Below are positions 1 to 64,000 of a stretch of 64,000 nucleotides of DNA, one piece after another. The stretch lies in NCBI GenBank assembly GCA_000092065.1, contig CP000597.1; one strand, 5' to 3'. Every line of letters starts with the position of its first letter. The stretch's first letter is position 1. The stretch is from Ostreococcus lucimarinus (taxonomy: Eukaryota). The position numbers and the translations under genes were made by a program. The notes beneath the pieces were generated by a model. It ran no database searches and was not told the origin of the DNA. It was given only the letters and a program-made list of their open reading frames with translations.

Positions 1-1250
1 TTCGCGCGAACGGTGGGCGCCGTGTCGGCGGTGTCTTCGTCGTCGGCGTTGCCATCCTCCGCATCGCTTTCGTCGTCGTCACTCTTTGCCTTCGCTGGTT
101 TGGGATCGCAACCCTCAACGCTGTACGCGCTGCACACGTGATGAGAGCATCGCGAATACGAACTGCTCTGCGTCGCGGCCGGGGAGTCGTCGAGGTAACA
201 ACTTTGACAACCTTCGCTCGATTTTTCGACGCACCCGAGGACATCGCCGGAATCTTCCATGCAAGCCTTGTTGTATTGTCTATAAATACCGTGCTTAGAC
301 TCAATTTGCACGGGTGCACACGATGGCGTGGCCTTGACGTCGTCATCTTCCTCCTCCTCCTCGTCTTCTTCGTCTTTGATGGACGGCGTGACGCCGAGCG
401 ACGCCTCCGATGGCTTCGACTTTTTGCTAGACTTCTTACGCTTTGTCGACTTTTTCTCGTCGGTGTCATCCGTGTCGTCGACGACTGCATCATCAACGTC
501 GACATCGACGTCGTCGTCTGCGTCGAGGTCATCGTTCTCATCCTCTTCATCCTTCGTGGTTGAAGACTTTTTCTTCAAAGCTGATTTTGTCTTTGACGTC
601 TTCGACGAGGATTCCTCGGTTTCGTCGGCGACGTCGTCTACACTGCTCGTGCCCGCGGTCACGCGTTTCAAGCTTCCTTTTAAGCCTTTCAAAATCTTAT
701 CCGTCGTCGCTTTTAACGGTTGAAGCGTGGGATCAGCCGTCGTAAGCGTCCCCGCGCCACCTCTGATTTCCATCGTTCTCGGCGATGCGGCGCTCGAGTA
801 AAGCACGGCGCCGACGCCACACGCGACGACGGCGGAGACCGCGACGACGGTGTACGTGACGACGTGACTCTTAATCCCGAAAAACGACCGCCGAACCTTG
901 CGCTTGCGACCGCCATCTAGCAATGAAGCAGTCTCGCTCTCCTCGCGAGCGCGCTCGCGGTCGCGCTTCGCCTCGCGCTTGGCTTCCTTCTTGGCCAACT
1001 TTTCCGCCTTTCGGCGCGCGCGTTCCGCCTCCAAAGCGCGCCGCTCTTCTTCGCGTTTCTTTCGCGCGCGCTCTTCCTCGCGCCTCGTCAAATCAGCCTG
1101 AGAAACGAACCCGAATCCTTCCTCTTCGTCCCCGCCTCGTCGTCTCGCGCTTCGCGCCCGCTCCAACCCGCTCGCGAACTCATCGTCATCGCTCTCATCG
1201 CTGTCGACCCCGCCCAAGCGCTCGGCGACGAGTTTCGACGTCTTACGCAT
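1..1250 (-). CDS. partial gene, with its 3' end beyond the window start. The product has a basic/charged N-terminal region, one predicted transmembrane helix (VVTYTVVAVSAVVACGVGAVLY), a long poly-Asp/Glu tract and a Cys-containing tail; hypothetical membrane protein
   Basis: Manual translation of the minus strand. The frame whose ATG is the reverse complement of 1248-1250 stays open all the way to position 1. It is absent from the ORF track, presumably because there is no stop in the window. Third-position G/C bias is clear in the upstream half and weaker toward position 1. Confidence 0.4.
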   Translation of the reverse strand, partial: MRKTSKLVAERLGGVDSDESDDDEFASGLERARSARRRGGDEEEGFGFVSQADLTRREEERARKKREEERRALEAERARRKAEKLAKKEAKREAKRDRERAREESETASLLDGGRKRKVRRSFFGIKSHVVTYTVVAVSAVVACGVGAVLYSSAASPRTMEIRGGAGTLTTADPTLQPLKATTDKILKGLKGSLKRVTAGTSSVDDVADETEESSSKTSKTKSALKKKSSTTKDEEDENDDLDADDDVDVDVDDAVVDDTDDTDEKKSTKRKKSSKKSKPSEASLGVTPSIKDEEDEEEEEDDDVKATPSCAPVQIESKHGIYRQYNKACMEDSGDVLGCVEKSSEGCQSCYLDDSPAATQSSSYSRCSHHVCSAYSVEGCDPKPAKAKSDDDESDAEDGNADDEDTADTAPTVRA

Positions 1251-1900
1251 CCTTCGCCTCCGTTCGCTGTCTCTACCGAACGTGCTGTGCGACGGCGACT
1301 CGTCCCCGTCGCTCGCGCCGTCGCCGCCCGCGCGATCCCACGCGCTTCGTCGCCCCCCCCCTCCGCGCCCGTCCCCCCCGCCCGCCTCCACGTCCTCGTC
1401 GCGATCCCTCGCGAACGCATCGTCGTCGTGATCGTCGACGACGCGCGTCTCCTCGTCGCTCTCCGACGCCGTCGTCGCCGTTCGGCGCGCGTCTTCGTCG
1501 TCCGAGCTCTCGCGCGAGCGCACCGACCGCGCGTCGCTCGACGCGTTCTTCGCGCAGCACACCATGCGCGCGCGATCGGGACGCGTTCGCGCGCGCGTCC
1601 TCGTCGCTCGCCGATCGTCGTCGCGCGCGCGCGAGCGCGTCGGGGTGTTACGCGTTCCTCACGCCGGCTGGGTGTTACGCGTGCCTCACGAGGACTCTGA
1701 CGAGTCATGACTCAAGCGTAAATAATACACGTATGGACACTTGAATACGTTGGACATGTGGATATGAATCGACATACGAAACAAAAACAATCCGTTCCCG
1801 CGTTGACGGGTGAAGTGAAGATTAAATACTGTACCGTCCACGGCGTTTGAGGTTTCGGGCGGGCGCGGCGCGACTGCGGACGACGAACGACGCCGCGCGC

Positions 1901-1941
1901 GACGACGACGACGACGACGACGACGCGCGACGACCGCGTCG

Positions 1942-1974
<33 letters not shown>
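1901..1974. repeat. inverted trinucleotide repeat: (GAC)8 - 20 bp spacer - (TCG)10, capable of forming a hairpin or cruciform
   Basis: direct reading of 1901-1925 (gacgac...) and 1944-1974 (tcgtcg...). Confidence 0.9.
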
Positions 1975-1976
<2 letters not shown>

Positions 1977-2886
1977 GGGACGCGCGCGCGCGTCGCCGTC
2001 CGTCGCGCGCGCGCATCCCTCGACGCGCGCGACGACGGCCGACGCCCGACGCGCGCGCGCGCGTCGCTTGACGGAAACGACCGCGCCGACGGAAACGACG
2101 CTTCGTTCGAATTCAAACGCGCACGCGCGCCGCGCGCGCGCGACGTCGAGATTTTTCCTCGAGTGCGGACCCGCGGCGCGAAAAAAGCGCGACGCGCGGG
2201 AACCGCGGCGAAAAAGATTAATTTCCGCGTCAGCACCCGCGGCGACCCCGCGCGCGCGGCGCGCGCCCGCGATCGCGACGTTTTTCGTATATAGATGCAT
2301 CACGGGGTTCAATGCGTACACGCGCGTGGGTAAATATGTCGACACGCGTGTCGCCGCGATCGCGGGCGCGCGCCGCGCGGCGAAAATTTATCGCATTTAT
2401 CGCTCGCGCGCGGAGTCACGACTCGCCGACGCGCGAATCCCGCGAAATCCCGCGCGGGGGTGGATAATATCTTCCCGTAGTGCGTCGCGTCGATCGCCCA
2501 TGAGGGCTGTGAAAAAAACCCGCGCGCGAGATTTCGATTTTCACGAACGGTTCATGGTGTTCGTGCGCGCGCGAATGCGTGATCGCCGCGCGTCCGGCGT
2601 GGGTTCGGACGTTCGGGCGATACGAACGGACGTCCGGCGCGTGGCCCGGAGACGACGCCCGACGCGCGCGTGCGCCCGGCGCGCGTTACGCGGGGCGCGC
2701 GCGCGCGGCCGCACACGCGCGCGCACGCCGGGCGCACGCGAGCGACGCGCGCGGTTCGCGGTCGATCGATTCGAACGTCGCTCGATCGATCGACGCGCGC
2801 GCGAGACGCCGACCCGCGACGCCGACCCGACCCGCGACGTCGTTGTTAACGTCGCCGCGATCGATCGGCGTCGCGCGACGCGGGCG

Positions 2887-4379
2887 ATGATGGCGACGCC
2901 GCGCGAGCTCGACGCGCCGAGCGCGGGCTCGCCCGCGCGCGACGACGGCGCGAAAGATTTTCGTCGAACCGAATCCGTCGACGGCGAGGCCATCGCGCGC
3001 GAGCGCGCGCACTCGTTCAGCACGCAGTGCTCGTCGCAGACGACGATCGCGGACTTGGGCCAGGGGCGCGACGACGACGACGACCGCGTCGAGGACGAAC
3101 GCGTCGCGTTCGACGTCGCGCGCGATCGCGACGCGCGCGCGATCGACGAACGGGCGGAGAGAGAAACGCGCGATGCGATGGTAGCGCTCGCGCGCGCGCG
3201 CGCGGACGCGATCGGGCCGGACGGCGCGGATTTATGCGCCGACGTCGCGCGCGAGCTCCTGCGGCGCGAGCGCGCGGATCACGGGGCGTTCGTGTTGGAC
3301 GGCGCGACGGCGCATCACGCGGCGTACCGGGCGCAGTTGGTGGAGTGGATTTTGGACGTGTGCGCGGGGGAGCGGTACGGGCCGACGACGGCGGACGTCG
3401 CGATCGGATACATGGTGCGTGGACGATGCGATGCGACGCGATCAACTGTCTCGCCTCCTGGCTGGCTGATTCCGGGGGAGGGGGCCAGGGGCGATCTTGA
3501 TCTTATCTTCGCCGCGACCGACCGCGATGTTCGGACGAACGGCGAAAAAAATAAAACGTCGGAAACGATTCGAAACGCACGAACGCGCGCGATGGGGACG
3601 ATGGCGAACGATTGAACGAACGACTGACGACGAACGCGGACGCGACGAATGCGCAGGATCGAGTGTTGTCGAAAACCGTGGTGCCGAAGACGTCTTTACA
3701 TCTCGTCGCGCTGTGCTGCTTGCAGATTGCGGTGAAATACGAAGAGATTGAGGAACGTGTGCCGACGATGGCGAAACTTCGCGCGTGGACGTCGAACATG
3801 TACTCGCCGGATATCATTCAAAAGATGGAGTTGGCGGTGTTGATCGAGCTCAAATGGGAGCTCGGCATTCTGACGCCGGCGCACTTTTTGGAATCTTTCT
3901 TGACCATGATGAACGGTGGGACGACGAGCGAGGACGAAGTGGACGTCGGTGTGTGGACGCCGCAGTATCAAGAGGAGTTGAGACATTTGGTGTGTCAAAT
4001 GTACTCGTTGTGCGTGCAAGACGTGAGCTTGGCCAACGAGCTGCCGTCGCGCGTCGCCGCCGCCGTCATCGCAGCGTCGAGGTTGAACTTGGGCATCAAG
4101 CCCTTGTGTCCACCGACGCTCCGAGTTGCGGCGAACGTGACACCGCAGCAAATCTATCCTCTCGTGACGCACATGCACAGAATGTGGGAAGAAGCGTACG
4201 AAGACGACGAGACGACGATGATGGAAGCCGACGTCAAGGCCCACGCGGATTTCAACTCGCTCGCCATCGCCATTCCGCAACAAGAAGGTGTGGTGTATGC
4301 CGATAAACCCGGGTTCGAGCAGCGCATCACTGAAAACGCATCGCCGACGTGTCCGTTGGATATGCAGTGGGACGAATGA
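2887..4379 (+). CDS. D-type cyclin (cyclin N- and C-terminal folds), two exons: 2887..3414 and 3657..4379
   Basis: Two ORF-track ORFs (2068..3615 and 3612..4379) each carry half of a cyclin box. YRAQLVEWILDVCAGE...AIGYM ends exon 1 and DRVLSKTVVPKTSLHLVALCCLQIAVKYEE...ELKWELGILTPAHFLESFL starts exon 2. Joining them at GT (3415) / AG (3656) restores the conserved ...YMDRVLS... (cf. NYLDRFLS in cyclin D). The start is taken at ATG 2887 (MMATPRELD...) because the upstream part of ORF 2068 is Arg-rich low-complexity sequence. Confidence 0.8.
3415..3656 (+). other. spliceosomal intron (242 nt, phase 0) in the cyclin gene, GTGCGT...GCGCAG
   Basis: The cyclin box is interrupted by in-frame stops. 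Canonical GT/AG at these positions restores frame and conserved motif. Confidence 0.75.
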
Positions 4380-4770
4380 GCCGACGCGTTTCAGAGTCGA
4401 GAAATGGAGAGAGAAAGGGGTGAGATTCTGTGAGAATCGAGAGACCGAATCGAGAGACCGAATCGGTTAGTAAGTATGGACGGGATTATCGCGGTAACTA
4501 TTATCCTACCGCGGTACGCCCATCGTACCCCAAGGCGATCAAGGAGTATTCCATCATGTCGGGTAACCAAGCGAGCGCGACGGCGGTATCGTCATCACGA
4601 GACAACGCCGACTGCGCGGTGTATTATTTGTTTGATTTGTGCCAAATGTATTCTATTTTAATCAAAAGAGAAAGATATTTCGATACAACAAATCACACGT
4701 ACTTTACAAGAATCTAAATGCGTGGCGCGCTATCTTTTGTTCGTTCAATCGTCGCGCGCGCGCGCTACGT

Positions 4771-5769
4771 TTAACATCGCATGCCTTCCTCGGTGACCGT
4801 GTACGCGCCTCCGTGGCGGCGCACCGGTACGTCCCACGTCGCTACGCCCGCGTACTCACCGTATCCAACGCGTTTGTTCGACGGCGCCAACAAGACGCGC
4901 TGCGTCACCGCGTTCGTCCACTCCACGGGTAAGAAATCCTTGTACTGCCCACCCCGTCGACCATCGTTCGACGACAACGTCGTCTTTGTCACCACAACCG
5001 CCGCCCTATGCGCGCTCGCTAGGCGCTTGAACAATCTCGCCGCGGCGGAAAACACGCGCTGAATGTTAAACGGCGCCCCGTGGTCCTTCCTCGATGCTCG
5101 ATCGAGCCAGTAAAACGCCGCCACGTTGTCACAAATCACCAACCGCTGCGACGCGAATTTCGCCATCTCACCGCTTTTGGCACCGTTCGTACCTCCACCC
5201 TCTGCGTCCTCCCCCGTCTCCCTCGTCTCCGCCGTCTCCGCGTCCACGAACAGTCCGTCTCTTTTCGCGCTCTCGATCGCTCCGCTCCACGCCGCGTCCA
5301 GCGCCGTCAGCGTCTTCAACGCGTCCACCATCCCGTGCGCCCTCACCAGCGTGAATCTCGACATCGATTCCTCGTACACCTCATCTCGCATCGTCACTCG
5401 CTGATTCTCTCGCACGTTCGCCAGCTTTTCCTCAATCTTTCGATTCAGCGCTCGCAGCAGCCGCAGTTGGTCAAACTTTCCATCGCAATCGATGACGATC
5501 ACCCGCGCCTCGCTCCCGTCGTACCGCACCCCGTCCCGCGCTCGCGGCAGCACGGCGTGCGCGGCGATCTCGGTGACGAACTCCGTCTTCCCCGACCCCG
5601 GCGCGCCGACGATCTCGACGATCTCTCCCGCGCGAAGCGCCGGTTCGGGGTCGCGCGCGTCGACGAACGGAATCCCGCTCCGCAGCGGCTCTCGCAGCGC
5701 GCGGTCGAGGTACGCGCGCGCCGTCTCGCTCGGCGCGAGGAACGCGAGCGTTTCTTCCAGCGTGTTCAT
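4771..5769 (-). CDS. RAD51 paralog, XRCC2-like (RecA-fold ATPase)
   Basis: Walker A GEIVEIVGAPGSGKTEF followed by VIVIDCDGKFDQLRLLRAL, which resembles XRCC2 (VLFIDTDYHFDMLRLVTIL). The start is set at MNTLEE (ATG = revcomp of 5767-5769) because the upstream Arg-rich extension of ORF 4771..5871 would overlap the divergent TRAPPC5 start. Confidence 0.6.
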   Translation of the reverse strand: MNTLEETLAFLAPSETARAYLDRALREPLRSGIPFVDARDPEPALRAGEIVEIVGAPGSGKTEFVTEIAAHAVLPRARDGVRYDGSEARVIVIDCDGKFDQLRLLRALNRKIEEKLANVRENQRVTMRDEVYEESMSRFTLVRAHGMVDALKTLTALDAAWSGAIESAKRDGLFVDAETAETRETGEDAEGGGTNGAKSGEMAKFASQRLVICDNVAAFYWLDRASRKDHGAPFNIQRVFSAAARLFKRLASAHRAAVVVTKTTLSSNDGRRGGQYKDFLPVEWTNAVTQRVLLAPSNKRVGYGEYAGVATWDVPVRRHGGAYTVTEEGMRC

Positions 5770-5869
5770 CCGCGCGTCGCGCGCTCGCGCGACATCAACC
5801 GCGACGCGTCGACGAGTGCGACCGACTCGCGGCGTCCGCCGAACGAATCGCCATCGCGCGGCGCGCGGC

Positions 5870-6604
5870 ATGCGCGCGTCGACGCGCGATCGCCCGGGGG
5901 AGGTGTCGCGAAGCGCGTTCGATCACCTGTGCGCGGAGATGGTGCGCGAGGCGTTCAGGGCGACGCGCGCGGGCGCGGCGAGAGGCGACGCCGGGGAGGA
6001 ATTCATGGACGACGCCGCGGACTGGATGCGACGCGTCGACGGCGAGACCGCGCGCGCGGCGTGCGACAGGCTCGAACGCGTGGGATTTCGCATCGGCGAG
6101 CGCGTCGGCGAGCGCGTGAGCGCGCACGAGGATCCGTTCGCGGACGAGCAGAGCGCGATCATGTGCGCGTGCAAAGAGTTTTGGACCTTCGCGCACGGCA
6201 AGCGCGTCGACGCGCTCAAGACGAACAACAAGGGCACGTTCGTGTTTCACGACGATCAGTTTCGAGCGATGCGAGGCGTGCGATGCTCGAGCTCGAGCGC
6301 GGGCTCGAGCGCGGGCTCGAGCGCCGCCGCGTCGTCCGCCGCCGACGCGCTCGCCGACGCCGCGCTCGACGCCGTCGAGCGCGCCTACCTCGCCCTTCAC
6401 GCCGGCGTCGTTCGCGGCGGCTTAAAATCCTTCGGCATCACCGCTCGCGTGCGCGGCGAGCTTCGCGCGTCGCCGTCGTCGGCGTCGCGCGACGCGCGTC
6501 GACGCCCTTCGCGTCCGGGCTTCGCGTTCGCGCCCGCGCCGTCGCCCGCCGTCGCGTTCGTCGTCGACGTCGCGCGTCCGTCCCGCGCCGCGCCGGCGTC
6601 GTGA
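5870..6604 (+). CDS. TRAPP complex subunit 5 (Trs31/Bet3 family)
   Basis: SRSAFDHLCAEMV...CDRLERVGFRIGERVGERVS...CKEFWTFAHGKRVDALKTNNKGTFVFHDDQF matches TRAPPC5 (FLCKDLW...QMDSLRTNHQGTYVLQDN). Start at ATG 5870-5872 (MRASTRDRPGEV); upstream ORF sequence is antisense of the XRCC2-like gene. Confidence 0.65.
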   Translation: MRASTRDRPGEVSRSAFDHLCAEMVREAFRATRAGAARGDAGEEFMDDAADWMRRVDGETARAACDRLERVGFRIGERVGERVSAHEDPFADEQSAIMCACKEFWTFAHGKRVDALKTNNKGTFVFHDDQFRAMRGVRCSSSSAGSSAGSSAAASSAADALADAALDAVERAYLALHAGVVRGGLKSFGITARVRGELRASPSSASRDARRRPSRPGFAFAPAPSPAVAFVVDVARPSRAAPAS

Positions 6605-6808
6605 CGCAAGTATCATCGTTGTAACACCGCGCGCGTTCTCGTCGCCGCGCGCGTCCATCGCGACCCTTCGACGCCCGGTCGCCGCGCCGCGCGTGTTCGG
6701 CGCGTGTTCGCCGCGCGTTTTCGGTGCGTTTCGGCGCGATCGCTCGCGACGCACTTAGGGTTCGCGCGCGTCGAATACGAACGACCCTCGCGTTCGCGAA
6801 GGCAAACG

Positions 6809-6913
6809 CAAAAAAAATAAAAAAAATAATACCCGACCCCTGAGGGGTCACCTCAGATTTCGCGAGGGGTCGGCACTCGTCGCGAGGGGTCACTCGCACC
6901 GAATGTCCGAACC
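6809..6913 (+). promoter_or_regulatory. Intergenic block between TRAPPC5 and the hydrolase gene. It has an A-run (6809-6830), a CCCC-TGA-GGGG hairpin, three copies of GAGGGGTC (6842, 6865, 6885) and one copy of the recurrent motif CCGAATGTCCGAAC (6899-6913), about 280 bp upstream of ATG 7195
   Basis: direct reading; the motif recurs at 51717, 56041 and 58426. Confidence 0.45.
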
Positions 6914-7194
6914 ATACCCCCTCCTCACTGTTTGCCCTATACGCCCCCAGCGCGCGCGTCGGCGCCGGTCGGTCGGCGCCGCGTCGGCACCGCATCGGCG
7001 CCGCATCGGCGCCGCGTCGGCGCGCCATCGCGCCGCGCGCGCGACGACCGCGCGCGCGACGACGACGGCGACCGCGCGCGCGACGACGACGGCGACGACG
7101 CGAACGACGACGACGGCGCGCCGAATCGAATCGCGCGCGCCGTCGTCGTCGAACGAAGCATCGATCGACCGACCGGGACATCGATCGAACGACG

Positions 7195-8595
7195 ATGTTC
7201 GCGGCGTGCGCGCGCCGGGAGAAGACGCGCGGACGCGCGACGCGAGATCGAATCGACGCGCGCGTGGACGCGGTGGTGCGCGCGATGACGCGCGCGGACG
7301 CGACGGAGGAGGCGACGACGAGCGAGGGACGACGCGCGACGGCGGACGACGAACCGCTGACGCACGAGGGCGAGTGGCCGCGCGCGGAGGGAATGTCGCT
7401 GATCAATAAGGCTATATTTCAGGCGCCCGCGAGCTCGTACGGGGCGCGGTCGCACCCGTGGTCGCCGGCGCACTGCGCGAGGGTGCGGTCGGGGGCGGGG
7501 TACGAGTTTCCGTGCGTGTGGATCGCGTGCAAGCGCGCGCCGGCGGAGCGAGTCGTCATACACTGTCACGCGAACGCGTGCGATATCGGACACATACACT
7601 CGCTCTGCGCGCGAGACGCGGAGTGCTGGCGGGCGAACGTGCTGCTGGTGGAGTATCCGGGATACGGGACGTCGGAGGGCGTGGCGTACGAACGCGCGGT
7701 CGATCGACACGTCGCGGCGGCGTACGTGTACGTCACGGAAGAGTGTGGGGTGAATCCGCGAGACGTCGTAGTGCTCGGACGATCGCTCGGGACGGGACCG
7801 GCGACCAAGCTCGCGGCGGCGGTGGAGCGACTCGACGGCGCGCAGTTGGGCGGGGTGATTTTGCACTCCCCTTTCACGAGCGTGAAACAGGCTGGGTTAG
7901 TGCTTTTGGGGCAAATCGCGCACATTATGGATGATCGATGGGATAATCGCGAATGGGTGCGCGCGTATAAGGCGAGAACGCTCATCGTGCACGCGATCGA
8001 GGACGAAGTCGTGCCGTTTGCCCACGCCCAGGAGCTCGACGAAATCAGGCGCGCGGCGGGGCTACACTGCAAACTCCACTCCACGCACGGCACGCACAAC
8101 TATTTTTCCTATTACCGAGACTACTTGCAGCCGATATTGGAGTTCATCGATTCGAACATCAAGCCCGGGACAGGGGCACGCAAGCTCGCCCCGCTCGCCG
8201 ATCCGATTCCTCGGTGCGCGTTCTCCGAGGCGCAGGTCAGAAACATCATGGCCATGGTCAAGGCTCAGGTTCCGAACGAAGCGGAAGCGAACGTTCCGTT
8301 GGGTTTGCGATTTTACGGCATGGTGGATTCGGTCGGGGATACGATTTCCCCCGTCTCGACTTCGCCGACCAAGAGCGGGTTCTCGCGCTTTGGCTCGTCT
8401 GGCGCCTTGAGCACGGGCTCGTGGCCGCCCAAAAGCGGACGCACATCGCCGAAAACGCCACAGAAAACCGGCAAGTCGAAATCAATCTCACCCACATCCA
8501 CGATCGTGGGTGACATCGATCCCGAGAACGACGCAGACGACATGATTCTGACGCCGGGCGGCGCCAAGCCGAGGCTCACGCCTCTGCGCGGTTGA
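7195..8595 (+). CDS. alpha/beta-hydrolase, ABHD17/FAM108-like serine hydrolase
   Basis: GRSLGTG nucleophile elbow (GxSxG). VIHCHANACDIGHI...LLVEYPGYGTSEG...VVLGRSLGTGPATKLAA...ILHSPFTS...LIVHAIEDEVVPFAHAQEL matches the ABHD17 core. The true start may be the internal Met (MSLINKAIF...). Confidence 0.65.
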   Translation: MFAACARREKTRGRATRDRIDARVDAVVRAMTRADATEEATTSEGRRATADDEPLTHEGEWPRAEGMSLINKAIFQAPASSYGARSHPWSPAHCARVRSGAGYEFPCVWIACKRAPAERVVIHCHANACDIGHIHSLCARDAECWRANVLLVEYPGYGTSEGVAYERAVDRHVAAAYVYVTEECGVNPRDVVVLGRSLGTGPATKLAAAVERLDGAQLGGVILHSPFTSVKQAGLVLLGQIAHIMDDRWDNREWVRAYKARTLIVHAIEDEVVPFAHAQELDEIRRAAGLHCKLHSTHGTHNYFSYYRDYLQPILEFIDSNIKPGTGARKLAPLADPIPRCAFSEAQVRNIMAMVKAQVPNEAEANVPLGLRFYGMVDSVGDTISPVSTSPTKSGFSRFGSSGALSTGSWPPKSGRTSPKTPQKTGKSKSISPTSTIVGDIDPENDADDMILTPGGAKPRLTPLRG

Positions 8596-8671
8596 GAATT
8601 TCTTCGTCTGTATATGTATCACAAGCGCGCGCGTGAAACTGTATGTTTATTTGTAATGATAATCTGACGTA

Positions 8672-9547
8672 TCACGCAATCAAGCGCAGGAGCTGTCCGG
8701 AGAGCTGAAACGACTTCCCAGTCTCCTCGAGGCACCGATCCTTCTCTTCGCGCGACCACGCCTCGGCGGTTTCGTTTAACAAATTTCTCACCCGAGCCAA
8801 AGATTCATCCAAGCCCCCGTTCGCGCGCCACTCGTAAAATTCCAGTTCTTTACCATCCAAAATGAGCTCGCTCACCTTGCGTCCGATCATCCGTCCCCCC
8901 GCGCTGTGCGCAAAGTAGACGTTGTAAAAGTGACAAATAAACTCGGGCGGCGACGTCGCCGCGAGCGCCTTGAGCGTCTCCGCGTACTCCTTCCCCGCCC
9001 CCGTCGCTTCCCTCGGCGCCAACCCGAATCGCTCCTCCATATACTTAATATCCTTCCTCAGCGCCTCCGAGCGCTCTAACCCACAATTATTAAACTTTCC
9101 ATACGTTTTTTCGTTTTCGTTCGCCGCCACGACGCGCTCCATCGCCTCGTACACCGCCAGCGACTCCACCAAAAAGTTCAAGTATCCCTCCGCCGTCGGC
9201 GTCCATCGCGCCACGGGCTTTTGTTCCGACTTCGTCGCGTCCGTCTTTTTCTCTCCCTCCCTCGGCGCTTGCTCCCGCGTGTGCAGCGACATCGCGACGC
9301 GTCGCATCTCTTCGACGAAGCCTTTTTGTTGTCCCATCGACGCGCCGTGTCCGTGTCCGTGCGCGCGCGCGCGCGCGTGAGACGCCCGCGCGCGCGACAG
9401 AGAGGGCGCGCGCGCGACGTGCGCGCGCGACGACGGCGCGGCGGCGCGCGCCAGCGGCATGTCGGCGCTTCTACGTGCGCGCGAGCGCGTCGGACGGTGA
9501 CGTCGAGATTCATTCGTTGGGTTTCGAGCTCTCGTCCCGTCGTGCAC
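8672..9547 (-). CDS. HO1: heme oxygenase 1, plant/plastid type (HY1-like), with an N-terminal Arg/Ala/Ser-rich presequence
   Basis: Very close match to plant HO1: EEMRRVAMSLHTREQA...VARWTPTAEGYLNFLVES...GLERSEALRKDIKYMEE...EFICHFYNVYFAHSAGGRMIGRKVSELILDGKELEFYEW...REEKDRCLEETGKSFQLSGQLLRLI. Confidence 0.8.
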   Translation of the reverse strand: MHDGTRARNPTNESRRHRPTRSRARRSADMPLARAAAPSSRAHVARAPSLSRARASHARARAHGHGHGASMGQQKGFVEEMRRVAMSLHTREQAPREGEKKTDATKSEQKPVARWTPTAEGYLNFLVESLAVYEAMERVVAANENEKTYGKFNNCGLERSEALRKDIKYMEERFGLAPREATGAGKEYAETLKALAATSPPEFICHFYNVYFAHSAGGRMIGRKVSELILDGKELEFYEWRANGGLDESLARVRNLLNETAEAWSREEKDRCLEETGKSFQLSGQLLRLIA

Positions 9548-9872
9548 CCTGGATTGGTTCTCGTCGAGTTTTCTACGTATTTACCGTGATTTAGAGCCAT
9601 GCGTGCCGAAATCGCGATTGCGTTTTGTCCAGCCTGCACACTTACGCACAAACTTAGTGCAGGGCGACTAACAGCATCGCACATAACTTAAGTTCTCGTC
9701 GAGTTTTCTACGTATTTACCGTGCTTTAGATCTATTAGTGCCGAAATCGCGAAAACCGTTTTGTCCAGCCTGCACACTTACGCGTGGGTTGACGACTCTG
9801 CTCCACGACTTCGATTACACGAGTGGAGTGAGTGCGTGCGTGACTACAGAAAAACAACGCGTGGTAAATGAA

Positions 9873-12800
9873 TTAGTTGCCGCGGCGCTGAGCGCCGCGG
9901 AAACCGCCGCCGCGATCGCCGCGATCGTAATCGGCGTCGCGACGGCGGAACTGACGCTGGCGAAACGCGTCTCGCTCGTCGAGGATGCGGAATAAACCGC
10001 CCACGGCGTCGACGATGTTTTCGCTGGCGTCCGGAAGTGGTTTGCGAGGAGCCATGACTTTGAAAGCCAGCGCGGCATCGATCTCGCGACGGACGTCGGT
10101 GAGTAGATCCATGGTATCGGCGCACTGCGAATCGATGACGATCCAGTCGTCGAGCATGGCTCGGTGAGAGGTGGTTCGCTTGTCGCCGTCATCAGACGCG
10201 CCATCGGCGTCGCTCGACGACGCGAGTTCGCCGGATTCGTTCAATAGTCCCGCTTCGGGCGCCTTCGATGCCGTGGCGGCGTCATCACCATCCAGAAAGT
10301 CTCGCTTGGAGAGCTCGTGACCGCCGAGGAGCATGAGCTGCTCGGGGCGCATCGCCGTGACGTCTCGCAAGAACACTTGCGAGCTGAGCATCATCTCTCG
10401 ATACAAGAACCATCGAGGAAGAGGCGTGCGGTCGCGCGGTGGTTTGCGATGGAAAGCTACGCTCGAGGGGTGTAATCCGGCGTGGTCCTCGGTGCGCGTT
10501 CGCAGGGTGCCAAAGTTGCCAAACTGCCGCCGAGCCGCGATGTTCCCGGGGAGTCCTGCCGCCCAAACCGCGGTGAAGAGCGATTCGTTGGCGGCGTTAT
10601 AGTTCACCGATGCATCGTATCGCAGCGTCTTCTTACTCATCGATCGCCCGTCCAAATCGTAATCTTGAACCAATCCGATACGGTTTAGCTCGTGCAAGAG
10701 CTGCGAGCGAACCGAAGTGATGGTGTTCAAAGCGGCGATGGATATGAAATTATCGCTCGCCCAACGCCGAGCGCCGTCCCAGCCTTGATCGTACTGGATA
10801 GTCTGGAACGCATCGTACGCGCGAACAGTGGCGAGTAAATCTGAAGTCGCGCAGAACGATTGTCTGATTTGCCGCGCCTCGTCTCGCATCCCCGGAGGGA
10901 CGTAAAACGGATCCCGAGAGCTGAAACACGCCGCAGCGGTGAGCACTGGATCGAGACATTTCATCACTGCTCCCATGATGAGCATCCGTCCAGTCCCAGG
11001 ATCGAGCGGGAGGATGGACAGCAATCGTCCCATGGGCGTGAGGACTTCGCCTCCAGACGCCTCGTTCGTCTTGATGGCGCCGAGTTTAAAAAGCCTATCC
11101 ATCGCATACTCCACAGTCTCGTCCGACGGAGGGTCCATGGCTTTGGACAAGAAGTGTTGTACTCCGGTGTTGGTCATCGAGCACGTCTGCAAACAAGTCG
11201 CTTCGAGCGCCGTGCGCTGGATCTCTGGCGTCGGTCGTTCCGCCATGGCGTGCAGAGTACCGTGAGAATATATTCGGTAGCACGATCCAGGGGCGACACG
11301 TCCAGCGCGACCGGTTCGTTGTGTCGCGCTTGCGCGCGACGTTCCGACCGTGCCCATCGTCGACATTCCGCTCTCGGCGTTCCAAGACATCTCTCGTACC
11401 AGACCGCTGTCCACCACGGCGAGCACGTCGTTGATGGTGACAGAAGATTCGGCAATGTTCGTCGCTAATATGACCTTCACCACGCCATCTGGCGCCGGTA
11501 TGAACACTTTTTGTTGCTCTTCTTGAGGAATCGTCGAATGAAGTGGTATAACGTTCAACTTCTCGTAAAGCTCGGGGTCGGTGGTCTCCTCCAGTATCGC
11601 CATCGCCGACTTTATCTCATCCCAACCGGGTAGGAAGCACAAGATACTACCCTTACGTCCGGCGTCGGTTTCGATAGCCGCGACGTGTTTAGCGACTTCG
11701 GCGAGGAGTTGAATCGTGAGTTCGCTCACTTCCTTCGTTTCGTTCGCGCCGAATCGCTTACCAGCTCCACTCTTGCCCATGGACGACTCGCCCGTGCGCG
11801 CGTCGCGCATAGCCACCGCTCGACGAAGAGCACGCACGCGAGACGACGCTCGCATGCGACGAGGTGACATTCCTCGATTATTTTCGACGTCTTCCAACTT
11901 CATCGCCATGTCTTCGAGCGCAGGGTCGACGTCGTCGACGTCGTCGTCGTCATCGTCGACATCGTCTTCGTCCTCAGACACTTCCACTTCCACCTGCTCG
12001 TCCTCCGCCGCCGATATGCGCTCAAGTTGCTGCGCAGCGATTTCTTCGGCTTCGGCTTCCTCGAGTTCGCGCTGCAACGCGCGATCCTGCGCCGCGAGCA
12101 AATCTTTCGCAAGCTTTTTCAATCGACTTGGGATTTCTCGCTTACGAGCGTTGAATTCCTCCTCGCTTACAAGACTTTCATCTTCGACTTCGAGCTCGCC
12201 TCCACCGTCTAGCATATCCTCGAGGTGGACGATCTCTACAGGCCATCGCGGTTTCGTCGGTACGCTCATCAAAGGTACCTTTTCCTGCGTATCTTCACCC
12301 GCAAAGTAGTCACTGAACGATTCCGCGTCGAGCGTCGCGCTCATCAAAACGACTCGCAAATCCGGTCGAGTGGTGATGAGTTCGCGGAGCAAGACGAGCA
12401 GAAAGTCGGTGTTAATGTCGCGCTCGTGAACTTCGTCGATCATAACGTGCGAGATACCTTCCAAATTTTGATCTCTCATGAGTCTGCGAAGTAAAACCCC
12501 GGTCGTGACGAATTCAATGTTCGCCGCGTCGCGCGGTGAATTACCGTGTAATCGCACGGCGAAACCCACCGAGTTCCCAATCGGTTCGTCGCGCTCCGCC
12601 GCGACGCGCTCAGCGACAGATATCGCGGCGATACGTCGTGGTTGGGTGACGATAATGCGCGTGTTCGGCCCTTCGCCTTGTTGGATGGCGTCTTCTAAGA
12701 TGTACTGCGGACACTGGGTCGATTTCCCGCTCCCCGTGCCTCCGCTCACGACGACCACTTGATGTGTTTGCAACGCTTTCACGAGATCTTCGCGAATGGC

Positions 12801-14498
12801 TTTGATGGGCAGCGCATCGCGAATTCTCTTCATCTCTGCTTGAGGGCTTTGCTCGTTCTCGACGGCTCTTCGCAATCGCTTTGCCTCTTCCTCGGCGTAT
12901 TCGCTATTCTCCGCCGCAACGCGTTCCGCCGCACGCGACTCGCGCGCAGCCTTGAGTATTTCTTCCGCTTTCGACGGTCCATCGGAGCTTTTACGCCATT
13001 TTGACTCTTGTCGCGCCGAAAACTTGGCCTCAAACTCCGCTTGTAATTCCACTAGCTCAGACATTCTACCGTCGTGTTCCTCGGGCGAACCCATGGCCTC
13101 GACGAGAATATCGATTCCTTTATCCGGTAACGCGGGCATTGACATCATTGATACGTGATTCGCAGGCGAGGCGTCGATGATTCGATTCAACTCTTCGAGC
13201 CGCCTCTCGCCGACGACAGCGGCGAGCGGTTCGCGGACCGCGTTGATTATTGCCTCGGCTTCGCTCGATGCTTTACTCGCACCTTTCCCACTTCCCTCGA
13301 GCTTCTTCCCACCATCAACGAGCATGCTAACTTCAGTGACGAAATTTCGCTGCTTTTGCGACGTCACCATGGACGGTCGCGTCGAATTCAGCATTTCCAA
13401 GAGCATCTGCGCCCTGTTCTTCTTCGCCTGTTGCGACTCCTTCGCTCGCTCCATGAGCATCTTACGCACGTCCGGTGGATCTTTGGGATTGATCCCGCAC
13501 TGCGTGAACTGTTCGTACAAATCTATCAGCGCCAGCGCCTGCGACTCTTTCTTCCCGAACGCCACCCCCGTGTTGACGAGTTCCACCGCGTCGTCCTCCA
13601 TCGCCGTCGCGTCCGCGGGCGTCGGTTGAATCGCCCCGTGCGGCACCACCGTCCTCACCGTCGTGATGAACGTCTGATCGTGCGCCGGTCCGTTCATCGT
13701 CGTCGACATTCTTTGCTTAAACAGCATTTTCATAGCCGCCTTGTGTAAAATATTCCGTACGTTCTGCCCGTCGACGCCGAGTCGCTCCTTGACGCCCTTC
13801 GCGAGTTGCCGCGTCATGATCGCTCGTCCGTTTTCCCCGTGCGTCACCACCGCCGCGGGCGGCGCTTTACTCGATCGTTTCCCTCCCCCTCTCGACTTCG
13901 TTCGCGCGTCCTCGCGTCCCTGCCGCCCCCCTCGTCCTCCCCGTCCGCCCCGTCCGCCGCGTCCTCCGCGCCCTCGTCCCCCGCCTCGCCCTCGACCGCC
14001 TCGCCCTCGACGCTCATCCCTCCCGCCGCCCTCCTCCGCGCGCGCCGCCGTCGCCGTCGCTTTCGCGCGCCCTTCCTTCGTCGCCCACGCGCCGTCGCGC
14101 GCGTTCCCGCGTCCCGGCGCGTTCGCGCGCGCGTCGCCGCTCGCGCGTCGCGTCCCGCCCGCGTCGCCGCTCGCGCGCGCGCGCGCCGTCGTCGTCGCGC
14201 GCGCCGCGGCGAATCGATCGAGCGCGTTCCGGACGCTTCTCGCGCTTCCCGCGCGCGCGACGACCGCGCACGCGCCGAGCGCGCGCCTCGGCGTCGCGCA
14301 CGCCGCCGGCGCGCGCGCGTCGACGCGCGCGCGCGCGCGCGCCGTCGCCGCGACGCGCATCGCCGCCAGCGCGCTCCGGCGCATGCGACCGCGGCGCGCT
14401 CGGGTCGACGCCGCCGGCGCGCGTCGCGCGCGTGTGCGGCGCCGAGGCGCGCGCGCGCGCGCGGCGCGCGGCCGCGCGGCGATGTCGCGTATGCGCAT
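9873..14498 (-). CDS. DEAH-box ATP-dependent RNA helicase (DHX36/DHX57-like) with RGG/Gly-Arg-rich tracts at both termini
   Basis: Uninterrupted 4.6 kb ORF. Helicase motifs GGTGSGKSTQ (I), DEVHER (II), MSATLD (III), FLPGWDEI, ATNIAESSVTI, QRTGRAGR (VI). N-terminal (GRGG)n and C-terminal RGDRGGGFRG. The first ~150 codons are Ala/Arg-rich, so the real start may be downstream of 14498. Confidence 0.8.
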   Translation of the reverse strand: MRIRDIAARPRAARARAPRRRTRARRAPAASTRARRGRMRRSALAAMRVAATARARARVDARAPAACATPRRALGACAVVARAGSARSVRNALDRFAAARATTTARARASGDAGGTRRASGDARANAPGRGNARDGAWATKEGRAKATATAARAEEGGGRDERRGRGGRGRGGGRGRGGRGGRGGRGGRGGRQGREDARTKSRGGGKRSSKAPPAAVVTHGENGRAIMTRQLAKGVKERLGVDGQNVRNILHKAAMKMLFKQRMSTTMNGPAHDQTFITTVRTVVPHGAIQPTPADATAMEDDAVELVNTGVAFGKKESQALALIDLYEQFTQCGINPKDPPDVRKMLMERAKESQQAKKNRAQMLLEMLNSTRPSMVTSQKQRNFVTEVSMLVDGGKKLEGSGKGASKASSEAEAIINAVREPLAAVVGERRLEELNRIIDASPANHVSMMSMPALPDKGIDILVEAMGSPEEHDGRMSELVELQAEFEAKFSARQESKWRKSSDGPSKAEEILKAARESRAAERVAAENSEYAEEEAKRLRRAVENEQSPQAEMKRIRDALPIKAIREDLVKALQTHQVVVVSGGTGSGKSTQCPQYILEDAIQQGEGPNTRIIVTQPRRIAAISVAERVAAERDEPIGNSVGFAVRLHGNSPRDAANIEFVTTGVLLRRLMRDQNLEGISHVMIDEVHERDINTDFLLVLLRELITTRPDLRVVLMSATLDAESFSDYFAGEDTQEKVPLMSVPTKPRWPVEIVHLEDMLDGGGELEVEDESLVSEEEFNARKREIPSRLKKLAKDLLAAQDRALQRELEEAEAEEIAAQQLERISAAEDEQVEVEVSEDEDDVDDDDDDVDDVDPALEDMAMKLEDVENNRGMSPRRMRASSRVRALRRAVAMRDARTGESSMGKSGAGKRFGANETKEVSELTIQLLAEVAKHVAAIETDAGRKGSILCFLPGWDEIKSAMAILEETTDPELYEKLNVIPLHSTIPQEEQQKVFIPAPDGVVKVILATNIAESSVTINDVLAVVDSGLVREMSWNAESGMSTMGTVGTSRASATQRTGRAGRVAPGSCYRIYSHGTLHAMAERPTPEIQRTALEATCLQTCSMTNTGVQHFLSKAMDPPSDETVEYAMDRLFKLGAIKTNEASGGEVLTPMGRLLSILPLDPGTGRMLIMGAVMKCLDPVLTAAACFSSRDPFYVPPGMRDEARQIRQSFCATSDLLATVRAYDAFQTIQYDQGWDGARRWASDNFISIAALNTITSVRSQLLHELNRIGLVQDYDLDGRSMSKKTLRYDASVNYNAANESLFTAVWAAGLPGNIAARRQFGNFGTLRTRTEDHAGLHPSSVAFHRKPPRDRTPLPRWFLYREMMLSSQVFLRDVTAMRPEQLMLLGGHELSKRDFLDGDDAATASKAPEAGLLNESGELASSSDADGASDDGDKRTTSHRAMLDDWIVIDSQCADTMDLLTDVRREIDAALAFKVMAPRKPLPDASENIVDAVGGLFRILDERDAFRQRQFRRRDADYDRGDRGGGFRGAQRRGN

Positions 14499-14835
14499 AC
14501 AGCGCGCGGTTGGTTTTCACGGTCGCGTCGCCCCCGATGCGGTTTACGTGCGCTTTGAAGGGTGCTCGATGTCCGATGAAAGTGCGCGGTGTGACGATAT
14601 ATGCGATGTTCGGACAAACGGCGCGCGCGCGCCGCGATTCGACGATTCGACGATTGGACGACGGGACGCGCGCGACGCGATCGTGATGATAAGTACGCGT
14701 TCGTCGTCGGTTACAACGCGAATAAAACGCGACGCCTCGAGGCGTCGCGCGTCGACGCGGGCGCGCGACGACGACGGCGGCGCGACGAGCGCGCGCGAGC
14801 GGCGCGACGAGCGCGCCGGTCGCGATGGACGGCGA

Positions 14836-15157
14836 GGCGGCGCTTACATGCCGGCAGCCTTGCGCTCTTCCTCCATCTTCTTCGCGGCGGCGGCGCGACG
14901 GGCTTGGATTTCCTTCTCCTCGGCCGCGTTCTTCGCGCGAAGCTCCTCGGGAGAGAGCGTCTTCTCGTCGGAGCCTTCGTAGGCGTTCCAGTTGGACTTG
15001 CCGGCGACGGAATCCTTGAATCCGGCGCTGCGAGCGGACGACGCGACGACGACGGCGCGCGCTTCGTCAGTCTTCCGCGGTTCGAATTTTTTCGCGTCGT
15101 CGCGACGTCGTCGAACCCTCGCGCCCGTCCTCGCGCGATTTCGACGACGCCGTCCTC
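14836..15157 (-). CDS. 3' coding exon of an unannotated small protein (...SAGFKDSVAGKSNWNAYEGSDEKTLSPEELRAKNAAEEKEIQARRAAAAKKMEEERKAAGM*). It has no in-frame ATG, so it is probably preceded by an intron
   Basis: The minus-strand frame ending at TAA (revcomp of 14836-14838) has near-uniform G/C at third positions from about 15070 to the stop. The overlapping listed ORF 14711..15457 is in another frame and is Arg/Pro-rich junk. An in-frame TGA lies at 15158-15160. Confidence 0.3.
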
Positions 15158-15941
15158 GTCATCCTCGTCATCCTCGTCAGCATCGTCGACGTCGCCGCGG
15201 CGTCGTCGCCGCGACGTCGACGACGAGAAAATTTCCCTCGCGACGCCCCTCGACCCGCCCTCGCGCGCGTCGCGCCGCCGTATTTCTCCCGTGCCGACGC
15301 GCGTCGCGTCGCGTTCGCCCGCGCGTCGCGCGCGCGCCCGCGCGCGCGCGCGCGCGTAACGCATAGGGGGGCCCATCGCGCGAAATCGCGCGTCGCGTCG
15401 TCGCGGCGTCCCGCGTCGCGCGACCTCGCGTCGCGTCGCGCGTCGCTCGAGACGCACCGCGCGGAGACGTTGCGCTTGAATTGCGCCGGCGCGTTCGCGC
15501 GAACGGCCGCGGAGGAGGTGACGAGGGCAAACATCGTGTCGGAGCGCGTGCGTGTGTGTCGCGCGGGGTCGACGCGCGCGCGCTGGATAAGGATAAACCC
15601 TTGTATTTTTTCGCGAAAATCGGGTATGTTCGTCGCGTTTTCGGGTGACGGGCGTCGGTTACGCGTAATTAGCCATTTCGGCGCTAATATACGTGTCGTT
15701 TCCATGTGATTAGGCGTTTCGGCGGTCGTATACGTGCCGGTCGCGTGCATCCCGCGTGATGCGCCGTTTCGGCGCTCGTATGCGTGTGAATTCCATGTGA
15801 TTAGGCGTTTCGGGGCTCGTGTACGCGTCAGCGCCGCGCGCGGGTGCGATTCGGCCGTTGCGCGGTCGCGCGCGGTCGCGCGCGCACATCGCGACGCCGC
15901 GACGCCGCGCGAAACGCGTCGCGCGCGACGCGAGCGTCGCC

Positions 15942-18371
15942 ATGCGCGCGGACGATCCCGACGCCGACGCGTGCCTGTCCGACGGCGCGCGCGCGCGCGT
16001 GGACGCGCGACGCGCGCTCGCGGACGCCGAGAGGGGAACCGACGCGCGACGCGCGACGCGACGGCCGCGGACGCTCGCGCGCGTCGATCGCGACGACGGG
16101 CGAGGCGCGAGGGCGAGCGAGACGATCGCGGACGTCGACGGCCGACGACGGGCGATCGAAGCGAGCGTCAGGCGGGAGTACGAGCGAGCGCTGCGACGAC
16201 GCGCGGCGCGGTGCGAGACGCTCGAGCGCGAGGGCGAGGCGCGCGAGCGAGCGACGCGCGAGCTCGAGGCGCGACGCGCGGCGGAGGCGGAGAGGTTGAG
16301 GACGGAGTTGGAGGCGCGGACGGAGGAGCTGGCGCGCGCGAGAGGAGAGGGCGAGGAGATGGCGAAGGTGAAGGCGCGGGCGGAGGCGGAGGCGGAGACG
16401 CGCGCGCGCGCCGAGGCGGAGAACGAGACGCTGCGACGGCGGTGTGAGGAGGCGTGCGCGAGCGAAAAGAGCGCGAGGGAAAGCTTGGAAGAGCGCACGC
16501 GCGAGCTCGAGCGTTTGGCGAGCGCGATGGAGGCGGTGAAGGCGGATGCGACGCGAGCGAGGACGGCGAGCGAAAAGGCGAGCGAGCGGTGCGCCGAGCA
16601 AGAGGCGCGCGTATTTCGAGCGGTGCGTGCGGCGGAGAGAATGAAGCAGCGCGTCGAGGAAGCGGAACAACGCGCCAGTCGTGCGCAACGCGCTATGGCG
16701 TCGAGCGATGAGTCCAACGCGGCGCACAGTTGCGAGCTCGTCGAGCGTGCGAAGAGAGAAATCACCGACGCGCGTCGGCGAAACGAAGATTTGGAAACTC
16801 GTCTGACGCAGACGACGAGCGAGTTGGAGGCGTTGAGAGAAAAACTCGGTCCGGACATGGAGCGTGCGCGGTTAGAGGGTGCGCAATCCTATCGCGTTCG
16901 CATCGAGGCTCTGACGACCGCGCGAGACGACCTTCAACGCGAAGTCGAGGCGAGGCAGAGCAAAATCGACGAGCTCGAACGCGCCGACGCCAAAGCGCGC
17001 GCGCGGTACGACGAACTCAGGCGTGGAGCGGAGTTTAAGATTCAGACTCTCGAGCAACGCTGCGCGAACGCCGAGCGGCGCGTGTTGGAGAAGGAGGCGA
17101 GCGTGCGCGTGGCTGCGACGGCGCGCGACGCGGCTGAGCGACGGTGCGAAGAGCACGAAAAGATTCTCGAGAAGTCGTCGTCGCAAGACGTCGTCATCAC
17201 TTCTTTGCTCGCTAAGCTCGAGCAACGCGTGTGCGAGCTGTATGCCAAAGCCGACAGCGCGGCAAAGCTCATGCAAACGCAGCGTAAAGGAGACGCGACA
17301 AAAATGGCAAAGTTGCAGGCTCGCGTTCGCGCGGCGAGACGCGCGCGAGACGCCGCGAAGACGCGAGCGTCGCGACTCGTTCGAGAAAATGAAGAGTCCT
17401 TGATGCGCATTGGAATCATGGAAGTTCAATTGAAAGATGCCGAGCGTATGATCGAGAACGCCAACCGCGAGTGGTTGGCGGAATGTAGACGTCGCGAAAC
17501 CGCGGAGAGCGTCTCGTCCCGCGCCGAGGACGAACTCGGGGAGATCAGAGCGAAGATGAACGCGCTCGAGAGCGACAGAGCGGTGGTGCAGCGCGAAAAC
17601 CAAAAGTCATACGCCATGGCGCTCGAGCAAAACGTTCACGCCGAGGAGCGCATCGCTGAATTGACGAGTCAACTGGAGGCTTTGAAGTCGGACCTTGCCG
17701 CCGCTTCGGAAGCGTTGGCGGCGGCTCAAGTGGACGTGAATGCGGCGACAACCCGCGAGCAGTCGCTTCGCTGGAAATCTCAGGAGTTGGAGTCGTCGAA
17801 CGCCAACCTTCAGCGCGCGATCGACGAGCAGCGCGCCGCAATCGACGAACGCGACGGCGTCGAAGCCACCTTGGCCAAGCGAGAGGAAGAGCTCGCCAAC
17901 GCCGAGGCGCGCTCAGCTCGACTCGACTGTGAGCTCACGGATGCGAAGATCGACGCGCGACGCGCGAAAGAGGCGATGGCAAAAATGCAAAGCGAGTTGG
18001 ACGCGCTGCGAGCCCAGAGACCGGCGTCATCGCTCTCGAGCGAGCTCGCCGTCGTCGAGGCGATTCGCCGCGACCTTGCCACCCCCGAACCCGCGAAGAC
18101 AGTTCCAGGCGCGCTCGCACTGAGCCCCGACCAAGTTCAGCCATCATCCACGACGGCGACGACGACGACGACGATCATCGTCGACGCACCGCCGGAACAG
18201 AAGGAACAGACTCGGTCGACGCAACCGTCGCCCGCGCGTCGCGCGCGACGCCGCGCCAATCCGTTCGCCGACAAGGAGAACCCCGACGCCTCTCCCAAGC
18301 TCACCGCCGTCCCTCGCCGACAACACACCAACGCCCCTCTGTCCCCGTTATCACTCCTAGGCGTGCGATAA
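15942..18371 (+). CDS. long coiled-coil protein (Glu/Ala/Arg/Leu-rich heptads over ~700 aa) with a C-terminal KEN motif (ANPFADKENPDA); hypothetical
   Basis: 2.5 kb ORF with G/C-biased third positions. Start chosen at MRADDPDADA (ATG 15942); ORF-track start 15819 is also possible. Confidence 0.55.
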   Translation: MRADDPDADACLSDGARARVDARRALADAERGTDARRATRRPRTLARVDRDDGRGARASETIADVDGRRRAIEASVRREYERALRRRAARCETLEREGEARERATRELEARRAAEAERLRTELEARTEELARARGEGEEMAKVKARAEAEAETRARAEAENETLRRRCEEACASEKSARESLEERTRELERLASAMEAVKADATRARTASEKASERCAEQEARVFRAVRAAERMKQRVEEAEQRASRAQRAMASSDESNAAHSCELVERAKREITDARRRNEDLETRLTQTTSELEALREKLGPDMERARLEGAQSYRVRIEALTTARDDLQREVEARQSKIDELERADAKARARYDELRRGAEFKIQTLEQRCANAERRVLEKEASVRVAATARDAAERRCEEHEKILEKSSSQDVVITSLLAKLEQRVCELYAKADSAAKLMQTQRKGDATKMAKLQARVRAARRARDAAKTRASRLVRENEESLMRIGIMEVQLKDAERMIENANREWLAECRRRETAESVSSRAEDELGEIRAKMNALESDRAVVQRENQKSYAMALEQNVHAEERIAELTSQLEALKSDLAAASEALAAAQVDVNAATTREQSLRWKSQELESSNANLQRAIDEQRAAIDERDGVEATLAKREEELANAEARSARLDCELTDAKIDARRAKEAMAKMQSELDALRAQRPASSLSSELAVVEAIRRDLATPEPAKTVPGALALSPDQVQPSSTTATTTTTIIVDAPPEQKEQTRSTQPSPARRARRRANPFADKENPDASPKLTAVPRRQHTNAPLSPLSLLGVR

Positions 18372-18438
18372 ACATCAAATTCGTCTCTTCGCGCGTCGCC
18401 GCCGCCGCGCCCCGTCGCCTCACAACGAGTCGCTCGCC

Positions 18439-19533
18439 ATGCGCACCGACGGAGGCGTCGACGCCTCCGTCGGCGCCCTCGATCCGATGCGCGATGAGGT
18501 CACGCTTCGAACGCGCGTCGTCGCCAGCGCTTGCGCCGCGAGCGTCGCCGCCGTCGTCACCAATCCACTCGACGTCATCAAGACACAAATCCAAGCCAAC
18601 CACGCCGCGCTGGCGCGAATCAACCGCCTGAACCTCGCGCCGTACAGCGCAAAGTCGTGCCCGACGACGTGCCCGACGACCGGCAGCGCGACGTACATGT
18701 GCGCGCCCGAGTGCGCGCTGCCGACGAAGACGCTGGACGCGGCGCGAACGCTGGCGAGACGCGAGGGCGCGCGAGGGTTCTGGCGAGGCACCGGTGGGGC
18801 GCTGTTCGTCGCGCTGCCGGCGGTTGGCATATATTTGCCGTGCTACGACTACGCCCTGCGATGGTTGATCGAGAGTGGGGGCGTGGGAGAGAACGCGGCG
18901 CCGGCGCTCGCGGGGGCGGCGAGTCGAACGTTGGCGGTGTCGGCGTGCGCGCCGTTAGAGTTGGCCCGCACGCGCGTGTTAGCGACGCGTCGCGGGAGTC
19001 CGGGGGTGTATGGACAGAGCGGGGGACGGGCGTTCGTGGGAGCGCTCAGAGAGAGCGCGGGGGGAAGAGGAGGCGGGATGTTGGCGGGCGCTCGAAACGC
19101 GTGGACGGGCGTCGGGCCGACGCTGGCGAGAGACGTGCCGTACAGTGCGATGTATTGGTACGCCGTCGAGCAGTTCCGGTCGATACTCGGAGGCGACGTC
19201 GCGGGACATCGTCGAGAACGAACGACGCGAGAGTTGGCGGGGATCAATTTCGTGAGCGGGTGCGCGGCGGGCGCCGCGGTGGCGGCGCTCACGACGCCTC
19301 TGGACGTCGTGAAGACTCGCGTGCAAATACGCGATATCGCGCCAGTAGACTTTGCTTCTTCCACTGAGACCGTTCCGGGTGTATCTCGTCGTGGGATCGT
19401 GGGTGAACTCGCACACATCGCGCGCACCGGGGGAGTCGACGCGTTGTTCGCGGGGTGGGGCCCCAGAGCCGCTCGAGCGGCGCCTACGGGTGCGATCGTC
19501 CTGGTTGCGTACGAGGTCGTGAAGACGATGTGA
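18439..19533 (+). CDS. mitochondrial carrier family protein, SLC25A39/40 (MTM1)-like, with a Cys-rich insertion in the first matrix loop
   Basis: Three carrier repeats with PLDVIKTQIQ and PLDVVKTRVQ signatures. Insertion ...SAKSCPTTCPTTGSATYMCAPECALPTKTLDAARTLARREGARGFWRG... is typical of the SLC25A39/40 subfamily. Confidence 0.75.
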   Translation: MRTDGGVDASVGALDPMRDEVTLRTRVVASACAASVAAVVTNPLDVIKTQIQANHAALARINRLNLAPYSAKSCPTTCPTTGSATYMCAPECALPTKTLDAARTLARREGARGFWRGTGGALFVALPAVGIYLPCYDYALRWLIESGGVGENAAPALAGAASRTLAVSACAPLELARTRVLATRRGSPGVYGQSGGRAFVGALRESAGGRGGGMLAGARNAWTGVGPTLARDVPYSAMYWYAVEQFRSILGGDVAGHRRERTTRELAGINFVSGCAAGAAVAALTTPLDVVKTRVQIRDIAPVDFASSTETVPGVSRRGIVGELAHIARTGGVDALFAGWGPRAARAAPTGAIVLVAYEVVKTM

Positions 19534-19629
19534 AAGATAGATTTAGATAGCGCGTTAACGATGAGCGACTTAGCACTAGCTAGCATTACAGAATATTATT
19601 TAGTCGATTGTTTTGACGAGAACAGCGCA

Positions 19630-21063
19630 TTAGAACCACGAAGCCTCGGCACGGGTATTTTGCCTCGTCCCGGCGAGTGTCGATCGGCAAATCACGCATT
19701 GCCCGGTCTCGAACGCCGCTTTTGTCGAATGAAGCGCCCCGCACGCTTTGCATTCGATCCCGTTCGCACTTTTCGGGATAGATTCCAGAGTCGCCGCGCA
19801 CATCTTCTTAGGATCTTCGGTTTCCGGAACGTCGTCGGTCCTTTGGCCTCGCATCTCACACTGCGCCAGCATGGCTTCCAAATTTCCCCAATTTGACGAT
19901 GATGTTATCGACATTAGCTCTTTGATCATCTCCCCCGCCACCCCGGCGTTGCCTACCTTGAAATTTTTCGCGCTGGCGAACCGAAGCGACGCCCGGCGGT
20001 GTCGATCCTCGACTCTAGGCAGTGCTACGAGGTGCCGCGTCAACCGAGCGCACTCGCTGACGTTACCTGCCAGAAACGTCGAGCAGTCGCGCAATATTTT
20101 GCACGTTGTCGCGTACGCCGCGCATCTAAGCGCGATAGGATCTCCACTGTGCACCGCATTCACGGCTCCCGCGACAAACGCGAACAGCGCCTCGCTAAGC
20201 TTGTTGGCGTCGAACAGCTCGACTCCGCGATTGAACTCGCGTTGCGGGTTGATGGTATCGGTATCGGGTAGCGAAATTTGCGCTAGTTCTTCATAGAATG
20301 CCGATGATTCCGCTCCGAACGATCCTCTTGAGACGCCCCCGCGCGGGCTCACTACTCCGGACGTCGACCCTCCGCCTATCGATCGATTCGATGTTCGTCC
20401 TTCGTGCTCGCGACCACCTCCTCTTCCATTCAGGGCGTTTAATTCACGATTTTGTAGACTGGATCGACTCGGTGGAGACGATGTATGATGTCTGTCAACC
20501 GTGACGCTATCTATTCCCGACGAATCGGCCGTCGGTGTGCCGACGATGGCGTCGAGCATATCGTAAGGATCGACCGCAAGTGGCTTCGGCCTCGGCGTCG
20601 AGCGGGTAGGCGCCGCGACCGATTTCGACGCCGTCATCGTCGTGAAAGCCTCTAAATCACGCGTTAGCTGCGACAGACCTCCACGTTTCGTCGTTTGCGC
20701 CTCGTCTGATCCATCTTTCGCTACATCAACCGCCGCAGACGTCCCCGGCGCTTCATTTTCCGGTCGATCCGTCGTCGACGTCGCGTTTGAGTCAGCGTTC
20801 ACACCCTCGACGGCGTCCACGCGCGCCGACATCCTCGCCCGCGGCGGCGGTGCGAAAGAAAACGCATCTAACGGCTTCTCGTTCGTTTTCGCGTTCGTCA
20901 TCGCGGATAACGGCTTGATTTCAATCATAATCTTCCCCGGCGCACCGCGTCCAGACGCGCCCGGCCCTTCGGTTTCGTCGTCCGAAGAATCCACCGCACC
21001 ACCCTTCTTCGCGTAAAACGACGACGCATCGAGCGACATCTCCTTATCGTCGACCGCCTCCAA
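19630..21063 (-). CDS. hypothetical protein with Ser/Gly-rich middle and a Cys-rich C-terminus (IECKACGALHSTKAAFETGQCVICRS, possible zinc-binding)
   Basis: 1.4 kb ORF in a region of somewhat lower GC. No family recognised. Confidence 0.45.
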   Translation of the reverse strand: MEAVDDKEMSLDASSFYAKKGGAVDSSDDETEGPGASGRGAPGKIMIEIKPLSAMTNAKTNEKPLDAFSFAPPPRARMSARVDAVEGVNADSNATSTTDRPENEAPGTSAAVDVAKDGSDEAQTTKRGGLSQLTRDLEAFTTMTASKSVAAPTRSTPRPKPLAVDPYDMLDAIVGTPTADSSGIDSVTVDRHHTSSPPSRSSLQNRELNALNGRGGGREHEGRTSNRSIGGGSTSGVVSPRGGVSRGSFGAESSAFYEELAQISLPDTDTINPQREFNRGVELFDANKLSEALFAFVAGAVNAVHSGDPIALRCAAYATTCKILRDCSTFLAGNVSECARLTRHLVALPRVEDRHRRASLRFASAKNFKVGNAGVAGEMIKELMSITSSSNWGNLEAMLAQCEMRGQRTDDVPETEDPKKMCAATLESIPKSANGIECKACGALHSTKAAFETGQCVICRSTLAGTRQNTRAEASWF

Positions 21064-21348
21064 CGCCCTCGTGCCCGGACGCCGCGCGGCCTCGAGCGCT
21101 ACACCGCGTCAAACACGCGCGAGTGCGTTCCGATTGCGTTTTACACCGTCCACGAAATCAACCGCGCGCGTCGCCCTCGACGCGTCGATCGTCCGTCGCG
21201 CGTCGCCGCGCGCCCGCGCGGGATCCGTGCGCCCGCGCGCCCGCGCCTCGGGCTCGCGACGCGCCGGACGATCGCGACCCGGCGCGCGCGGAATGCCGCG
21301 GGTGCGTCCCCCCATCCTCACCTCCGTGGACCCGAGCGCGGTCGGTCG

Positions 21349-23148
21349 GTGTCGATCGCCATCGACCATCACCCAACCCCGTTTCGGGTTCACGACGTAA
21401 AAAACGAAACACGCGCGGGTTCGCGAAACGCAACGTGGTTCGATGACCGCGGATCGAACGTCATCGCGCGCATCGGAGATCGCGAAATCCAGTCGATCGC
21501 GAACGACCGAATCGAACCGCGCGCGTCGTCGATCGATGCGTTCGACGCGATCGATGGGACGAGGTTCGATGTGATCGCGCCGATCGATCGATCGATCGAT
21601 CGACGCGGCGCCGCGCGCGCGCGAATCGTCGGCACATCGCGCCGACGGATGGTGCGCGCGATGGACGTCGACGTCGTCGACCGGGCGTCGCGCGAGGGCG
21701 ATGAGATCGCGAAACGCGCCTCGCTGGACGTCGAGACGGGTCGGGACGCGAAGATGGGCGACGCGGGGGCGAGTTCGCGGTCGAATTCGTCCGCCGCCAC
21801 GGAGACTATGCGAAATGTCGATCGCGAATGCGGGACGACGGCGGAGCGACGAGGGAAGTACAGGTCGAGCGAGACGCACGAGGAGCACGTGAATAAGAAG
21901 ATACACGCGGCGAAGCGGCGGACGAGGAGCGAGCTGTCGGTGCGACAGGGAGGGTGGGCGAAGCACGGGTACGCGTACGAGGACGCGGACGCGACGTCGC
22001 GGTCGTTGAAACATTTACACGCGATCGAGCGGATATCGGTGAAGACGACGACAAAGGAAGAGTTTATCGAAAGGTTCGAGAGGACACGGACGCCGTGCGT
22101 GATCACGGACGCGATGGAGGATTGGGGGTGTTATAAAAACGACGGCGGGCGGTTTTGGAGCGTAGACACGCTCGCGGAGCGGTTTCGAGAGGTCAAGTTC
22201 AAGGTGGGGACGGACGACGATGGGTACCCGGTGCGGTTGAAGATGAAGCACATTCAGCATTACGTGAACGATCCGGTGCACATGCGAGACGATAGTCCGA
22301 TGTATGCGTTCGACGGGAGCGTCTTTGACAAGCCGGAGACAAAGTCGTTATTGGAGGACTTCAAGATTCCAGATTGGTTCGAGGAGGATTTGTTCAAGCA
22401 CGTCGGGGCGAAGCGTCGACCGCCTTATCGATGGATCGTTTTTGGGCCGCCTCGGAGCGGTTCGTCCGTGCACGTTGACCCGTTGGCGACGAGCGCTTGG
22501 AATGCGTTGATTTCGGGACGCAAGCGTTGGGCGCTTTATCCGCCGCGCTCGGTGGACAAGGCGACGATCAAGCCGCGAGGAATTGGTCTGGATGGTGAAT
22601 CGGTGACCTGGTTCAACAAAATGTACCCTCGAACGACGACAGAGGAGTGGAAGCGCCAAGGATTGCCCCCACCCATTGATGTCATCCAACATCCTGGGGA
22701 AATCATGTTCGTTCCAGACGGTTGGTGGCACGCAGTGCTGAATCTCGACCACACCATGGCGGTGACGCAAAACTTTTCGACTTCCGCCCGATTCGACGCG
22801 GTGTGGCGCATCACGCGTCGAGCGCGACCGAAAATGTCTGCTAGATGGCTGGAAAAGTTGCGACGGGTTCGTCCAGATTTAGCCGAGGTGGCGGATGCGC
22901 AGCCTCGTCGAAGCGAAGTCAGCGCAGGTGAACAAACGAGTTCGACGAGCAGTTCATCCTCTGGTTCAAGCGATACCGAAGCCGAAGCCGAGGACGAGGT
23001 CATGACGAAAGAACGCGAGACCTTTGAGCGAGCCGCGGGGGGCGGCGGCGACGCCTCGACCAAACGCACGAGAACTGGAGACGGTTTGATCGCCGACCTG
23101 GCCGCGGAAAAGATGCGCGCGGCGTCGAAATCGATGGACATCAACTAA
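21349..23148 (+). CDS. JMJD6: JmjC-domain protein, JMJD6 (2OG/Fe(II) oxygenase) orthologue
   Basis: Alignable to JMJD6 over the whole catalytic region: EEFIERFERTRTPCVI...FKVGTDDDGYPVRLKMKHIQHYV...DDSPMYAFDGSVFDK...KRRPPYRWIVFGPPRSGSSVHVDPLATSAWNALISGRKRWALYP...HPGEIMFVPDGWWHAVLNLDHTMAVTQNF. The start is more likely an internal Met around 21754-21808. Confidence 0.75.
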   Translation: MSIAIDHHPTPFRVHDVKNETRAGSRNATWFDDRGSNVIARIGDREIQSIANDRIEPRASSIDAFDAIDGTRFDVIAPIDRSIDRRGAARARIVGTSRRRMVRAMDVDVVDRASREGDEIAKRASLDVETGRDAKMGDAGASSRSNSSAATETMRNVDRECGTTAERRGKYRSSETHEEHVNKKIHAAKRRTRSELSVRQGGWAKHGYAYEDADATSRSLKHLHAIERISVKTTTKEEFIERFERTRTPCVITDAMEDWGCYKNDGGRFWSVDTLAERFREVKFKVGTDDDGYPVRLKMKHIQHYVNDPVHMRDDSPMYAFDGSVFDKPETKSLLEDFKIPDWFEEDLFKHVGAKRRPPYRWIVFGPPRSGSSVHVDPLATSAWNALISGRKRWALYPPRSVDKATIKPRGIGLDGESVTWFNKMYPRTTTEEWKRQGLPPPIDVIQHPGEIMFVPDGWWHAVLNLDHTMAVTQNFSTSARFDAVWRITRRARPKMSARWLEKLRRVRPDLAEVADAQPRRSEVSAGEQTSSTSSSSSGSSDTEAEAEDEVMTKERETFERAAGGGGDASTKRTRTGDGLIADLAAEKMRAASKSMDIN

Positions 23149-23212
23149 AAATTACGATATCAGAGGCACTCATCATTAATTCATTGTACAATTGTTGTGA
23201 AACACATATAAT

Positions 23213-24322
23213 CTACACATTCAATGTCCACGCCATATCAATCTCTGTCTCGGTCAGGCGCTCCGAGTACGAGCTCCTGACGCCACTTTCGTCTAAGAAC
23301 GCCGTCAAACAAAATCCTAAATATTCCGTCGAGGGCGATCCGAGTCCTCGCGAGACAAGCTCGCGAGCGCCCCACAGCGTGGCCGGTCCGTTGACGCGAA
23401 CGCGAACGCGTCGCTCGCGCTCAGCCGAGGACGCCATCTCGGCATCCGACTGCGCGGCACCCCTCAAATCGTAATCCACGCTGATCCTCAACGCGTACCC
23501 GCTCCTCACGAACACCTCCGCGATATCTCGCATACCCTCCACCGCGAGATCGAGCCGCTCCTTCCCTCCCCTCGCCGATACCGGTGCCGGCGTGCCCTTG
23601 AAGTACGCCACGTCGAAATCCTCCCCGCGATCGAACCCTCTCCGCAAGCGTTCATAAATCTTTTTCCCACACCTCTCCGCGATCGCCTCGGGCAAGTTCG
23701 CGTTATCCATCAACGCGGGATCCCTCCGCACGACCGTCACGAGACCCTCCGCTCCCGTACGTTCCTCAAAAACCTTCGCCGCCTTTGGAATCGCTCGCGA
23801 CGCGCACGCCATCTGCACGAACGTCACAAAGTCGAAATACAGCGGATCCGTGATTTTCCCTTGCTCGATCCGCAGCGGTTCGTACAAATACTTGTACGGC
23901 TCCCACTCCGACGCTCGAAACTTCCACGACGTCGCCTGGAACTCGTCCATCGGGAGCATGTCCACGTCGTCGATCGCCTCGTACGCCGACCGCAGCAGCA
24001 GCACCGCGAACGCGCCCTCGAGCGGCTTTCGCGGGAACTTCACCGGCACCGGCGCGCTCGGCGGCGGCGCGAACGCGAAATTTCCCGCGTTTTCGCGCGT
24101 CGGCGCGTACGCGTTCGCGCGCGCGTCCCTCGCCGCGCGCCGTCGGCCGTCGTCGTCGTCGTCGTCACCGTCCCTCGTCGCGCTCTCCGCGCGCCTCGTC
24201 GTCGCGATCAGGGGCGCCAACGCCGCGTACGCGGACATGACGTCGCGACGCGTCATCGCGCGCGCCGTCACGCGCCGACGCGGCGCCACCGACGCGCGCG
24301 GCGCGACGCGCGCGCGGCACAT
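23213..24322 (-). CDS. conserved hypothetical protein, possibly organelle-targeted (N-terminal MTRRDVMSAYAALAPLIATTRRAESA)
   Basis: 1.1 kb ORF with good codon bias and non-repetitive sequence (…YKYLYEPLRIEQGKITDPLYFDFVTFVQMACASRAIPKAAKVFEERTG…). No family recognised by eye. Start may be internal (24256 or 24238). Confidence 0.45.
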   Translation of the reverse strand: MCRARVAPRASVAPRRRVTARAMTRRDVMSAYAALAPLIATTRRAESATRDGDDDDDDGRRRAARDARANAYAPTRENAGNFAFAPPPSAPVPVKFPRKPLEGAFAVLLLRSAYEAIDDVDMLPMDEFQATSWKFRASEWEPYKYLYEPLRIEQGKITDPLYFDFVTFVQMACASRAIPKAAKVFEERTGAEGLVTVVRRDPALMDNANLPEAIAERCGKKIYERLRRGFDRGEDFDVAYFKGTPAPVSARGGKERLDLAVEGMRDIAEVFVRSGYALRISVDYDLRGAAQSDAEMASSAERERRVRVRVNGPATLWGARELVSRGLGSPSTEYLGFCLTAFLDESGVRSSYSERLTETEIDMAWTLNV

Positions 24323-24333
24323 CGCGGCTCGAA

Positions 24334-26283
24334 ATGATGCGAGTCGTCGTCGCGCGCGCGCTCCGCGCGCACGCGCTCGAGCGCGCGCGCGGCGATCGCT
24401 CGACGAAGACCGTCGTCGTCGCGCGCGCGCTTCGTCGGCGGTCGAGCGCGATCGAGGCGACGCCGAGCGCGAGCGGTGGCGGCGGCGGCGGCGGTTGGGC
24501 GAGCGGATTGCGACGCGCCGCGGGCGACGAGCGCGACGACGACGACCGCGACGCGTACGAAGACGACGGTCGAGCTTCGCGCTCGCGCGCGAGCGCGCGC
24601 GAGGGGCGAACGAGCGCGGGAGGGTTCGGGGAAGGACGAGAGGAGTGGCGCGGACGCGGCGACGGGGACGACGGCGCGCGGCGACGACGGTCGCGACCGA
24701 CGGGCGATCGAGCGCGCTCGCGCGGGAGACACGATCAGAGGCACGGCGCGCAGTCGTACGGACGAGGCGGACGAAGAGACGACGCGAGGGAGGGCGCGAG
24801 AGGGCGAGATCGGGAGGCGGCGCGGGAGGACGAGGGGCCGAAGCCGGTTCGAGCGGGACATCGGAGGTTTTACGCGACGTGTCATCCGGGTTTGGAGGAC
24901 GTCGTGGCGCGAGAGTTGGCGTCGCCGATGATAAATGCGAGTGATATCGTGATCGGGAAGTCTGGGGTGTCGTTTACGGGGACGCAAAGAGTTGGGTACG
25001 ACGCGAACGTGTGGCTGCGGAGCGCGGTTCGCGTGCTCGTGGAGCTCAAGCGAGGATATTTGGATCCATACGTGAGCGGGACGCAGAGTGTGTACGAGTT
25101 CGTGAAGCACGCCGTGCCTTGGGAAGAGGTCATACCGGGAGGCGAGCGCGGAGATGGGCTGAAGTTCGGCGTGGAGACGCGCCTGTGGGACTGCTCGCAG
25201 ATTACTTCGTCGCACGCCGCGAAGATTCGCGTCAAGGACGCCGTGTGCGACGCCCTCGTGGACGCCACGGGAACGAGGCCTTCGCCGCCGGATAATTACG
25301 CCGCCGCGGATGTGCCTCTTTACGTCACCCTGTATCGCGACGAGATCATCATGTACCGCGATATGAGCGGAGAATCGCTGCACAGACGGGGATACCGCAA
25401 CGCCATGCATCGCGCGTCGCTGAGCGAAAGCGCGGCGGCGGGGATGTTAAGTTTGGCGGGATGGCCCGATATGCTCGAAGAGTGGCAACGCGACCCCGCT
25501 GGATCGCCGCCACCCGTACTCATCGATCCCATGTGCGGAAGCGGGACGTTCCTCATCGAGGGCGCGCTCATGGCGGCCAACGTCGCCCCCGGTTTGATTC
25601 GCAGCGAAACCATCGGGTACGCGTTTGAGCGATGGCCCGATCACAATCCGAGAACTTTTGAGGAGTGCTTAGAAAATGCCAGAAGAATAGGAGCAGAAAC
25701 GCGCACGGCGGTACCGACGCCGCCCGTGATCATCGGGAACGATATACATCCAGGGGCGGTGACGTTGGCGGGTCAAGGATCAGAGACGGCGCGCGTGGCG
25801 GGCATGATCGACGTCTTCAGAAACGATTGCGAGATGTTCAACATCACCGCATCGAGCGCTGGGGCGAAAATCGCCCCGAACGCACCCAAACTCGTCGTGA
25901 CGAACCCACCGTGGGGTAAACGAATCGGCGCGGGCGAACCCGCCGGTAGACGACGCGTGGGCCCTGGGGATTACGACGACGAATACGGCGACGAAGACTC
26001 GTTCGATCGCGACACGACGGTTGGTTCGAACGACATCAGCGCAGAAGAAGCGCTCGAGCAGGTGTGGAATTCATTAGGCGTATTCTTAAAGCGCGAGTGT
26101 CCCGACTCTTCGGCTTTCGTGCTCAGTGGAAACCCAGAGGTATCTCGCGCGATTCGCATGCGAGCGTCTCGTAAACACGTCGTCGGCATCGGCGGCGTCG
26201 ATTGCCGGCTGCTCCGGTACGATATTTTGCCCCCCAAACCACCCGGCTACGCCCCAAGGCAGCGATTAGAGGAGCGCGATTGA
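24334..26283 (+). CDS. THUMP-domain N2-guanine RNA methyltransferase, RlmL/RlmK (YcbY)-like, probably organelle-targeted
   Basis: FYATCHPGLEDVVARELA (THUMP start), SAM-binding motif DPMCGSGTFLIEGALMAA and catalytic VVTNPPWGKRIG (cf. RlmL DPMCGSGTLLIEAA / NPPYGERL). The Arg/Gly/Asp-rich first ~170 codons are of uncertain status. Confidence 0.7.
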   Translation: MMRVVVARALRAHALERARGDRSTKTVVVARALRRRSSAIEATPSASGGGGGGGWASGLRRAAGDERDDDDRDAYEDDGRASRSRASAREGRTSAGGFGEGREEWRGRGDGDDGARRRRSRPTGDRARSRGRHDQRHGAQSYGRGGRRDDAREGARGRDREAAREDEGPKPVRAGHRRFYATCHPGLEDVVARELASPMINASDIVIGKSGVSFTGTQRVGYDANVWLRSAVRVLVELKRGYLDPYVSGTQSVYEFVKHAVPWEEVIPGGERGDGLKFGVETRLWDCSQITSSHAAKIRVKDAVCDALVDATGTRPSPPDNYAAADVPLYVTLYRDEIIMYRDMSGESLHRRGYRNAMHRASLSESAAAGMLSLAGWPDMLEEWQRDPAGSPPPVLIDPMCGSGTFLIEGALMAANVAPGLIRSETIGYAFERWPDHNPRTFEECLENARRIGAETRTAVPTPPVIIGNDIHPGAVTLAGQGSETARVAGMIDVFRNDCEMFNITASSAGAKIAPNAPKLVVTNPPWGKRIGAGEPAGRRRVGPGDYDDEYGDEDSFDRDTTVGSNDISAEEALEQVWNSLGVFLKRECPDSSAFVLSGNPEVSRAIRMRASRKHVVGIGGVDCRLLRYDILPPKPPGYAPRQRLEERD

Positions 26284-26340
26284 ACGACGAGGCGCGAACG
26301 GTCGCAAGAATGTGTGATGTTGTAATATTTCAGCGAGCTT

Positions 26341-27180
26341 TTACTTCAAGAACGTGCACGTGATCCACATCGCGACAAAGCTGAACAACGCGAGTATCAG
26401 CTCCGGGGCCACACCCTGCGGGAACAGTGGGATGTACACCGGCACGATCGACCCCACGAGCCACGCGAGCAAAAGCGCGATGAGAGAGTCCCTAAAAGCC
26501 TTTCCGAGCGTTCCCTGACCCCCGCGCTTTTCGTTCAAAAAGTACACGCACGTCCCGAACGCGCACGCCATCTGAAACGCCGGTCCACTCGTCGCCGGCG
26601 CCGCGATCGCCCATCCAGATATGATCACATACAGCATCGTCCGTCTGATCAGCGTCTGTTGATCCGGTTTCGCGAACATCGCCTTCACCCGCTGCACCAA
26701 CGGCGCGTCGTAATCGACCCCATCCTTATTCTTCTCCTTCTTCATCTTCCTAAGTCCCTTCTGCATCTTCCGCGTCGACAGTCTCTCGGATATCACCTTA
26801 TCGTACGCCGCCTCGATCGCCTCCACCCCTCGTTCGTCTCCCGCGTGCTCGCGAATCAAGTAATTAAACGCGCTCGACACCTCCTCGCTCGTCGCGTCCG
26901 CGTCGATCCCTAACCTCTTGTACGGGTCCTTCTCCTTCGTCCGCGCGAACGCGTTCGTCGGCCGCTTCGCCGCCGCGCCTCGAGCGTCGCTCTCGGCGTC
27001 GCCGCGCGCGTCGAACCCGCCGTCGTCGGCGCTCGCGCCGTCCATCGCGGCGTCGGCGCGTCGGACGAGCGAATCGCGGCGTCGCGCGCCGCCTCGCGCC
27101 TCGGCGCCTCGGCGCGCGCTCGAGAGGCGCGCGCGCGCGCGAACGGCGACGCGCGGGCGCGCGACGACGACGCGCGACAT
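26341..27180 (-). CDS. J-like-domain membrane protein, CPP1/CDF1-like (chaperone-like protein of POR), with a plastid transit-like N-terminus
   Basis: DPYKRLGIDADATSEEVSSAFNYLIREHAGDERGVEAIEAAYDKV (J-like domain) followed by about four hydrophobic helices (...LYVIISGWAIAAP..., ...LLLAWLVGSIVPVYIPLFP..., ...LILALFSFVAMWITCTF). Confidence 0.55.
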   Translation of the reverse strand: MSRVVVARPRVAVRARARLSSARRGAEARGGARRRDSLVRRADAAMDGASADDGGFDARGDAESDARGAAAKRPTNAFARTKEKDPYKRLGIDADATSEEVSSAFNYLIREHAGDERGVEAIEAAYDKVISERLSTRKMQKGLRKMKKEKNKDGVDYDAPLVQRVKAMFAKPDQQTLIRRTMLYVIISGWAIAAPATSGPAFQMACAFGTCVYFLNEKRGGQGTLGKAFRDSLIALLLAWLVGSIVPVYIPLFPQGVAPELILALFSFVAMWITCTFLK

Positions 27181-27566
27181 CGCGGCGCGCGCGCGTGGGA
27201 GTGCGCGCGCGCGAGCCCGGCGCGCGGCGCGAGGGCGCGCAAAGCCCTCGGAGTCCGTCCGTCGAGTCGTGAACGGTCAATCAGTCGATCGAGGGAAATC
27301 AGAGGAGGACCGAGACGACCGAGCGACGAAGAGAGACGAAGGAGAGATGAAGAAAGAAAGATTGTTATTCGCGAGAACGTCAGAGATGGCGTCGAAACGA
27401 CCGATGGCGATGGCGCGATGGCGCGACGACGATCGTCGACGCGAATCGCCGGCGGTTCCTCGCGGAACGGCGCGCGGAGGCGACGACGACGATCGTCGAC
27501 GCGGAATCGACGACGATGAATGAGATGTCTTGGTACAGCGACGGTGAGGCGAGAGGGCGTCGCCGT

Positions 27567-28394
27567 TTACGCGGTGATCGCCGTGGGCATGACGCGCTTA
27601 CCGATGGCGACGGCGTACTTGCCGCCGGCGACGGCGTACGGCGCGGCGACGTCGATGGCTTTGCTCACGACGGGCTGCGCCAACACGCGCTCGGCGACCG
27701 GGGTCGCCTTTTCGACGACCGCCACGACGCGCGGATTGGTGATGACCTGCTCCCACAACGACTTGACGCGAGCGAAGAGCTTATCGGAATCGAGAGCCGC
27801 GCGCGCTTGCGCGATGGCCATCTTCAACGCCGTCATCGCCTCCTCCGGGAGCTTCACCGCGCGCGTCTTCAATTCCTCGATCGCGTGCTCAACCTTGGAC
27901 AAGTACTCCGATCTCGCTTGTTTCAGCGCATCTAAGTTATCCGGATACTGTTCCTTCGCCTTGATCGCGTACGCGTACGCCGCGTTCGCCGTCTTCACCG
28001 GCGCCGAATTCTTCACGCGCGTCTCGTACGCCTCGTTCAGCACCTTCACCGCCCGGTCCACGTTCGCGTCCGCCTTCATCAGCGCCACCGGATACGTCTC
28101 ACACACCTTCTTCGCCACCGGTTGTCCGTAATGCGCGATCAAGCTTTCAATCTTGGTCAACGACCCTCGCAGCGCGGTCGCGTCTCGCGCCTTTTCGTAC
28201 GCCGCCGTCGCCCGCTTCGTCAACGCGTGCGTCTTCACGTACTCCAGCGACGTCTCCGTCGCGTTCACCACGAACGCCAACTGCTTCAATTCGTTCGTCG
28301 CGGTCGTCGTTTCGCCCTTTTCGACCACCGGGGCGACCGTTTTCGGCTTGGGCATCTTTTTAATCTTTTCCACGGACGGTTGCTCGAGGCTCAT
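27567..28394 (-). CDS. REF/SRPP-like (rubber elongation factor / stress-related protein family, lipid-droplet associated) protein; assignment tentative
   Basis: LKQLAFVVNATETSLEYVKTHA...YGQPVAKKVCETYPVALMKADANVDRAVKVLNEAYE resembles the SRPP N-terminal region (LKYLDFV...). Codon bias is clean. Confidence 0.45.
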   Translation of the reverse strand: MSLEQPSVEKIKKMPKPKTVAPVVEKGETTTATNELKQLAFVVNATETSLEYVKTHALTKRATAAYEKARDATALRGSLTKIESLIAHYGQPVAKKVCETYPVALMKADANVDRAVKVLNEAYETRVKNSAPVKTANAAYAYAIKAKEQYPDNLDALKQARSEYLSKVEHAIEELKTRAVKLPEEAMTALKMAIAQARAALDSDKLFARVKSLWEQVITNPRVVAVVEKATPVAERVLAQPVVSKAIDVAAPYAVAGGKYAVAIGKRVMPTAITA

Positions 28395-28620
28395 CTTTTC
28401 GTGCGCGTCGTAAAACGTCTCCTCGGGCGCGTCGTCGCGGGCGTCGATCGTCGATCGTTTGATCGTTTTCGTCTGTGCGCGCGCGTCGCGCGATTCACGG
28501 AACGGAATCGTGACGGTGCGTCGCGATGTGATGCATCAGCGGCGCGCGCGGTGCCCTCTGCCAGCGCTGGCGCCGACGCGCGCGACGGAAGGCGAAAGCG
28601 GGACGTCGATTACAACAAGA

Positions 28621-29808
28621 TCAAGACGAGAAAGAGTCGAGGTAGCCGTGTAAAGAGGTGGCGCCGCCGGTGTGCAAGAAACAGACTCGATCGCCCGGTT
28701 TGAAGACGCCGCGCGCGCAATAGTCAATCAAACCGGCGCCGGCTTTGCCGCTGTAGACGGGATCGAGGAGGACGCCCTCCGTCGACGCGAAGAGCCTGAT
28801 GGCGTCGATGGTTTGCGAGGTCGGGATGCCGTAGCCGTCGCCGACGTAATTGGTGTCGGCGACGATCTTGGAACGCTCGATCGGACGGATGCCGAGCTCG
28901 GCGCACGTCGCGAGGGCGAGCGCGTGCACGTTGGCTTCTTGCGTCGGTTGCGGCGCGCGGACGCCGAACCCGAGCAAGGGAAGGGAAGAATCGACGGAGT
29001 GTAAGCCGACGGCGAGTCCCGCCTGCGTACCCGCGCTACCGGTGGCGTGCACGAGATGATCGAACTCGATATCCATCTCGCGCGCTTGATCCAAGAGCTC
29101 GTGCGCCGCGCGCACGTATCCCAAAGCGCCTCGCGGGCACGACCCGCCGCCTACGATGGTGTACACTTTCTCGCCTTTCGCGCGAAACTCGTCCGCCACG
29201 CGCTCAAGCTCTTCGTTCATGTTTAACCCCTGGTCACCCGGACGGTATTCTCGCGTCGCACCGAACAAATCATCCAACAAAACGTTCCCGTTTCGCGTGT
29301 AGTTTTCGTCCTCGCGTCCCGTCCGATCCTCGAGCAAGACGTGACACTTCAATCCCAATTTCGCACACGCCGCCGCGGTTTGCCGCGCGTGATTCGATTG
29401 CGTCGCCCCTTGCGTCATCACCATCGTCGCCCCCACGGCGAGGGCTTCGGCCATGAGATACTCCAGCTTTCGCGTCTTATTCCCTCCCGTCAGCACGCCG
29501 TACGCGTCGTCCCGCTTCGCGTACACTCGCACGCCGTTCAACTTCTCGCTCAATCGCGGCAAGTACTCCAACGGCGTCGGTCCGTGCGCGAACGATTCAA
29601 CTCTCGGAAACGCTTTCAACGCCTCGCGCGCGTTCACCGCCGACGTCGCGTCCAGCGCCGCGTCGTTCGCGATCGCGCGTCGTCGCGACGCTTCGGATCC
29701 TCGCGATGTCGACCGCATCGTCTTCGACGCCGCGCTTCGGCGTCCTCCTCGCGTCGTCGCCCCGAGCGCGGGCGCGCGCGTCTTCATCGTCTTCATCGTC
29801 GTCTTCAT
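28621..29808 (-). CDS. PLP-dependent D-cysteine desulfhydrase / ACC deaminase family enzyme with an N-terminal presequence
   Basis: [48 protein letters not shown]...[27 protein letters not shown]... The GGNKTRKLE motif is diagnostic for this family. Confidence 0.8.
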
Positions 29809-30072
29809 TCGTCTCGCGCGTCGGTCGCGTCGCGCGCGCGCGCGTGTGCGCGGTCGGCACCCGCGCGTCGGCGTCGACGCCCAACCGTCGGCGACCGACC
29901 GATTTTATCCGATCCCGACGCGAACGACAGCGCATATACGAGACGACGCGACGCTTATGTGCGAAAAGCATACACGCGCCGCACACGGTACGGGATTTCA
30001 TACCGCGCGCGCCCGCGCGCGCGGCGCCGCGACGCGCGCGCGGCGCGACGCGACGCCTCGACGCCGACGGCG

Positions 30073-30615
30073 ATGGCGGCGACGGCGGCGACGACGACGA
30101 CGTCGATGAACGCGACGTCGGCGCGCTCGAGCGCGCGCGCGACGCGCGCGCGACGCGCGGATAAAACGACCGCGCGCGCGCGCCGACGCGCCGACGACGG
30201 CGACGACGACGGACGCGCGGCGACGACGACGACGCGCGCGGCGTGCGCGGCGATCGCGGCGATGGCGATGGCGTGCTCGAGCGCGCGGGCTTACGTCCCG
30301 GGATTCTTCGCGGCGAGCGCGGAGGCGAGCGAGACGACGACGACGACCTTCGCGGGGCGGTACGCCGACCCGAAACACCCGGGGTGCCTGCGAGAGATCT
30401 CGGCCGACGGCACGGTGCGAGGCGAAGACGGCGATCCGGGGTGCGGGAAGACGACGCGGACGCGGCCGTGGACCCTGAGCGGGGTGATCGACGTGAACGA
30501 CGACTCGATATTCATCGACTTTAGCCCGAAGGGCGGACCGGCGAACTTGCTCGGCGAACGCGTCGAGGGGGGGGTGAAATTTCCCGACGGTAACGTCTGG
30601 CGCAAGCTCGAGTGA
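30073..30615 (+). CDS. small hypothetical protein (~180 aa) with an Ala/Thr/Arg-rich presequence
   Basis: The codon-biased part of ORF 29341..30615 lies downstream of ATG 30073 (...FAGRYADPKHPGCLREISADGTVRGEDGDPGCGKTTRTRPWTLSGVIDVNDDSIFIDFSPKGGPANLLGERVEGGVKFPDGNVWRKLE). The upstream ORF portion is antisense of the desulfhydrase gene. Confidence 0.4.
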   Translation: MAATAATTTTSMNATSARSSARATRARRADKTTARARRRADDGDDDGRAATTTTRAACAAIAAMAMACSSARAYVPGFFAASAEASETTTTTFAGRYADPKHPGCLREISADGTVRGEDGDPGCGKTTRTRPWTLSGVIDVNDDSIFIDFSPKGGPANLLGERVEGGVKFPDGNVWRKLE

Positions 30616-30815
30616 GGGCTCGGACGATCGGATTGGGACTCGGAACGACGCGCGCGCGCGTCGTTTTCGCGTCGTTCGCGCGTTCGTTGTCGCACATTTT
30701 TCTCGCTCGCGCGTCGTTCTTGTAATGCGCCGACGCGACGCCTCGCCGCGTAACGCGACGCTCGAACGACGCGCGTCGATACGCGAGTCGCGCGCCCGGA
30801 CGCGCGATCGCGAGT

Positions 30816-31205
30816 ATGGTCTTCTCCACCGTCGCGTCCGTCGCGAGGCGCGCGATGACGTCCGCGCTCGCCGGGACGTCGAAAACGGCGCCGAGTGCGA
30901 TCGCCGCCCCGTTCGCGCTCGCGAGCGCGAGCGCGCTCGCGAACGCGCGTCAGCCGTCGATCGCGACGCGGCCGATGATCACCATCCCAGTCGAGCGTGG
31001 GGACGCCGAACGGGCGTATAAACGACTGCGGAGGATCATGATGAGCGAAGGGATTTATAAAGATTTGCGCGCGAGCACCGAGGGGCATCGAAAGCCGTCG
31101 CAGTTGCGCGTGTTGGCGCGGAAAGAGCGCGAACGGCGGACGAAGCGGAGCAAGTTGAACTCTAAGCTCGGATGGATCATGCGTCAGAAGGAGCGTGGGT
31201 TTTAG
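30816..31205 (+). CDS. organellar (bacterial-type) ribosomal protein S21 (bS21) with N-terminal presequence
   Basis: ITIPVERGDAERAYKRLRRIMMSEGIYKDLRASTEGHRKPSQLRVLARKERERRTKRSKL matches the bS21 core (VxVxxNESxExALRRFKR...GxxxExRRRxxYEKP...RK). Confidence 0.7.
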   Translation: MVFSTVASVARRAMTSALAGTSKTAPSAIAAPFALASASALANARQPSIATRPMITIPVERGDAERAYKRLRRIMMSEGIYKDLRASTEGHRKPSQLRVLARKERERRTKRSKLNSKLGWIMRQKERGF

Positions 31206-31366
31206 GAGGTTGGTCATCGTCGACGAAGCGGCGGCGGCGGCTTTGCGAGGTTTTACTTTAGCGTTAGAGTTGTTTTGTGACGACGGATGGTTCAGGATTG
31301 TGAATGAAAATAAGCGTCTGGGCAACAATTACACCACCAACTACACACGGTAAAGCTACATCGAAT

Positions 31367-31771
31367 CTAATCCTCGCACGCCGGGTCTTTCGCCATCTCG
31401 CTGCCCGGCGCGAAGAGCACCGCGCTCTTGTCCACGATGCCGACCAACAATCCCTCGAATCCACTCGTCTCTTTCTTCGTCGTGAACACGCTGGCGGATG
31501 AATTCTCGCTGATATCGTCCCCATCCGCGGCCATGGCGTCGCACTCATCGCTACAAGCGTCCGCACAGTACCCGTCGCTGCCGGGCGCGATGCGCAGGCA
31601 CTCCTTCACGCACTTGCTCTGACAAAACTGCGTGTCCGCCGCGGCCACGCTCGCGCCGACGTTCGTCGCCGAGACGGCGGCGAACACCATCGCCGACACG
31701 GCGAACGCAAATCGTCGCTCGCGCGCGGTATCGGTCGAGGCGGACGACCGGGACACGGCGGAGGGAGTCAT
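31367..31771 (-). CDS. small secreted/Cys-rich hypothetical protein (signal-like FAFAVSAMVFAAVSA, then CQSKCVKECLRIAPGSDGYCADACSDECD)
   Basis: Start chosen at MTPSAV within ORF 31367..31924 and lacks direct support; composition otherwise protein-like. Confidence 0.35.
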   Translation of the reverse strand: MTPSAVSRSSASTDTARERRFAFAVSAMVFAAVSATNVGASVAAADTQFCQSKCVKECLRIAPGSDGYCADACSDECDAMAADGDDISENSSASVFTTKKETSGFEGLLVGIVDKSAVLFAPGSEMAKDPACED

Positions 31772-32067
31772 CCTATCCACTCGAGAAGCGCGACTTTGGC
31801 GTTCGTTCGCTCGGCGCGGCGTCGCCGGGAGCGTCGGTCGGCGGGTGGTGTGGGCGAGCGTCATTACACACGCCGTGCTCGCGCGTTCAAGGGCGACGAA
31901 GGCGTCGGGAAGTGAGGTAAACAAAATTTTGTTGTTGGAAGTTTACATGAGGTGTCCGAAGTATTAATTTCTAGAACTGTCGAGAGAGACGGACGCTCTC
32001 GGCGGTGGGGTTTCTATTCGAGCGATCATCGATTGGTTATCCTGAACGCGTCACGTCACTTAACATC

Positions 32068-34023
32068 CTATTTCCTGCCGTGCTCGAAGGTGAAGCGCTC
32101 GCCGACGCCGCCCGAGACCTCTCGCGCGTTCATCGCGTCCACGCTGCTCATATCCGGGATGCTCGATAGACGTTTTGCTTTTGGCTCTTGGAGGGACTTC
32201 CGATGGTTTTCCGCAGCGACTGACTTCGTGGACAAAGGGAAGAAAAACGGATGCGCCAATGCCTGCTCCGGGGTGATGCGCTTACTGGCGTCGAGGGTGA
32301 CCATTCGAGAAATCAGCGCAAGTAAGACTTCGTGCTCTTCATCGAATCTACCGTCTTCTCTCGACATCCCCGCCGCGGCGTGCATCTTTTCCCTATGCTC
32401 TACGGATTCCATAGGATCATCGACATCGTCCATCGCGGCTTGTGCTTGCGCCGACACCGAACCGCGCTTGGCGAGTTCGTCATACAAAACCTTGGCCAGC
32501 GGTCGCGAACCGGGCGCGGGGACAGAGGAGTCGGATTTCTGCGCCGCGCGCAGCGCCTCTGGTGAAGGTTCTATACCACCATCCTCGTCAAAATATCTCG
32601 CCCGGTACTCGGTAGGAATCCTGTCGAACATCGATCGCGGTACTCGCCCTAAAGTCGCCTCGATTCGACACAATTGATCGTGCTCGCTCCAACCCGTAAA
32701 GAGCGGCTTGCCGGTGCGAAGTTCGTACATCATGCACCCGGCGCTCCACATATCGATCGCAGGACCGTACTGCATTCCTAGCATAACTTCTGGTGCGCGA
32801 TAAAATCTTGACTGCACGTATGAAAACTGTTGCTTGCCACACTTGCACGCGCTACCGAAATCGATGAGCTTCACCGCGCTTCGCTCTGGGTGACAGAGCA
32901 ACACGTTTTCAGGCTTGATGTCGCAGTGAATGATGCCGAGCGATTTCGTGTACTCTAGCGCGCGCATGATTTGAATCGCAAACTTTCGCACGAGCTTGAT
33001 CGAAACTCCGCTGAGGTTGGTGACGCGAAGCAAGTCGTACAGGGAGTGTGACATGATTTCAAACACCAAGCACTGGTAGCCCCCGCCGAGTTTTTCCGTC
33101 TGGTGCATAAAGACGTCCAGCAAGCGCACACACGCGTCTTTTCCCGGCAAATTCATCGCGTGAACGTCTTCGAGTGACATTTCCAGCTTTTCGTCCACTG
33201 ATTCTCCGCCAGTCTCTCGCAAAAACGCAATCTCCTGAGCCACCGCGGCGTCGGCGCGCTGCGAACGTTCGATCACCTTGATGGCTACGTGTTTGTCCTC
33301 CGCCAAATCGTACGCCAAGACGACTTTCCCGAACGACCCGCGTCCTAAAACTTTATCTAATAAGTACCTATCGTGCACCACCTCTCTCGAATTCCCCGCC
33401 GGTCGCTTCGTCGGCGACACCCACGGCTCGGTGGCTGAAGTCTCGCTCACGCGCACGCCCTCGCGCGACGGACTCGACGGCGGCGATACCTCGTGACTCA
33501 ACCGTCTTCGCGCCTCTAACGCATCGTAGTAGTTGCTATTGATCGACATATAAGTCGTCGTGAGCCCAACCGTGAGCGCTCGCGCTGGATTCACGTTTTG
33601 CGTAAACGTCTCTCCCGAAAGCAATCGCGCCTCGCCGCCCCCCTTCCCCTCGTCCCGTCGCGTCGTCGTCTCCCGCGCCGTCGTCGACCGCTCGCCCGTC
33701 GCAAAACTCACGCTCGCCCTTCCCTCGAGATCCATCGCCTCCGCCGCGCGCTCGACGCTCGCATCGGTGAACCGCGTCATGCGGAACGTCTCGACAATCA
33801 ACGACTGAATGCTCGCGAATGTGCGCTCGAATGCCCCCTCGTCGTTCGCGTCGTCGCGACTCCCGCCGCGTTTTCGCGCGCGCGCGCCTCCTCGCGCCGT
33901 CGCTCGCGCGCTCCCGCGCGCCGATCCGACGACGCGCGTCGACGCGCGCGGCGCGCTCTCGCGTCCGCGCGACGCGGGACGCCGACGTGGCGTGCGACCG
34001 ACCGCGCGCGCGATGAAGATCAC
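32068..34023 (-). CDS. DYRK-family dual-specificity protein kinase
   Basis: YLLDKVLGRGSFGKVVLAYD...HVAIKVI, HCDIKPENVLL, DFGSAC, activation-loop YVQSRFYRAPEV (DYRK signature YxQSRFYRxPEV), DMWSAGCMMYEL. Confidence 0.85.
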   Translation of the reverse strand: MIFIARAVGRTPRRRPASRGRESAPRASTRVVGSARGSARATARGGARARKRGGSRDDANDEGAFERTFASIQSLIVETFRMTRFTDASVERAAEAMDLEGRASVSFATGERSTTARETTTRRDEGKGGGEARLLSGETFTQNVNPARALTVGLTTTYMSINSNYYDALEARRRLSHEVSPPSSPSREGVRVSETSATEPWVSPTKRPAGNSREVVHDRYLLDKVLGRGSFGKVVLAYDLAEDKHVAIKVIERSQRADAAVAQEIAFLRETGGESVDEKLEMSLEDVHAMNLPGKDACVRLLDVFMHQTEKLGGGYQCLVFEIMSHSLYDLLRVTNLSGVSIKLVRKFAIQIMRALEYTKSLGIIHCDIKPENVLLCHPERSAVKLIDFGSACKCGKQQFSYVQSRFYRAPEVMLGMQYGPAIDMWSAGCMMYELRTGKPLFTGWSEHDQLCRIEATLGRVPRSMFDRIPTEYRARYFDEDGGIEPSPEALRAAQKSDSSVPAPGSRPLAKVLYDELAKRGSVSAQAQAAMDDVDDPMESVEHREKMHAAAGMSREDGRFDEEHEVLLALISRMVTLDASKRITPEQALAHPFFFPLSTKSVAAENHRKSLQEPKAKRLSSIPDMSSVDAMNAREVSGGVGERFTFEHGRK

Positions 34024-34246
34024 GTAGAAAGCGTGCGGTTTTGTTAGAAATCTGAAGAGTAAAGTATGAAGTATAGCTTCCCCTAGTTAACCTACAGGGA
34101 CTCATTGACGAGTTAACACTCATGAATCAACTAATCAATCATACTAGCTCGCAGGTTTCGCCGATGTGAAGTTTTATGATTCACGAAAAAGTCGGACAAA
34201 AGATTCGTTCCCGCGCATTTTCGCGACTCGAGGGGTGACTAAGGCT

Positions 34247-34291
34247 GGCTATCGGCTATCGGCTATCGGCTATCGGCTATCGGCTATTGGC
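34247..34291. repeat. heptanucleotide microsatellite (GGCTATC)6 plus a degenerate unit. On the minus strand it begins with, and supplies, the TAG stop codon of the gene 34284..35894
   Basis: direct reading of 34247-34291. Confidence 0.9.
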
Positions 34292-35894
34292 TGTGGCTAC
34301 GGGCCGCGGCCCACATCGTGAACACCTCGCTCGGTTCGCCGAAATCTTTGGAGACGAACCCGGAGACGGCGGTCGGGGAGACGGAACCGCAAAACAGCAG
34401 GCGACCGCCGGGCCAGGGGTTGCCGGCGTACCGGCCGCGTAAGACCACGCGGGGAGGGCAGACGGGGACGGAACCGTCGCGCGCGTCGGAATCGTCGATG
34501 ACGTAGACGATGCCCTTGAGTTCAGCCTTGCCCAAGCCGTCTTCGAGGTGCGCGGTGATGGTTCGCGAAGAACGCGCGTCGACGTCGTCGTCGTCGGACG
34601 CGCGCGCGACGGCGTGCCAACCGCCCCGGTGAGCGCGGTCTCGAGTCGACACGAGGGGCTGGTAGTCGGGAGGAATCAAGAGCTTGAGCTTGAAGACGAC
34701 GGCGTCCTTCGGGTCGTACCTCGGGTCGGTTGGGTGAAGCGTGTTCGCGTAGAGACGTGGAACGTCGAACGCGTATCGAAATCCCCGGTAATTCCCATCC
34801 ATCGCGTTCGCCGTCGTCGGCGCGTCTGAAACGAGCGCGCGACGCTCGAGATCGCCCGTCGGACGGCCGCCGTGCGGATACGGACCGCCGCCGATGCGAG
34901 TGGGAGGGCATAAGTGGAACCCGTCGCTCGTAAACATCGCCGATAAAAGCGGGATCACGTGACACAGCTCGTGCGCCATTCCATAACTGTTCGATGCCCA
35001 CATCGCCGTGCGCGCGAGAGTCCAGTCCTGCGATGGACTTCCACTGCCGATCTTCATTAAATTTCCCACGACCTTCTCATTCTTCTTCCTCTTCAGTGAT
35101 ATTTGAGCCTCCATAGCGCGCGTAGAGTACGCCGACAGAACTTCGCACATCGCCGGAACGAGCCCTTTAAACCGAGCTTCAATCGCACTCAACATGTCTT
35201 CGCGCGTTCCGTTTTTCCATAACCGACGCAGGCCAGGGTCTTTCACCAACAGTTCTCGAATCAATAGCGGAATTATCGGCTTCGCTCGGTCGTCGAAAAC
35301 CGCGTCGTAGTCGTCCGACGGCCTCGTTCCGCGGGCTCCGGATTCCGAATCGCCGTCGGGATCGTCATAATCGCAGTGCGTCGGCGCCCAAGGCAGCGGT
35401 GGTACGGTCAACGCCTCGACCAAGCCCGCAAAGTTTTCGCGCTCGCTTTCGCGCGCCCGATCGAAATCGACCCCCCTCTCCCGCTCCGCCCGCTCGCTCT
35501 CGCGCTCCGGCTCGCGCGTTCTCGTCAGACACGCGACTTTCAACGCGTACTCGTACGCGCGCGCGTCGTCCCCGAGCTCTCGAAACGACGCTCCGACGTC
35601 GTCGGCTCGCGCCGTCGCCGCCGCCGTCGTCGCGCACGTCTTCAGGAACACCCCTCGCATCGTCCGTCGCGTCGACGTCGTCCCGTCCGCGCGTCCCGGA
35701 TGCCTCGCCAGCGCGCCTCGGCACGCGCGCGCCATCCTTCGCTCGTAGTGCGCGTCGTCGTCCGTCGCCGCGTCCGCGTACGCGCCGCATCGCGAGAACG
35801 CCGCGATCGTTCGCGCGTCCATCCACGGCAGGACGCAGTCCGCGAACACGCGCGTCGGGACGACGTCCTCGAGCGTCGTCGCGTCGCCCGTCAT
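34284..35894 (-). CDS. hypothetical protein with an F-box-like N-terminus (LEDVVPTRVFADCVLPWMDARTIAAFSRC) and an HExxH motif (MAHELCH)
   Basis: 1.6 kb codon-biased ORF. Motifs read directly; no family assignment. Confidence 0.5.
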   Translation of the reverse strand: MTGDATTLEDVVPTRVFADCVLPWMDARTIAAFSRCGAYADAATDDDAHYERRMARACRGALARHPGRADGTTSTRRTMRGVFLKTCATTAAATARADDVGASFRELGDDARAYEYALKVACLTRTREPERESERAERERGVDFDRARESERENFAGLVEALTVPPLPWAPTHCDYDDPDGDSESGARGTRPSDDYDAVFDDRAKPIIPLLIRELLVKDPGLRRLWKNGTREDMLSAIEARFKGLVPAMCEVLSAYSTRAMEAQISLKRKKNEKVVGNLMKIGSGSPSQDWTLARTAMWASNSYGMAHELCHVIPLLSAMFTSDGFHLCPPTRIGGGPYPHGGRPTGDLERRALVSDAPTTANAMDGNYRGFRYAFDVPRLYANTLHPTDPRYDPKDAVVFKLKLLIPPDYQPLVSTRDRAHRGGWHAVARASDDDDVDARSSRTITAHLEDGLGKAELKGIVYVIDDSDARDGSVPVCPPRVVLRGRYAGNPWPGGRLLFCGSVSPTAVSGFVSKDFGEPSEVFTMWAAARSHSQ

Positions 35895-36030
35895 CGCGCG
35901 TCATCGAGTGGCGCCGCATCGCGAGGCGTCTGCGCGCGGCATCGCGCGACGCATGGCGCCGCGCGCCGCGAGCGACGCGCCGGCGCTGCCGTGCGCCGCG
36001 CGCGACGCGCGGTCGTCGCGAAGGCGGACG

Positions 36031-37200
36031 ATGTCGCGAAAGTGGGACCGATTCGCGTCGCGCGGCGACCCGACGCCGCTGTGGGTGGCGGACATGGATT
36101 TCAGCGCCCCGCGCGCGGTCGTCGACGCGGTGACGGCGATCGCGCGCGCGGGGCACTACGGGTACGCCGATCCGGACGATGCGGTGACGGAGGCGGCGAC
36201 GGCGCGGTTTCGGGAGCGGCACGGCGTCGCGGACGCGAACGCGAACGCCCTGCGATGGCTTCCGGGACTGAATCCGGGACTCAATCACGCCGTGCGCGCG
36301 GCGCGTCGCGCGCGGGGGGGACGAGCGGTCGTCACGGCGGTGTGCACGCCGATTTATCCACCGTTTTTGCACGCGTCGAGGAACGACGAAAGCGCGAGAG
36401 TCGAGGTGGCGCTGAGGCGAGCGATCGAAGACGGACGCGCGCGGTACTCGATCGATTGGGAAGCGCTCGAAACCGCGCTGGCGAGAGAAGACGTCGGGTT
36501 GCTGCTGTGGTGCAATCCGCACAACCCGGTGGGACGGGTGTGGACGAGGGACGAGATGGTTCGCGTCGCGAGGCTGTGCGTAAAGCACGACGTCGTTTTG
36601 TGCTCGGATGAAGTGTGGCGGGAGTTGATTTTGGACGAAAAGGCGACGCCATTTTGCGGCGCGGGCTCGATTTTGGACGAAGTCGACGGTTTGCGCGAGC
36701 GATTGATCATCATGACGTCGCCTTCGAAGACGTACAACGTCGCGGGGTGCGACGTCGCGATGGCGTACATCGCCGATAAAGCTCTGCGGCTGCACTTCGC
36801 GCGCGCTGGCTCGGATAAAGCCGAAATCACGCCTTTTGGCTACGCCGCGACGCTGGCGGCTTACACAGATCCCTCGTGCGAAGAGTGGCGGCAGCGCCTT
36901 TTGACGTACTTGCGAGCGAATCGCGACCACATCGACGCCGCGCTCTCAGACGACGCCAACGCGCGTGAGCTCATGACTTGGACAGTACCTGACGCGTCGT
37001 ATTTGATGTGGCTCAACTGTGAAAAACTCGTCGATCGCGTCGAGCGATCGCCGTTCGAGCATTTCATCGAACACGGCGTGGCGTTGAGCGACGGCGCTCC
37101 GTTCTCGGCGCCGCTCAGCGCGCGCATCAACTTCGCCACGAGGCGCGATATCTTAGATCAAGGTCTCGACAGCATCGTGACCGCACTCGAGCGGGCGTAA
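36031..37200 (+). CDS. PatB/MalY-type C-S lyase (cystathionine beta-lyase-like, class I/II aminotransferase fold)
   Basis: ...PLWVADMDFSAPRAVVDAV...GHYGY...NPHNPVGRVWTRDEM...SPSKTYNVAGCDVAMAYI... The LPxWVAxMDF start and SxSKT(F/Y)N(L/I)AG Lys region are typical of MalY/PatB. Start set at ATG 36031 (MSRKWDRF). ORF-track start 35908 would leave only 13 bp to the divergent gene ending at 35894. Confidence 0.7.
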   Translation: MSRKWDRFASRGDPTPLWVADMDFSAPRAVVDAVTAIARAGHYGYADPDDAVTEAATARFRERHGVADANANALRWLPGLNPGLNHAVRAARRARGGRAVVTAVCTPIYPPFLHASRNDESARVEVALRRAIEDGRARYSIDWEALETALAREDVGLLLWCNPHNPVGRVWTRDEMVRVARLCVKHDVVLCSDEVWRELILDEKATPFCGAGSILDEVDGLRERLIIMTSPSKTYNVAGCDVAMAYIADKALRLHFARAGSDKAEITPFGYAATLAAYTDPSCEEWRQRLLTYLRANRDHIDAALSDDANARELMTWTVPDASYLMWLNCEKLVDRVERSPFEHFIEHGVALSDGAPFSAPLSARINFATRRDILDQGLDSIVTALERA

Positions 37201-37261
37201 TATCGAACTGAATCGAATTGAATTGTAACTTACATGCATTGATACCTTCCTATACAGGCGA

Positions 37262-38008
37262 CTACGACTTTTGCGGTTCTCGCAAAGTATTCGGTTGCGC
37301 CCTGGGCGCGATTCGTCCCTTACTCGCCTTCTTCGACGCCTCCGCGCGTATGCGCTCTAATTTCTGCCTCGGTGTCTCCGGTGCCTTGGTCAAAGGCGAC
37401 GATTTTGGATTTTCTTTCGTGTACCGCACCACACGCTCGTCCTCCTTTCCGCCGAGCGTGATAATTTTTTCCTTTTCATACGTCAATTTCTTCTTCCCAT
37501 ACCTCTCCCTTTGCATCTTATCCGCGTACGGTCTCGGCAACCCGCTCCTCGTCATCCACTTATAATTCTTCCCGAGCGCCTCCATCCGTCGTTTCGCCGC
37601 CGCCGTCTGATGAAACGTATTCCACGCGTAAAACGCCAAGCCCGCCGCGCCGACGAGCAACAGCACCACCAGCAGCACCCTTCGCAATCGATCGCGTTTC
37701 ATCTTCGCCCTGCGGCTTCGAAACCACGCGTTCACCGCTTGTTCCGTCGTACCGATCTGTTTCGCCAGCCTCCGTCGCGTCGCCGCGTCGGGTCGTCGTT
37801 CGAGTTCGAAGACGCCGCGCAGAATCTCCGCGCCGGCGTCGCTCACCCCCGTTTGCCGCGCCTTCGCCTCATCCAGCGCGCGCGCCATCGTTCGTCGCCG
37901 AAGCGTCGACGCGCTCGAGGACGACACCGTCGACGCGCCGGTCTCGCTCGACGTCGCGCTCGAGCGAGCGACGCGCGCGTCGTCACCGAAACTCTCCCGT
38001 CGCGACAT
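37262..38008 (-). CDS. small homeobox-domain protein with a C-terminal transmembrane helix
   Basis: ...AEILRGVFELERRPDAATRRRLAKQIGTTEQAVNAWFRSRRAKMKR fits homeodomain helices 1-3 (third helix WFxNRRxKxK), followed by VLLVVLLLVGAAGLAFYAW. The rest of ORF 37262..38797 upstream of Met 38008 is Arg/Ser-rich low complexity. Confidence 0.5.
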   Translation of the reverse strand: MSRRESFGDDARVARSSATSSETGASTVSSSSASTLRRRTMARALDEAKARQTGVSDAGAEILRGVFELERRPDAATRRRLAKQIGTTEQAVNAWFRSRRAKMKRDRLRRVLLVVLLLVGAAGLAFYAWNTFHQTAAAKRRMEALGKNYKWMTRSGLPRPYADKMQRERYGKKKLTYEKEKIITLGGKEDERVVRYTKENPKSSPLTKAPETPRQKLERIRAEASKKASKGRIAPRAQPNTLREPQKS

Positions 38009-38316
38009 CGCGGTCGCGCGCGCGATCGCTCGCTCGCTCGCGCGCGCGCGCGAGTCGCTCGAACGACGCGTCGCGCGTCTCCGTCGCTCGTCGCGCGCCG
38101 ATCGCGATCGCGCGCGTCCCGGGCGACGACGTGTGGCGTCGCGTCGCGCGCGGCCGCGCGTCCATCTTCGCCGCCCGCCGCACTGCGCGTCGCGCGAAAG
38201 CGCTCGATCGCGACGCGCGCGCGCGGAATCGCGAGACGAACGCCTCGCGCGCCCGCTCGACGCCGCGATCGATCGCGTCGACCGTCGCGACGCGCGAGAG
38301 CGACGGAATCGTGACG

Positions 38317-39159
38317 ATGCGCGCCGACGCCTCGATCGCGGCGTCGCGACGATTCTTCGTCGTCGCGTTCGCGCTCGCGTGCGCGCTCGCGGGCGTCGCG
38401 CGCGCGCGCGCGTACGGCTACGATCCGTGCGCGTCGTCCGGCGAGCGCGGGATCGAGATCGCGGGCGCGGTGACGATCGGGTTGGCGTTTTGGCCCGGCG
38501 GCGCGCTCGAGCGCTGGGACGGGTATCACCCGTGCGCGCAGAGGGCGCAGCTCGCGGCGCTGGGCGTCGGAACGACGTCGTTCGTGATAAACAGCGCGGA
38601 GCTGACGGCGCTGCGAGGCACGCGGGCGGACGAGGATGGGCTGTACGCGACGAACGCGAGCGCGACGATGATGTCCGTCGTCGCGTACACGGCGACGCGG
38701 GTGAGCGCGCCGAGAGCGGTGCGGTTGGAGGCGGCGGAGCCGACGAACGCGAACGGACGAAGCGGTCGGGTGAACGCGCTGACGCTGTTAGTGACATTAG
38801 ACGGTGGGGACGTGAAGTATTTGCGTTGGCACGACGGCGGGTGCGGAGCGTGCGGCGGCGTCGGGGACGCGCGGTGCTTGTCCGTGGGCGACGGCGACGT
38901 CGCGTGCTCGGCGTCGTTGGCGGGATGCGATGGCACGTGCTCGGGCTCGGCGTGCGACGTGGATTTAGCCACCGCAGATGCGTTGCGGTGTCAGCTCACG
39001 GTGACGGTGGCGACGAGCGGGACGGATAAAAACGACGAAGTCTTCGTCTTGGGTAGCCAGCTCGAGCGGCTTTCAATGTACGCGAGCTCGGGGGCGTACG
39101 CGAGCGCCTCGGCGCAGTCCACGGCGGCGGTGACGGGAGTGACGGGATTCCTCGGTTGA
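38317..39159 (+). CDS. secreted/cell-surface Cys-rich hypothetical protein (signal peptide MRADASIAASRRFFVVAFALACALAGVARA)
   Basis: Codon-biased part of ORF 38131..39159 starting at ATG 38317. About 14 Cys and a hydrophobic C-terminal end. Confidence 0.45.
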   Translation: MRADASIAASRRFFVVAFALACALAGVARARAYGYDPCASSGERGIEIAGAVTIGLAFWPGGALERWDGYHPCAQRAQLAALGVGTTSFVINSAELTALRGTRADEDGLYATNASATMMSVVAYTATRVSAPRAVRLEAAEPTNANGRSGRVNALTLLVTLDGGDVKYLRWHDGGCGACGGVGDARCLSVGDGDVACSASLAGCDGTCSGSACDVDLATADALRCQLTVTVATSGTDKNDEVFVLGSQLERLSMYASSGAYASASAQSTAAVTGVTGFLG

Positions 39160-39220
39160 GCGTTTTGAGCGTTTGTTCGCGAAAATCTAACGCGTCTTGT
39201 TACACGGTTTGTTCTTTCTT

Positions 39221-39929
39221 CTATAACGACAGGTCGCCGGCGAGAATGTCGGCCAGTTTTTCCAAACGCTCCTCCTCCTTTAACGCCAACGCGTCGTCGT
39301 ACAACGCGGCTATGCGCGCCTGCACCACGCCCTCGCCCATCGCGCTCGGCGACTCGGCCGCGTCGTCGCCGAGCAGCCCGTTTGCCACCGCCAGCGCCTC
39401 GACGTCCTCGCGCGTCCTCGTCGTCGTCGTCGCCCGCATCTCTCTCCCCAAATCACTCTCTTCCCCTAAACTCTTCAGTTCCAACACGTCCCACATCGTC
39501 GCTTCCAACGCCGCTATCGTCCTTCGAACGCCGTGCGCGTCCTCGTCCTTCGCCGCGTCCCTCGTCAGCGCCTCGTCCGCCGCCGCGTCGTCCAACCGCA
39601 CCTCCACCACCTCAAACATCCGATCCAGCGCCCACGCCCGCACGTCTTCGGGCACGCCCGTCTCGCGCGCCTCGCTCACGTCGTACGCCACGATCCGCGC
39701 GTCGACGCCCTCGAACGCTTCCGTCGCGTCCTCGTCGTCTCGCGCGTCCCGCTCGAGCGCGTCCCGCCCGCGCGCGAACTCCTCCGCGCTCCCGCACGCC
39801 AGCACCACCGCGCGCGCGCGTCCACGACGCGCGCGCGACGCACTCTCGCGTTTCTCGCCCGCCGTCGCGTCGTCGACGACGCGCGCGCGCACGTCGGCGA
39901 CGTAATACTTCGTGTCCAGCGTCCAGCGT

Positions 39930-39963
<34 letters not shown>

Positions 39964-40042
39964 GCGCGCCGAGCGTCGCGCGCACGGCGTCGACGTACGC
40001 CATCGCGCGCGCGCCGTACACGTCGCACGCGTTGGCGCGCAT
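39221..40042 (-). CDS. alpha- and gamma-adaptin-binding protein p34 (AAGAB) homologue
   Basis: WTLDTKYYVADVRARVV (cf. WTIDNKYYSADINLCVV), acidic region, DRMFEVVEV (cf. HGFELVEL) and C-terminal KEEERLEKLADIL. Start taken at the internal Met (MRANACDVY) because the first Met of the ORF (40096) would overlap the divergent SelO start. Confidence 0.55.
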
Positions 40043-40094
40043 GCTCGCGCGCGACGCGTCGGCGCGCGTCGCTGTGCCGCACTGCGGGACGCGC

Positions 40095-42113
40095 ATGTTC
40101 GAGCGCGGCGCGCTCGCGCGGCTCGGACGACGCGCGGTCGAGCGCGCGCGCGCGCCGGCGCTCCGTCCAGAGCGCGGCGCGGCCGGCGCGGCGCACGCGC
40201 GGCGACGACGCGCGCGCGCGACGACGACGACGACGACGATGACGTCGAAACCTTTGGACCTGCACGACTCGTTCGAGGACGCGGCGCGACGCGCGGGCGC
40301 GCAGACGTGGATCGAAAGCCTGGACGAGGACCCGGAATCGAGCGCGCGCGCGCCGAACCGAACGTCGCGAGAGGTGAGATCGGGGCACTACGTGGAGGTC
40401 GAGCCCGAGGCGCTGGCGAACCCTCGCGCGCGGTTGGCGTCGACGACGTGCGCGGAGGCGATCGGGTTTAAAATCGCGCGAGAGTGCGAAAACTTGGAGG
40501 ATGGGTTCGTGAAATATTTCAGCGGTGACGTCGGGGGGGCGCGGGAGACGACGATGCGGACGTGGGCGACGCCGTACGCGCTGAGCATCATGGGACAGCG
40601 GATGACGAGCAACTGTCCGTTCGGAAACGGGAACGGGTACGGCGATGGACGCGCGATTTCGGTGGGAGAGATGGTGAATCCGGTGACTGGACAGAGGTAT
40701 GAGCTCCAGTTGAAGGGGGGGGGGCGGACGCCGTTTTGTCGCGGCGCGGATGGACGCGCGGTGTTGAGGAGTTCGATTCGAGAATTTTTGGCGAGCGAGG
40801 CGATGCACGCGTTGGGGGTGGATACGACGCGGGCGTTGTGTTTGATCGAAAGCGTTCGCGGGACGACGGCGCGAAGGCCCTGGTACAGCCCGACGAGCGA
40901 CGAGGAACACGCCAAGCGCGTGCCCACGGTGGATGACCCGAGACTGAAGGATTACCCGCCCGAGCAACGCGTGGAAATCGTGGAAATGTTAAAGCAACAG
41001 AAACGCGATCCGGACATCATGATACAAGAGCCGTGCGCGATCACGACGCGCGTTGCGCCGAGTTTCATGCGCATCGGGCACATTGATCTGTTTTCGCGAC
41101 GCGCGACGGCGCCTCGAGCGACGGCGCTTCAGAAGGAACAGCTCAAGAAAATCATTCGCCACGCGGCGTTTCGAGAGTTCCCAGAGACTATCGAAGAGCA
41201 CGGAGAAGACATGGCGAAAGTCACTCGATCGATGCTCGAAAAATCTGGCAAGAAAATAGCGAAAATGGTCGCGGGATGGATCCGCGTCGGGTTTTGTCAA
41301 GGAAATTTTAACGCCGACAACTGTCTCGTCGGCGGACGAACGATGGATTACGGCCCCTTTGGTTTCATGGACAAGTACGACCCCTCGTTCGCCAAGTGGA
41401 CGGGGAGCGGTGATCACTTTGCGTTCATGGCGCAACCCAAAGCTGGGCTCACGAATTTCGCCGTGCTGGCGGTTTCGTGCGCGCCTTTACTCGCGGGCGG
41501 CTCGGACGAGGCGACGGAGCTCGTGCGCGAGATGGAGGCGACGTTTGAGAACGAACTCAACGACGTCTTCCGCGCCAAGCTCGGGTTTGCGCCGAACGAA
41601 GACTCAGTGCGCGTCGCGCGCGACTTGTTCCGCTCAGAAAATGGTCTCGAAGGTTTGATGTACGAGAGCCAGGCGGATTGGACGGTGACTTGGAGACGGC
41701 TCGCGGAGTGCGCCGAAGTCGCCGACGAGAGCGACGACGAGGCGCTTCTCGCCCCGTTGCTGGAGACGTGCTTTTACGGTAATTCGATGAATGATGAGCG
41801 CAAAGCGAGCTGGTGCGCCTTCATACGTCGATGGAGAGACGCACTGAAGGCGTCTGGGACGTCGCTCGCCGACGCAGCGAAGCGCATGCGCTCGGAGAAT
41901 CCAAAGTACGTCTTGCGCGAGCACTTGCTCGTCGATGCGTACACCAAAGCCTCCGACGGCGACTTTTCGCTCGCTGAAGAGTTGTTTGAGCTCACGCAGC
42001 ACCCGTACGGGGGTGAAGGCGACGATGCGAAGTACGACGCAAAGTATTTTGTCAAGGCGCCCGAGGAGGCGCTGACGTCTGGCGGCGTCGCGTTCATGTC
42101 TTGATCCTCGTAA
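40095..42113 (+). CDS. SELENOO: SelO (protein adenylyltransferase/AMPylator, YdiU family). Probable selenoprotein: ORF TGA at 42102-42104 read as Sec, then Ser-Ser-TAA
   Basis: NPVTGQRYELQLKGGGRTPFCRGADGRAVLRSSIREFLASEAMHALGVDTTRAL closely matches the SelO/YdiU catalytic core. Eukaryotic SelO selenoproteins carry Sec at the antepenultimate position; here ...FMS-TGA-TCC-TCG-TAA. Candidate SECIS at 42212-42265. N-terminus (from 40095) resembles a mitochondrial presequence. Confidence 0.8.
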
Positions 42114-42211
42114 GCGAGTCCACTGTTCTTTGAACGGGCTCGCGCGGTCGCAAACGATTGAATTGATTAGTACGCTCGGTGTCGTTCACATCTCCACCCA
42201 CTACGGTGGAA

Positions 42212-42265
42212 GACGTGACGCGACGACTCGAAACGCGTTTTTAACGCGCGAGCCGTCGCCGATTT
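42212..42265 (+). other. candidate SECIS element (form 2) in the SelO 3' UTR
   Basis: GUGAC (UGA 42216-42218) / 11-nt strand GCGACGACUCG / AAAC / mini-stem GCG-UUUUUAA-CGC / CGAGCCGUCGC (pairs with the 5' strand, one A-C mismatch) / C-GA-U. The core quartet UGA..GA, the conserved AAA 12 nt after the quartet, and a TGTAA about 25 nt downstream all fit. Confidence 0.5.
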
Positions 42266-42308
42266 TTTGGAACGACCCAAATTCGTTTTGTAACGCTAAA
42301 TTACATTG

Positions 42309-43628
42309 CTAAAGCGATCCCAACTCCGTGGCTTGAATTCGAGTGTACTGCACCACGGGACGACCCGATCCGAACATGATGCCGTCTCGCCACCATAAGT
42401 ACGCGGTGACGGCGATAATGGACGAGAGAAGAACGATGAAGCACGCCAACCAAAGCGAGCCTCCGACCGCCGTCCCGTGTCGTCTCAACGCCTCCTTGCG
42501 ATGTTCGACTTGATCGGGATCTACAGGTGGAGGCGGCGGTGGTGGCGACGGATCCGCCGTCGGACTCGCTTGCCCGAGCGGTGTCCGCAGCGCGCTCGCG
42601 CAAAACGCCAAAGTCGCCGAGACGTCGATGTCTCTTCGAGTCTTTTCCTCGTTCACGGCCGCCACGCACACCGTCTTGATGCGATCGTTCGCGCTCAAAT
42701 CGCACCCTTCACGACTTTTCACGTCGTCGTATTCGTATTTTGACATCAACGCCGCGCCGAGCGCTCGAGCGCACGCCTCGGTCTCGCGCTCGCCCTCCCC
42801 CGCGCCGACTAAATCGCTCGACTCGCACGCCCTCGTCGCGTCTTCCACCCCTCGCGCTAAACCAGCGTCGACGTGCGCCTCGACGACGCCGAATCGGCAC
42901 GAACGCACGCCATCCACACCATTCGCCCTACCGCACGCCTCCCACGCGTCTCGCGTCGCCCTCTCGACCGCCTTCGTCGCCCTTCGCGTCGCCCGACCGA
43001 CGGCGCGCGCGCACGTCCCGTACTTCCCCCCCCCAACCTCATCGCACGTCCTCAGCGCTCGCTCCACCACCGCCTCGACGTCCCCATTCGTCATCTCTCC
43101 CACGATGCGCTCCACCACGCGCTCGAGCACGCCCTCGACGCACCCTCCCTCGCACGTCGCGTCCGCGTCGTCGCCGCACGCGCTCGCCCCCCCGTCCCCC
43201 CTCGCCTCGTCGTACGCCCGCTCCCGCCCGATCGCCCGCCCGACGCCCGCGCACGTCCCCAACAGCGCCTTTCGCGCCCCCGTCTCGCCCTCGTTCGGCG
43301 TCTCCATCGCGCGCGTCGTCGTCGCTCTCGCCGCGCACGTCGCCGCCGCCGCGTCCCGCGCGCCGTCGCGACATCGCGTCAGCAGCGCCTCCGTCGCGCA
43401 CGCCTCGCGGTCGGCGCTCGACGCGCACGTCGCCGCGATCTCGTCCGCGACCTCGCTCCACGTCGTCGGCGCCCGCGCGTCGTCGAGACGAGACGCGCGA
43501 AGATTCGGATTCGTCGCGCGCGGCGCGATCGCGCGCGCGCTCGCTCGCGTCGCCGTCGCGCCCCGCGCGAGCGCGGCGACGCAGACGACGCAGACGGCGA
43601 TCGCGCGTCGACGCGCGCCGTCGCGCAT
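42309..43628 (-). CDS. type I membrane protein, hypothetical: signal peptide, Cys-rich ectodomain, poly-Pro linker (PPPPPPPVDP), one TM helix, short tail
   Basis: 1.3 kb codon-biased ORF with these features read directly. Confidence 0.5.
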   Translation of the reverse strand: MRDGARRRAIAVCVVCVAALARGATATRASARAIAPRATNPNLRASRLDDARAPTTWSEVADEIAATCASSADREACATEALLTRCRDGARDAAAATCAARATTTRAMETPNEGETGARKALLGTCAGVGRAIGRERAYDEARGDGGASACGDDADATCEGGCVEGVLERVVERIVGEMTNGDVEAVVERALRTCDEVGGGKYGTCARAVGRATRRATKAVERATRDAWEACGRANGVDGVRSCRFGVVEAHVDAGLARGVEDATRACESSDLVGAGEGERETEACARALGAALMSKYEYDDVKSREGCDLSANDRIKTVCVAAVNEEKTRRDIDVSATLAFCASALRTPLGQASPTADPSPPPPPPPVDPDQVEHRKEALRRHGTAVGGSLWLACFIVLLSSIIAVTAYLWWRDGIMFGSGRPVVQYTRIQATELGSL

Positions 43629-43682
43629 CTCGTCTCGACGTCGCGACGTCGCGATGTGCCGTCGCGGTGATTTCGCGACGCG

Positions 43683-44969
43683 ATGGCGAACGGCGACGCG
43701 CGGCGACGGCGCGCGCGCGTCGACGTCGGCGACGCGACGCGCGACGAATCGCGCGACGCGATCGCCGTCGCGCTCGACGGCGACGCGTTCGGACGCGACG
43801 CGACGCGACGCGCGACGAACGCGCTGGCGACGCTGCGAGATTACGACGACGGGGGAGACGACGACGACGACGAGATCGCGCGCGACGACGGGACGAACGA
43901 GGCGTTACCGCTCGGGTGGAAACGCGCGATCGACGCCGCGAGCGGGCGAGGGTACTACTACAACAAGTCCCTGAACGCGTCGTCGTGGACGCGGCCGACG
44001 ACGACGACGACGACGAGGGAACGAGGGACGACGAAGGGACGCGAAGGCGACGATGGGGGAGACGGCGAAGACGACGAAACGAACGACGCGACGTTAAACG
44101 CGCGGGCGCGCGCGAGAGGGTTGATGGAGGCGTACGAGGCGAGGTGCGCGGACGTGGGCGCGCGGGCGGCGGCGACGCCGAGCGCGGCGCTGCGATACGC
44201 CGAGTTGATGGAGGTCGTGAACGGACGACGCGACGACGTGGGGGCGGAGAGATTGCGAGCGATCGAGCGAGGGATGGATGCGGACGTCGAGGCGTACGAG
44301 GCGTGGACGAGGGAGGCGGAGGAAGAGACGGCGCGCGAGGAGGCGGCGGCGACGACGAGGGAGGGCGAGGCGGACGCGGCGGAAGCGGCGGAAGCGGTCG
44401 TCGTCGACGCGCGCGCGAAGGGGACGATACGTCGACCTCCGGCGCCGCCGTTACCGACGCACGAAGCGTTCGTCGCGCCGCCGGCGCCGCCGGCGAAGAA
44501 ACCAAAGCGCTCCGCGGCGGCGGCGCTGAGCCACGCCAAGAGACTCGGGGGCGACGTTCAGAAGTGGGCCAAGCTGCGCGACGTGGAAGCGGAAGACGCG
44601 AGGCCCGCGAAGGCGAGCGAACGCATGGAGGCCGAACGCGCGCGCGAGCTCGAGGAATGGCGAAAGGATCGCATTCGAGACGGCGTCGATGGGTCGAAGA
44701 ATCCAAACTTTTTACCCGTCGGCGACTGGCGCGCGCGCGTCAAAGCGGCGGCGGCGAAGACCAAACTCGAGGAGTTTCGCGCGCGCCGAGAGGATCAAGC
44801 GCGAGTGAATAAAACGGCGACGATAGAACGGTCGAACGCAGACGACGCGAGCGCAGAGCTCGAAGCGCCGCTTCCACCCGGCTGGCGCGCCTTCGTCGAC
44901 GACGAATCGGGCCGCGTCTACTTCGGCAACTTTGACACGAAGCGAACGACGTGGGAACGACCGCGGTAG
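43683..44969 (+). CDS. protein with two WW domains (one N-terminal, one C-terminal) and a charged middle
   Basis: LPLGWKRAIDAASGRGYYYNKSLNASSWTRP and LPPGWRAFVDDESGRVYFGNFDTKRTTWERP are canonical WW domains. The overlapping 690-aa and 555-aa Arg-rich ORFs are artefacts. Confidence 0.7.
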   Translation: MANGDARRRRARVDVGDATRDESRDAIAVALDGDAFGRDATRRATNALATLRDYDDGGDDDDDEIARDDGTNEALPLGWKRAIDAASGRGYYYNKSLNASSWTRPTTTTTTRERGTTKGREGDDGGDGEDDETNDATLNARARARGLMEAYEARCADVGARAAATPSAALRYAELMEVVNGRRDDVGAERLRAIERGMDADVEAYEAWTREAEEETAREEAAATTREGEADAAEAAEAVVVDARAKGTIRRPPAPPLPTHEAFVAPPAPPAKKPKRSAAAALSHAKRLGGDVQKWAKLRDVEAEDARPAKASERMEAERARELEEWRKDRIRDGVDGSKNPNFLPVGDWRARVKAAAAKTKLEEFRARREDQARVNKTATIERSNADDASAELEAPLPPGWRAFVDDESGRVYFGNFDTKRTTWERPR

Positions 44970-45056
44970 CGAAATCTTAGAAAACATAGACCTAGCGATG
45001 CGTAAAATAGAAAATCTAGCAAAAACTACTCATACCCGCGAGAACTACCCGCGCGT

Positions 45057-45992
45057 CTAATCCGCGGCTTCGGCGGGCTTTTCTTCGTCGTTTTTCTTCG
45101 TTCCCGGCGCCGGCGCGTTACCGTTCGCCGTCGCCTTTGCGTGCTCCCGGTCCTCTTTCGTCATCGCCACCATGCGCAGATTATACTTGCACAACTTTTC
45201 GTAGTCTTGCACCACGGAAAGACACGCGACGCCCTTGACGATCTCCACCATGATGGTCAAGTCTGGGTCTCCCAGGTTCACCTTGTTCGGCGGCTGTTCA
45301 ATCATCCCCGCGATGGCTTCGATCACCTCCGTTCTGTGCAGCGTGTTATTCGACCGACGTTCGAACGCGATCGCGAACGTCTGCTCTCTCCCACTCTTGA
45401 AATGTTTCTCGATCAGCGGTTTACACGCCTCCTTGATCTCATCCACCCCCGCGAAGCACGTCGTCTCCACCGGCACGACGCGCATGGCGTGTCGCGAAAA
45501 CGTCACATTCGTATCCCTCGCTCGCTCCAAGTCCGCCTTCACCAGCGCCGCGACGTCCGCGACGTCCACGACCTCCTTCGACGCTCGCACGAACGTGCAC
45601 GCGCGCATGTCGAGCGATATTTCCTTAAACAGAGGATTCTTTCCCGCCTCGCGCAGTTCCTCCAGCTCCGCCGCGAGCGCGTCGCCCGCGTCGCCCGCGT
45701 CCTCAGCTTTCGTCTCCGCCGTCGCCGCGCCCGTCGCCGCGTCGCTCGCGCCATCCGCGCCCTCGCTCTCTTCCCTCGCGCGCTTCCGCGCGCGCTCGTG
45801 CTGCTCGCCGAGGTTCCTCGCGACGTCTCGCGCCGCGCTTCGCTCCTTCCCGCCGTCGCACGTCACGATGACGCCGCGCGCGCCGTACGGAATCGTCCCG
45901 CCGCTCGCGTGCGAGCTCTTGAACCACTTCGCCTTCTTTTGGCGCCCGCGCTGGGCGCCATCGCGCGCGCGCTCGCGCTTGCCGTCGCGCAT
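45057..45992 (-). CDS. THUMPD1: THUMP domain-containing protein 1 (THUMPD1/Tan1-like)
   Basis: GVIVTCDGGKERSAARDVARNL...NPLFKEISLDMRACTFVRA...MRVVPVETTCFAGVDEIKEACKPLIEKHF...QTFAIAFERRSNNTLHRTEVIEAIAGMI...DLTIMVEIVKGVACLSVVQDYEKLCKYNL matches THUMPD1 throughout. Confidence 0.75.
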   Translation of the reverse strand: MRDGKRERARDGAQRGRQKKAKWFKSSHASGGTIPYGARGVIVTCDGGKERSAARDVARNLGEQHERARKRAREESEGADGASDAATGAATAETKAEDAGDAGDALAAELEELREAGKNPLFKEISLDMRACTFVRASKEVVDVADVAALVKADLERARDTNVTFSRHAMRVVPVETTCFAGVDEIKEACKPLIEKHFKSGREQTFAIAFERRSNNTLHRTEVIEAIAGMIEQPPNKVNLGDPDLTIMVEIVKGVACLSVVQDYEKLCKYNLRMVAMTKEDREHAKATANGNAPAPGTKKNDEEKPAEAAD

Positions 45993-46054
45993 CGTCGCGT
46001 CGCGGTGTGGCGGCGCGCGATCGATGTCGCACTTCTCGACGCGCGCGCGCGCGC

Positions 46055-46657
46055 ATGGCGTCGCGAGGCGCCCACGTCCCGGGCACCGACGGCAGCGACC
46101 ACGCGTTTCGTCAGCGCGTCGTCGACAGGTACCAAAACTACGCCACGGCGCGCCGAAGGGCGAAAGTTTTGTTGCGCGCGCACGCGCTCGTCGCGATGGC
46201 GTTCGCGATGTGCACCGCGCTCGGCGCGTTCGCGACGCGCGGGATGCGCCTGGGGGCGACGTTTGACTCGAGAACGACGGCGACGCTGATGGCGGGGGTG
46301 ATGGCGTGCGCGCTCGCGGCGCACGGCGCGCGAGCGGTGGACGATAAGCGCGGGACGGGGGGGACGAGGACGTGCGCGCTCGCGCTCGGCGCGCTCGGCG
46401 CGGCGCACGGAGCGTTCGGGACGTACGCGCGGTGGGTCGGGATCGACGAGATCGGGTCGCCGGCGTGGATGTGGGCGGAACTGACGTCGATGGCGATCGG
46501 GAAAGCGCTCGGCGCGACGTGGGTGTCGCCGGGGATGTGCTATCCCGCGTGCGTCAACGCGGAGACGCTCGCGGAGATGTTCATGATCGGGACGCCGCTG
46601 GGGGTGTACGCGATGTGCGTCGGGATCGATAGTCATCACGGGCGGAAGAATAAGTGA
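46055..46657 (+). CDS. hypothetical multi-pass membrane protein (~200 aa, about four hydrophobic segments)
   Basis: Codon-biased ORF 46007..46657. Start moved to ATG 46055 (MASRGAHV) because 46007 is only 15 bp from the THUMPD1 start codon. Confidence 0.4.
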   Translation: MASRGAHVPGTDGSDHAFRQRVVDRYQNYATARRRAKVLLRAHALVAMAFAMCTALGAFATRGMRLGATFDSRTTATLMAGVMACALAAHGARAVDDKRGTGGTRTCALALGALGAAHGAFGTYARWVGIDEIGSPAWMWAELTSMAIGKALGATWVSPGMCYPACVNAETLAEMFMIGTPLGVYAMCVGIDSHHGRKNK

Positions 46658-46699
46658 GCGCGCTTTATTATTCACGAGGGTGACGGACGTTTCGCGAGT

Positions 46700-47896
46700 C
46701 TACGCGCGCGCGGGCGTCGACGACGCCCACGCGCGAGGCGAACGCAAGGCGTCGACGAGTCTACTCTCGGGCGAACCCGGTTCGGGCTTGACGTCGTAAT
46801 CCCACCGCACGCGCGGTGGTGCGCTCACCATGATGGCTTCGATGCGTCCGCCGTCCAGGCCGAAGCGCACGCCGCGATCGTACAAGAGATTGAACTCGAT
46901 GTAACGTCCGCGACGCTGGTGGTGCCATCGCTCCTGCGCCTCGCCGTACGGTTCGTCTCGTCGACGATGGACGATGGGGAGGTAGGAATTCAACCATTCG
47001 TCCGCGATCGCGCGCGTGAACGCCTCGGCGTCGGTGACGCCGCGCACGCGCGCGCCCTGATCCGATGTCTCGCCGGTTTCCAAGTCGTCGAAGAAGACGC
47101 CGCCGACGCCGCGATGTTCCCTTCGCGCGGGAATGTAAAAGTATTCATCGCACCACTCCTTGCACGCCTCGTACACCCCGTGTTCGCTCGGCGCGCTGTC
47201 GTACGCATCGCACACCGCCTCGTACTTGTCGTGAAACTCGCTCGCGTCGTCCTCGAACAAATAATATGGCGTCAAATCCGCGCCGCCGCCGTACCACGCC
47301 TTACCGCCGACTCGAAACCTGCGCACGTCCGCGCGAAACGTCGGCACCATGGGCGACCGCGGATGAAACACTAACGACAGCGCGCACGCTTCGTACGCTT
47401 GTCCGCCGCTCGGATCGATCTCTTGCCGTCCTCGGCTCGACATCGCCTTCGCGCGTTCCGCCGTGAGCGTCCCGCGAATGATGGACACGTTCGCCGCCGC
47501 CTTCTCGAACACTCGTCCGCCCTCGAGCACGCGCGTGAGCCCGTACCCGTCGGCTTTCGTGCCTCGCTCCCAGTAGTCCTCGCAAAACCCGATCCCGTCG
47601 CCCTCGACCGCCGCGAGCGCTTCGCAAAGTTCGCGCTGCTTATCCAAAAGAAAATCTTCAAAAGAATCCAAATCGACGCCGCTCGCGACGTCGCGCGCGC
47701 TCGACGCGACGCGGCGTCGCGACGACGTCGCCGTCGTGCTCGCACCGCGCTCGCGCCGTCGTCGCTCGCTCGCGCGCGCGATCGCGGTGCCGGAGACCGT
47801 CGCGCGGGACATGGCGGCGCCGACGAGTGCGGCGTCCGCGGCGTCGACCGACGCGATCGGACGCGCCGCGATCGTTCGCTCGCGCGCGCGTTTCAT
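46700..47896 (-). CDS. CPOX: oxygen-dependent coproporphyrinogen III oxidase (HemF/CPOX), plastid type
   Basis: ...GGGADLTPYYLFEDDASEFHDKYEAVCD...RGRYIEFNLLYDRGVRFGLDGGRIEAIMVSAPP... diagnostic of HemF. Start at ATG = revcomp of 47894-47896, because the upstream gene on the same strand ends at 47935. Confidence 0.9.
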   Translation of the reverse strand: MKRARERTIAARPIASVDAADAALVGAAMSRATVSGTAIARASERRRRERGASTTATSSRRRVASSARDVASGVDLDSFEDFLLDKQRELCEALAAVEGDGIGFCEDYWERGTKADGYGLTRVLEGGRVFEKAAANVSIIRGTLTAERAKAMSSRGRQEIDPSGGQAYEACALSLVFHPRSPMVPTFRADVRRFRVGGKAWYGGGADLTPYYLFEDDASEFHDKYEAVCDAYDSAPSEHGVYEACKEWCDEYFYIPARREHRGVGGVFFDDLETGETSDQGARVRGVTDAEAFTRAIADEWLNSYLPIVHRRRDEPYGEAQERWHHQRRGRYIEFNLLYDRGVRFGLDGGRIEAIMVSAPPRVRWDYDVKPEPGSPESRLVDALRSPRAWASSTPARA

Positions 47897-47934
47897 TCTA
47901 TTACTAGCTAAGCTACATCGCTCTCGCGATCCGT

Positions 47935-48651
47935 CTAACGCGACGCCCCGAAGCCGCCGCGCGCCGCGTCGTCGGCGTCGTCCGCCGTCAACTGTCCCGG
48001 CAGCCGCGCGCACCCCGGATTAAATATCGAGTACGCGCTCGCCTCGCCCGGTCGTCGCCGCCCTAAATTCCCGCACACGAGCGCGAATCCCGTGAGCAGC
48101 ACGAACGGCGGTCCCGCGTCGATCGCCGCCGCGCACCGCGCGCACGCCGCCCAGCACGCGACGCGAAGCGCCGGAAATCGCGCGACGACGTTCGCCGTCC
48201 ACCGCGCCGTCCCGAGCCTCTCCCGCATGAACGTCTCCGCGCGCTTTCGCGTCCCCGTCAACGGTACTACTAAATCGTCGTCCTCGTCCTCGCGCTCGTC
48301 CTCGCGCTCGCGCGTCGTTCGTCGTCGCGCTTCCTCGCTCGCGCCGTCGTCCCGCCTTCGCGTCGTCGTCGCCGTCACCGTCGCCCCGTCCTCGATCCCG
48401 ATCGCCTCGACCGTCGCGTTCGACGTCGCGCTCAGCGCGCGTCCCTCGTGCTCGAACGCGACGTCCGCCGTCGTCGCGCCCGGCGCGCACCGCGCGAGCA
48501 TCGCGTCGACGAGTTCGCGCTCGCGCGCGTCCGAACGCGTCTCCACGCGCGTCGCGACGACGTCGTCGACGAGCGTCCCGCGCGACGTCGCGCGCACCGT
48601 CACGCGCACGCGTCGACGCGAATGTTCGTCTCCCGCGATCGCGCGCGCCAT
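47935..48651 (-). CDS. hypothetical protein with a ubiquitin-like domain followed by hydrophobic (TM-like) segments
   Basis: VRVTVRATSRGTLVDDVVATRVETRSD...EAIGIEDGATVTA has a ubiquitin-fold-like pattern, then ...FPALRVACWAACARCAAAIDAGPPFVLLTGFALVCGNLG. Assignment tentative. Confidence 0.4.
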   Translation of the reverse strand: MARAIAGDEHSRRRVRVTVRATSRGTLVDDVVATRVETRSDARERELVDAMLARCAPGATTADVAFEHEGRALSATSNATVEAIGIEDGATVTATTTRRRDDGASEEARRRTTREREDEREDEDDDLVVPLTGTRKRAETFMRERLGTARWTANVVARFPALRVACWAACARCAAAIDAGPPFVLLTGFALVCGNLGRRRPGEASAYSIFNPGCARLPGQLTADDADDAARGGFGASR

Positions 48652-48850
48652 CGCGTCGTCGACGAGTGCCGCGGCGTCGTCGGCGGACGCGCGCGCGGAT
48701 TCGATGTCGCCGCACTCGTCGCCGCGCGATCTCGACGATCGCGGGCGTCGTCGGACGACGCGCGCGCCGCACGCGCCGCGCGCGCCGCGCTCTTCGCGCG
48801 CGCGTCGCGTCGAACGATCGGTCGAGCGGGGACGAGACGCGCGACGCGAA

Positions 48851-48877
48851 TCTGAATTCTGAATTCTGAATTCTGAA
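48851..48877. repeat. (TCTGAAT)4 heptamer microsatellite in the divergent promoter between 47935..48651 (-) and 48896..50515 (+)
   Basis: direct reading. Confidence 0.9.
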
Positions 48878-48895
48878 TCCGCGGCGATTCGGACG

Positions 48896-50515
48896 ATGCG
48901 CGAGCGACGGCTGGGGACGAGCGATGGGACGACGACGCGCGAGGACTTTGGGGCGGATCGATTGCTGATCGACGTGGCGAATTACGTCGTCGGGTACGAG
49001 ATCAAGTCGAGGGACGCGGTGAAGACGGCGAGGCACGCGATAATGGATTTCGTCGCGTGCGCGCTGCGGGGAGGAAGCGATCCGGGGTGCGCGAAATTAC
49101 TCGGACCGTGCGTGCCGGGAATCGAGTGCAAGCACGGAGCGCACGTGCCGGGGACGGAGTATTATCTCGATCCCGTGACGGCGACGTTTAACGCGACGAC
49201 GTGCGCGCGGTGGTTGGATTACAACGATTCGTTTTACGGCGCGGAGTGGGCGCATCCGAGCGACACGATTGGGGCGATTTTGAGCGTCAGCGAGTACGTC
49301 AGTCGATTGAGGAACGATCGCGGGCTGAGCGTGCTGAGCATGCGAGACGTCATCGTGGCGACGATCAAGGCGTACGAAATCGTCGGCGTGCTCGCGCTCG
49401 AGAACTCGTTCAATCAGATTGGCGTCGATCACGGACTGTTGACTCGCGTCGCCGTGGCCGCAGTGACGACGTCCATGCTCGGTGGTGGGCGATTAGAGGT
49501 GATGTACGCCACTTCGCAGGCTTTCATCGACGGCAGCGGTTTGCGATGCTTCCGACATTACCCGTGCGCGGGGACGCGAAAGGGTTGGGCGGCGGGAGAT
49601 AACGCCGCCCGAGGCGTCACTTTAGCGTTGATGACGATGAGAGGCGAAATAGGATATCTTGGTGCGCTGTCAGCGCCGGTTTGGGGATTCAACGACGTGT
49701 TTTACCGGCGTCAAGACATCGTGCTCAAGCGAGACTTTGGGGAATTCGTCATGGAAAACGTCGTCTTCAAGCCGTCGTTTCCGAGCGAGATTCACGCTCA
49801 AACCGCCATCGAGGCCGCGTTTCGATTGCATCCGCAAGTCGTCCACCGCGTGGACGAGGTTCACAGCGTCGCGGTTCACACCACACGTAGCGCTGTACGA
49901 TGCATCGATAAGACCGGGCCGCTGAACGGGCCCGCGGATCGCGATCACTGCTTGCAGTACGCCGTCGCCGTCGCGCTCCTGTACGGGAATATGACATCAG
50001 ATCATTACGAAGACTCCGTGGCGAGCGACCCGCGAGTGGATGAAATGAGACGCAAAATTCTCATCGCAGAAAATCCACAATACAGCGCCGATTACGTTGA
50101 TCCAGATCGCCGTTCTTGTTCGAATTCGATTCAAGTGCACTTTAAGGATCGCACGAGCACGAACAAGTTTGAGGTCGAGTACCCAGTTGGACATCGTCGC
50201 AGAAGAATGGAGGGGTTTCCAGCGTTAGAAAAGAAGTTCATATCGTCTTTACACACAAAGTTTCCACCGGAGCGTGCGGGATTCATCTTTGAACGAGTCA
50301 CCGACGCGCAAATTTTCGACGCCTTGACACCGATGGACTTCATGGAATTGTTCAACGCCACGCCGCATCCCGTGCTCTTACCGCCGATGCGCGCGGCACC
50401 TGGAGTTTTTGATTACACTCCGATAGATAGTCGAGCGTCGACCCTAGTTCCTCGTCTCACGGATGGTACCGCAGAGACTCGAGCGGTGGGAGACGGCGCA
50501 GACGCGCGCGGTTAG
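48896..50515 (+). CDS. MmgE/PrpD family protein (2-methylcitrate dehydratase / cis-aconitate decarboxylase family)
   Basis: Full-length similarity to PrpD architecture (N-terminal helical domain ...DFVACALRGGSDPG...; C-terminal ...HSVAVHTTRSAV...). 539 aa is typical. Confidence 0.75.
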   Translation: MRERRLGTSDGTTTREDFGADRLLIDVANYVVGYEIKSRDAVKTARHAIMDFVACALRGGSDPGCAKLLGPCVPGIECKHGAHVPGTEYYLDPVTATFNATTCARWLDYNDSFYGAEWAHPSDTIGAILSVSEYVSRLRNDRGLSVLSMRDVIVATIKAYEIVGVLALENSFNQIGVDHGLLTRVAVAAVTTSMLGGGRLEVMYATSQAFIDGSGLRCFRHYPCAGTRKGWAAGDNAARGVTLALMTMRGEIGYLGALSAPVWGFNDVFYRRQDIVLKRDFGEFVMENVVFKPSFPSEIHAQTAIEAAFRLHPQVVHRVDEVHSVAVHTTRSAVRCIDKTGPLNGPADRDHCLQYAVAVALLYGNMTSDHYEDSVASDPRVDEMRRKILIAENPQYSADYVDPDRRSCSNSIQVHFKDRTSTNKFEVEYPVGHRRRRMEGFPALEKKFISSLHTKFPPERAGFIFERVTDAQIFDALTPMDFMELFNATPHPVLLPPMRAAPGVFDYTPIDSRASTLVPRLTDGTAETRAVGDGADARG

Positions 50516-50617
50516 CAACGCTTCGGCGACACCCCTTGTTGTAATGGTAGCATGAAACACGAACGCGAGCCGTCAGCGATTGAGTTTGCGCCAAGCAATC
50601 GAAACGACGCGATTTAG

Positions 50618-50654
50618 TGATGCGATTCAGTGATGCGATTCAGTGATGCGATGG
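50618..50654. repeat. 13-bp tandem repeat (GTGATGCGATTCA)x3 in the 3' region of the PrpD-family gene
   Basis: direct reading. Confidence 0.85.
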
Positions 50655-50788
50655 CTAAAAAACGATGAAGTAATGATCACTTCCGTGACAAGTCAGATAA
50701 CAACTCTGAAGCTCCTCGCTTTTTTCAGCGAGAGCGTAACTACCCTCCGCTAACGGCTAATAGTAATATCGTTCCTTAGGGTAAATAT

Positions 50789-51651
50789 TTACCCTTGGAC
50801 TTGGCGCTGGTCAACGGCGCACGCAGCTTCGGACGCCGGGCGGTGAGCCAAGAACGCGGAGCATTGCACTTGCTTGATGTTGTCGAAGCCAGCGACGCGG
50901 ACGTAGCATTCCGGGAAGCACTTGATGCAGGTGTTGATTTCCGCAATGACTTCATCCGGGTTTTGGCAGCCGTACATGGGGAGCTTCCACATAACCCAGT
51001 AACGGTTGTCGTAGTAACCGGCGTTGATGGAGGTGTCCATGTTCGCCCAGCCGTGGCCGTCGGTGTACGCGTGCGCGGAGTCTTCGAACTCGATGCACGG
51101 GGTCCAGCCGTTGTTCAACAAGTATTGCACTTGCTTGGAGATTTCGGCGTCGGAGAGCGGCGGCAAGAAGGAGAAGGTCTCGAACATCCTGCGTGACGAC
51201 GTAAAAACGAAGCGAAATCGGTCAGTACAGCGCTCGCGCGCGTCGTTCGGACCCTCGTCGGTGACCGAGTTAAAACCCTAAAACCCAATAACCCAGCGCG
51301 CGTTCCTGACCGCACGATCGCCGCCGAACGAGCCCTCGCGCGCACCCCCCACGCCGACCCCTCGCACCGCGATCGCGGGCGTTAAAACGTCGAAGAAGAA
51401 CTTTCTTCAACGAAATATCGCCCTCGCGGCGTCGTCGAGGCGCGCGCGCGCGCGCAGAGGTCGCGCAACGTTCGCGCGATGCGGCGCTATCCTCTCGCGA
51501 AAGATACGCGAAGGTTCGATCGATCGCGCGCGTTCACGTACTTGTTGCCGTGCGGGCGCCAGATCATCATGGACTTGGCGTTGGCGACCTTGCCGGTGGT
51601 GACGGCGACGGTCTTCGCGACTTGCGCGGAAGCTTGGGTGATGGCGGACAT
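50789..51651 (-). CDS. rbcS: RuBisCO small subunit, copy A (exon 1 51542..51651, intron 51189..51541, exon 2 50789..51188)
   Basis: Exon 2 = MFETFSFLPPLSDAEISKQVQYLLNNGWTPCIEFE...YYDNRYWVMWKLPMYGC...VRVAGFDNIKQVQ, canonical rbcS. Exon 1 (MSAITQASAQVAKTVAVTTGKVANAKSMMIWRPHGN) is a transit peptide plus the conserved MxxW...NK motif. GTACGT donor and ...CACGCAG acceptor rejoin ...GNK|MFETF in phase 2. Confidence 0.9.
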
Positions 51652-51716
51652 GATTGCGTGCGTGTGGATTAGTGCGGCGCGCGCGCCGCGCGCGCGCGTC
51701 GGGGCGGCGCGAGGTG

Positions 51717-51731
51717 CCGAATGTCCGAATC
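51717..51731 (+). promoter_or_regulatory. copy of the recurrent motif CCGAATGTCCGAATC, ~185 bp upstream of rbcS copy B ATG, in the shared divergent promoter of rbcS A/B
   Basis: direct reading. The same 13-mer core occurs at 6899, 56041 and 58426, all on the + strand. Confidence 0.4.
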
Positions 51732-51914
51732 ACGATCGCCCGCCCCTTAAAACGTATTCCAATCGTCTCTACAACTATATGATTTCGATTTTGACGGGAT
51801 AATCTCGACGAGATAAATTCGAGCGCGCGTTTTCGCGCGAATCGTGTGGATTTGCTGACTCGGTGCCGATCACGCGAGGGCGTCGGCACTTTCCAGCACG
51901 CTTATCTCGAAATC

Positions 51915-52806
51915 ATGTCCGCCATCACCCAAGCCTCCGCGCAAGTCGCGAAGACCGTCGCCGTCACCACCGGCAAGGTCGCCAACGCCAAGTCCATGAT
52001 GATCTGGCGCCCGCACGGCAACAAGTACGTGAACGCGCGCGCGCGACGGGACGCGAACGTAATCCGAAAAAGCGACGCGCGCGGATTGCTCGGCCGGTCG
52101 TGAAGAAGGGGTCTTCGAGGGGCGCGCGAGGGCGTCGTGACGCGCGCGATGAATGAAAAAGATGCCTGAAGTTTTTATGCATCGGATCGTCAGCGCGCGG
52201 TGGGCGTCGCGCGTCGACGCGAGCGTCGGCACGGGGTTCGAGTGAGCCCCCCCAGGGGGGAGGCCTCCGAGATCCATCGTAACCGCCTTCGGAGATTTCT
52301 TCTTTAATTTTCCTCGCGACGCGTGGTTGCGCGTTGAAATCGACGGAAAACGATGCACAGAATAATTACTGACCCGATTTCGCTTCGTTTTTACGTCGTC
52401 ACGCAGGATGTTCGAGACCTTCTCCTTCTTGCCGCCGCTCTCCGACGCTGAAATCTCCAAGCAAGTGCAATACTTGTTGAACAACGGCTGGACCCCGTGC
52501 ATCGAGTTCGAAGACTCCGCGCACGCGTACACCGACGGCCACGGCTGGGCGAACATGGACACCTCCATCAACGCCGGTTACTACGACAACCGTTACTGGG
52601 TTATGTGGAAGCTCCCCATGTACGGCTGCCAAAACCCGGATGAAGTCATTGCGGAAATCAACACCTGCATCAAGTGCTTCCCGGATTGCTACGTCCGCGT
52701 CGCTGGCTTCGACAACATCAAGCAAGTGCAATGCTCCGCGTTCTTGGCTCACCGCCCGGCGTCCGAAGCTGCGTGCGCCGTTGACCAGCGCCAAGTCCAA
52801 GGGTAA
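51915..52806 (+). CDS. rbcS: RuBisCO small subunit, copy B (exon 1 51915..52024, intron 52025..52406, exon 2 52407..52806)
   Basis: Same exon sequences as copy A (one Glu/Asp difference in exon 2), GTACGT donor, CACGCAG acceptor. Confidence 0.9.
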
Positions 52807-53417
52807 ACGTCTCGACGTTTCCTGCGAACGCCCGCGCGCGTCTGTAGACGCGCGCTGCCGCGGACTCACGCTCGTGTAGAGATGTAGTCCTATTGAATTA
52901 CATACGAAGACTTCACGTCACTTCACGCGTTAACGCTTCGCCCTCGCCCTCGCGCGTCGCGCATCTCCGGACGCTCTCTCTCCCTCTCGCGCGGACCGAC
53001 CGCCGCGCAGCACACCCGGTCGTAACCGTTCCATTTGACCGTTCCAATCCCTTCTCGAACGCGCGCGAAGATTTTCCGAGATCGAGGACTCGCCGCGGTT
53101 CGCGACTCAAGAAATCTAGATCACGCCGTGAGATCTTCGCCCGCCGTCGTTTCCGCCACACGTTTCCGCGCCGCCGGGCGAAAATGAGGCTTTAGGGTTT
53201 ACGCGCGTCGTATGGGCAAACAGTTCGCGAGCACTCTGCGTAGGCCCCCTGAAGGGGGCTTTTTCCTCTATTTTCTTACATACAGCTTACATAATTTATA
53301 ATACAGAGAAGATCCCATATAAAGTACATCACGAATACGAATACGAACGCCCTCACAACCCCCTGACGCGCGCGCCGCCGCGGCCGAGCGACATAATCGC
53401 ACGCGTATCTCGAGATC

Positions 53418-54537
53418 ATGTCTGCCATCACCCAAGCCTCCGCGCAAGTCGCGAAGACCGTCGCCGTCACCACCGGCAAGGTCGCCAACGCCAAGTCCAT
53501 GATGATCTGGCGCCCGCACGGCAACAAGTACGTATAGTTTACGACGTGTTTCGACGCGATCGCGCGCCGCGTCCGATCGCGCCGCATCCGACGCCCCGAG
53601 GGACGATCGTCGTCGTGTTCGCGCGCGTCCGCGCGCGCGTCGCCGACGCGATCGCGGTCGATCTCTTCGATGATTTTCATCGCATCGATCGCGACGCGCG
53701 AAAGCGGCGCGCGCGCAACGTGGACGCGTGCGAACCGTCGATCACGGCGCGGTCGCGGGGTGATCGGATAAGCGCGAAAACCCAAACGCGAAAACCCAAA
53801 CGGGAACCCGAGCGGGAATTTTCGGGTGTTTGCGTCGAACGGCGCGGCGTTCGACGATTTAGCGTGCGCGATGATTTGTGCATCGTCGAGTCGGGCGTCG
53901 AGACGTCGAGACGTCGTCGCCGCGCGCGCGGCGGGGTCGGTCGGCGCGCGGATCATCCGTAGATTATCATCGACCGGACGATCGGCCGTCGACCGACCTT
54001 TGAATGCTCGGCGCGGGAGGGTGTTTCGTACTCGGGTCGGACGCGGTCCACGAGCGACGTCACGGTTGGGCGAGCGTAGAAGACTCGCGCGAGCGCTGTA
54101 CTGACCGATTTCGCTTCGTTTTTACGTCGTCACGCAGGATGTTCGAGACCTTCTCCTTCTTGCCGCCGCTCTCCGACGCCGAAATCTCCAAGCAAGTGCA
54201 ATACTTGTTGAACAACGGCTGGACCCCGTGCATCGAGTTCGAAGACTCCGCGCACGCGTACACCGACGGCCACGGCTGGGCGAACATGGACACCTCCATC
54301 AACGCCGGTTACTACGACAACCGTTACTGGGTTATGTGGAAGCTCCCCATGTACGGCTGCCAAAACCCGGATGAAGTCATTGCGGAAATCAACACCTGCA
54401 TCAAGTGCTTCCCGGATTGCTACGTCCGCGTCGCTGGCTTCGACAACATCAAGCAAGTGCAATGCTCCGCGTTCTTGGCTCACCGCCCGGCGTCCGAAGC
54501 TGCGTGCGCCGTTGACCAGCGCCAAGTCCAAGGGTAA
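53418..54537 (+). CDS. rbcS: RuBisCO small subunit, copy C (exon 1 53418..53527, intron 53528..54137, exon 2 54138..54537)
   Basis: Exons identical to copy B apart from a synonymous change in codon 2. The intron is 610 nt and unrelated in sequence except for the last ~40 nt. Confidence 0.9.
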
Positions 54538-54695
54538 ACGTCTCGACGTTTCCTGCGAACGCCCGCGCAAGTCGACTCAACTCAGTATTATGAAGATTTT
54601 TTCCATTTGATTTACGTAGGAAATTGCTTTGTCTGTCATAATGAGATGCATACTTACATATTAAAATGTCCCCGAATTTCTCGACGCGACTCGGA

Positions 54696-55997
54696 TCAGC
54701 GAAGCTCGCCGAGCGCCGCACGCGAGAAGACTGCCCGTGTGCTCTCGTCGCCCGCGCATACCTCTGACGAACTCGAGTCGTCGGAATTTTTGCTGAAGTC
54801 TAATGGTAATGTCAGTTCTAAGTGTCTCTTCGCGCCTGAGTATTTGAATTTGAAATCAAACGTGCGTCGAGAACGTTCACGAAGCTCGCGCTTGCCCACG
54901 ACGGCGGCGCTCGGCGGCGTCCCGGTGGTTACGACCCAACTCCGCGCTCGCTCGACGTCTCGGAGCTGCATCGTCGCCAACTCGTCCTGGCTTAAAGGCT
55001 GAGCTGTGATGGGTTTATGATTCAACCAAACGTTCACGAGGAACGTCACGCGCTTAGACGACTGCGGCGTACCGCGCGCGAACTCACTCGGGGCGCCGTG
55101 CAAGAACCGTCCGTCAAATGTGATTTGCTTCCCCCACTTTGGCCACGAAACGACGCACTCGGTGATATCACCGCACACCCCGACGTCGCCGTTTTCGTAA
55201 TCACAATTCACCTTCGTCGGACGGTTCACGACCACCGTCGGCGTCCCTCCGTCGCAAAAGTACGTCACCGTGCCGAGTTGCGGATGCGCGTTGACGCCCG
55301 CGCCCTCGAGGGCGTAGTCTTTGTCCCAGTGCCACCCGATCTCATCACCCTCATCGATGACTTGCGTCCACCACTCGGCGCCCGATTTCGAGGGATCATA
55401 CCTCGCTCTCTCGTCTTCGTCGCGCGCGCCGGCGTCTCGTTCCGCGCGCGCCGCGGCTTCGCGCGTCGCCCTTCGAAACGTCTCTCGCGCTAAATACTCG
55501 AGCGCGCACCTCGGTTCGCTCTCGGCGTTCACCCAAAACGTCCTCCCACTCGACGTCCCGCTCGTCCTTCTCTTCCCTCTCGCATTTTTCGCCGTGTGCG
55601 CCGCCTCGCAATCCTTCGTCAACCGCCTCGCGTCGTCGTCGTCGAGCGCGTCTCGCCCCGCGAACGTCGTCGCGCTCGTCGTCTCGTACGTCAGGTATCG
55701 GTTCACTTCGCACGCGATTCGTCCGAGTTCATCCACCGCGAGTTCGAGCTCGGACGTCGCGCTCGCGTCGTCGTCGCTCTCGTCGCTCTCGTCGCTCTCG
55801 CTCTCGCTCTCGCTCTCGCTCGTCGTCGCCTCGCGCGCGTCGTTCGCGCGCCTCGTCCGTCGCGTCGTCATCCGCGCCTCGTCGTCGCGTCGTCGACGTC
55901 GCGCGTTCGCCGCCCCGCGTCGCGCGCGCCGGTCGCCCGACGCGCGACGGGCGTCGCGCGTTCGCCGCGTCGACGGCCGCCGGGCTCGAGCGCGCAA
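54696..55997 (-). CDS. hypothetical protein with a 2OG-Fe(II) oxygenase/cupin-like motif pattern (GWHWDKDY ... RFLHG ... R..F.VNVW) and an N-terminal (SE)n/(SDE)n acidic repeat
   Basis: 1.3 kb codon-biased ORF. HxD...H...R spacing read directly; family not assigned. Confidence 0.5.
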   Translation of the reverse strand: MRARARRPSTRRTRDARRASGDRRARRGAANARRRRRDDEARMTTRRTRRANDAREATTSESESESESDESDESDDDASATSELELAVDELGRIACEVNRYLTYETTSATTFAGRDALDDDDARRLTKDCEAAHTAKNARGKRRTSGTSSGRTFWVNAESEPRCALEYLARETFRRATREAAARAERDAGARDEDERARYDPSKSGAEWWTQVIDEGDEIGWHWDKDYALEGAGVNAHPQLGTVTYFCDGGTPTVVVNRPTKVNCDYENGDVGVCGDITECVVSWPKWGKQITFDGRFLHGAPSEFARGTPQSSKRVTFLVNVWLNHKPITAQPLSQDELATMQLRDVERARSWVVTTGTPPSAAVVGKRELRERSRRTFDFKFKYSGAKRHLELTLPLDFSKNSDDSSSSEVCAGDESTRAVFSRAALGELR

Positions 55998-56061
55998 GCG
56001 GACCCGAATACCACTAAAGCGTAGCGCTGTATACTCATACCCGAATGTCCGAACATCCGCG
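55993..56061 (+). repeat. ~70-bp dispersed repeat, copy 1 (ends with CCGAATGTCCGAACATCCGCG), ~240 bp upstream of the PiT gene ATG
   Basis: About 90% identical to 58377..58447: GCAAGCGGACCC(G/A)AATACCACTAAAGC(G/A)TAG..CT.TATACTCATA(C/T)CCGAATGTCCGAACATCCGCG. Confidence 0.8.
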
Positions 56062-56302
56062 TGAAAGTGCTACACTTTGTCAGGAAAATGTCGATTCACA
56101 GTCGATTCACAGTTGATGAACATTGCAACAAGTTGCAAAAATCGAGTTCGATTGGAACCAATCGCGTCTTCTTTCGAGGTTCACGAACCGTGAATTCGTT
56201 CCGCGAGGAATATTCTCGGAATCTCGCCTTTTCAAATTCCCGCGTGGGAATATGCGCAGTCGCCGCAAGAACACGTCGCGCGCCGTCTCGTCACGCACAA
56301 CG

Positions 56303-58052
56303 ATGAGCTCTTCGGATGCGCTCGCTCAAGCGTCCCGCCACCTTTTGGCCGGCGCTACTGAAACCAAGAGATTCGAATGGATCGTCGTTTGCGGCGGTTT
56401 CCTCGCCTTCTTCGCCGCCTTTGGCATCGGTACGCACACGATGCGCGCACTTTTTACCTTTCGCGTTCATAGGCTTTAATGACACGGCTTGGTCGCACAC
56501 GTGCGATTGGAGTGTATTAGAAGCATCACTGACGTCGTGCGATCAATCGTATTTACCTACAGGTGCCAACGACGTCGCGAATGCGTTCGCCACCTCTGTC
56601 GGGTCCGGCGCGTTGACCATTAAAAACGCTGTAGTCCTCGCCGCGATCTTTGAATTCTGTGGTGCCATGTTCATGGGCGGTCACGTCGTCAACACAATTC
56701 GCAAGGGCATTGCTAACCAGAAATGCTTCGCCGGTACCGGTGGTGCCAACGATCCCGGCCTCTTGATGTACGGCTGCCTATGCGTCATTTTTGCCGTCGC
56801 CATCTGGCTCGTCGTCGCATCTGCCTTCGAAATGGCCGTCTCCACGACGCACTCGTGCGTTGGTGGTATGATTGGAATGACTTTGGTCGCGCGTGGTAGC
56901 GAGTGTGTCATTTGGACCAAGAAAGCGGACGAATTCCCGTACGTCAAAGGCGTCGTCGCCGTCATCATCTCCTGGCTCTTGTCCCCGGTCATCTCTGGCG
57001 CCTTTGCGTTCGTCTTCTTCGTGACCCTGCGTACTCTCGTCATGCGTTCCGAACATTCTTATTCTCGTACTGCCGTCGCGTTCCCAGTGTTGCTTGCGTG
57101 CACTCTCATCATCAACATCTTCTTCATCGTGTACAAGGGCGCCAAGTTCCTTGAGCTCGACGACACACCGGTCGGTACGGCGTGCGCCATCGCGTTCGGC
57201 ATCGGCGGAGGATGTGGCATTGTTGCGTACTTCTTCGTTACCCCTTACATCCTCAAGACGACCGATGAGCTCTTCGAGAAGCAACAGCTCGAAAAGGCGG
57301 AGCGTGGTTCGGGCAAGAAGGCCGAAGAGAAGGTCGTCCGTCAACCGCGCGAGTATCCTGTCGGGGTCTTTGGCGCGCCGCGTCGCATGTGGTACGCTCT
57401 GCAAGATCATCTTGAATCTTCACTCACCCACAAGGCTGAAGACATTCTTGACGAAGACATGGCTGTATTGGCGATCCACGAAAACGCCGAAAAGTTTGAC
57501 GAAAAGACTGAACTTTGCATGCGATACTTGCAAATCCTCACCGCGTGCTGCGACTCGTTCGCGCACGGCGCCAACGATGTGGCCAACTCTATCGGTCCCT
57601 TCGCCTCTATGGTAGTCGTCTTCAAGAGCGGTAAAGTTTCGAAGGAAGCTGAAATGGGCGACGATTCATATTGGATTCTCGGTCTTGGCGCTGCCGGCAT
57701 CGTCTGTGGCCTCGCCTTGTACGGCTACAAGATTCTTCACGCTCTCGGTACCAAGATTGCCAAGCTCACCCCGAGTCGCGGTATCTGCATCGAGCTTGGT
57801 GCGGCTTGCGTCATCATCATGGGATCCCGTCTCGGCTGGCCGCTGTCTACCACTCACTGCCAAGTTGGTGCCACCGTCGGCGTCGCCCTACTCGAAGGCC
57901 GCAAGGGCATCAACTGGTTCATCATCGGTAAAACTGTGTTCGGCTGGATCATCACCCTCGTCATCGTCGGCTTCTCCACGGCGGCGTTCTTCGCACAAGG
58001 TGCCTACGCTCCGATGAAGAGCTACCCGTGCTACATCACAGGTAGTTGCTAA
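56303..58052 (+). CDS. PiT-family inorganic phosphate transporter (exon 1 56303..56429, intron 56430..56562, exon 2 56563..58052)
   Basis: Two PiT signature motifs GANDVANAF (at the exon junction) and HGANDVANSIGP, with about 10-12 TM segments. Exon 1 (MSSSDALAQASRHLLAGATETKRFEWIVVCGGFLAFFAAFGIG) lies in a different frame (ORF 56123..56479). GTACGC...CCTACAG intron (133 nt, phase 1) recreates ...AFGIGANDVANAF. Confidence 0.85.
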
Positions 58053-58376
58053 ATGGGCCCTCCTAGCTTACCCCCTCCCTAGGTTACCCCCGACGGAGTT
58101 ATTCTTTGAATACTCTCGGTGTTTTTCCCGCTATTGATAGCGATGAGATTCTCGACAAATTCGCGTTCAGTGGGGTCTGAAAATTTGCCGTCGCCCACGA
58201 GAGCGTCGAATTGCTCCGCCAACGTCCGTCGAATTGCTCCGCCAACGTCAGCGATGGCGCGCCTGTGCGAGAGAATTCAGACTCAACAATACTTCGCGCG
58301 CGCGCTGTTTTGGTTCCAACCGGAGCCGCACGGATCAATTGCACACCGCGTAATCGCCCTGAGTGGTATCGATACC

Positions 58377-58447
58377 ACGCAAGCGGACCCAAATACCACT
58401 AAAGCATAGTACTATATACTCATATCCGAATGTCCGAACATCCGCGC
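58377..58447 (+). repeat. ~70-bp dispersed repeat, copy 2, ~95 bp upstream of ORF 58542
   Basis: see copy 1. Confidence 0.8.
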
Positions 58448-58541
58448 GATTCCCGCCGCGATTCGCCGCGATTCGCCGCGACTCCGCGACGCGCGCGACG
58501 ACGGACGGCGAACGACGCCTCGAGACGACGGCGCGCGCGCG

Positions 58542-59780
58542 ATGGCGACGACGACGACCCCGCGCGTCGCGACGACGGGCGCGCGGGCGGCGCGAGGCCG
58601 ACGCGCGAGGACGGAGGCGACGCGCGCGAACGCGACGGCGACGCGCGCGACGGGACGACGCGCGAACGGGACGGCCGCGAGGGACGCGCGAGCGAAAAGC
58701 GCGGGAAAGGACGACGGCGCGAGCGATCAGGGAGGGTCGAGCGGCGTGGAAAGGGAGACGCGCGCGCGACGGACGCCGAGCGCGCGAGAGAGCGCGATGG
58801 AGGCGGCGGCGGCGCGCGAGGCGGAAAACGCGGGGATGAAGCCGTCGTCGAGCGGGGAGACGGCGACGCGGACGGTGAAGGACGAGGCGCTGGAGATACC
58901 GTTTCAGAGCACGAGTCCGAGGAAACGGGTCGGGCGAACGCGGTTGTTGCGGACGCCCATGGCGGGGGGGGTGGTGAGCCGAGACACCAAGGATAGCAAC
59001 TTGCCCTCGATGGCGACGGCGGCGAGAAACTTGATGGAACTCGCGGATTACGGCGATTTGAGCACGACGATGAGCGACATGCATCATCGTCGCGCTGGGT
59101 ACCCGTTCGGAAGCACGGTGGACTTCGCGACGGACGCCACGGGGCATCCAATCTTTTGCCTGGCGCCGCTCGCGATTCACACGCGCAACATCGCCGCCGA
59201 CGGCAAGTGCTCGTTGACGGTGAAGATGAGCGGTTGGGGCGGGTTGGCGAACGCCAGGGTGACGATATTCGGCGACGTTCAGCGCTTGCCCAACGGAGAG
59301 TATCAAACGGCGGCGAACGAAATCTTCAAGTCCAAGTATCACGCGCGCAAGGAAGCCATCGACATGGAGGATCGCTGGGGCGACTACACGTATTATCGCA
59401 TGAATCGCATCGTCGACGTGTACTTCGTCGGTGGGTTCGGAACGTTGAACTGGATCAAGCTCGACGAGTACTGCTCGACGTCCCCCGACACGATCGTCAC
59501 CGCCGCGCACGGTAAGAGCGTCATCGAAACCTTGGGCGAGCTCAACACGCGCTTCTCCCAGCGTCTCGCCGCGCACATGGGCAATCTCTTGGACCTCGTC
59601 GTGGACGATTTATGGATCATCTCCATCGATCGTCGCGGTATGGACGTTCGCGTGCGCACCGACGGCAGCTCGTTGATTCGCAGAATCTCTTTCGACACCG
59701 ACGTCGAGTGTTTCGACGACGCCAAGCGCGCCGTCGAGTGCGCGTTGACCAACGACGACCTCTGTCGCGGCGAGTTCTGA
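58542..59780 (+). CDS. pyridoxamine 5'-phosphate oxidase-like FMN-binding fold protein with a C-terminal DUF2470-like region (GluTR-binding-protein-like), probably plastid-targeted
   Basis: ...ARNLMELADYGDLSTTMS...GYPFGSTVDFATDATGHPIFCLAPLAIHTRNI...CSLTV... resembles the PNPOx-like split-barrel family. N-terminal ~100 aa Ala/Arg/Thr-rich. Start may be an internal Met. Confidence 0.55.
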   Translation: MATTTTPRVATTGARAARGRRARTEATRANATATRATGRRANGTAARDARAKSAGKDDGASDQGGSSGVERETRARRTPSARESAMEAAAAREAENAGMKPSSSGETATRTVKDEALEIPFQSTSPRKRVGRTRLLRTPMAGGVVSRDTKDSNLPSMATAARNLMELADYGDLSTTMSDMHHRRAGYPFGSTVDFATDATGHPIFCLAPLAIHTRNIAADGKCSLTVKMSGWGGLANARVTIFGDVQRLPNGEYQTAANEIFKSKYHARKEAIDMEDRWGDYTYYRMNRIVDVYFVGGFGTLNWIKLDEYCSTSPDTIVTAAHGKSVIETLGELNTRFSQRLAAHMGNLLDLVVDDLWIISIDRRGMDVRVRTDGSSLIRRISFDTDVECFDDAKRAVECALTNDDLCRGEF

Positions 59781-59918
59781 TCCGCCCGCCCGCTCGCGCT
59801 TTCGACGCGTTGTAACCGATATCTTTCGTAATCTTTCGAGATTCGCGCGATCGATTTCGGATTTTCGCGCGCCGCCTCGTCGTCCTCTCCCGCGCGCGCG
59901 CCTCGCGTTCGTCCGACG

Positions 59919-61184
59919 ATGACGTCACCGCCCCGCCCGACGATCCAACCGCCGACGTCACGCCGCGCCGCACTCGCGCGCGCGAACGAACGCCGACGCG
60001 ACGAACGACGTGAGCGAACGACGCGAGCGATGGAAGAGTTCACGTCCGCGTTAATCTACGCCCCCGCCAAGGCGTTCGGCGACGGCGACGCCGCGCGCGA
60101 CGTGCGCGCGCGCGTGCGATGCGCGCGCGCGATGCACGCGACGTCATCGTCCGCGGTGACGATCGCGGACGGCGTCGCGAACGGCGCGGCGATGAGCGCC
60201 GGAACGACGCCGCGGACGAAGGCGAAAGTGAACGCGCGCGACGCGCGACGCGTCGTGCGATGCGCGGCGGTCGGGGACTGGATCGTCGCGGCGAGCGGGA
60301 CGGACGCGCGCGCCGTCGGGACGACGCTGGCGGAGGCGCGCGCGAGCGCGGAGGGCGGCGCGGCGCGCGTGGAGGCGATTCGAGACGCGCTTCGACGGGT
60401 GACGACGAAGGAAACGACGACGCCGTTTGCGGTGATCGCGTTCGACGGCGCGACGAAGCGCGGATTCGCGGTGAGACACAAGGACGGGCTTCGGACGAGG
60501 TACGGGCACGACGAGCGAGGCGCGCTCGTGCTCGCGCTCGGGGACGACTTTGAGAACGGCGATGCGTTGGAAGAGCTGTGCGCGGGGAGATTCATCTTCG
60601 GACACGGCTACGTCAAGCCGATGGAGTACGGGGCGTTCTGGAAGAGCGCCAAGAGCACTCGCGCGGGGTCGCCCGCCAAGGCGGCGCACGGCGAGGCGAG
60701 ATCCGTCCCGCGCTCGCCTCTGGGCGTCGTCAAGACGAACGCGCCGCGCGCGGAAGCGAGCGCGCGCGCCTCTTCGCCGAACGCGTACGTGCCGCCGGCG
60801 CGTCGCGCGGCTTTGGCTGAAGAAAAGAGACGAGAGGAGGAAGCGCGCAGAAAGAGCGAAGCCGTCGATCGGGCGCTCGCGGAAACCCTGCAAAACCAAG
60901 AGCGCGTGGCGTCGGCGCTCGGCGGTGCGCTCGCGAGCGCGCTCATGAAGGCGGTGTCTCGCGCGAGCTTCTCCAAGGACGAGAGCATGAACGAAGTCTC
61001 TCGATTCCACGCCGCTCGATTGAGCCGCCAAAACATCGAGGCGGCGTCGAGCTTCTACGCTCCCGCCGCGCCGGCGTCGACCGCGCCGCGAGTCGCCTCG
61101 CGAGCGTCCATCGACTCCTGCGCTCGTCTCTCCATCGAAAGCCATCGCGAATCGATGGAATTCCTCCGTCGCGCCGCGTGCTGA
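59919..61184 (+). CDS. hypothetical protein
   Basis: 1.27 kb ORF with good third-position bias in its central part (...PFAVIAFDGATKRGFAVRHKDGLRTRYGHDERGALVLALGDDFENGDALEELCAGRFIFGHGYVKPMEYGAFW...). No family recognised. Confidence 0.45.
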   Translation: MTSPPRPTIQPPTSRRAALARANERRRDERRERTTRAMEEFTSALIYAPAKAFGDGDAARDVRARVRCARAMHATSSSAVTIADGVANGAAMSAGTTPRTKAKVNARDARRVVRCAAVGDWIVAASGTDARAVGTTLAEARASAEGGAARVEAIRDALRRVTTKETTTPFAVIAFDGATKRGFAVRHKDGLRTRYGHDERGALVLALGDDFENGDALEELCAGRFIFGHGYVKPMEYGAFWKSAKSTRAGSPAKAAHGEARSVPRSPLGVVKTNAPRAEASARASSPNAYVPPARRAALAEEKRREEEARRKSEAVDRALAETLQNQERVASALGGALASALMKAVSRASFSKDESMNEVSRFHAARLSRQNIEAASSFYAPAAPASTAPRVASRASIDSCARLSIESHRESMEFLRRAAC

Positions 61185-61262
61185 GACGCGTCGCCGCTAC
61201 GATTTAAACGCCGCCGCCGCTTTGTAACAACACGATTCTGCATTTACTATTACTACGCTCTA

Positions 61263-62771
61263 CTACTGCCCCAAGTGCACGCGCGTCGGGGCGACGTCGC
61301 CCTCGATTCGAAACGTCGTGTACTGCCGGAGTTGACGCAAGAAGTCCTCGCTCGCCTCGGGCGACGGCGAAGGCACGCGCGCGCGATCGCGAGCTCTCAC
61401 CTCGCCGATGTAAAACTCTTTCAGGTACAAGAACGACTCGCGGCTGGAGTGATACATCTCGAAATGTCGCGCGGCGTCCATGTCGAGCGATTGTTTTGGG
61501 ATGATGGTGTCCCCACCCGGGTGCTCGTTCAACCATCGCTTGACGTCCAAGACCATTCCGTCGATGACGAGCCAGACGCCTCCCGCGGCGTTGTGCGCGA
61601 CGACTTCGTCCCAATCGTACTCGCGTATCCTCGAACCGTACGCCCCGAGCTTTTCGGCGCAGTATTCTTCGAGCGAACGGCATTCTAAAACCTCGGCCGC
61701 GCGCGCGAGCGCTTCGGTGACGCGAATGTCGAACGCGGGCGGAGGTTGCCCGGTGGCCGCTCGCTCGAGGAAAATCAACGCTCGATCGAAGACGTCGGTG
61801 TCGATGTCGACATCCGCGCTCACGAATTCATCGGCGTCGTCCTCGCCGAGCTCTCCCGCGCGTCGAACCGCGGACGTCAACGCTATGCACTGCCGAAGCA
61901 GACGCCTATTCACCGGAAACGTCTCGCCGTCTTTGGTGCGCACCTCGATCACTTCGCGCCGAGCCAATCGCACCGAGCGCGCTTTGCCTTCATTATTCGC
62001 GATTCTCAACGAATTTTCGTCGCTCGAGCGCACGTAGAACGTCGTCTCAGCGTTTACGCGCGCGCGAAAGCAGTGATAGCCCAACGTCGCCGCTTCCTCT
62101 TCGCACGTCTTTGAGTTGACGTCGGCGACGCGCGCTCGATACGTCGACCCGTCGATGTCGAGCACGAACACCTCGGACGTCGTCAACACGCGACCGAGCT
62201 CTCCGAAGTGCGCCCTCATCGCGCGTCTCGCGACCTCGCTCTCGATTTCTCGCTCGTCGTCGTCGTCGTCGTCGTCGTCTCGAACGCGCGAGAGCTCCAT
62301 CGCGACGTCCACCGCGTCGTCCACCTCGCTCGCCTCCACCGCCTCGAATTCCGCGTCGTTATCCAGCGCCAGTCGCATGTTGTGCCGCATCGCTCGTGTC
62401 ATCGCCACGCATCCCACCGGGACGTCTCGCGACGGTTCGAATCGCACCGTCGACCCGCCCAACGCGGCGCCTCGTCTCGCGAACCGCCGAAGCGCGTCGT
62501 CTCGCGTCGCCGTCTCGCGCAGCCCTTCGTGCACGCGCGCCGCGCTCGACGTCGACGTCGCGTCGTCCGCGTCGTCATCGCTCGCGATCACTCGCAATCG
62601 CGCGCCTCGTCGCGCGTCGTCCGCGCGCGCGCCGGTCGCGTCGTCGTACCGCACGCGGTCGCCGAAACTCACGAATCGATCGCTCGCGGTCGGTTTTTCG
62701 TCATCCAGGGCGCGTCGGGAGACGCCCGCGGTCAGCGTGTTCGGCCCGCGCGGGAGTTTGAAGTTTACCAT
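61263..62771 (-). CDS. protein with a C-terminal cytochrome b5-like heme-binding domain and a central BTB/Skp1-like segment
   Basis: EYDWDEVVAHNAAGGVWLVIDGMVLDVKRWLNEHPGGDTIIPKQSLDMDAARHFEMYHSS carries the cyt-b5 HPGG motif. IEVRTKDGETFPVNRRLLRQCIALTSAV...DVFDRALIFLE resembles a Skp1/BTB fold. Confidence 0.6.
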   Translation of the reverse strand: MVNFKLPRGPNTLTAGVSRRALDDEKPTASDRFVSFGDRVRYDDATGARADDARRGARLRVIASDDDADDATSTSSAARVHEGLRETATRDDALRRFARRGAALGGSTVRFEPSRDVPVGCVAMTRAMRHNMRLALDNDAEFEAVEASEVDDAVDVAMELSRVRDDDDDDDDEREIESEVARRAMRAHFGELGRVLTTSEVFVLDIDGSTYRARVADVNSKTCEEEAATLGYHCFRARVNAETTFYVRSSDENSLRIANNEGKARSVRLARREVIEVRTKDGETFPVNRRLLRQCIALTSAVRRAGELGEDDADEFVSADVDIDTDVFDRALIFLERAATGQPPPAFDIRVTEALARAAEVLECRSLEEYCAEKLGAYGSRIREYDWDEVVAHNAAGGVWLVIDGMVLDVKRWLNEHPGGDTIIPKQSLDMDAARHFEMYHSSRESFLYLKEFYIGEVRARDRARVPSPSPEASEDFLRQLRQYTTFRIEGDVAPTRVHLGQ

Positions 62772-62873
62772 CGCCGGAAACCGACGACGGCGACGAGACG
62801 ACGCGATGCGGAGTGACGATTACAATCGCGTCGCGGCGAGCGCTCGCGGCGCGTCAACCGACGCCGAGGCGCG

Positions 62874-63452
62874 TCACGGAATCAATCCGCGTCGATCGTG
62901 CAGACCGACCATCGCGGCGCACGATTTCGCGTAAACGTCGTCGAACGACGCCGCGATGTCCGCGTTCAAGGTCTCGGCGCGTCTGACGCGCCTCGACGGC
63001 GCGGCGCCGCCGCCGCCCGCGCGTCGAGCGCGGCGGCGCGCGGCGTCCAGATACCCGACGGACACGCGCGCGTGCGCCGCCTCCGCGCTCGCGGGATCGG
63101 CGTGCGCGCGCCGGAAAAACGTCGTCGCCATCGCGCACCTGGCCGTGAACTCGCGAACCTCCCTTTCGTCGTCGCCTTCGCCTCGGCCGTCGCCTCGGTC
63201 GTCCCGCTCGACCGCGCTCGACCGCGCGAGCTCGACGACGCGATCGAGCAGCACCGCGCGCGCGCGCGCGGTGATGGGCGCGATCGACGACGCCGCGTCC
63301 GCCGTCGCCGTCGTCGTCGTCGTCGCCGTCTCGTCCGCCGTCTCGTCCGCCGTCGCCGGTCGTCCCATCACCGCGCGCAGGACGGCGCGATACGACGCGC
63401 GCGCGAGCGCGACGGACGCGCGCGACGCCCTCGGCGCGCGCGCGAGCGGCAT
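62874..63452 (-). CDS. possible small organelle-targeted protein (192 aa, MPLARAPRASRASVALARASYRAVLRAV..., LYR-like motif?)
   Basis: ORF-track ORF with clear G/C third-position bias at its 3' end (...ETLNADIAASFDDVYAKSCAAMVGLHDRRGLIP) and less Arg than the surrounding antisense ORFs. Weak. Confidence 0.3.
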   Translation of the reverse strand: MPLARAPRASRASVALARASYRAVLRAVMGRPATADETADETATTTTTATADAASSIAPITARARAVLLDRVVELARSSAVERDDRGDGRGEGDDEREVREFTARCAMATTFFRRAHADPASAEAAHARVSVGYLDAARRRARRAGGGGAAPSRRVRRAETLNADIAASFDDVYAKSCAAMVGLHDRRGLIP

Positions 63453-63570
63453 CGACGCGTCGGCGTCGATCTACGACGGCATCGAGCCCGCGATCCGCGA
63501 TCGATCGTCGACGACGCGCGCGCGTGTGCGGCGAATCGGCGCGGCGCGGCGTCACTCGACGTCGCGCGCG

Positions 63571-64000
63571 ATGGCGCGCGACGACGACGACGACGGCGAC
63601 GTCGACGCGACGCGCGCGAACGCGCCGAACGTCGACGCCGACGCGCGCGCCGGCGACGGGGCGACGGAGGCGGACGCGGCGCGCGAGCGCGAGGAAAGAC
63701 GGCGCGCGTCGACGAGACGTTGGTTGGATTTCGTGCACTCGAAGGCGTTCAGAGATGAAGTGAGCGACGTGTTCGCGCGCGCGAGTGCGGTGCACAGAGA
63801 CGACGGCGTGATGGATTGCACGGAATTGCAGTTCGCGATCGATTTGCTGCACGAACGATTGCGCGAGAAAGGGGCGAACGGGCACGCGATGCCGAGGGGA
63901 CCGCGAGCGGGACGGCGCGAGGCGCGCGAGCTCTTGCGCGACTTTGATTTGGACAGAGACGGCGCGCTGGACGAGCGAGAGTTTCACTTGTTGTGTCAAA
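63571..64000 (+). CDS. partial gene (continues beyond window end): acidic N-terminus then EF-hand calcium-binding motif(s)
   Basis: Manual translation from ATG 63571 is open to 64000: MARDDDDDGDVD...WLDFVHSKAFRDEVSDVFARASAVHRDDGVMDCTELQFAIDLLHERLREKGANG...ELLRDFDLDRDGALDEREFHLLCQ. DFDLDRDGALDEREF is a canonical EF-hand loop. Not in the ORF track because there is no stop. Confidence 0.5.
   Translation, partial: MARDDDDDGDVDATRANAPNVDADARAGDGATEADAAREREERRRASTRRWLDFVHSKAFRDEVSDVFARASAVHRDDGVMDCTELQFAIDLLHERLREKGANGHAMPRGPRAGRREARELLRDFDLDRDGALDEREFHLLCQ

What the first reader, a model, noticed from the sequence alone, without database searches (positions are those of the whole stretch)
51189..54137. 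rbcS introns share position and phase but not sequence: a signature of concerted evolution of exons
All three rbcS copies have a single phase-2 intron splitting ...GNK|MFETF... with a GTACGT donor and a ...TTTTTACGTCGTCACGCAG acceptor tract. The intron bodies are 353, 382 and 610 nt and are unrelated in sequence apart from the last ~40 nt. The copy A and C introns share a further ~20 nt (CAGCGCTCGCGCG..CTGTACTGACCGATTTCGC) that copy B lacks. Exons are >99% identical. This pattern is what exon-focused gene conversion among paralogues would produce. The conserved 3' intron tail may contain the branch point (CTGAC) and polypyrimidine signals.
Basis: seen in the sequence. Interest (0 to 1): 0.55.

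Follow-up and report, generated by a model that had tools for sequence, protein, structure and literature searches.

The report
Concerted evolution of three rbcS genes
Three neighbouring copies of the Rubisco small-subunit gene in the marine green alga Ostreococcus lucimarinus keep almost identical coding sequence by copying patches of DNA from one another, while their introns have drifted apart; this is a clean but ordinary example of a long-known process.

Summary
The window is Ostreococcus lucimarinus CCE9901. It carries three rbcS genes: A on the minus strand, B and C on the plus strand. Each has one phase-2 intron at the same codon, of 353, 382 and 610 nt.

- **Exons:** they differ at 2-3 of 510 nt.
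- **Introns:** the bodies are no more alike than shuffled sequence. Only the last 39-56 nt and the first 6-17 nt are shared.
- **Splicing:** four intron-less transcript contigs confirm the splice junction.

The interpretation, gene conversion that homogenises the exons, is supported by new comparative evidence.

- **Sister lineage:** at about 90% non-coding identity, intron B, the B-C spacer and the start of intron C align end to end at 91-94%. So the distinct introns predate that split. Yet exon 2 differs from all three window copies at the same 17 sites.
- **Synonymous divergence:** it is 0.019 within the genome and 0.23-0.50 between species.
- **Other lineages:** the same pattern recurs in at least four other Mamiellales lineages, including Bathycoccus. 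One relative has homogenised introns too.
- **Intron tail:** it is species-specific, so conversion keeps it uniform, not constraint. Only ACTGAC(C) and a variably pyrimidine-rich stretch are conserved.

This is a new instance of a known phenomenon, of modest interest.

The parts
50789..51188 (-). rbcS copy A, exon 2 (400 nt including the stop)
   Evidence: tblastn; 100% complementary to exon 2 of C over a 457-nt inverted repeat (I1)
51189..51541 (-). rbcS copy A intron (353 nt, GTACGT...CAG). Only the first 17 nt (with B) and the last 39-56 nt (with B and C) are shared.
51542..51651 (-). rbcS copy A, exon 1 (110 nt)
   Evidence: transcript contig L004 matches 100% including the 5' leader of A
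51652..51914 (.). 263-nt divergent spacer between the start codons of A and B (presumed bidirectional promoter). Not homogenised.
51915..52024 (+). rbcS copy B, exon 1
52025..52406 (+). rbcS copy B intron (382 nt). Collinear and 92.2% identical to the orthologous intron of sister lineage L026.
52407..52806 (+). rbcS copy B, exon 2
   Evidence: protein identical to XP_001422165.1
52807..53417 (.). B-C spacer (611 nt). The first 31 nt are shared with the 3' flank of C, and the last 19 nt with the leader of B. The rest is unique, and 91.3% identical to the sister lineage.
53418..53527 (+). rbcS copy C, exon 1
53528..54137 (+). rbcS copy C intron (610 nt). Its first 284 nt are 94.4% identical to sister lineage L026, and its last 182 nt about 98% identical (3 differences) in population contig L013.
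54138..54537 (+). rbcS copy C, exon 2
52367..52406 (+). Homogenised intron 3' tail of copy B (TACTGACCCGATTTCGCTTCGTTTTTACGTCGTCACGCAG). The equivalents are 51189-51244 in A and 54082-54137 in C, which share 56 nt. It contains the ACTGAC branch-point consensus, with the branch A 34-35 nt from the 3' splice site.
   Evidence: O. lucimarinus branch-point consensus ACTGAC in PMC2483917
54538..54568 (+). 31-nt stub downstream of the stop codon, identical between B (52807-52837) and C. It marks the 3' end of the B/C homology tract. A shares nothing beyond its stop.
48896..50515 (+). Context: single-copy 2-methylcitrate dehydratase (PrpD) gene, convergent with copy A. Used as synteny anchor and neutral-rate yardstick.

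Best explanation
The three rbcS paralogues of Ostreococcus lucimarinus evolve in concert through repeated short-tract DNA-to-DNA gene conversion, that is, non-reciprocal homologous recombination between copies lying within 3.75 kb.

Each event copies a patch from one paralogue into another. The patch ends where homology ends, so the homogenised blocks are:
- exon 1 plus 3-19 nt of leader and 6-17 nt of intron (119-139 nt);
- exon 2 plus 39-56 nt of intron tail and 0-31 nt of 3' flank (434-470 nt).

The intron bodies and spacers escaped conversion long ago and are now too different to be included. They evolve as independent, slowly diverging orthologous lineages.

Purifying selection on an abundant protein, together with very strong codon bias, keeps the exons similar enough to remain substrates for conversion. 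It probably also favours identical copies.

**Shown:** the anatomy, the splicing, the age of the intron lineages, and homogenisation after speciation.

**Inferred:** the molecular pathway (heteroduplex formation or synthesis-dependent strand annealing, with mismatch-repair rejection of diverged sequence) and the role of selection.
For: **Within the window**
- The exons are 99.4-99.6% identical. The intron bodies score at shuffle level.
- The ends of the homology blocks differ from pair to pair (A/B 139 and 434 nt, A/C 119 and 457 nt, B/C 135 and about 470 nt), as expected of separate conversion events.

**The duplication is old**
- The orthologous intron B, the B-C spacer, the head of intron C and the 3' flank of A are 91-94% identical and collinear in sister lineage L026/L027.
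- The body of the L005 copy-C intron aligns to the introns of another species, L006 (score 128 against null 24 +/- 3), but not to its own paralogues.
- Layout and neighbouring genes are shared.

**Homogenisation is recent**
- 17 fixed exon-2 differences between the window and the sister lineage are each shared by all sampled paralogues within a lineage.
- dS is 0.019 within the window against 0.23-0.50 between species.

**It is not constraint**
- Intron heads and tails are species-specific but identical among paralogues in four species.
- The sister's intron-B tail carries a 6-nt deletion and two substitutions within its last 40 nt.
- Intron C changes at an ordinary rate between strains (3 of 182 nt in L013).

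**The pattern is general**
- Exon 2 is 97-100% identical with unrelated intron bodies in L005/L032, L035/L038, L060/L063/L064 and Bathycoccus L007/L074.

**Homogenisation appears to be ongoing**
- The sites that distinguish the copies in the reference are not fixed in wild contigs. Position 280 of exon 2 in copy A is A in some contigs and T, the B/C state, in others.
Against: - No conversion event is observed directly.
- With only 2-3 differences per pair, no formal GENECONV-type test is possible inside the window.
- Metagenome and transcriptome assemblies cannot phase a 400-nt identical repeat. The sister-lineage 'copy A' exon 2 (L027) is joined to a B-type intron, so only the sites within read length of the unique flanks are securely assigned to a copy (positions 355-397 next to the 3' flank of A).
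- Strong codon bias lowers rbcS dS between species: 0.4, against saturation in the adjacent PrpD gene. Selection therefore accounts for some of the similarity.
- Yamada et al. 2019 (PMC6859733) found no conversion signal in angiosperm rbcS and preferred a birth-and-death model, so the mechanism is not universal for this family.
Confidence: 0.88

Rival explanations
1. Recent duplication (birth and death). The three copies arose very recently, and the introns and flanks then diverged rapidly or were replaced.
For: Within-genome dS is only 0.019. Copy number varies among relatives: four copies in L006. Birth-and-death is the favoured model for angiosperm rbcS (PMC6859733).
Against: - A recent duplication would have copied the introns and flanks, yet these are at shuffle level.
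- Introns B and C and the spacers have collinear orthologues at 91-94% in a sister lineage whose exon 2 differs at 17 shared sites.
- Intron C changes at an ordinary rate between strains.
- Copy A is inverted, which unequal crossing-over cannot produce.
Confidence: 0.03
2. Selection alone. These are ancient paralogues kept identical by purifying selection on the protein and on codon usage, with no sequence exchange.
For: rbcS codon usage is extreme: Ser TCC 10 of 10, Gln CAA 9 of 10, GC3 0.85. Between-species dS is 0.4 where the neighbouring PrpD gene is saturated.
Against: - The same selection acts between species, yet dS there is 12-26 times higher than within the genome.
- Non-coding intron ends and UTR stubs are identical within genomes and different between them.
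- The 17 lineage-specific changes, including silent ones, are shared by paralogues.
Confidence: 0.04
3. RNA- or cDNA-templated homogenisation. Abundant spliced rbcS mRNA, or its cDNA, serves as the repair template and overwrites the exons only.
For: - rbcS is very highly expressed: the transcript contigs have coverage of 200-490x.
- Homogenisation is close to exon-limited.
- Intron-less rbcS contigs exist (L011, L016).
Against: - The identity runs 39-56 nt into the intron 3' end and 6-17 nt into its 5' end, and these are absent from spliced RNA.
- B/C identity stops 31 nt past the stop codon, although the 3' UTR of B extends at least 113 nt.
- A spliced template would tend to delete the intron, which every genomic copy keeps.
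- L016 is an assembly chimera with a bacterial tig-clpP operon, so the intron-less contigs are probably transcripts.
Confidence: 0.03
4. Independent intron gains. Unrelated introns, for example introner-like mobile elements, inserted separately at the same proto-splice site AAG|G in each copy.
For: - The intron bodies are unrelated, while position and phase are identical.
- Introner families exist in the related genus Micromonas (PMC4540971 and PMC3879977, listed).
Against: - The same intron position occurs in every copy of every lineage examined, including Bathycoccus, so the intron is ancestral.
- No intron body has a copy elsewhere in the 64-kb window beyond (CG)n-rich low-complexity matches.
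- In L006 all the introns are homologous, and one L005 intron is homologous to them.
Confidence: 0.02

Closest known systems
Concerted evolution of plant rbcS families, e.g. the tomato RBCS3A/3B/3C tandem array (Pichersky & Cashmore 1986 and Sugita et al. 1987, as cited in PMC6859733)
   Same: Clustered rbcS paralogues within a species resemble each other more than they resemble orthologues. Gene conversion and/or selection have been invoked. The coding sequence is homogenised preferentially.
   Different: - Here there is a single intron, in a green picoalga with a compact, intron-poor genome.
- One copy is inverted.
- The age of the duplication is fixed by orthologous introns in a sister lineage, which separates conversion from birth-and-death. 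Yamada et al. 2019 could not do this for angiosperms.
- Details of the divergence of the tomato introns are from my memory only.
Chlamydomonas reinhardtii RBCS1/RBCS2 pair (Goldschmidt-Clermont & Rahire 1986; from my own knowledge, not retrieved here)
   Same: Green-algal rbcS genes that lie close together, with introns at the same positions, near-identical coding regions, and diverged introns and UTRs.
   Different: Chlamydomonas has two direct copies with three introns each. The present locus has three copies, one of them inverted, with one intron each. I did not find any published description of the Ostreococcus or Bathycoccus case.
Sequence-dependent gene conversion and escape models (Walsh 1987; Teshima & Innan 2004; Mano & Innan 2008, the last cited in PMC6859733)
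   Same: These models predict what is seen here. Selected segments stay similar and keep converting. Neutral segments accumulate mismatches and indels, fall below the homology needed, and escape permanently.
   Different: This is a theoretical framework, not a locus. The present data illustrate both states: introns escaped in most lineages, and re-homogenised in L006.
Human fetal globin genes HBG1/HBG2, whose conversion tract is bounded by a simple repeat in an intron (Slightom et al. 1980; from my own knowledge)
   Same: A conversion tract ends inside an intron, next to simple alternating sequence. Here the A/B identity ends inside a (CG)n run 17 nt into the intron.
   Different: The organism and gene family differ. 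Whether (CG)n runs terminate tracts here is untested.

Membership tests
RuBisCO small subunit (Pfam PF00101) | The protein matches the RuBisCO_small domain and a known RbcS entry. | tested here: met
   All close homologues carry PF00101. The B/C protein is identical to XP_001422165.1 / UniRef100_A4SA22 'Ribulose bisphosphate carboxylase small subunit, chloroplastic' of O. lucimarinus CCE9901.
Concerted evolution by interlocus gene conversion | Paralogues within a genome are more similar to each other than to orthologues in related species. | tested here: met
   Within-window identity is 99.4-99.6% (dS 0.019). Between species it is 76-88% (dS 0.37-0.50 for the window; 0.23-0.50 overall). There are 17 fixed exon-2 differences from the sister lineage.
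Concerted evolution by interlocus gene conversion | The duplication predates the species split, shown by orthologous copy-specific sequence or synteny. | tested here: met
   Copy-specific intron B, the B-C spacer, the head of intron C and the 3' flank of A are collinear at 91-94% in L026/L027. The A(-) B(+) C(+) layout and the neighbouring genes are shared with L005 and L006. The L005 C-type intron is homologous to the L006 introns.
Concerted evolution by interlocus gene conversion | Homogenisation includes silent and non-coding positions, so protein-level selection is not sufficient. | tested here: met
   Intron heads and tails, the 5' leader and the 3' stub are identical among paralogues but specific to each species.
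Concerted evolution by interlocus gene conversion | Homology tracts are discrete, and their end points differ between pairs of copies. | tested here: met
   Tract ends are A/B -7 to intron +17 and intron -40 to the stop; A/C -3 to +6 and -56 to the stop; B/C -19 to +6 and -40 to stop +31.
Concerted evolution by interlocus gene conversion | A statistical conversion test (GENECONV/RDP) on aligned paralogues is significant. | not tested
   There are only 2-3 variable sites per pair and the introns cannot be aligned, so the test has no power within the window. It needs phased multi-strain data.
Concerted evolution by interlocus gene conversion | Transfer of sequence between copies is observed directly. 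| not testable with these tools
   This requires mutation-accumulation lines or marked copies. The only hint is that the sites distinguishing the copies are polymorphic in wild contigs, which is open to assembly artefacts.
Birth-and-death / recent tandem duplication | Introns and flanks are co-duplicated and about as similar as silent exon sites. | tested here: not met
   Intron bodies and flanks are at shuffle level.
Introner / repeated-intron families | The intron sequence recurs at many other loci in the genome. | tested here: not met
   Only (CG)n-rich low-complexity matches occur elsewhere in the 64-kb window. The rest of the genome was not searched.
Intron-hosted non-coding RNA (e.g. snoRNA) | The intron matches an Rfam family. 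| tested here: not met
   No match reaches the gathering score in 50400-55000. The best is E = 0.17, to unrelated bacterial families.

The most novel reading that the evidence does not exclude
The cluster may be a recombination hot spot where the identical exon-2 repeats mediate reciprocal exchange as well as conversion. Wild O. lucimarinus populations would then carry structural isomers.

Two metagenome contigs from different samples show the two reciprocal junctions expected from an inversion between the inverted exon-2 repeats of A and C:
- L018: intron A, exon 2, then the 3' flank of C.
- L019: intron C, exon 2, then the 3' flank of A and PrpD.

L022 (intron B, then the flank of C) and L027 (intron B, then the flank of A, in the sister lineage) show further non-reference joins. 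Such isomers would keep all three genes intact while swapping their 3' UTRs and flipping copy B.

Misassembly across a 400-457-nt perfect repeat explains the same contigs equally well.
Probability: 0.2. Interest if true: 0.45.

Novelty: new member of a known kind. Interest (0 to 1): 0.3.

Why it matters
Concerted evolution of rbcS is a textbook idea, but it has recently been questioned for flowering plants, where paralogues that cluster by species were attributed to birth-and-death turnover (PMC6859733).

In the Mamiellales loci, each copy carries its own old intron as a built-in lineage marker. That separates the two models cleanly: the copies are old and the exon identity is young.

Ostreococcus is haploid and has a tiny genome. 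From my own knowledge, it is also amenable to gene targeting by homologous recombination. The locus could therefore serve as a simple natural system for measuring conversion rates, tract lengths and the homology threshold for escape.

There is also a practical consequence. Short-read assemblies and transcript assemblies of this locus are prone to chimeras, and several were seen here.

Tried and rejected
1. **Mobile or repeated intron bodies (introners).** BLAST against the rest of the window gave only (CG)n-rich low-complexity matches. Rejected.
2. **Intron-hosted RNA genes.** The Rfam scan found nothing credible.
3. **Hidden protein genes in the introns or spacers.** The long ORFs are GC-rich noise with no Pfam match.
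4. **Orthology of the window introns with L005, L006 or Bathycoccus introns.** Scores were at background. These species are too distant: dS in the adjacent PrpD gene is saturated. The sister lineage L026/L027 was needed.
5. **Intron-less contigs L011 and L016 as evidence of intron loss or retrocopies.** L016 is a chimera with a bacterial tig-clpP operon, so such contigs are probably transcript-derived. The flanks of L011 align to nothing. Left undecided.
6. **Mosaic transcript contigs (L001-L003) as evidence of conversion.** They combine a C-type 5' end, an A-type site 390 and the 3' UTR of B or A. This is not usable, because short reads cannot phase 510 nt of near-identical CDS.
7. **Extending from PrpD contigs into the cluster (L014, L015).** The assemblies break at the first rbcS exon.
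8. **Literature.** No paper was found describing rbcS concerted evolution in Ostreococcus, Bathycoccus or Micromonas. Pichersky & Cashmore 1986 is not held. A search for Chlamydomonas RBCS1/2 with gene conversion returned nothing.
9. **A first attempt to translate PrpD used the wrong frame**. Corrected via the ORF listing.
Full report
**What is there**

Three copies of a 510-nt rbcS coding sequence lie in window 50789-54537.
- Copy A, minus strand: exon 1 51651..51542, intron 51541..51189, exon 2 51188..50789.
- Copy B, plus strand: 51915-52024, 52025-52406, 52407-52806.
- Copy C, plus strand: 53418-53527, 53528-54137, 54138-54537.

A and B are head to head, with 263 nt between their start codons. 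B and C are in tandem, 611 nt apart. tblastn finds no further copy in the window.

Exon 1 is 110 nt, so the intron sits after the second base of codon 37 (AA|G), which is phase 2. The introns are 353, 382 and 610 nt. All start GTACGT and end TTTTTACGTCGTCACGCAG.

**Identity of the sequence**

The B/C protein is identical to XP_001422165.1, and the upstream 2-methylcitrate dehydratase (48896-50515) to XP_001422164.1. Both are from Ostreococcus lucimarinus CCE9901, on a 366-kb record. Homologues carry Pfam PF00101.

Four intron-less ENA contigs (L001-L004) contain the predicted junction GGCAACAAG|ATGTTCGAGACC. They carry the copy-specific leader of A and the 3' UTRs of A and B. The intron is therefore spliced as predicted, and at least A and B are expressed.

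**Checking the observation**

The exons differ at 3 (A/B), 3 (A/C) and 2 (B/C) of 510 positions. Each difference is private to one copy, and one is a Glu/Asp replacement in A.

Intron similarity:
- All three introns share their last 39-40 nt, with local score 73 against about 20 +/- 2.7 for shuffles.
- A and C share 56 nt exactly.
- A and B also share their first 17 nt.
- With the ends removed, the bodies align no better than dinucleotide shuffles. Semi-global z is 1.0 for A/B and 0.6 for B/C. A/C is marginal at z = 2.35, driven by a (CG)n-rich stretch.

Outside the genes, only B and C share anything: 19 nt before the ATG, with two mismatches, and 31 nt after the stop.

**What the introns are not**

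- They have no copies elsewhere in the window beyond low-complexity (CG)n matches, so they are not introner-type repeats.
- They match no Rfam family.
- Their long ORFs have no Pfam match.

**Comparative evidence from distant relatives**

L005 is a 16-kb metagenome contig with 62% GC. It has the same A(-) B(+) C(+) layout and the same downstream neighbour.

L006 is syntenic on the PrpD side and has four copies. It is a 1x-coverage assembly with frameshift errors.

L007 is Bathycoccus prasinos (exact protein match CAL6439285.1) and has three tandem copies.

In all of them the intron is at the same position and phase.

The intron score matrix and the end alignments show that the 5' and 3' intron ends are identical among paralogues but differ between species. 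Across species, only ACTGAC(C), with its branch A 34-43 nt from the 3' splice site, and a variably pyrimidine-rich stretch (68-94% of positions -34 to -4) are conserved. CTTAC takes the place of CTGAC in Bathycoccus. ACTGAC is the published branch-point consensus of O. lucimarinus (PMC2483917).

Intron bodies are unrelated among paralogues in the window, L005 and Bathycoccus. In L006 all four introns are 92-97% identical throughout. The body of the L005 copy-C intron aligns to the L006 introns (score 128, null 24 +/- 3), but not to its own paralogues. Intron lineages can therefore be older than species, and whole-intron homogenisation can also happen.

A scan of 80 further metagenome loci shows the same state in at least two more lineages, L035/L038 and L060/L063/L064: exon 2 97-100% identical, intron bodies unrelated.

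**Divergence**

Nei-Gojobori dS is 0.019 among the window copies, 0.05 within L005, and 0.02-0.05 within Bathycoccus. Between species it is 0.23-0.50.

The adjacent single-copy PrpD gene is saturated at silent sites between the same species (pS 0.61-0.81). rbcS codon usage is extreme: Ser TCC 10 of 10, Gln CAA 9 of 10. So rbcS silent sites are constrained, which explains why exons stay alignable between species whose introns and spacers do not. That constraint acts equally between species, so it cannot produce a 12- to 26-fold lower dS within a genome.

**The decisive comparison**

Contigs L026 and L027 come from a sister lineage about 90% identical to the window in non-coding DNA. Orthologous segments are collinear:

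| Segment | Identity to the window |
|---|---|
| B upstream region | 89.2% |
| Intron B, over its full length | 92.2% |
| B-C spacer | 91.3% |
| First 284 nt of intron C | 94.4% |
| 3' flank of A | 91.3% |

The three-copy cluster, with its different introns, therefore existed before this split.

Yet the sister's exon 2 differs from all three window copies at the same 17 positions (4.25%). The two sister exon-2 sequences, one next to the 3' flank of B and one next to the 3' flank of A, differ from each other at one position. Substitutions fixed after the split have therefore been spread across paralogues in one or both lineages. That is concerted evolution in the strict sense.

One caveat applies. 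L027 joins a B-type intron to the flank of A, so short-read assembly cannot phase the middle of exon 2. The differences within read length of the unique flanks (positions 355-397) are secure.

The sister's intron-B tail has a 6-nt deletion and two substitutions in its last 40 nt. The tail is thus not tightly constrained, and its identity across A, B and C in the window reflects conversion tracts running into the intron.

**Population hints**

Same-species contigs (98.5-99.6% identity) show two things.
- Intron C evolves at an ordinary rate: 3 of 182 nt in L013.
- The sites that distinguish the copies in the reference are not fixed. Wild B copies carry C, not T, at exon-2 position 43. Wild A copies carry either A or the B/C-type T at position 280.

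This is what ongoing exchange predicts, but assembly artefacts cannot be excluded.

**Mechanism**

The best explanation is repeated short-tract DNA-to-DNA gene conversion among the three copies, inverted copy A included.

Tracts end where homology ends, and the end points differ from pair to pair. Selection on the protein and on codon usage keeps the exons similar enough to remain substrates. Neutral intron bodies and spacers accumulated indels and mismatches, escaped conversion, and are now excluded. This escape feedback is established theory (Walsh 1987; Teshima & Innan 2004), cited here from my own knowledge. L006 shows that the process is not intrinsically limited to exons.

The rival explanations fare as follows:
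- A spliced-RNA template is unlikely. The identity runs into both intron ends, and it stops 31 nt into a 3' UTR that is at least 113 nt long.
- Selection alone is excluded by the species-specific but paralogue-identical non-coding segments.
- Independent intron gain is excluded by the ancestral position of the intron and the absence of repeats.

**Relation to what is known**

Concerted evolution of clustered rbcS genes has been proposed since the 1980s (tomato: Pichersky & Cashmore 1986 and Sugita et al. 1987, cited in PMC6859733). From my own knowledge, the Chlamydomonas RBCS1/2 pair shows the same contrast between coding sequence and introns.

Yamada et al. 2019 found paralogues clustering by species in angiosperms but no conversion signal, and favoured birth-and-death.

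I found no description of the Ostreococcus or Bathycoccus case. The finding is a new, unusually clean member of a known kind, and a specialist would not be surprised by it.

**Verdict**

Interest is 0.3.

Noticed in passing
L018 1-2342 and L019 1-2453 (window equivalents 50788-51646 / 54079-55995 and 53579-54538 / 49282-51248); also L022 and L027: Metagenome contigs from different samples join intron A to exon 2 to the 3' flank of C (L018), and intron C to exon 2 to the 3' flank of A and PrpD (L019). These are the two reciprocal junctions expected from an inversion between the 457-nt inverted exon-2 repeats. L022 joins intron B to the flank of C, and L027 (sister lineage) joins intron B to the flank of A. 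They may be real structural isomers, or misassemblies across a perfect repeat.
   Followed up: partly
window 50909 (copy A, exon-2 position 280; equivalents 52686 in B and 54417 in C) and 52449 (copy B, position 43): The only amino-acid difference among the copies (GAA Glu in A, GAT Asp in B and C) is polymorphic in wild contigs of copy A. L021 and L023 carry A. L020, L024 and L025 carry the B/C-type T. The private T of copy B at position 43 is C in wild B copies.
   Followed up: partly
L006 6672-11166: This relative has four rbcS copies (one inverted, three tandem). Their introns are about 400 nt and 92-97% identical along their full length, unlike every other lineage examined. The contig has 1x coverage and frameshift errors.
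   Followed up: partly
L011 298-804; L016 1959-2468: These are intron-less rbcS sequences in JGI contigs. L016 is fused to a bacterial trigger factor-ClpP operon, so it is an assembly chimera of an mRNA. L011 lies convergent with PrpD, as copy A does, but has 297 nt of unrelated upstream sequence and no head-to-head B copy. Whether it is a transcript or a genuine intron-less gene is undecided.
   Followed up: partly
window 52444-52449 (copy B, exon-2 positions 38-43); L012 88-93; L026; L027: The sister lineage has a clustered change, GACGCT to CCGGCG. This replaces Asp with Pro in the conserved LSDAE motif. The same patch occurs in L012, whose exon 2 is otherwise window-type. That is a short mosaic patch, suggestive of a small conversion or recombination tract between lineages.
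   Followed up: no
window 52247-52260 and 53243-53264: There are two G/C hairpins. CCCCCCCAGGGGGG lies inside intron B and is partly conserved in the sister lineage: five of the seven Cs and all the Gs are retained. GGCCCCCTGAAGGGGGC, followed by TTTTT, lies about 440 nt downstream of the stop of copy B, in the B-C spacer. Their function is unknown.
   Followed up: no
window 50606-50652: Three tandem copies of a 13-nt unit (GATGCGATTCAGT-like) lie in the 273-nt spacer between the convergent PrpD and rbcS A genes (family D8).
   Followed up: no
window 55996-58421 versus L018 2342-2506: L018 is collinear with the window up to 55995 and resumes at 58422. About 2.4 kb of the window is therefore absent, or replaced by about 160 nt, in that wild contig.
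   Followed up: no
window 51525-51541, 52025-52046 and 51676-51700: The identity of the A/B intron heads ends inside an alternating (CG)n run, and the A-B spacer begins with a long (CG)n tract. Simple alternating sequence next to tract ends recalls the repeat-bounded conversion tract of the human gamma-globin genes. Untested.
   Followed up: no
window 48896-50515 versus 50789-54537: rbcS silent-site divergence between Ostreococcus lineages is 0.37-0.40, whereas the adjacent PrpD gene is saturated (pS 0.61-0.81). rbcS uses CAA, TCC, TTG and GGC almost exclusively, which points to very strong translational selection.
   Followed up: yes

What the first reader, a model, noticed from the sequence alone, without database searches (positions are those of the whole stretch)
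55993..58447. Two ~70-bp repeats (~90% identical) bracket the phosphate transporter gene
GCAAGCGGACCC(G/A)AATACCACTAAAGC(G/A)TAG..CT.TATACTCATA(C/T)CCGAATGTCCGAACATCCGCG occurs at 55993-56061 and 58377-58447 in direct orientation. The first lies ~240 bp upstream of the PiT gene and the second ~95 bp upstream of the next gene. Each ends in the recurrent CCGAATGTCCGAAC motif. This could be a modular promoter cassette that has been duplicated (shared regulation of a phosphate-transport gene and its neighbour), the footprint of a segmental duplication, or the ends of a non-autonomous element. I see no terminal inverted repeats, no target-site duplication and no transposase ORF.
Basis: seen in the sequence. 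Interest (0 to 1): 0.6.

Follow-up and report, generated by a model that had tools for sequence, protein, structure and literature searches.

The report
Duplicated promoter piece flanking variable phosphate-transporter gene
The two 72-base repeats are real, but they are neither a mobile element nor a shared phosphate switch: one is part of the neighbouring gene's promoter and the other is a copy left at the edge of a 2.4-kb phosphate-transporter segment that some wild cells of this marine green alga carry and others lack.

Summary
Window 55993-56064 and 58378-58449 are direct repeats, 65/72 identical.

The repeat (R) is confined to this locus. There is no further copy in the 64-kb window. All 8 true hits in 241 million metagenome records fall at these two positions, and viral contigs gave none. 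It has no inverted ends and no RNA signal.

The window is from a high-GC marine green alga. Related metagenome contigs show at least four arrangements upstream of an invariant R-CREG-like gene unit:
- H1: gene L, rep1, PiT, a truncated gene X, rep2, CREG (this window).
- H2: gene L, one R, CREG, with no PiT.
- H3: an intact gene X.
- H4: a DDE-transposase-like ORF.

So rep2 is the resident promoter or leader segment. It carries a TATA-like box and a (CCGAAnnn)n motif about 100 nt before the ATG. Rep1 is a derived 72-79-nt copy at the junction between gene L and the PiT segment. That junction is also an inversion breakpoint relative to sister lineages.

PiT has its own proximal promoter with two P1BS-like sites, which are conserved upstream of orthologues that lack R.

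The most likely origin is repair-associated duplication in a rearrangement hotspot. This is a new instance of a known kind. The ecologically interesting part is the PiT presence/absence polymorphism.

The parts
55993..56064 (+). rep1: the derived copy of R, lying between the upstream region of gene L and the PiT segment. It begins with CGCAAGC, the last 7 nt of the gene-X upstream region that precedes rep2.
   Evidence: It is nearly invariant in 9 contigs.
58378..58449 (+). rep2: the resident copy of R, a promoter or leader segment of the CREG-like gene. It is present next to that gene in all four haplotypes.
58413..58419 (+). TATA-like box TATATAC in rep2. Rep1 has TGTATAC at 56028-56034.
   Evidence: Its role as a TATA box is inferred.
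58426..58439 (+). CCGAATGTCCGAAC motif, also in rep1 at 56041-56054. The 8-nt unit CCGAATGT varies in number: 1 copy here and in L003, 2 copies in most alleles.
56065..56302 (+). PiT's own proximal promoter and 5' leader. It holds two P1BS-like sites, GAATATTC at 56208-56215 and GAATATGC at 56248-56255.
   Evidence: Only 5 GNATATNC sites occur in the 64 kb, and two are here. The same motif lies upstream of the orthologues in L023 and L024.
56303..58052 (+). PiT/PHO4 phosphate transporter gene. Exons are 56303-56429 and 56563-58052; the intron is 56430-56562.
   Evidence: (PF01384, E 2.9e-111; intron at the same position in orthologues).
58140..58222 (-). Truncated 5' remnant of gene X, about 28 codons (MAEQFDALVGDGKFSDPTEREFVENLIA). 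Gene X is complete (225 aa) in haplotype H3.
58223..58377 (.). Upstream region of gene X, shared by H1 and H3 and from 58246 onward by H4. It includes a 23-nt tandem duplication at 58205-58249, and two independent microhomology deletions remove most of it.
54696..55871 (-). Gene L, the left neighbour. It has no Pfam domain. Its 5' side is an inversion breakpoint relative to sister lineages.
58542..59780 (+). Right neighbour: a CREG-beta-barrel/PNPOx-like/DUF2470 protein that sources name 'putative heme iron utilization protein'.

Best explanation
R is a short promoter or leader segment of the CREG-like gene. It has a TATA-like box followed by a (CCGAAnnn)n motif, roughly 100-130 nt before the ATG. 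Rep2 is the resident copy. Rep1 is a 72-79-nt duplicate sitting exactly at the junction where the upstream region of gene L was joined to a 2.3-kb segment. That segment carries the phosphate transporter gene with its own P1BS-bearing promoter, plus a stump of gene X. I infer that the duplicate arose during DNA-break repair or a replication template switch in a rearrangement hotspot. It would be either a templated filler copied from 2.3 kb downstream or a local tandem duplication later split by the segment. It did not arise by transposition. The result is a 2.39-kb unit (rep1 start to rep2 start) that segregates in wild populations beside alleles lacking PiT and alleles with other gene content. 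PiT regulation is expected to run through its own proximal P1BS sites. Rep1 at most supplies promoter sequence to gene L or PiT, and may be neutral. Shown: the repeat, its confinement to this locus, the haplotypes, the junctions, and the P1BS sites. Inferred: the direction of copying, the repair mechanism, and promoter activity.
For: The repeat is real and occurs in 5 large contigs. It is confined to this locus: no other copy in the window or in the other loci held. A metagenome scan gave 11 hits, of which 8 map to the two positions here and 3 are unrelated chance matches. Viral contigs gave 0 hits. R lies next to the CREG gene in every haplotype: H1 (window, L002, L032-34), H2 empty (L001, L025, L026), H3 with gene X intact (L007, L017) and H4 with a DDE_1 ORF (L035, L036). 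Rep1 starts with CGCAAGC, which in rep2 is contiguous with the gene-X upstream region. H2 alleles instead have GTGAC before GGACCC, so rep1 was copied from an X-linked R. The junction shows CGC microhomology, and two other microhomology deletions (AGC, CACG) end at the 5' edge of R in L019 and L021. The 5' side of gene L is a synteny breakpoint: sister and more distant relatives have THUMP next to L. The right flanks of all haplotypes intermingle at about 1% diversity, so they are alleles of one population. PiT has two of the window's five GNATATNC sites within 100 nt of its ATG, and its orthologues keep such sites without R. No RNA family, tRNA or stable fold was found. Templated insertions and synthesis-dependent microhomology joining are established repair outcomes (background: PMC2943611, PMC7165422).
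Against: A 72-79-nt templated filler is long for polymerase-theta-type joins. The order of events among H1-H4 is not resolved. H2 alleles carry an extra 90-125 nt of GC-rich sequence with degenerate partial copies of the 5' end of R. They are therefore neither a clean precursor nor a clean deletion product of H1. Rep1 and rep2 differ by 5 fixed transitions (about 7%) against about 1% allelic diversity. This means either an old duplication, copying from an unsampled allele, or fast change in rep2. No transcription data are available, so the promoter function of either copy is unproven. Metagenome contigs can be chimeric, although each haplotype is seen in at least 2 contigs.
Confidence: 0.6

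Rival explanations
1. The repeats are recombination sites. The PiT segment would be gained and lost by homologous or site-specific recombination between the two R copies, either as loop-out of a circle or as Campbell-type integration. On this view the empty allele is the recombined product.
For: Empty alleles retain one R between the same outer flanks. The missing interval runs from about the start of rep1 to the start of rep2, which is one repeat period. L008 has a rep1-type R joined to the CREG-side flank. L004 has a mosaic R, with a rep2-type 5' part and a duplicated rep1-type 3' part.
Against: The three sampled empty alleles have 90-125 extra nt and a different left junction (GTGAC|GGACCC). 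Their diagnostic sites do not show the rep1-5'/rep2-3' pattern expected from a single crossover. Rep1 and rep2 keep 5 fixed differences across 9 and about 22 contigs, so there is no homogenisation. There is no recombinase in the window. The segment contains a truncated gene remnant, which is not what an organised cassette looks like. L008 begins inside R, so its left flank is unseen.
Confidence: 0.2
2. R is a modular regulatory cassette kept in two copies by selection so that PiT and the CREG-like gene, and possibly gene L, are co-regulated, for example under phosphate stress.
For: Both copies have the same orientation relative to the downstream gene. Both carry a TATA-like box and a motif enriched in this genome's intergenic regions. 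Rep1 is conserved among 9 contigs.
Against: PiT orthologues at 76-77% identity lack R but keep GAATATTC sites close to the ATG. Rep1 is 239 nt from the ATG against 93 nt for rep2, and it has TGTATAC where rep2 has TATATAC. R has no exact GNATATNC site. The conservation of rep1 is no greater than that of its flanks, which are about 98-99% identical.
Confidence: 0.12
3. The repeats are the ends of a mobile element carrying PiT as cargo: a MITE-like or other non-autonomous element, a solo LTR pair, or a virus-derived insertion.
For: A gene is bracketed by direct repeats and has an empty-site allele. The segment has lower GC (47-56%) than its flanks (74-78%). A DDE_1 transposase-like ORF occupies the same spot in another haplotype. 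Prasinoviruses carry PHO4 (PMC3429862).
Against: There are no dispersed copies. There are no inverted ends or target-site duplication. PiT has an intron at the position shared with algal orthologues. It is only about 62-64% identical to viral PHO4, whose cluster includes OlV1_234. No close viral relative was found. The rbcS genes in the same window are equally low in GC. The H4 transposase joins at 58245, not at R.
Confidence: 0.05

Closest known systems
Structural variants bounded by short duplicated sequence that arise from break repair or template switching (synthesis-dependent microhomology-mediated end joining, templated 'filler' insertions; background PMC2943611, PMC7165422)
   Same: A copy of nearby sequence in direct orientation sits exactly at a rearrangement junction. 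Microhomology is present at that junction. Other microhomology deletions occur in the same few hundred bases.
   Different: The copied stretch (72-79 nt) is longer than typical templated inserts. The event was not observed, only inferred from alleles.
Non-allelic homologous recombination between flanking direct repeats, giving a presence/absence polymorphism of the intervening gene
   Same: A 2.39-kb unit lies between two direct repeats, and natural alleles exist with a single repeat and no gene.
   Different: The sampled empty alleles are not clean recombinants. They have extra sequence, a different left junction, and site patterns that do not fit a single crossover.
Hypervariable genome regions of Mamiellophyceae picoalgae (population genomics of Ostreococcus tauri, PMC5498103)
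   Same: Several alternative gene contents occur at one locus in wild populations. They include sugar-modifying enzymes (a TylF-type methyltransferase and a putative UDP-glucose dehydrogenase N-terminus), an orphan gene family and a transposase.
   Different: Here the variation is a small site beside housekeeping genes (rbcS, CPOX) in GC-rich sequence. It is not shown to lie on an outlier chromosome.
P1BS/PHR1-PSR1 phosphate-starvation promoters (GNATATNC)
   Same: PiT has two such sites within 100 nt of its ATG, and orthologues have them too.
   Different: The sites lie outside the repeat, so the repeat is not the phosphate-responsive module. Binding and induction were not tested.
Green-clade PHO4 of prasinophytes and prasinoviruses (Monier et al. 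2012, PMC3429862)
   Same: The gene belongs to the PHO4 family (PF01384) and is about 62-64% identical to the cluster containing Ostreococcus lucimarinus virus 1 OlV1_234.
   Different: This is a host gene with a conserved intron. There is no evidence of recent viral transfer.

Membership tests
MITE / non-autonomous DNA transposon | Terminal inverted repeats at the ends of the unit | tested here: not met
   no inverted repeat pairs the ends of the segment. The repeats are direct.
MITE / non-autonomous DNA transposon | Many dispersed copies in the genome | tested here: not met
   no other copy in the 64-kb window or in the other loci held. All 8 true metagenome hits are at these two positions.
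MITE / non-autonomous DNA transposon | Short target-site duplication outside the ends | tested here: not met
   the sequences outside rep1 (..GGGCTCGAG) and outside rep2 (CGATTCCCGCC..) are unrelated.
LTR element / solo LTR pair | Long terminal repeats flanking gag-pol or its remnants, present as a multicopy family | tested here: not met
   the interior holds a PHO4 gene and a stump of gene X. The repeat is 72 nt and single-locus.
Integrative element with att sites | Identical core in both flanking repeats and a single core in the empty site | tested here: inconclusive
   the empty site has one R, but with extra sequence and another left junction. Rep1 and rep2 differ at 5 fixed sites.
Integrative element with att sites | A recombinase or integrase encoded in or beside the unit | tested here: not met
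   none in H1. A DDE_1-like ORF occurs only in another haplotype and joins elsewhere (58245).
Deletion/insertion polymorphism by recombination between direct repeats | Alleles with two repeats plus the insert and alleles with one repeat and the same outer flanks | tested here: met
   H1 in 5 large contigs and H2 in 3 large contigs, with right flanks about 99% identical.
Deletion/insertion polymorphism by recombination between direct repeats | An empty-site repeat that is a simple rep1-5'/rep2-3' chimera with no extra sequence | tested here: not met
   for L001, L025 and L026. L008 fits the pattern but its left flank is missing.
Eukaryotic core promoter segment | Lies shortly upstream of the start codon, in a constant position relative to the gene across alleles | tested here: met
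   rep2 is 93-101 nt before the CREG ATG in about 22 contigs of four haplotypes. An 8-nt copy-number change within it shifts the reading frame, so it is non-coding.
Eukaryotic core promoter segment | Transcription starts within or just downstream | not testable with these tools
   No transcript data are available.
P1BS (PHR1/PSR1) phosphate-responsive promoter | GNATATNC sites close to the start of a phosphate-acquisition gene | tested here: met
   sites at 56208 and 56248 are 2 of only 5 in the 64 kb. L023 has three and L024 has one upstream of the orthologue. None lies inside R.
PHO4/PiT phosphate transporter | Pfam PF01384 match across the protein | tested here: met
   E 2.9e-111, profile positions 1-347 of 350.

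The most novel reading that the evidence does not exclude
The site just upstream of the fixed R-CREG promoter may be a recurrent exchange point where wild populations of this picoalga carry alternative gene contents. The observed contents are a phosphate transporter, nothing, an orphan gene with sugar-modifying enzymes, and a transposase. If the 5' edge of R acts as a preferred breakpoint, the locus would be a small eukaryotic 'flexible gene island'. Its phosphate-uptake capacity would vary between cells, as in the phosphate islands of marine cyanobacteria.
Probability: 0.2. Interest if true: 0.65.

Novelty: new member of a known kind. Interest (0 to 1): 0.4.

Why it matters
The repeat itself is an ordinary scar of genome rearrangement. 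What it marks is more useful: a high-affinity-type phosphate transporter gene that is present in some and absent from other otherwise about 99%-identical genomes of a widespread marine green picoalga. Contigs come from Tara Oceans, coastal and long-read metagenomes. Variable phosphate-acquisition gene content is well known in marine bacteria but poorly documented in eukaryotic phytoplankton. The repeat and its junction sequences give ready PCR and read-mapping markers to score the alleles against phosphate availability.

Tried and rejected
1. RNA gene: Rfam at E<=1, tRNA search and folding of both strands of both copies gave nothing (z-scores -0.8 to +0.6).
2. Dispersed element: a degenerate 21-mer scan of metagenome and viral collections found only this locus.
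3. Recent viral origin of PiT: no close relative in IMG/VR. Identity to the prasinovirus PHO4 cluster is only about 62-64%, and the intron position is conserved.
4. Polarity from outgroups: relatives of gene L (58-79% identity) place THUMP, not CREG or PiT, next to L. They show a breakpoint but not the ancestral state of the R region.
5. Whether the 90-125 extra nt of the empty alleles are ancestral L-upstream sequence: alignment to relatives gave z of only about 2-3 in GC-rich low-complexity sequence, which is inconclusive.
6. Exact-protein look-ups of the window's own PiT and gene L products failed because the alleles differ by 1-6 residues.
8. Assigning the other CCGAATGTCCGAA sites to gene starts: ORF lists in this GC-rich sequence are too noisy for more than a rough statement.
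Full report
OBSERVATION

The two repeats exist as described. Window 55993-56064 and 58378-58449 are direct copies of 72 nt with 65 identical positions and no gaps. Six of the seven differences are transitions in which rep1 has G/C and rep2 has A/T. Rep1 ends 239 nt before the ATG of the phosphate transporter gene. Rep2 ends 93 nt before the ATG of the next gene. Both contain CCGAATGTCCGAAC. The pattern CCGAAnnnCCGAA occurs five times in the window against 0.18 expected.

SETTING

The window is eukaryotic. It carries three nuclear green-type rbcS copies. The PiT gene has one intron (56430-56562), and GC ranges from 52 to 75%. The organism is a high-GC marine green picoalga that I could not name to species.

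PiT (56303-58052) is a PHO4-family protein (PF01384, E 2.9e-111). It is about 62-64% identical to the prasinovirus PHO4 cluster that includes OlV1_234. This is the 'green-clade' PHO4 of Monier et al. 2012 (PMC3429862).

The left neighbour, gene L (54696-55871, minus strand), has no known domain. The right neighbour (58542-59780) is a CREG-beta-barrel/PNPOx-like protein.

The interval from rep1 to rep2 is 47-56% GC between flanks of 74-78% GC. The rbcS genes are equally low, so low GC is not evidence of foreign origin.

NOT A DISPERSED OR MOBILE REPEAT, NOT AN RNA

No further copy occurs in the window or in the other loci of this species that I fetched. A degenerate 21-mer from the 5' half of R found 11 places in 241 million metagenome records. 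Eight are this locus, at the rep1 or the rep2 position. Three are unrelated chance matches. Viral contigs gave none. No inverted repeat pairs the ends and there is no target-site duplication. Rfam, tRNA search and folding gave nothing.

THE KEY RESULT: A STRUCTURAL POLYMORPHISM

Exact-protein look-ups of the right neighbour, of gene L relatives and of a longer call of the CREG gene returned contigs from many independent metagenomes. At least four arrangements lie upstream of an invariant R-CREG unit.

- H1: L, rep1, PiT, a truncated gene X, the X upstream region, rep2, CREG. It is seen in the window and in L002, L032, L033 and L034 (230-362 kb contigs), and in many partial contigs (L005, L012, L016, L018, L020, L037-L041).
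- H2: L, then 90-125 nt of GC-rich sequence, one R, CREG, with no PiT. It is seen in L001, L025 and L026 (117-374 kb).
- H3: a complete 225-aa gene X next to the same X upstream region, R and CREG. Different genes lie further left: a putative UDP-glucose dehydrogenase N-terminus in L007 (my reading of a 52-residue fragment, not tested) and a TylF-type methyltransferase in L017.
- H4: a DDE_1 transposase-like ORF joining at window 58245/58246, seen in L035 and L036.

The right-hand flanks of all four types intermingle in a tree at about 1% diversity. They are therefore alleles of one recombining population, not paralogues or separate species.

WHICH COPY IS THE ORIGINAL

R is attached to the CREG gene in every haplotype, in about 22 contigs, at 93-101 nt from the ATG. 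Inside it the 8-nt unit CCGAATGT is present once or twice. This shifts the frame of an upstream ATG relative to the CREG ORF, so R is non-coding promoter or leader sequence. Rep2 has TATATAC at 58413-58419, followed by the motif.

Rep1 begins with CGCAAGC. In rep2 these bases are the last seven of the gene-X upstream region (..ATACCACGCAAGC|GGACCC). The empty alleles instead have ..GCGCTGTGAC|GGACCC. Rep1 was therefore copied from an X-linked R, and its boundaries do not coincide with any functional unit.

The three junctions in the window are:
- 55996/55997 (GAGCGCGC|AAGCGG, with CGC shared)
- about 56060-56064 (CATCCGCG|TGAAAG)
- 58139/58140, inside gene X

PiT HAS ITS OWN PROMOTER

Only five GNATATNC (P1BS-type) sites occur in the 64 kb. 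Two of them lie 95 and 55 nt before the PiT ATG (56208 GAATATTC, 56248 GAATATGC). PiT orthologues at 76-77% identity in two related algae (L023, L024) sit in other gene neighbourhoods and lack R. They still have GAATATTC sites close to the ATG and an intron at the same position. The phosphate-responsive part of the PiT promoter is therefore expected inside the segment, not in the repeat. That P1BS is the binding site of PHR1/PSR1-type factors is established knowledge from plants and Chlamydomonas. Its use in this alga is inferred.

A REARRANGEMENT HOTSPOT

In a sister lineage (gene L 79% identical, L042) and in more distant relatives (58-59%, L028-L031), gene L is paired head-to-head with a THUMP-domain gene. 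In this species THUMP lies beyond the rbcS-PrpD-CPOX block. The block is therefore inverted here, and the 5' side of L, exactly where rep1 sits, is a breakpoint.

Several small variants cluster in the same region:
- two different microhomology deletions (AGC; CACG) that end at the 5' edge of R, in L019 and L021
- a deletion of about 160 nt in L005
- a 20-nt internal duplication in L004
- a 23-nt tandem duplication at 58205-58249
- degenerate tandem partial copies of the 5' end of R in the empty alleles

A relative (L024) carries a gene X homologue 3 kb from its PiT, so the PiT-X linkage may be old.

MECHANISM

The best-supported reading is that rep1 is a by-product of the repair or replication event that joined the L block to the PiT-X-R-CREG region. 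It would be either a templated filler copied from 2.3 kb downstream or a local duplication later separated. Such outcomes are known from synthesis-dependent microhomology-mediated end joining (PMC2943611, PMC7165422). This step is inferred, not shown.

Two points remain unexplained. A 72-79-nt copy is long for that process. Rep1 and rep2 also differ by five fixed transitions, about 7%, against about 1% allelic diversity. This points to an old event, an unsampled donor allele, or fast change in rep2. Notably, the rep2 changes create the TATATA box.

RIVAL: LOSS OR GAIN OF PiT BY RECOMBINATION BETWEEN THE REPEATS

This rival remains possible. The empty alleles lack almost exactly one repeat period. 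L008 has a rep1-type R on the CREG flank, and L004 is a mosaic. However, the three complete empty alleles carry extra sequence, a different left junction, and site patterns that are not single crossovers. Whether their extra 90-125 nt is ancestral L-upstream sequence could not be decided.

COMPARISON AND VERDICT

The finding resembles known repeat-bounded insertion/deletion polymorphisms and promoter-fragment duplications. It fails every defining test for a MITE, an LTR pair or an att-flanked integrative element. It is a new instance of a known kind.

The repeat is duplicated promoter sequence and a rearrangement footprint. It is not a shared phosphate switch and not a mobile element.

The more interesting outcome is the presence/absence polymorphism of a phosphate transporter gene, together with alternative gene contents at one site, in wild populations of a marine picoalga. 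This parallels hypervariable regions reported for Ostreococcus (PMC5498103). Interest 0.4.

Noticed in passing
window 56208-56215 and 56248-56255; L023 38-154; L024 3699-3706: P1BS-type sites (GAATATTC/GAATATGC) cluster just upstream of PiT and of its orthologues in two related algae. Only 5 GNATATNC sites occur in the whole 64-kb window.
   Followed up: partly
window 58140-58222 (minus strand); L007 801-1478; L017 1980-2657: A stump of an orphan gene ('gene X', 225 aa, no Pfam domain) lies downstream of PiT and is complete in another haplotype. Its family has many 50-80% identical variants, mostly on short contigs, which looks like a fast-evolving multigene family.
   Followed up: partly
L035 526-1695 (minus strand); L036 1-825: A DDE_1 transposase-like ORF (24.2 bits against a cut-off of 22) sits directly upstream of the R-CREG unit in a fourth haplotype and joins at window 58245/58246. 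Its other end and any inverted repeats were beyond the contig.
   Followed up: partly
window 58426-58439 and the same place in L002, L004, L005, L007 and L038: The 8-nt unit CCGAATGT inside rep2 varies between one and two copies among alleles. L004 has a 20-nt internal duplication and L038 a 9-nt deletion. Two copies put an upstream ATG in frame with the CREG ORF, which explains the 452-aa gene calls.
   Followed up: yes
window 50788-51244 (minus strand), 52367-52837 (plus strand), 54082-54568 (plus strand): Three rbcS copies are more than 99% identical to each other, one inverted relative to the others. The intergenic sequences between them differ among contigs. This suggests concerted evolution and provides possible substrates for inversion.
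   Followed up: no
L042 8844-10780; L028 5750-8170; L031 5539-8020, compared with window about 48000-55900: Relatives have THUMP head-to-head with gene L. In this species the block L-rbcS x3-PrpD-SAYSvFN-CPOX is inverted, so THUMP lies at its far end.
   Followed up: partly
window 55770-55830 (gene L N-terminus): A (GCTCTC)n stretch encoding an SE repeat varies in length among alleles. Gene L products are 391, 394 or 397 aa.
   Followed up: no
L019 about 10335 (minus strand); L021 116-149; L005 about 1634: Three independent small deletions occur between PiT and rep2: window 58206-58383 with AGC microhomology, about 58199-58377 with CACG, and 58112-58272. After the 5' half of R, L021 continues into unrelated sequence. 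This may be another rearrangement or a chimeric contig.
   Followed up: partly
window 56064-56078 and 58129-58142: Short palindromes lie at or next to two junctions of the PiT segment: AAAGTG-CTA-CACTTT just after rep1, and CGCTAT-TG-ATAGCG spanning the PiT/gene X junction. Their significance is unknown.
   Followed up: no
L027 about 1-50 (as fetched): This contig ends in the Nextera adapter sequence CTGTCTCTTATACACATCT... This is adapter contamination in a public assembly.
   Followed up: no
window 6899-6912, 51717-51729, 2603-2616 (minus strand): Further copies of CCGAA(T/C)GTCCGAA lie in GC-rich intergenic stretches, roughly 270-300 nt before candidate start codons in the same orientation. 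This may be a general promoter motif of this alga.
   Followed up: partly
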